Shown: positions 1 to 17,656, numbered from the stretch's first letter. The stretch: 17,656 nt of DNA from Vampirovibrionaceae bacterium NZW_1234 (GCA_041697335.1 JBGUGD010000013.1:1-17656), one strand, 5' to 3'. A program made the numbers and translations. Notes: a model not told the origin generated them from the letters alone.

Positions 1-925
1 GACGTTCAATCCGTTTATGAACACCGGCTCGTTCCATTTTCTGATTGAAAATACTGAGAAAGAAATAGTCACATTTCACATTCGGCCTTTCATTCAGGTA
101 GTCTTGAAGCATCTGTACGGTCTCATGATTCAAGCCAAGCACACGAGACTTGTCCCACTTTGCTTGACGAATGGTAATGGTTCGATTTTCCAGGTCAACA
201 TCTTTCAGTTTTAAGGCGGCACACTCACCTGCCCGGATACCCGTTGAAGCAAGTAGCAAAACCATGGCTAACTCTTGGTTTGTCTCACAGGCTTTGATGA
301 TTTTTGACAAATCTTCATCCGTTAAAACAGGCCGCCGTGGATTTCTGTTTGCTTTCTGCCGATGATTCTTCTGAATTTCTTCAAGGACAGCCGGATGAAG
401 GGCTTTTTGTCCAATCAAATACTTACAGAAGCATACAATCGTTTGATAACAGTTTCGTCGGGTATCTGGATTGTTCGGATACTTGGCTAACATTTTCTGG
501 AAATTCTGAGGTGTAACCTCTTTAAATTCCTTGAAGAAATAATCTATATAGCGAACATAGTTGGTTACAGTATTTTCGCTATAAGTATAGGAGTATCCGG
601 GAATCAATCCAGACCGCATCGCCTTCTTCCAATCATCAACAAAAGTTGAATGATCATTTATCTGTTTTTTTGCCTGTTGAATCTCAATCAGGGTCTCCTG
701 GGTACGTAAATAGAGTTCAACGGCTTGTGGCTTGATTTCATAGGTTATTTGCTTGCCATGCGGCTTCGCAACTGCTGTTATTTCTCCTTTCCGGCATAAT
801 GCGGTAACCGTTTTTCTATCTCTCCCAAGGATATGCGCAACTTCGCTTGGAGTGAGAAATGGCTTCGAAATTTTCCCGAGTTTTTCCCGAGTTTCATCCA
901 AAATACAGGTATTTTTAGCCAACAT
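1..925 (-). CDS. Tyrosine recombinase/integrase with N-terminal excisionase-like HTH (3' end outside window)
   Basis: Translated by hand from ATG at 925 (AGGAGA RBS at 935-940); open to the window edge. N-term FLTPSEVAHILGRDRKTVTALCRKGEITAV is an HTH_17/Xis-like pattern. Then YSENTVTNYVRYI (core-binding), box I LLLASTGIRAGECAALKLKDVDLENRTITIRQAK and KSRVLGL. Not in the ORF track because no stop lies in the window. Confidence 0.93.
   Translation of the reverse strand, partial: MLAKNTCILDETREKLGKISKPFLTPSEVAHILGRDRKTVTALCRKGEITAVAKPHGKQITYEIKPQAVELYLRTQETLIEIQQAKKQINDHSTFVDDWKKAMRSGLIPGYSYTYSENTVTNYVRYIDYFFKEFKEVTPQNFQKMLAKYPNNPDTRRNCYQTIVCFCKYLIGQKALHPAVLEEIQKNHRQKANRNPRRPVLTDEDLSKIIKACETNQELAMVLLLASTGIRAGECAALKLKDVDLENRTITIRQAKWDKSRVLGLNHETVQMLQDYLNERPNVKCDYFFLSIFNQKMERAGVHKRIER
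871..891. repeat. Direct repeat TTTTCCCGAG x2, candidate integrase arm-type site
   Basis: Copies at 871-880 and 882-891, about 130-150 bp from the putative crossover region. The arm-site role is inferred. Confidence 0.4.
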
Positions 926-973
926 TTTGTTGAGTCTCCTTATGTTTACTTACACTGGAAACTCACTTACCTA

Positions 974-1002
974 TTGCTTTTTGAAGATTTCTCTGTTATC
1001 CT
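974..1002 (+). promoter_or_regulatory. Sigma70-type promoter with extended -10
   Basis: TTGCTT (974-979), 17-bp spacer, TG at 994-995, TATCCT (997-1002). The tRNA-like GCGCTG starts after a further 6 nt. Confidence 0.55.
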
Positions 1003-1008
1003 TCTCTT

Positions 1009-1068
1009 GCGCTGGTAGCCTAACTACGAACCATGAGGTCGGGAGTTCGAATCTCTCACAGCGCACCA
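1009..1068 (+). tRNA. Truncated (pseudo) tRNA-Arg(ACG), probable attR copy; lacks D arm and 5' anticodon stem
   Basis: Anticodon loop CTACGAA (1024-1030), then CCATG, AGGTC, T arm GGGAG-TTCGAAT-CTCTC, acceptor 3' strand ACAGCGC and ACCA ending at 1068. GCGCTG at 1009 can pair with CAGCGC. Only 15 nt precede the anticodon loop instead of about 31. Confidence 0.85.
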
Positions 1069-1085
1069 CTTTTCTAAATCCTTTA

Positions 1086-1107
1086 AAGCACCCCGACCCG
1101 GGTGCTT
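1086..1107 (+). terminator. Hairpin downstream of the tRNA 3' end, probable intrinsic terminator
   Basis: AAGCACCC-6 nt-GGGTGCTT followed by ATGTGTTTTT. Confidence 0.6.
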
Positions 1108-1161
1108 ATGTGTTTTTAGATCGGGTTTCAGAGCATTGCCGTCAGGTTTAAGGAACAGATC

Positions 1162-1587
1162 ATGGAGCCGCGTATCAGCCTTATTACCTTGGGTGTTATG
1201 AACTTGGCGCTGGCCATCCGGTTTTATGAAGGCCTGGGCTTCCCTCGCAAGAACACCACTGCCCAAGGCGTGGCATTTTTCGATCTGAACGGGGTGGTCC
1301 TGTCTCTCTTTCCTCGGGAGGACCTGGCAAAGGACGCCCAGGTACACGATAGCCAACCCGGGTTCAGCGGGATTTCCCTGGCCCATAATGTCCGTAAAAA
1401 AGCCGAGGTGGCCGTCGTTCTGGCAAAAGCCGAATCCCTGGGTGCCAAAATCCTAAAGCCCGCTCAAGACACGTTCTGGGGCGGCCATGCCGGTTATTTT
1501 CAGGACCTGGATGGCCACCTCTGGGAAATCGCCTGGAACCCCTTCTTCCCCATCGACGAAGATGGCCGGATTGCGTTGAGGGATTAA
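1162..1587 (+). CDS. VOC family (glyoxalase/bleomycin resistance) protein
   Basis: ISLITLGV, ISLAHNV, PAQDTFWGGHAGYFQDLDGHLWEIAWNP; AAGGA RBS upstream. Confidence 0.93.
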   Translation: MEPRISLITLGVMNLALAIRFYEGLGFPRKNTTAQGVAFFDLNGVVLSLFPREDLAKDAQVHDSQPGFSGISLAHNVRKKAEVAVVLAKAESLGAKILKPAQDTFWGGHAGYFQDLDGHLWEIAWNPFFPIDEDGRIALRD

Positions 1588-1609
1588 ATGCAGGTGTCCA
1601 ATCAAGCCT

Positions 1610-2431
1610 CTAAGCTTTATCACCTGTCGAAAAGAGTGTCGATGCCTTGATTGCTTCCAGAACCTCTTTTGCCCGATCTTGCAGGTTAAGATGGGGCAAT
1701 GGAAACGGATTGCCAAGCGCCCCAAGTCCCCAACTAAACGCAGTTGTTGACGCGCCTGATGCATCTCGTACCGGAGATTCATTCAGGTTTAAATAGTAGT
1801 TAACCCCATTGTCGAGCCAGTGAAGCCGATATTTAGGAAACGTCTTGCCGCCGGTATAATGAACGTCTTCTTTGGCCAGTAAGTATTCACGCTCTCCGGC
1901 TCGAACCCGAATGACGGTTTCTCGAGGTGAGCTTTTCGGCAAAACATTCTCTTCCAGCTTTTGGAGTGCACCTGCAGCCAAGACCGCGGCAAACCCATGA
2001 AAGGCTTGGGTAATAAGTTGCTTTTGCTGCTCTTGATGCGCCTCGGGTGTTAGCAGGGACTTGGCTTTTTCCTTTGCAATAGCCAACGTACGGCGAATAA
2101 AATCCACCAGGGACTCCTGCTCATTCCGTAACAAGGGAGTCCGGCCATTGCAGGTCGTATTAATCGTTGCACAGTGCAACGATTTTTTGTCATGTGTCGC
2201 ATCAACATGTATCTGTTGCGGATCAACCTGGTCATCAATGGCCGCAAGGAGTCGCTCAAACTCATCGGTATGTTCAACCACATCGGCAATCTCCTGAAAA
2301 ATGGTCGGAGGCTTCGGTGCCACCGGATTCGCCGGTTGAACCGGTTTTGCTGCCGGATGAAAAAATAACTGATTTGGGAATGTGACACTTAACTGCGCCC
2401 CGAAGCGGGTGGCCTTTGGAATAACGTTCAT
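1610..2431 (-). CDS. Hypothetical protein, 273 aa, RFG leader and Pro-rich linker
   Basis: Long ORF. Start moved to ATG 2431 (MNVIPKATRFGA) because of a GGAGAG RBS at 2439-2444. No domain recognised. Confidence 0.75.
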   Translation of the reverse strand: MNVIPKATRFGAQLSVTFPNQLFFHPAAKPVQPANPVAPKPPTIFQEIADVVEHTDEFERLLAAIDDQVDPQQIHVDATHDKKSLHCATINTTCNGRTPLLRNEQESLVDFIRRTLAIAKEKAKSLLTPEAHQEQQKQLITQAFHGFAAVLAAGALQKLEENVLPKSSPRETVIRVRAGEREYLLAKEDVHYTGGKTFPKYRLHWLDNGVNYYLNLNESPVRDASGASTTAFSWGLGALGNPFPLPHLNLQDRAKEVLEAIKASTLFSTGDKA

Positions 2432-2691
2432 GTTGACACTCTCCAACAGCAAAATAATGCAACTAACACCATTTGCGGACAAAACGTCCTCTAAGAACGG
2501 GCAAACTGAATAATGATCAAAGAAACTGCTATTAGCGTATCTCAAGAACCGAGATTGTCCAAATGCCCATTTTTTCAATATTTCGTTACGGGCAACAAAT
2601 TGCTACATTTGTAATTTTTTAATTGCAGTGCCAACGCCTTCATACTAAAATCGTCACAGATAACGCTTCTATAAAAAGTTGGTGCTTCTTT

Positions 2692-3072
2692 ATGTCTTTG
2701 ACAATACAGGCTTCGGTGCGTTTTGGTCGTTTTGATTTCTGTGAAAAAGGCGGTGAAAGGCTCTTCAGCCCATCCAAAAAACAGGTAAAAACCGCCAAAA
2801 AAACTGCCAAGGCAGAAAAATCCACGAAAAAGAATAAAGCGAAAGCGCTTGAAGCGTCTGAATCGACCCAAAAACCACGGGTGGGGACACATCAGGACAC
2901 CTTCCAACCGACCGGGCAAACGCCCGCCCCTTATTCCTCATCGTCCTCCCGATCTGTACGCGGGGCTTGGTGGGGATCCGAGCACTGGGGGAGTGTCGGA
3001 CAAAGGCTTTCTTATGAGTCTCGCCTTATCATGCGTCACTATCCGCACTTATTCCGGAAACACCCTCGCTAA
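2692..3072 (+). CDS. Hypothetical basic, Lys-rich protein, 126 aa, RFG leader
   Basis: ATG 2692 gives MSLTIQASVRFG. Contains KKQVKTAKKTAKAEKSTKKNKAKA and a poly-Ser tract. Divergent from the 1610-2431 gene. No strong RBS. Confidence 0.6.
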   Translation: MSLTIQASVRFGRFDFCEKGGERLFSPSKKQVKTAKKTAKAEKSTKKNKAKALEASESTQKPRVGTHQDTFQPTGQTPAPYSSSSSRSVRGAWWGSEHWGSVGQRLSYESRLIMRHYPHLFRKHPR

Positions 3073-3270
3073 ACTCAACCGTGTTTGCGGCGGATCTTCG
3101 CCCTGATCTGACCCGCCGGGTAGGTTTTTGTCTGAAGTTCAAGTTTTTTCGGGTCCTATTTGAGTCCTACTGAGTCATTGCTAGGGATACCAGAAAAATC
3201 ACCCCAAGCGATTAAACCTTGCTCATTCAAAAATTGGTTTAACAAATCAAAAAACACAGCTGTCAGGCTT

Positions 3271-3284
3271 TGTAACGTTTTACA
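3271..3284. promoter_or_regulatory. Palindrome upstream of the glycosyltransferase pair, possible operator
   Basis: TGTAA-CGTT-TTACA about 75 bp before ATG 3358; regulator unknown. Confidence 0.3.
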
Positions 3285-3357
3285 CTTACGTCTATCGCAC
3301 GATTTTTACTTTATGATATAAAGGCAAAAGTTTAAGTCCGAAGAGTGAATCACACCC

Positions 3358-4476
3358 ATGAGTATTATACAGGCCGACATTCCGCATACGGGTCTTCAGC
3401 GGGATGAAAAACCTTCCATTCTCTATATCCTGACGCGTTACCCCCAGACGTCTCAGACCTATATCAAGAATGAAATTGAAGCGCTGATGACGGATTACAA
3501 TATTTCCATCATCACCCTAGAGCCGGCCGAATCCCCCTATGAAAACCACCTGCCCTTTGTCGAGATCAGGGAAACGGAAAAAATGCAGGCGGTAATTGAT
3601 CAGGTGAAGCCCCAGATTATTCATACGCATTTTGTGCATATGGCACGCCGGGTAGGCCCCCTTGCCAGGAAAAATAAGATTCCGTTCACCGTCCGGACCC
3701 ATTCGTTTGACATCCTAAACCTTTCCAAGCCGTCGCTCTGGCAATCCATCCAGGGACACCTGATCCAGCGCTGGAACGTGAAGGATATCCGATGGCTGAA
3801 TGATGATCTGTGCCTCGGCATCCTGGTGTTCCCAGGGCTTCGCCAGCATCTGATGCGGCAGGGGGTCAATCCGAAAAAACTGATTGACTGCTATCCGGTT
3901 ATCAACTACGGCGCTTTTTACAACCGGGAACCCAATGGCGACGCCATTATGAACATGGGCGCCGTGATCCGGAAGAAGAAAATGGAAGATTTCATCGAGC
4001 TGGCCCAGATGTTTCCCGGCCGTGTATTTAACCTCTACGACATTGAATGTGTCCAGCCGGAGTACCATAAGGAATTGAAGCGGATGAATGCAGAAACCCA
4101 ACATCCGGTGAACTTCATCCCAGCGGTAGCTCCCGAGGTGATGCCTGCCGAGTACAAAAAGCACCAGTGGCTGGTGTACACGGCTTGCCCTAAGACCTCT
4201 ACTGTGGGCTGGTCCATGGCTGTCGCCGAGGCTCAAGCCTCTGGAGTTGGGGTTTGTTTCCCGAACATTCGCCCGGATTTAAAAGAGTATATCGGCGGGG
4301 CCGGTTATCTCTACGACTCTTTGGACGAGGTTAGACGGATCATCTCCCAGCCGGTTCCTGAAGACATTCGGGAGAAAGGCTTTATCCAGGCCAAAAAATC
4401 CGATATACAGGGCCATAAGCACCTATTAACCAATTTGTGGGACAAGGTGATTCAAGCCGCTTCAACGTATCGGTAA
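3358..4476 (+). CDS. Glycosyltransferase, GT-B fold (family 4-like)
   Basis: YILTRYPQTSQTYIKNEI, IIHTHF, FTVRTHSFDI, KKK, GWSMAVAEAQASGVGV, EYIGGAGYL. Confidence 0.88.
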   Translation: MSIIQADIPHTGLQRDEKPSILYILTRYPQTSQTYIKNEIEALMTDYNISIITLEPAESPYENHLPFVEIRETEKMQAVIDQVKPQIIHTHFVHMARRVGPLARKNKIPFTVRTHSFDILNLSKPSLWQSIQGHLIQRWNVKDIRWLNDDLCLGILVFPGLRQHLMRQGVNPKKLIDCYPVINYGAFYNREPNGDAIMNMGAVIRKKKMEDFIELAQMFPGRVFNLYDIECVQPEYHKELKRMNAETQHPVNFIPAVAPEVMPAEYKKHQWLVYTACPKTSTVGWSMAVAEAQASGVGVCFPNIRPDLKEYIGGAGYLYDSLDEVRRIISQPVPEDIREKGFIQAKKSDIQGHKHLLTNLWDKVIQAASTYR

Positions 4477-4488
4477 AGAGGGATTTCC

Positions 4489-5457
4489 ATGGCGTTCAAG
4501 GTCTCCGTTATCATCCCAGTTTATAATGCCGAGCGTTATGTGGAAGAGGCAGTTCGCTCTGCTCTGGCCCAGGAGGAAACGGGAGAGGTGATTCTGATTG
4601 AGGATGCCTCTCCGGATAATGCATTGGCCGTTTGTGAGCGCTTAGCAGAGAGTGATGAGCGTGTAAGACTATATCGTCATCCGGATGGACAGCACCTGGG
4701 AGCCGGTCCCAGCCGAAATCTGGGGATTGAAAAAGCGACCTGCGATTATATTGCCTTTCTGGATGCCGATGACTTCTATGCCCCAGATTGCTTTAAGAAA
4801 GCCAAAGAGCTTCTATCGGCCCATCCAGAGGCTGATGGGGTCTACGGCTCCCAAGGCGTGCATTTCGATAGCCCCGAGGCCAAGGAACGCTATCAGCACA
4901 TTGCTCGATTCCAGCCCAGCCATACCCGGCAGGAGGTGGTTCACCCCAAGGACGTGTTCAATGAGATAGGCGCTAAGGTTCGCATTCACGTTAATACACT
5001 GGTCCTTAGAAAGCAGGCCTTCGCCAAGGCGGGCGTTTTCAATCAGTACCGTCTCTCACAGGATACGCACTTCTTTTATAGGTTGGCTTTAACATGTACC
5101 CTACTCAGCGGCTCCATCGATCAGCCGGTGGCCATTCGACGGGTGCACTTGGAGAACCGCGTCCATGAGCTGGATACCCAGAAAATGGAAGACTGCTTCA
5201 GGTGAAAGGCTGAGTTATTTATGTCCCTAGCGCTGTGGGCCCGGAGCCATGGCATTCATTGGAAACATTGCAATAAGCTTTTGAAGATGGGGATCAAACA
5301 GCTGTTTGGTTACCAAAAGTGTCGTGGCCAGCTTACGGTGCTGGAGCCCATATGGTGGGCTAAAAAGGCATTCACGATTTTCTACCCCTTGTTTCGTCTC
5401 CGCCCGGACATTCTGCAGATGCTGGCTCAACGCTACCATGTGACTGCTGCCGAATAG
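4489..5457 (+). pseudogene. Glycosyltransferase family 2 interrupted by one in-frame TGA (5203-5205); the 238-aa catalytic part 4489-5205 is intact
   Basis: VSVIIPVYNAE, ILIEDASPD, SRNLGI, YIAFLDADD. After the TGA the same frame continues AAG GCT GAG TTA TTT ATG into the 5221-5457 ORF, 322 codons in total. Confidence 0.8.
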
Positions 5458-5536
5458 AGCCCTTTGCCAAAAGCCGAGGTGTGCACTGCCAAGATGTCAA
5501 CCGGTGACAAGTATATTGTCGGAGAGACGGGCGCTC

Positions 5537-5555
5537 TGTATCGATGTTTGATACA
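5537..5555. promoter_or_regulatory. Inverted repeat, probable toxin-antitoxin autorepression operator
   Basis: TGTATC-7 nt-GATACA directly before the higB relic, overlapping a -10-like TACACT. Confidence 0.45.
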
Positions 5556-5726
5556 CTGATCCAATTTTTTGCGGAAAAACCAACCAGGACACCTATGACG
5601 GGTCCAACTCCAAAGAGGCACGAAGGTTCCCCACCCAAGCCGCTTCACCCAATTGCCCAGCGTAAACTGGATGCCATTCGACGAGCAATAACCTTGACAG
5701 ACTTAATGGCCCCGCCAGGCAATCGA
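5556..5726 (+). pseudogene. higB: HigB (RelE/ParE family) toxin relic, N-terminal part, frameshifted
   Basis: Across frames: LIQFFAEKPT / QDTYDGSNSKEARRF / PKPLHPIAQRKLDAIRRAITLTDLMAPPGNR. This matches the HigB pattern ARRKLD...DL..PPGNR. The C-terminal part is missing. Confidence 0.8.
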
Positions 5727-5881
5727 TGGGCAACAGGGTGTTACCCACGAGATGGCGTGTCGCTTTGCAGATGCCTTTGGCACCTTGGTTGAATTTTTAG
5801 ATGGGCCTGCAAGCCGATGACGACATCTGGCAAGCACTGCGTCGGCATCAAAACATTCCCAGACACAAGACGGTGAGCTAA
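5722..5881 (+). pseudogene. higA: HigA antitoxin relic, C-terminal part
   Basis: IDGQQGVTHEMACRFADAFGTLVEF, then a frameshift/stop, then MGLQADDDIWQALRRH...TAA. This matches the HigA pattern GKRGITPEMALRLA.AFGTS.EFW..LQ..YDLWQA. Confidence 0.78.
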
Positions 5882-5933
5882 TGAGGCATCATCGCTCAAA
5901 GGGAATAATCGGGCATCTCTATAAAAGCGGGAA

Positions 5934-6419
5934 CTAGGCTTTGAAAGTTTCTTCCTGGATGGGTTGCCCCAAGGCATCCCGGTTGCCGCGTTTTTGGCAT
6001 TTTTCCAAATACGCAAACAGGGCTTGGCTTAAAAATCCAGGCTCTTCATCTTCAGAAGGATAGGTCCCATGACGAATGGCGTCATCGTTCTCATAATACA
6101 GATCCTGCTTTTTGCCGGGCTTTTTAATATCGTCGCGGGTATACGATAAGACCTCATCATCAATGGTCACGCCCACGGCATCTTGAATATATTCTTTAAA
6201 GTCGTGGCGATCAACGATAAGCGCTTCTGCCGGAGCATTCGTGTTTCTGCTGTCCTGAAAAAAATCTTTGGGAAAGTGTTGACCCGCTTCCCCCACAGGA
6301 CGGATGACAGAGGTACGCATCAAATAATTCGGTGTCGTGTCGCGTAACTGAGACATTCTCTTCTTCACTTCCGAGTACGGGCCTTTTAAATAGGTGGTTG
6401 CGCCAAAACGGATATCCAT
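5934..6419 (-). CDS. Hypothetical protein, 161 aa, starts MDIRFGA
   Basis: Start moved to ATG 6419 (GGAGA RBS at 6425-6429). No domain recognised. Confidence 0.75.
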   Translation of the reverse strand: MDIRFGATTYLKGPYSEVKKRMSQLRDTTPNYLMRTSVIRPVGEAGQHFPKDFFQDSRNTNAPAEALIVDRHDFKEYIQDAVGVTIDDEVLSYTRDDIKKPGKKQDLYYENDDAIRHGTYPSEDEEPGFLSQALFAYLEKCQKRGNRDALGQPIQEETFKA

Positions 6420-6604
6420 ACTTTTCTCCAGACTGTTGAGTGACATAGTCCATAAAACAGTCCTGAAGAAAAAAAATTGCCTCTATTAAAAACAACCTTC
6501 GAATCGCTTTTAAGTCCATTCGGCACTCGTTCCACTTCAAAGACTGCATATGTGGAACCCATGTGGTCGTAGGTCCGCATTTTCCCGGTGATTCAAAGCA
6601 CATT

Positions 6605-6636
6605 GGATGACGGTAATGACGGATGACGGTAATGAC
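6605..6636. repeat. Perfect 16-bp tandem duplication GGATGACGGTAATGAC x2
   Basis: Copies at 6605-6620 and 6621-6636. Confidence 0.95.
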
Positions 6637-6657
6637 AAAACAATTCCGGCTTTATGC

Positions 6658-6888
6658 GGGCTTATCCTCTGGACCGTTAAACCCTACAAACTCTGAGAGC
6701 CGTCGTCTGAACGAATCAGACAACACGCGAGACCCTGGCTTTGAACAATATCACGTTAAAAAATGATACCATGCGACACGTCCATGACGCGGTGTGAACG
6801 GTCATTGTACCCAGAGTGATGGCAGGGTCTAATGATAGAGAACTGTTTCGGCGACACAGATCTTTATCGCCAGTTAGTTAAGGGGCCC
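6658..6888. ncRNA. Candidate structured RNA: long irregular rod, 6S-RNA-like architecture
   Basis: About 12 collinear nested short helices found by eye, best AGACCCTG 6730-6737/CAGGGTCT 6823-6830. No ORF-track ORF overlaps it. Not folded computationally; strand unknown. Confidence 0.3.
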
Positions 6889-7266
6889 AATAAACCTAGT
6901 AGACAGAAGCTATGGCCTGACAGGCAATAGACTGGAACCTGCCATTCCGGCTTGAGCAGTACCTACCGCAAACTGGAATGTTATTTGCGGAAGGTAGTTC
7001 TGGGAAGTACTAGGCGCCAAATTGAATTGATTGGCGTAAACCAATTCAACAATTCCAGAAGCATCAAAAGTCAACTTATTGGTCTGAAGCCGGTTATTTT
7101 CAGAATCCTGCAAATTAATTGATACTGGCAAAGAGGGCTCTTAGCTCCGGTAGGGGATCATGCAATAAAAAAGAAAGAATGCTTAATCGCTCAATAACTT
7201 CATGAAAAAGCTTCCACGCTTAATCCGTAGCGAAAATCACACCAGTGTCATTATAAATCGAATTTA

Positions 7267-7314
7267 GCAGAAAGGCCCTTACCCCTGCCAGCGGCGGGAA
7301 TAAGGGCTCTCTGC
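7267..7314 (-). terminator. Strong hairpin downstream of the YsnF-like gene
   Basis: GCAGAAAGGCCCTTA...CTGCC-AGC-GGCGG...TAAGGGCTCTCTGC, about 30 bp past the stop codon. Confidence 0.6.
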
Positions 7315-7345
7315 ACAGAAAGCACGATGACGACGATGAAGACAC

Positions 7346-8239
7346 CTAGCGGTAATCATTTTGATCCTCAATATCGATGTCACCGGGATTATCCACATCG
7401 AGGCGCTCTCTTTGAACCTGCTCTTCGACAACGCGATTCTCGGTTCGCGCTTCTTTACGCAAGGTCACTTCTTCACTGGCCACTGGGCGTTTCGTGACCT
7501 CAACGTCTTCTTTGTATAAAGGAATATCGATGGATGTGTCTTCGCCGAGTACATCCGTTTGCGACTGCCCACGCTCACCTTCGTACCATTCCCCGCGTTC
7601 GCCCTCGAAATCGCCGCGACGCCCTTGGGTGATATCGGTTTCGCCGGAAACCGGATGACGCTCGATGACCAGGTGCTCTTCGGTCACGGGAACGTCAATT
7701 CGCTCCATATGGGTATCTACGGTTTTTCGCACGTGGACATCCCCCACTTTTTCGCGACGCTTATCCACATTCAACCGTTCTTCCAATAAGCGAATCCGCT
7801 CAGGCGCCTGGAATTTATCATATTGATCATAATTAATGGGTTCACTGGCAAACTCACCTTTACGACGAGATTCCGGATAATACGAGCCCAAGACTGTGGA
7901 TTCGTATTCCTCATCGGACATGTGGCTCTCATCGTAGTCAGGCATGGATTTAACCTGCTCCTTTGAAAGCCCTCGAATCACCACTTCTCGATTGGCATCA
8001 TCAATATGTAACATCCCCACCGGGACCAGGACGCGCTTGCCCGTGAACCAGTTTCCGTAATCCACGACCACATAGCGCAAGCGACCGTTATCATCAATGA
8101 CATAGTCATCGACTTTCCCAATTTTTTCGCCCTCATCGCTAATGACCTTAAAGCCACAAATTTCAGAACCTTCTCCACCCATTTCCTGTATGGGCTCATC
8201 ATAGCGTTGCGACTGATCCCGTTTAAACGTTTCCAGCAT
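7346..8239 (-). CDS. PRC-barrel plus DUF2382 (YsnF/AvaK) domain protein
   Basis: PRC barrel: GEKIGKVDDYVIDDNGRLRYVVVDYGNWFTGKRVLVPVG. YsnF: IRLLEERLNVDKRREKVGDVHVRK, IPLYKEDVEVTKRPVASEEV. AAGGAG RBS. Confidence 0.92.
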   Translation of the reverse strand: MLETFKRDQSQRYDEPIQEMGGEGSEICGFKVISDEGEKIGKVDDYVIDDNGRLRYVVVDYGNWFTGKRVLVPVGMLHIDDANREVVIRGLSKEQVKSMPDYDESHMSDEEYESTVLGSYYPESRRKGEFASEPINYDQYDKFQAPERIRLLEERLNVDKRREKVGDVHVRKTVDTHMERIDVPVTEEHLVIERHPVSGETDITQGRRGDFEGERGEWYEGERGQSQTDVLGEDTSIDIPLYKEDVEVTKRPVASEEVTLRKEARTENRVVEEQVQRERLDVDNPGDIDIEDQNDYR

Positions 8240-8404
8240 CGTCCCGTCTCCTTTAACCCCTTACTGCTCTTCTGTGACTCTTTTCCTCAGAACATGTATT
8301 TCTATTTTGCACAGTATAGGGTATGACCGTATCAACATTCATAAGCCTGAAGAGGGATATCCAAGCAATATCGGCATTCTCAAGCACCCTCGGAACAAAG
8401 CGAT

Positions 8405-8773
8405 TTATTCCAGAAGTTGGTGCAAGGTAATGATATTCCCATCCGGATCCGTCAGGTAGGCCGTTTTGCAATGCCCGCCATTATCAACAGGCTCCTGGAG
8501 GAAGTGAACTCCGGCCGTTTTCAACCGTTTATAAAGTTCATCGATATCCGCCACCTCGAACGCAATAGACCCGGTGACCTTTAGTGCCTCAAACTCGGGA
8601 GGTGTCATTTGAGACGCCTTCCAAACGGCAAAAGTCTCTCCGTTCACATCATACTCTTCCCATGTTCCGGCATAGGCGCCAGATGAGGGCAACCCCAAGA
8701 GCCCTTCATAAAACGCCCTGGCCCGATCCAAGTCGGCCACCTGATGTGAGGCATAAGCAAATCCCTTAATCAT
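8405..8773 (-). CDS. VOC family protein, 122 aa
   Basis: Start moved to ATG 8773 (MIKGFAYA). VADLDRARAFYEGLLGL, IAFEVADID, YLTDPDGNIITLHQ. Confidence 0.92.
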   Translation of the reverse strand: MIKGFAYASHQVADLDRARAFYEGLLGLPSSGAYAGTWEEYDVNGETFAVWKASQMTPPEFEALKVTGSIAFEVADIDELYKRLKTAGVHFLQEPVDNGGHCKTAYLTDPDGNIITLHQLLE

Positions 8774-9126
8774 GGTTCGTCCCCGTCGTGCTCCAATATA
8801 GCCTATACCCAGGAGAACCCGGAGGCATTGCCCGACGAGCGTAAGTTGAAAATACGAATTCGTAAACCGGCACAACACGTAACGGATTGAGCAGGTAACG
8901 GCCAACGTGATCTCACACCAGTAGAGCCATGCCGATGATGATCTGGAGCAGGTCGCAGGGACTCAGGGGATAACGCCGATGCCCGGTTGGTCACGGATCG
9001 AACTGAGTAGGAAGAACACAAGCCCTCTCTAAAATAAATTTCAAAACGTAACGATTTTCGACATGAGCCCACGGCTCAAAGCGGGTTTATGGTAAGGTGA
9101 GCCCAGAATGATGACGAAGGTGTGTG

Positions 9127-9534
9127 ATGATGGATATCCGATTTCGGGCGAACTATCAAATTTTAGGGCCAGCGCGCCCCAATGTGCAGGCGGAAGCAGA
9201 TCTGCTTCAGGCACAGAGCCAAAAGCTGGCTTTTAGCGTGGTGGCCTCCACGGGTACTGAAAAAAGCCCTGCAGCCAATCCCAATGAGCAATTCGGAGGC
9301 TTTGTGGTCACCGATAAAGACGCCGCCAAATTCTTAAAACAACAAGGCTTGCCGGATATTGATTTAAACCGGGATAAAGCCCTGGTGCAACAGGAAGGGG
9401 ACGCCTTTATCCGACAAAAATTTGCACTAGCCACCCCAGAGGGCCTCAGCCAATTTGTGTTGGCCTTGTGTCGTTTTTCCTATTTCGAAAGCTTAGTCAA
9501 AAACAATGTAATTGAGAAACGCTTGTTCTCCTAA
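9127..9534 (+). CDS. Hypothetical protein, starts M(M)DIRFRA
   Basis: ORF with GAAGG RBS at 9116-9120; start could be 9124, 9127 or 9130. N-terminus resembles that of the 5934-6419 protein. Confidence 0.72.
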   Translation: MMDIRFRANYQILGPARPNVQAEADLLQAQSQKLAFSVVASTGTEKSPAANPNEQFGGFVVTDKDAAKFLKQQGLPDIDLNRDKALVQQEGDAFIRQKFALATPEGLSQFVLALCRFSYFESLVKNNVIEKRLFS

Positions 9535-9578
9535 TCCCTTTATCAGCAAGACTTACACAAGAAGACGAGACCTGACCG

Positions 9579-10223
9579 ATGCATCCCATTCAGTTAACAC
9601 CCAAACGCCCGCTGTTGCACCAGAGTCATCTCACCCGGTTTGGCGCACCGCGTCCACTGTCTGCCCAGGCACAGTGGCGGCAAGCGGCAGAAGGACTGCT
9701 TGTTGACTCCGCCAAAACAACGGCCGAAAAAATGGCGGCTATGGATGCCCTCTTTGCCCAAGGCTGGGATCTAAAACACCCGGACAACAAACAACTGATC
9801 CTAAGCGCCGTCAGCGCTGTCGGAATGAAAGACAGTGAACCCGCCATTGTTGATTACCTGATAGGTAAAGGACTTTATCTTTATGCCCAAGGGCACCTGA
9901 ACTGGAATGCGGCTCACCAGGTCGTCAATATGCCCTTTCCTCCCTATGGCTTGCTGACCTCCCTTTTGAAAGCGGACCAGCAGCAGGAAAAGCGTCTGGC
10001 GAACATGCCTGATAAAAAAGGCTTTACCCCCGTTCATGTCGCTGCCCGAAAAGGATACCTGGGTGCCTTGCAGCGTTTTGTGCAATTCCAAGCGGATTTC
10101 ACCTTGAAAACCCCACGCAATCAGGATGTGCATAGTCTGGTCTTGCTCAGCAAAAAACGCCCCGCCATTGACTATGTGCTTCAAACCATTCCGCGCAACC
10201 CTTCGCCTCCAGCGTCCATTTAG
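9579..10223 (+). CDS. Ankyrin-repeat protein with RFG leader
   Basis: One clear repeat NMPDKKGFTPVHVAARKGYLGALQRFVQFQAD, flanked by degenerate ones (IVDYLIGKG, NWNAAHQVV). N-term MHPIQLTPKRPLLHQSHLTRFGA. Confidence 0.85.
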   Translation: MHPIQLTPKRPLLHQSHLTRFGAPRPLSAQAQWRQAAEGLLVDSAKTTAEKMAAMDALFAQGWDLKHPDNKQLILSAVSAVGMKDSEPAIVDYLIGKGLYLYAQGHLNWNAAHQVVNMPFPPYGLLTSLLKADQQQEKRLANMPDKKGFTPVHVAARKGYLGALQRFVQFQADFTLKTPRNQDVHSLVLLSKKRPAIDYVLQTIPRNPSPPASI

Positions 10224-10255
10224 CTCGGGAGATGTAGGAGCGGTCCTTTTTCGAG
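10224..10255. terminator. Hairpin between convergent genes
   Basis: CTCGGGAGA...AGGA-GCGG-TCCT-TTTTCGAG fills the gap between the two stop codons. Confidence 0.4.
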
Positions 10256-10257
10256 GG

Positions 10258-11475
10258 TTAGCCGGCCGACATTCTTAAAAACACCAGGCTTAAACGCCAG
10301 AGGTATTTGAATACTTCGCTACATGCGGATTGTTTATCATAATTGGCAGGTAAAGAAACATTGGCAGCGTCAAAGCACTCACTAACCGTTTTTTTGCCAT
10401 CAATTTGACGATACATCTGAGCCACAACAGGCTGTAACGAAAAAGTTGCATAGGGTTTTCGAGAAACCTTGAAGTTATCGGCAGTATCTTCCTCCACAGT
10501 GCCTCGAGCCACGGGGATATAGCTCATCAATGCATCACTGTTAAAATCAGGCTTATAGGTTGCTTCCGGACGCTCAGGATGGCAGACAAAGAACGCGTGC
10601 TGGCCCAAGGTGCCATTAAACAACTCCATCACCTGCCAAATCTTGGCCTCAGGCAAGGCGTTAATCTGTCGGCACAAAGAATGGTTGGTATCGATTTGGC
10701 CCTCAGGGTAGTACAGCATGGAGTCCCACCATCCCATAAATTTCATACCCGCGGCATCAACAAACTCAAGACAATCGGCCACACGATAAGCGCGATCCTG
10801 AGGATGTAAAAACGTATCCACCAACCCGGCATCATATTGGGTGTCTTTCGCCCGCTTCAAATAATCCCGAACAAAATGGGATTGGGGAATCAAACCGAGA
10901 ACAGCCTTCACAGTAGCCACATCGTCTTCGGTCTGCCCCAAGCCCAAGGTTTGGAACATCTCCTGAAGCATGTACACACCAGTGCGGGAATATTTGCCAT
11001 ACAGCATTACGGCAATAACGCCATTGGGCCTGAGGACGGTTTTTAAGGCCCTGAGCCCGGCAACCGGATCCGGCAAATGGTGAAGCACGCCGGACGTATC
11101 AATAAAATCAAAGGTTTGTCCCAATGAAGCAACATCTTCAATCGGGCACTGGTGCAGGGTCAAATTCTGGAGACCATGTTTGTCCTTCAGATATGCCTCG
11201 TGGGCCAGGCTGGAGGTACTGAGATCGATTCCCGTAATCTTGGCTTGAGGGTGGTTGTAAGCATAACGAGCAGCCGCATTACTGCCACATCCGGCTATCA
11301 GAATATCCATATCATCACGGAATTCCTCACAAGGCCAATAAGACCAGAACCGAGTGCTGGGATCAGCTCCATCTCTCCTGTGACGATGCTCCGGAGCACT
11401 CAGATCCTGAATTGGAAAAGGGTAAACCCATTTTTCATACTGGCTGGCCACGGCCTCATGAACAGACTTTGTCAT
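10258..11475 (-). CDS. Class I SAM-dependent methyltransferase, about 405 aa
   Basis: ILIAGCGS, ITGIDLS, FDFIDTSGVLHHLPDP, LRPNG, LVDTFLHPQDRAY. Start moved to ATG 11475 (AAGGA RBS). Confidence 0.9.
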   Translation of the reverse strand: MTKSVHEAVASQYEKWVYPFPIQDLSAPEHRHRRDGADPSTRFWSYWPCEEFRDDMDILIAGCGSNAAARYAYNHPQAKITGIDLSTSSLAHEAYLKDKHGLQNLTLHQCPIEDVASLGQTFDFIDTSGVLHHLPDPVAGLRALKTVLRPNGVIAVMLYGKYSRTGVYMLQEMFQTLGLGQTEDDVATVKAVLGLIPQSHFVRDYLKRAKDTQYDAGLVDTFLHPQDRAYRVADCLEFVDAAGMKFMGWWDSMLYYPEGQIDTNHSLCRQINALPEAKIWQVMELFNGTLGQHAFFVCHPERPEATYKPDFNSDALMSYIPVARGTVEEDTADNFKVSRKPYATFSLQPVVAQMYRQIDGKKTVSECFDAANVSLPANYDKQSACSEVFKYLWRLSLVFLRMSAG

Positions 11476-11709
11476 TTCAAAATCCTTTATTCCCCAATTA
11501 AGGGCGCTCACACCACGTGCTGATCATATCATGACACGGCAATTCCATCGCATTGGCTCATTCGTTGGAGTGAGCCGTTTGGGGAATGAAGGACGTCAAA
11601 AATAAAGTTCAATTTCAAACGTAAACACACCCCCAAAAAGAAATTTTCTATCGGACCCCGTTTTAGATAGAGTACTTCTCATCAAATGACCCAGAAGAGA
11701 CTGACCACC

Positions 11710-12831
11710 ATGATGACCAATCTGATCTCCTTTCCAACAACCAGCACCCACATTCGTCCCGTTCGTCCTATGCCCCTGCTTAACCTCCGGTTTGGTGACG
11801 CCAAACTCAACGTGGAAGTCAAAACCCTTCCGTTTTCAACTCAAACACGCCCACTACCTAACGTGAAAGTGTTTACCGGTTCCGCATTTCCGGAATTGGC
11901 TCGGATGGTTGCCGATAAACTCGGGCTTCCTCTGTCCAAGAGCGAGCTCAAAACCTTCCCCGATCGTCATACCTTTGCTCGGATTGATGAAACCGTGCGT
12001 AATCAGGATGTCGTGATCATTCAACCGACTTCGGGCACAGCCGATGGCCCTTCTCCCAACGACAATATTTTTGAACTGGCCCAGCTCATTACCTCGGCGA
12101 AACAAGCTGAAGCCCGCTCCGTCACCATTGTAAACCCTTTCTACGGGTACAGTCGTTCCGATCGGTCTGTAAAGGATAGGGAAGTGGCGGCTGCAAAGCT
12201 GGTTACCGACTTTTTGGTAATGGCCGGTGCTGATCGCATTATTTCCGGTGATATTCATAACAAAGCCATTACCAGCTTTACCAACAAATCATTTAAAAAC
12301 CTGAAACTCCTCCCCGTGCTGGGCCAATATATTAAAGAAAACTACGATCTGTCGGAAGTGGTTGTTGTCTCGCCAGACCATGGGGGAACCAAGCGCTCCA
12401 CACAAGTTGCCAAGCTATTGGGCAAGGGCAATTATGTTGGGATCTTTGACAAACGCAGAGATGATAACGGGGCACTCCTGCCGGATCCGATTTTTATCGG
12501 TAACCCGGACAGTGTGAAAGGCAAGGTCGTGGTGATGGGCGATGACATTATCGACACCGCCGGAACCATTTGCCAGAATGCGGATGCCTTGATGAAGATG
12601 GGTGCAAAGAAAGTCATCGTGATTGCGGCCCACGGCTTTTTTACCAAAGATGCCCTTGATAAAATCCAAAAGTCGAGCATCAGTGAAGTGGTGGTTTCAA
12701 ACTCCATGGCCCTGAGCGCCAAAGCCAAACTTGTTGATAAGATTACCCAGGTTTCTATCGCTCCGGTGATTGCCGAATACATCTCTCGTCTGCTCGGCAC
12801 CAACGAGTCCATGGCTGAACTTAAAGAGTAG
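11710..12831 (+). CDS. prs: Ribose-phosphate pyrophosphokinase (PRPP synthetase), divergent, with N-terminal extension
   Basis: VFTGSAFPELA, ETVRNQDVVIIQ, PFYGYSRSDR, VVVSPDHGG, DKRR, PRPP-binding VMGDDIIDTAGT. Start could be 11686, 11710 or 11713. Confidence 0.93.
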   Translation: MMTNLISFPTTSTHIRPVRPMPLLNLRFGDAKLNVEVKTLPFSTQTRPLPNVKVFTGSAFPELARMVADKLGLPLSKSELKTFPDRHTFARIDETVRNQDVVIIQPTSGTADGPSPNDNIFELAQLITSAKQAEARSVTIVNPFYGYSRSDRSVKDREVAAAKLVTDFLVMAGADRIISGDIHNKAITSFTNKSFKNLKLLPVLGQYIKENYDLSEVVVVSPDHGGTKRSTQVAKLLGKGNYVGIFDKRRDDNGALLPDPIFIGNPDSVKGKVVVMGDDIIDTAGTICQNADALMKMGAKKVIVIAAHGFFTKDALDKIQKSSISEVVVSNSMALSAKAKLVDKITQVSIAPVIAEYISRLLGTNESMAELKE

Positions 12832-12969
12832 GTTCTTTAGGAGAGCTGATCTTTAGTCTGAAAATTGCACGCTCTGACGATAGCCCTTACAACAAGAGGC
12901 ATGCACAATAAGGGCGGCCTGGATCCTGGGCCTGTTGACAGTCTCAACCACAGCAGGAGGAAGCGAATC

Positions 12970-13533
12970 ATGCAGCAGGTTTTAGACGGCATTGACGTGC
13001 AACGGCTTCAAGAAACCATAACCACCTTGCAAAACCAGCCCGAGATGGCCCAGTTTACTTTTCGTGCCCGGAACCGATGGGTGAACGGGACACATAACCA
13101 GGCGATTGTGCAAGATTTTTACGGCGCAGGCCAGGAAGACCAGTCCCGCGAGATCCCCATGGTTTTTGAAGAAGATGAGCCCCCTGTACTCTTCGGTCAA
13201 AATGTGGGTGCCAATCCTGTCGAATATATTCTTGTGGGCCTATCCGGCTGCCTCACCACGGCCTTGGTCGCCCATGCCGCCGCCCGAGGCATCGAGCTGA
13301 AATCTGTCGAATCCCATCTGGAAGGGGACTTGGACGCCCGAGGTTTTCTAGGTATTGCCGATGTTCGAAACGGCTATGAAAGCATTCGCATTCGCTTTAT
13401 CCTTGATGCGGACGCACCGGAGTCGGTGCTTCAGGAATTAATCCAAGTGGCCCAAGAGCGATCGCCGGTTTTTGATATTGTCACCAATAAAGTCCCCGTC
13501 TCCGTGGGCATGAGCAAAAAGAAACAAAGCTAG
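12970..13533 (+). CDS. OsmC family protein, 187 aa
   Basis: Start moved to ATG 12970 (AGGAGG RBS at 12955-12960). DEPPVLFGQNVGANPVEYILVGLSGCL, LEGDLDARGFLG, RSPVFD. Confidence 0.92.
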   Translation: MQQVLDGIDVQRLQETITTLQNQPEMAQFTFRARNRWVNGTHNQAIVQDFYGAGQEDQSREIPMVFEEDEPPVLFGQNVGANPVEYILVGLSGCLTTALVAHAAARGIELKSVESHLEGDLDARGFLGIADVRNGYESIRIRFILDADAPESVLQELIQVAQERSPVFDIVTNKVPVSVGMSKKKQS

Positions 13534-14456
13534 CAGTGCATTTTGACGTCGGGGTTGTAGACATTGGGCACCACATCGCCTCCGGCTAAAAATAGCGGTG
13601 TTGGAATCTCATTCACGCGCTCCTCCCAAAGATCGTAGGGAAGATCCTGCCAAGCCGGAGGGGCCGTTTTGAGGGTTTGACGAACACCTTTAATCCCGAC
13701 CACCAAAGGGCGATCCCGGTATACAGAAGCATATGCAGGACAGACAGGCCCCATACATTCATATACCGACGTAAAGCCTGCATGCATCAGTAAATTAAAC
13801 AACGAGGGCCGGGTTAAGCAGAAGGCATAGTCCGTATCAATCCCATGAAACTGAGGGGGATAGTTGGGATCATACTCGGGGCGAAAGCGTCCCAGATATG
13901 ACTGGCCTTTGTACTCATAGGGGTCCTTCCCGTTATACCAGATATGGGTTTCGACCAGAAGTGCCTGCCGACACATAGGGCCCAAAGCCTCAACCACCTC
14001 AAAGACATCGGGCGCCCCGAGATGATATAAAATGCCGGAACACAGAATGATATCGAATTCACCATACTTCTCCCGGCTGACGTTTTGAACCAGATCATGA
14101 TGAAACGTGAGATTATCGAGGCCATACACCTCTTTAACAAAACGGGCCTTGGCCACATTCTCCTCTCGACCTTCAACACCGACAACCTCGGCCCCTTGAA
14201 GGGCCAGTTCAATGGAAAACCACCCTTCAAGGCACGCTAAGTCCAGAATCCGCAACTCCTGTAACGGCTGACGAGTGACATCCGCCATGACCTGACAAAA
14301 ACGCCTCAGATTGATAAACGGCCCTTTTGCCGTGGGAGCCCCCCCCATCGTCCAAACATCGTCCTGTAAATGCAGGGCATGAGCCTGCCATGGACCATAT
14401 TGATCAATAATCGCCTGCTTTTTTGCCTGAATCTCTGCCGTGGTCATCATTGTCAT
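13530..14456 (-). CDS. Class I SAM-dependent methyltransferase
   Basis: RILDLACLEG, VVGVEGREEN, FDIILCSGILYHL, LLVET. Stop overlaps the convergent OsmC stop by 4 bp. Confidence 0.9.
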   Translation of the reverse strand: MTMMTTAEIQAKKQAIIDQYGPWQAHALHLQDDVWTMGGAPTAKGPFINLRRFCQVMADVTRQPLQELRILDLACLEGWFSIELALQGAEVVGVEGREENVAKARFVKEVYGLDNLTFHHDLVQNVSREKYGEFDIILCSGILYHLGAPDVFEVVEALGPMCRQALLVETHIWYNGKDPYEYKGQSYLGRFRPEYDPNYPPQFHGIDTDYAFCLTRPSLFNLLMHAGFTSVYECMGPVCPAYASVYRDRPLVVGIKGVRQTLKTAPPAWQDLPYDLWEERVNEIPTPLFLAGGDVVPNVYNPDVKMHC

Positions 14457-14612
14457 TTACGTCCCCACGCTGCTGTTGAACAGCCTCATCTGACCCTCTT
14501 ATTCTACTCCTCCCATTCGCCAAAAGGAACTCCTAGCCAGCCGCAGCAAGACAAGCCTTATGCGTCTCAGCTGAGGTACTGCACTGGCCTGGCCTGAATA
14601 GGAAATAGCGGG

Positions 14613-16715
14613 TTAAGCCCCCACAAGATGCGTGGATTTTGGGTTCGGATTGATGGGCAGAATAAAGAAGAAACGGCTTCCCCGACCAACTTCGCTCTCC
14701 AAATCCAATGAGCCGCCATGAGCTTCCACAATCATGCGAGACAAATAGAGCCCCAAGCCGGTTCCCACCTGCTTAAACTTCTTAGCCATTGTCTTATACC
14801 GATCAAATAAAGCGGCCCGGTTTTCCGGTTCAATGCCTTCACCGGAATCCTGAACCGAAACCATAATCTGCTCCTCTCCATGGCGCTGGGTCATCAGGGT
14901 CACCCTGCCACCTTCGGGAGTAAAGTGAATGGCATTTTGGACCAGATTGTTCAACACCCGTTGAATTTCAATCGAATCTACCCAAACATTGGGCAGATCT
15001 GCATCCAGATTCAAGTTCAGCGATAACGATTTTTGCTGGGCCAGCGTTTGCAAAGGTGGTATCACGTCGCTTTGAATAAACGCATTTAAATCCGTAGGCT
15101 CCAGCTTCAGCTCAACTTTGCCATCTTCATACATATAGGTTGCCAGCAAGGAGTCTACCAGACGAGACATATAGCGGTTGGATTGGAGAACCTCCTGAAC
15201 AATCTCCTGTTGCTCCTGATTGAGATCCCCAAAGCTGCCACTGGCCAACAAATCCAAGGCCTGATGTTCCGCCCGGATGGGGGTCTTCAAGTCATGGGTC
15301 AATGTCGCCACAAAGGTTTCCTTGGACTGCTCGATGGACTTTTCCAGCGTCATATCCCGTAAGACAATCACATACCCGGAGAGACCTTCATGGACTTCGG
15401 CCACTTTGCCGCCATGTAAGCTCAGATAACGCAGGTTTCCTGTTTCATCCCGAACCGTGACGCTGGACAAAACAGGCTTAATACCAGATCCATCCGCTTG
15501 CTCCGATTCTCTCAGCAAGGAGAATTCCTGGGTGTGAATCGGGCATACAACACCATAATCGCATTGGCATCCCAGAACTTCGTAGAAGTTAATATTCTCG
15601 GCCAAACGCCCATCCTCAGTGAGAGGCATATGAAACCATTGGCAAAACACGGGATTCGCTTCAAGGACCGCCTGATCAGGCCCTAACAGGGCAATCCCAT
15701 CGGCTGAAAAACGAAAAATGACATTCATTTTATCGCGTTCCTGTCGGAGTCGATCCTGCAAATCCTTGAGTCTGAGCGAGGAGAGGACGCGTGCTTTGAC
15801 CTCTTCAATTTTAAAGGGCTTGGTAATGTAGTCATAGGTGCCCTGTTTAAATCCACGCACCATATCCTGGGTTTTGTTCAATGCCGAAATAAAAATGACG
15901 GGAATGGCCTTTGTATTGGGATTGGCCTGTAAATGCTCCAAAACGGCATAGCCATCCATATCCGGCATCATGATATCCAACAAAATTAGATCCGGCTGCT
16001 TGTCCTGGGCCAAACTCAGTGCAGCCTGGCCGCCATAGGCAACCACCACATTCTGTCCCATGCTTTCCAGTGCATCTTTCAGCAATTCCACATTCATTGC
16101 ATTGTCGTCCACCACCAGAACGGTGTGAGCGCTGATATCCTGGCTGCCCACATTGGCACGAGCGGGCTGAGACAAAGTCAGATCTGTTGTCTCTAAAACA
16201 TTGGAAGCCATAGGCTCTGGTCTGGAAGGTTCTGAAAACGACAGGCGGGCGGAAGACTGCAGAACGAATTCTTGGGGCTCTTTAGCCACTAATGACACGG
16301 TTCTGGCTGGTGTGGTTTGAGGGGAAGGAATATAGGATGCCACCATATTGGCAAAGCGGCTAATATCAATAGGCTTTGTGACAATGCCGCTACAGCCTGC
16401 CTCAAGTGCTTTTTCCTGGTCTTCCCGCATGGCAAGAGCCGTAAACGCCAAAACCGGAATCTGACGCAATTCCGGATCCTGCTTCAATCGGCGGGTTGCT
16501 GAAAACCCATCCACATTGGGCATATACATATCCATGAGTATTAAGTCCGGTTTGATCGAGCGCGCCAAGTCAATTCCCGTCATTGCATCTTCCGCCTGAA
16601 AAGTTTGAAAACCCGCCAACTCTAAAAGTTCGCAAGCCATGTCCAGATTCAGCATGTTGTCTTCAATAACGAGAACGGTTCCCCGAGTCCCTTTGACAAT
16701 TTGGGCTGCAGTCAC
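14613..16715 (-). CDS. Hybrid sensor histidine kinase, REC-REC-PAS-HisKA-HATPase
   Basis: Two receivers (DLILMDMYMP...KP; DLILLDIMMP...KP), PAS (SADGIALL...ANPVFC...VLRDMT), H box THDLKTP, N box NLVQNAIHFT, DSGEGI, GTGLGL. GTG start with AGGAGG RBS. No TM segment seen. Confidence 0.95.
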   Translation of the reverse strand: MTAAQIVKGTRGTVLVIEDNMLNLDMACELLELAGFQTFQAEDAMTGIDLARSIKPDLILMDMYMPNVDGFSATRRLKQDPELRQIPVLAFTALAMREDQEKALEAGCSGIVTKPIDISRFANMVASYIPSPQTTPARTVSLVAKEPQEFVLQSSARLSFSEPSRPEPMASNVLETTDLTLSQPARANVGSQDISAHTVLVVDDNAMNVELLKDALESMGQNVVVAYGGQAALSLAQDKQPDLILLDIMMPDMDGYAVLEHLQANPNTKAIPVIFISALNKTQDMVRGFKQGTYDYITKPFKIEEVKARVLSSLRLKDLQDRLRQERDKMNVIFRFSADGIALLGPDQAVLEANPVFCQWFHMPLTEDGRLAENINFYEVLGCQCDYGVVCPIHTQEFSLLRESEQADGSGIKPVLSSVTVRDETGNLRYLSLHGGKVAEVHEGLSGYVIVLRDMTLEKSIEQSKETFVATLTHDLKTPIRAEHQALDLLASGSFGDLNQEQQEIVQEVLQSNRYMSRLVDSLLATYMYEDGKVELKLEPTDLNAFIQSDVIPPLQTLAQQKSLSLNLNLDADLPNVWVDSIEIQRVLNNLVQNAIHFTPEGGRVTLMTQRHGEEQIMVSVQDSGEGIEPENRAALFDRYKTMAKKFKQVGTGLGLYLSRMIVEAHGGSLDLESEVGRGSRFFFILPINPNPKSTHLVGA

Positions 16716-16836
16716 GAAATCCTCCTACCGGAAAAAAAGCACCATATTACATTGTTGTTATGGCTGTTCCCTCAGGGACACCCGCTAGAATGCCACACCA
16801 AGGTCATTCCTATTATGCATAGGCACAAAAAAGAAT

Positions 16837-17656
16837 GGTAATTATCCCTTTACAACACGTAAGCCTTTTGCTAAACTGAACACAGTTAAAGCATGGGCTT
16901 GGTTAAATGGAAAAGTTCACAGTAAAGCAATTTCACGATAAGTACCCCGATGATGACGCTTGTTTACAAGAACTGTTTGAGCATCGCTATGGGGAATTAG
17001 TGGCTTGTCCTAACTGTCAGAAGCCTGCTAAATTTTATCGAGTCAAAAACCGGAAGTGCTACAAATGCGCTTTTTGCGCCTATGAACTGCATCCTTTGGC
17101 TGATACCATCTTTCATAAGTCTTCCACCAACCTGAAAAACTGGTTCTTTGCCATTTACTTGTTTGCCAACTCTAAAAACGGCGTATCCGCAATGGAGTTA
17201 CAACGCCATTTAGGCGTAACCTACAAGACCGCTTGGCGAATGGCTAAACAGATCCGGTTGCTGTTTCAAGACCAGGATCAAGACGATAGCCCGCTTGGCG
17301 GTATTGTTGAAGCTGATGAAACCTATGTCGGCGGCAAACGTAAGGGTAAACGTGGTCGTGGTGCTGATGGTAAAATACCCGTCATCGGTATCGTGGAACG
17401 TGATGGGGAAGTCAAAGCTATGGTTAGCGTTGACACTAAGGCGTCAACCATTTTGCCTTTCTTGAATGATAACGTTGAGCAAGGCACCACTGTAATGACC
17501 GATGAATACCGCTCTTACACCCGTGTTTCACTGCAAGGTTTTAAACACCAAAAAGTGAACCACGGTGCTGGCCAGTATGTTATTGGTGATGCCCACACAA
17601 ACACAATTGAAGGCTTTTGGAGCCAATTAAAACGGAGTATTAACGGCACCTATCAC
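16837..17656 (+). mobile_element. IS1595-family insertion sequence (ISNwi1-like left end), partial
   Basis: GGTAATTATCCC at 16837 fits the GGnnATTAT end type, 70 bp before the transposase. Right end is outside the window, so the boundary is inferred. Confidence 0.8.
16907..17656 (+). CDS. IS1595-family (ISXO2-like) DDE transposase, 3' end outside window
   Basis: Hand translation, 250 open codons: zinc ribbon CPNC...YKCAFC, HTH SAMELQRHLGVTYKTAW, VEADETYVGG, VMTDE, VNH, HTNTIEGFWSQLKR. Confidence 0.96.
   Translation, partial: MEKFTVKQFHDKYPDDDACLQELFEHRYGELVACPNCQKPAKFYRVKNRKCYKCAFCAYELHPLADTIFHKSSTNLKNWFFAIYLFANSKNGVSAMELQRHLGVTYKTAWRMAKQIRLLFQDQDQDDSPLGGIVEADETYVGGKRKGKRGRGADGKIPVIGIVERDGEVKAMVSVDTKASTILPFLNDNVEQGTTVMTDEYRSYTRVSLQGFKHQKVNHGAGQYVIGDAHTNTIEGFWSQLKRSINGTYH

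Follow-up and report, generated by a model that had tools for sequence, protein, structure and literature searches.

A shared N-terminal Arg-Phe-Gly leader in a Vampirovibrionaceae bacterium and its candidate link to a second flagellum-derived export apparatus

Leader-bearing genes in the window

The window, by which we mean the whole stretch of 17,656 nucleotides analysed here (GCA_041697335.1, JBGUGD010000013.1:1-17656), comes from a non-photosynthetic relative of cyanobacteria, and its placement in the class that holds Vampirovibrio (Vampirovibrionia), which the preliminary description had only supposed, proved correct. Six of its reading frames begin as that description had read them, with an Arg-Phe-Gly (RFG) or related tripeptide starting at residues 9, 10, 4, 5, 20 and 27, respectively:

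1610..2431, minus strand: orphan protein of 273 aa; RFG at residues 9-11 (bases 2399-2407)
2692..3072, plus strand: orphan ORF of 126 aa; RFG at residues 10-12 (bases 2719-2727)
5934..6419, minus strand: orphan protein of 161 aa; RFG at residues 4-6 (bases 6402-6410)
6453..6483, minus strand: upstream box, score 22.8, beginning 64 bases 5' of the ATG at 6419
9127..9534, plus strand: orphan protein of 135 aa; variant leader I-RFR-A, residues 5-7 (bases 9139-9147)
9579..10223, plus strand: weak-ankyrin-repeat protein of 214 aa; RFG at residues 20-22 (bases 9636-9644)
11710..12831, plus strand: the genome's second PRPP synthetase (Pfam/NCBIfam), 373 aa; RFG at residues 27-29 (bases 11788-11796)

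The stretch before the motif, described earlier as poor in acidic residues, holds 0 or 1 such residue in each of the six leaders, and the reported restriction of the motif to these genes was reproduced, as RF[GSAQR] occurs in the first 45 residues of 0/10 other called genes. The attribution of a common motif stands for the five proteins that carry RFG itself, while the RFR of the gene at 9127 is not enriched alone genome-wide (21 vs 15.3) and falls within the wider consensus [PVLI]-R-F-x-[GSA]. Pfam left four of the six proteins as orphans and gave one PRPP synthetase and one weak ankyrin match (Ank_4/Ank_5, best E 1.5e-4, about 2e-4), which lies below the acceptance cut-off.

The protein encoded at 1610..2431 has a single paralog in the genome (31% identity), beginning with the variant P-K-FGA, and besides it no relative among 5386 candidates. 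The ORF at 2692..3072 was not called by the gene model and shows no codon-position bias; it is probably a real gene, since five of the six listed differences from a related strain's contig (one contig, depth 4.8) are synonymous. Among the related-strain differences listed for other genes, 6/9 are synonymous at 5934..6419, whose product reaches a best Atlas score of just 0.79, and 7/7 at 9579..10223. The box at 6453..6483, the sole window site scoring above 14, is likely the promoter of an alternative sigma factor and marks one of the six leader genes; its distance fits a peak at 60-80 bases, and for this reason the start at 6419 was favoured over the gene-model start at 6446. In the PRPP synthetase the motif is carried by an N-terminal extension of about 50 residues. 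A leaderless paralog lies on C10, the nearest database relative (68%) has L-FG-A at the same place, and neither this enzyme nor the leader-bearing PurA has an orthologue in the relatives searched.

A selected peptide motif near the N-terminus

The proposed N-terminal enrichment was confirmed across the genome, where RFG, the top-ranking N-terminal trimer, occupies residues 2-40 of 136/2859 proteins, against 15.0 +/- 3.5 in 50 composition shuffles (maximum 22), 22.7 expected from the internal rate and 32/2656 at C-termini. The pattern [RK]F[GS] suggested earlier was right for the RF forms and too wide at its first place (KFG, 11 vs 8.7), RFS, RFA and RFQ being enriched as well (50/20.2, 35/16.9 and 35/12.3 observed/expected). 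The resulting consensus, [PVLI]-R-F-(x)-[GSA], is found in about 8% of the proteins, about 200 in number and nearly all unrelated (143 motif proteins fell into 129 unrelated groups), and the motif is a selected peptide feature near their N-terminus. That it arose by chance, as a nucleic-acid element or through misplaced starts has a negligible probability, and for most of the leader set these origins have been refuted. The starts come from our own gene model, and about 9 of the 59 Pfam-positive matches look like accidental RFG within a domain; against this, the enrichment is ninefold over shuffles, specific to the reading frame (144 in frame vs 62 and 43 out of frame) and indifferent to codons, every synonymous codon being used. 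Moreover, the start model, which used no motif information, under-calls leaders, with 25 more in upstream extensions vs 8.1 expected.

The leader typically consists of Met, often a hydrophobic third residue (M-x-[IVL] begins 45% of 220 leaders vs 24% of other proteins), an acid-poor spacer rich in Pro, Ser, Arg and Thr, and the motif, the spacing varying from 2 to about 45 residues. The statement that it is not a Sec, Tat or lipoprotein signal agrees with the scarcity of hydrophobic N-termini (first 45 residues), found in 10/225 leaders vs 688/2687 other proteins; membrane helices were not enriched in the leader proteins (31/259 vs 264/2020). The sequence R-F-S-S resembles plant mitochondrial processing sites, and the acid-poor, Arg/Ser/Thr-rich composition could recall an organelle presequence, as could a cargo with citrate synthase, several dehydrogenases (isocitrate, malate/lactate, glutamate and aldehyde) and Lon, FtsH-like and ClpB-like proteins. 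Nevertheless, a leader serving mainly for host-organelle import, as a mitochondrial or plastid presequence mimic with an Arg-Phe processing site read after delivery, is very unlikely: no amphipathic helix of 15 or more residues is apparent (hydrophobic moment 0.448 vs 0.452 +/- 0.009 shuffled, 142 leaders), Phe lies within the first 8 residues of 49/259 leaders, relatives have Ser, Asn, Ala, Lys or Leu in place of the Arg, and an export signal would still be required.

Cargo biases of the kind that the preliminary description proposed to test were recovered. Leader proteins are enriched in orphans (a Pfam family in 59/166 vs 60/70 controls) and in duplicated enzymes (for 36/47 annotated leader proteins, the genome also encodes a paralog lacking the motif pattern), and the leader is nearly absent from conserved genes (2/161), one of the two exceptions being a transglycosylase of the second export operon described below. 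The enzymes are extra housekeeping copies to which a disordered leader of 20-60 residues has been added, and proteases, lipases and AAA proteins also occur beside the orphans. Protease signals can be short N-terminal motifs that include an aromatic residue, many carriers have ordinary cytoplasmic enzyme folds, several are AAA proteases, and an external conduit was not found. These observations could speak for an intracellular tag, be it a degron, the binding site of an adaptor for a protease of the Clp, Lon or FtsH type, or a signal for pole or pad localisation, acting at one life-cycle stage defined by the box and its sigma factor, with the second apparatus merely co-regulated. We regard such a tag as improbable, because the addition of a disordered leader to duplicated enzymes and a cargo made up mostly of lineage-specific orphans, with Sec-type proteins excluded, better fit an effector repertoire.

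The second export apparatus and the box upstream of leader genes

Besides a complete flagellum, the genome encodes a second export apparatus with FlhA2, FlhB2, FliP/Q/R2, FliI2, FliF2 and rod genes. Beyond the flagellar set, second copies were found for FlhA, FlhB, FliP, FliQ, FliR, FliI, FliH, FliJ, FliF and a FliM/N-type C-ring protein, for which the SctQ model scores best. FlgK, FlgL, FlgH, FlgI, FlgD and FliG occur as a single set in the genome, and the second apparatus is without a second filament, hook junction or L/P ring; second copies of MotA/MotB and FliD are present and may belong to either set. In a FastTree phylogeny of 92 rows, FlhA2 forms one clade that is nested within flagellar FlhA and separate from injectisome SctV, with support of 100 for both the FlhA2 clade and the FlhA group. 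No secretin, needle or translocon is linked to the apparatus in four annotated loci, the two secretins seen sitting in pilus loci, and no outer-membrane ring was identified for it. The search for class I chaperones gave no CesT match, with controls unmatched too, and one YbjN match at E 0.04. Between fliF2 and fliH2 lies a 385-aa protein with no Foldseek match under E 0.001. Its single-sequence model was poor and reached pLDDT 76 with 11 rows; residues 236-325 align weakly to FliG N-terminal domains (Z 5.4-6.0) and hhalign gave FliG a probability of 3.5%, which together offer only a hint of a remodelled FliG.

The second apparatus and a class-specific sigma factor, whose gene adjoins flhB2, are spread across Vampirovibrionia, flagellin-free genomes included; in two families neither was found. 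The sigma factor has the same distribution as FlhA2 and was present in 113/115 genomes of FlhA-bearing families and in 0/35 of the two families without FlhA. The box (consensus GCAA-N9-TTGAG-N5-TT) precedes about a quarter of the leader genes (61/259 vs 64/2720 others); it was not found before the apparatus operons or at the duplicated enzymes tested (0/12), and no second upstream motif emerged among 144 box-negative leader genes. Relative to a spacing-shifted control, the box occurs at ratios of 4.6, 3.1, 1.8, 1.6, 1.4 and 1.3 in six FlhA2 families and of 0.8 in two families without FlhA2, and is not enriched in three FlhA2-holding families (0.71, 0.67 and 0.65). This control replaced a backwards version of the pattern, which was biased since f5 exceeds it too. 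Judging from their co-distribution and the position next to flhB2, this sigma factor is the candidate reader of the box.

In five other genomes, the genes behind box sites carry the motif in 21/35 cases vs 226/700 (p 0.0014). Random samples of relatives contained no RF motif in f2, f6, f8, f9 and f4, these samples (40-260 kb) being too small for a motif test. Counts of a DNA pattern joining ribosome-binding site, ATG and motif (f1 42/18, f3 255/140, f2 136/173, f5 477/427) were set aside because the pattern is powerless even in the organism's own genome.

Candidate export route and comparison with known systems

It seems reasonably probable, from sequence comparisons, that the leader is the substrate recognition signal of the second flagellum-derived type III machine, kept beside or instead of the swimming flagellum. 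The type III route named in the preliminary description stands as the best candidate, now with the duplicate apparatus as its candidate machine, while export itself is a prediction; the co-occurrence of leader and machine falls within one clade and is for this reason not independent evidence of their link. The sigma factor would read the box and activate late substrates, a role like that of FliA in flagella; a chaperone or export gate would then bind the Phe-centred motif, the protein being unfolded, and the unfolded cargo would pass a rod-like conduit to the medium, an attachment pad or a host cell, so that orphans, proteases, lipases, AAA proteins and duplicated metabolic enzymes may act outside the bacterium.

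The gate recognition motif of flagellar early subunits is FxxxPhi, and we know of no type III signal with so strict a linear motif as the present one. In the available portions of Bryant et al. (2022, PMC8983047), flagellar export signals combine an N-terminal hydrophobic signal with a gate recognition motif at a critical distance. The leader resembles them in being N-terminal and of an uncleaved type, without a hydrophobic core, with a downstream Phe-centred motif and, perhaps, an early hydrophobic residue; it differs from the signals of those portions in that FxxxPhi is not enriched (70/242 leaders, 29%, vs 35% background), the spacing varies and the cargo is non-structural.

Pilus-type and two-partner routes require a Sec signal, and Buchnera basal bodies are another instance of a co-opted flagellar system. 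The genome has a full flagellum, sets for type IV and Tad pili and five Omp85-family genes, and flagellar export of non-flagellar proteins is already published (PMC7910587; 10.64898/2026.06.04.729515; PMC7688988, in the portions available). The leader might accordingly address the swimming flagellum (cf. Campylobacter Cia and Yersinia YplA), a pilus-type system or another route, with the second apparatus doing something else. We find this quite unlikely: leader proteins are without a Sec signal, and leader-like genes stand behind the box in genome G124, whose single FlhA is of the FlhA2 type and whose family includes three genomes without flagellin (G124 itself lying outside that test). A flagellar gate serving enzymes or effectors, partly without a filament (here predicted from genes), is a feature shared with Buchnera, with Lysobacter enzymogenes OH11, whose flagellar system is co-opted for secretion (PMC7688988, in part), and with the Campylobacter Cia proteins (PMC7910587, in part). 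In these organisms the sole flagellar system was reused or decayed, whereas here a dedicated, class-wide duplicate comes with a sigma factor of its own, and some 200 proteins share a definable motif.

As in injectisomes, the second apparatus is flagellum-derived without motility parts, has an SctQ-like C-ring protein and would serve a large, fast-changing cargo; unlike them, its FlhA2 groups inside flagellar FlhA and not with SctV, and no linked secretin, needle or translocon was found in the four annotated loci. FliE, FlgB, FlgC and the rod genes are kept here, and are absent from the Myxococcales systems in the portions available of Abby and Rocha (2012, PMC3459982), which treat the non-flagellar T3SS and its Myxococcales precursor. 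The putative regulon also has parallels. The HrpL hrp box, the PIP box and FliA class 3 promoters each mark effector regulons, and as in these, numerous dispersed genes for candidate substrates share one box at a constant distance; the differences are another box sequence, its absence before the apparatus operons and a reader that is here a candidate.

Duplicated genes of this kind have been seen before: Vampirovibrio chlorellavorus has two each of flhA, fliF, flhB and fliP (Soo et al. 2015, PMC4451040), and Di Rienzi et al. (2013, PMC3787301) list two flhA in ACD20 and a gut genome that lacks the filament, the junction and the L/P rings. In their available portions, both papers assign the duplicates to flagella or to genome reduction, suggest that the attack uses a conjugative T4SS, and name no leader and no second system; our literature search, which ran outside subscription journals, found nothing on either. 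The genome, 94.75% complete, gave no VirB4, sheath or VipB match (PF03135, PF05943, PF04984; one marker each for T4SS, T6SS and sheath), so the marker of the plasmid-type T4SS that is the standing proposal for the killing of Chlorella is missing. A class-wide non-motile type III system would supply a different and testable killing mechanism, and the cultured organism's gene list has both sets. These results point to an unrecognised protein-delivery system in a group that includes the alga-killing Vampirovibrio. If true, a strict linear motif would be uncommon for a type III-like signal and would allow effector sets to be read from sequence, and the emergence of a secretion device from a flagellum for a second time would have a bearing on injectisome origins.

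A bolder possibility, which we hold tentatively, is that Vampirovibrionia evolved an injectisome-like device of their own by duplicating a flagellum, in an origin separate from that of the known injectisome, with the rod as conduit, a dedicated sigma factor and the short address Phi-x-Phe-(x)-Gly. On this reading, the 'spike' observed where Vampirovibrio meets its prey would be this device, its cargo would amount to some 200 proteins, among them central-metabolism enzyme copies working inside the host, and its persistence in gut members that do not swim would imply that these, too, inject proteins into partner cells. The suggestion that the leader proteins are directed at algal prey does not hold as a general function, because gut-type Gastranaerophilales are among the relatives that share this machine and have a related leader. 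Besides, the 'decayed flagellum' of gut Melainabacteria may be reinterpreted as a kept machine. Of the single-FlhA genomes tested, 5/5 have neither Flagellin_N nor FliG_C and keep 2-3 rod-type genes. Among 82 Gastranaerophilales-type orphans, [SN]F(x)G, a pattern picked after looking, was counted 6 times vs 2.0.

The leader in the window and across the genome

The common N-terminal motif that the preliminary description had reported for six proteins of the window (1610..2431 and 5934..6419 on the minus strand; 2692..3072, 9127..9534, 9579..10223 and 11710..12831 on the plus strand) was confirmed together with their starts and N-termini, with RFG in five and RFR in one at residues 4 to 29 and at most one acidic residue N-terminal of the motif in each. 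RF[GSAQR] is absent from the first 45 residues of all ten remaining called genes, in line with what had been stated for several neighbours. A Pfam search of the six returned four orphans, one protein with weak ankyrin repeats and one PRPP synthetase. ORF 2692 was not called by the gene model and lacks codon-position bias, but five of the six differences listed against a related strain are synonymous. Besides, the end of a short ORF at 5544-5792 (+), without a Pfam match, resembles part of a HigB-type toxin-antitoxin gene; the ORF is likely a remnant, since the related strain has several indels there. ARAGORN found no tRNA in the window, and the minus-strand translation of 1024-1110 reads like a tRNA remnant.

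The motif is real and genome-wide. When genes were called across the 3.70 Mb genome by a motif-blind hexamer and start model, RFG was the top-enriched trimer at residues 2-40 (136 of 2859 proteins). The background amounted to 15.0 +/- 3.5 over 50 shuffles, 22.7 as predicted by the internal rate and 32/2656 at C-termini, and chance can practically be dismissed. The [RK]F[GS] pattern proposed earlier held for RFG and RFS, with RFA and RFQ also enriched, and failed for KFG. The 143 proteins with RFG within the first 45 residues form 129 unrelated groups, and upstream in-frame extensions add RFG in 25 more of 1248 genes (8.1 expected). The leader, an N-terminal stretch ending in [PVLI]-R-F-(x)-[GSA], occurs with its variants in 227/2979 proteins, and a wider pattern gives 259. 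Motif-coding DNA occurs 144 times in frame versus 62 and 43 out of frame, using every synonymous codon: selection acts on the peptide.

Pro, Ser, Arg and Thr are abundant before the motif and Asp and Glu scarce; the Phe stands at a median residue of 18, and at no more than 8 residues in 49/259. A hydrophobic N-terminus was found in 10/225 leader proteins compared with 688/2687 others, bearing out the view that this is not a Sec, Tat or lipoprotein signal. The leader stretch forms no amphipathic helix, which speaks against a host-organelle presequence, a reading that we hold to be improbable.

Proteins carrying the leader

The expected enrichment among orphans and duplicate enzymes and near absence from core genes were all borne out. 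A Pfam family was assigned to 59 of the 166 leader proteins scanned (of 227) versus 60/70 controls, the first 70 of 130 drawn from the same loci. In about nine of the 59, RFG seems to fall within a domain by chance; the remainder comprise proteases, hydrolases, AAA proteins, TPR and HEAT proteins and metabolic enzymes. Among 47 annotated leader proteins, 36 have a pattern-free paralog, and for PurA, citrate synthase and malate/lactate and isocitrate dehydrogenases the alignment starts after the leader, near the paralog's own start. PRPP synthetase, aldehyde dehydrogenase and an aminotransferase likewise have the leader added before the paralog-matching part, and variant motifs are present in a few paralogs of these enzymes. 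The leader could also be an intracellular degron or localisation tag, which we consider unlikely.

Only 2/161 genes well conserved among relatives have the motif, and by sequence comparison the leader repertoire is lineage-specific. Where a relative exists the motif is retained, as L-FG-A in the closest PRPP synthetase; a paralog of gene 2431 has K-FG-A in its place. Tyr/Pro-rich starts, also seen on several genes with the upstream box described below, are perhaps a second leader type. Two proteins of extracted loci (L) of this genome (contigs C) are of note:

L043:7849-11082 (C8), leader protein of 1078 aa that matches sigma-70 region 4 several times and is preceded by a strong box
L021:48-881 (C25), protein matching the mitochondrial MTP18 family at E 8e-8, its N-terminus rich in Tyr/Pro and lacking RF

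A second flagellum-derived export apparatus

The genome has two FlhA genes, one belonging to a complete flagellum. The second set, spread over four contigs, comprises FlhA2, FlhB2, FliP2, FliQ2, FliR2, FliO2, FliI2, FliH2, FliJ2 and a FliK-like protein, together with FliF2, FliE2, FlgB2, FlgC2, three rod-type proteins, a FliN/SctQ-like protein and a transglycosylase, while FlgK, FlgL, FlgH, FlgI, FlgD and FliG are single-copy. Neither an outer conduit nor a chaperone could be identified. A search with one marker each for T4SS, T6SS and contractile sheaths gave no match in the genome (94.75% complete), which does encode pilus, Tad and Omp85 systems; these routes require Sec signals. That the leader proteins leave through the swimming flagellum or by some other route is, in our judgement, somewhat less likely still than a degron or localisation tag. 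Four extra Omp85-family genes are probably two-partner secretion pores. The 385-aa protein listed below begins with a new helical domain, followed by a Pro/Glu linker and a C-terminal part that bears a weak resemblance to the N-terminal domains of FliG, and a relative of the 294-aa protein lies near flhA2 in another locus (L083).

C34:117843-119546 and C37:46973-48772, Omp85-family besides a BamA-like gene on C2, signal-peptide-like start
C9:61923-63437 and C15:15029-17125, two more Omp85-family, signal-peptide-like start
C5:100662-102452, C5:141547-143340; C4:11627-13225, C10:135698-137695, duplicate FliD and duplicate MotA/MotB pairs, which may belong to either set
L003:14374-15528 (C32), conserved 385-aa protein in FliG's place
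L014:13800-14681 (C8), 294-aa Leu-rich repeat-like protein, weak MgtE_N match, near fliP2/Q2/R2
L193:597-3749 (relative's genome G008), Gly-rich tandem-repeat frames just ahead of fliF2; a large repetitive gene probably lies on the other strand here

Two near-full FlhA matches were found in 28/30 relatives of the same order. Across 150 other genomes of the class Vampirovibrionia (families f1-f11), FlhA occurs in 114/115 genomes of nine families and 0/35 of two (f5 and f10), and f7 has the FlhA2 type alone in 30/35; the best named matches are Gastranaerophilales and Melainabacteria, which assigns the window to Vampirovibrionia, with Vampirovibrionales as its probable order. The gene order fliF2-X-fliH2-flhA2 recurs in f2, f3 and f7 as well as at the named loci, and is not conserved in f6, f8 and f9. 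In a 92-row tree, to which two loci contributed no row, FlhA2 forms a single clade within flagellar FlhA, apart from SctV. Both this tree and the duplication of the gene sets argue against taking the operon for an ordinary flagellar core. Flagellin and the FliG C-domain are missing in 5/5 single-FlhA genomes, one of them a single contig, and the same genomes retain two or three rod-type genes: the system is maintained without motility.

For V. chlorellavorus, passages of Soo et al. (2015, PMC4451040) file both gene sets under flagella and propose a T4SS for pad and spike, while Di Rienzi et al. (2013, PMC3787301) report two flhA and interpret a gut genome lacking the filament as a product of reduction. 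Abby and Rocha (2012, PMC3459982) expect the flagellar system to have been exapted several times, and one such case is described for Lysobacter (PMC7688988). We found no published description of motif, box or second system, although other journals or supplements may contain one; the finding is apparently undescribed and would represent a type III export variant whose signal can be read from sequence.

The upstream box and the sigma factor

Leader genes share a strand-specific box, GCAA-N9-TTGAG-N5-TT, mostly 60-80 bases upstream of the start. Scores of at least 14 were reached by 61/259 leader genes versus 64/2720 others; a matrix from 57 non-leader sites, partly circular as these had been picked using the full matrix, gave 65/259 versus 28/2663. 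The wider F-(x)-[GSA] motif was present in 97/125 box genes versus 1037/2678. In an independent test on 40 of 109 listed sites (the first ones for each genome; five relatives, four families), 35 had an open frame behind them, and the wide motif, fixed beforehand, occurred in 21/35 versus 226/700 genes drawn at random (p 0.0014). With a stricter pattern, picked afterwards, the counts were 15/35 versus 71/700. The residue preceding Phe varies: it is Arg, Lys or Leu in the order to which the window belongs, and f4 and f7 have Ser, Asn or Ala there. Among 92 genes of G008, five are box genes, including all three RFG genes.

A sigma-70-family gene adjoins flhB2 and is found in 113/115 genomes of FlhA-bearing families and 0/35 of the two others; the Atlas clusters closest to it come mostly from Melainabacteria. 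Box counts relative to a spacing-shifted control were above 1 in f1 (106/23), f3 (445/143), f4 (89/49), f2 (289/179), f7 (670/489) and f6 (286/226), and below 1 in the FlhA-less f5 (768/978) and f10 (22/27), and also in the FlhA2-holding f8 (74/104), f9 (108/162) and f11 (13/20). In small random samples of f2, f4, f6, f8 and f9 the motif was not enriched. No box was found before the apparatus operons, before five of the six window genes or before any of the 12 duplicated enzymes checked; thus, the leader set is not one regulon.

Taken together, these sequence-based observations make it reasonably probable that the leader marks proteins as substrates of the second type III system, which would recognise and export them; the sigma factor beside flhB2 would activate the late substrates. 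Leader, box, sigma factor and machine are of one ancestry, so their co-occurrence counts as one event, not many. Additionally, a paralog (45%) of this sigma factor, which could read a second promoter type, is present in most of the same genomes:

C16:18950-19630, sigma factor paralog

The DNA was also found in hot-spring and microbial-mat metagenomes, probably one sample.
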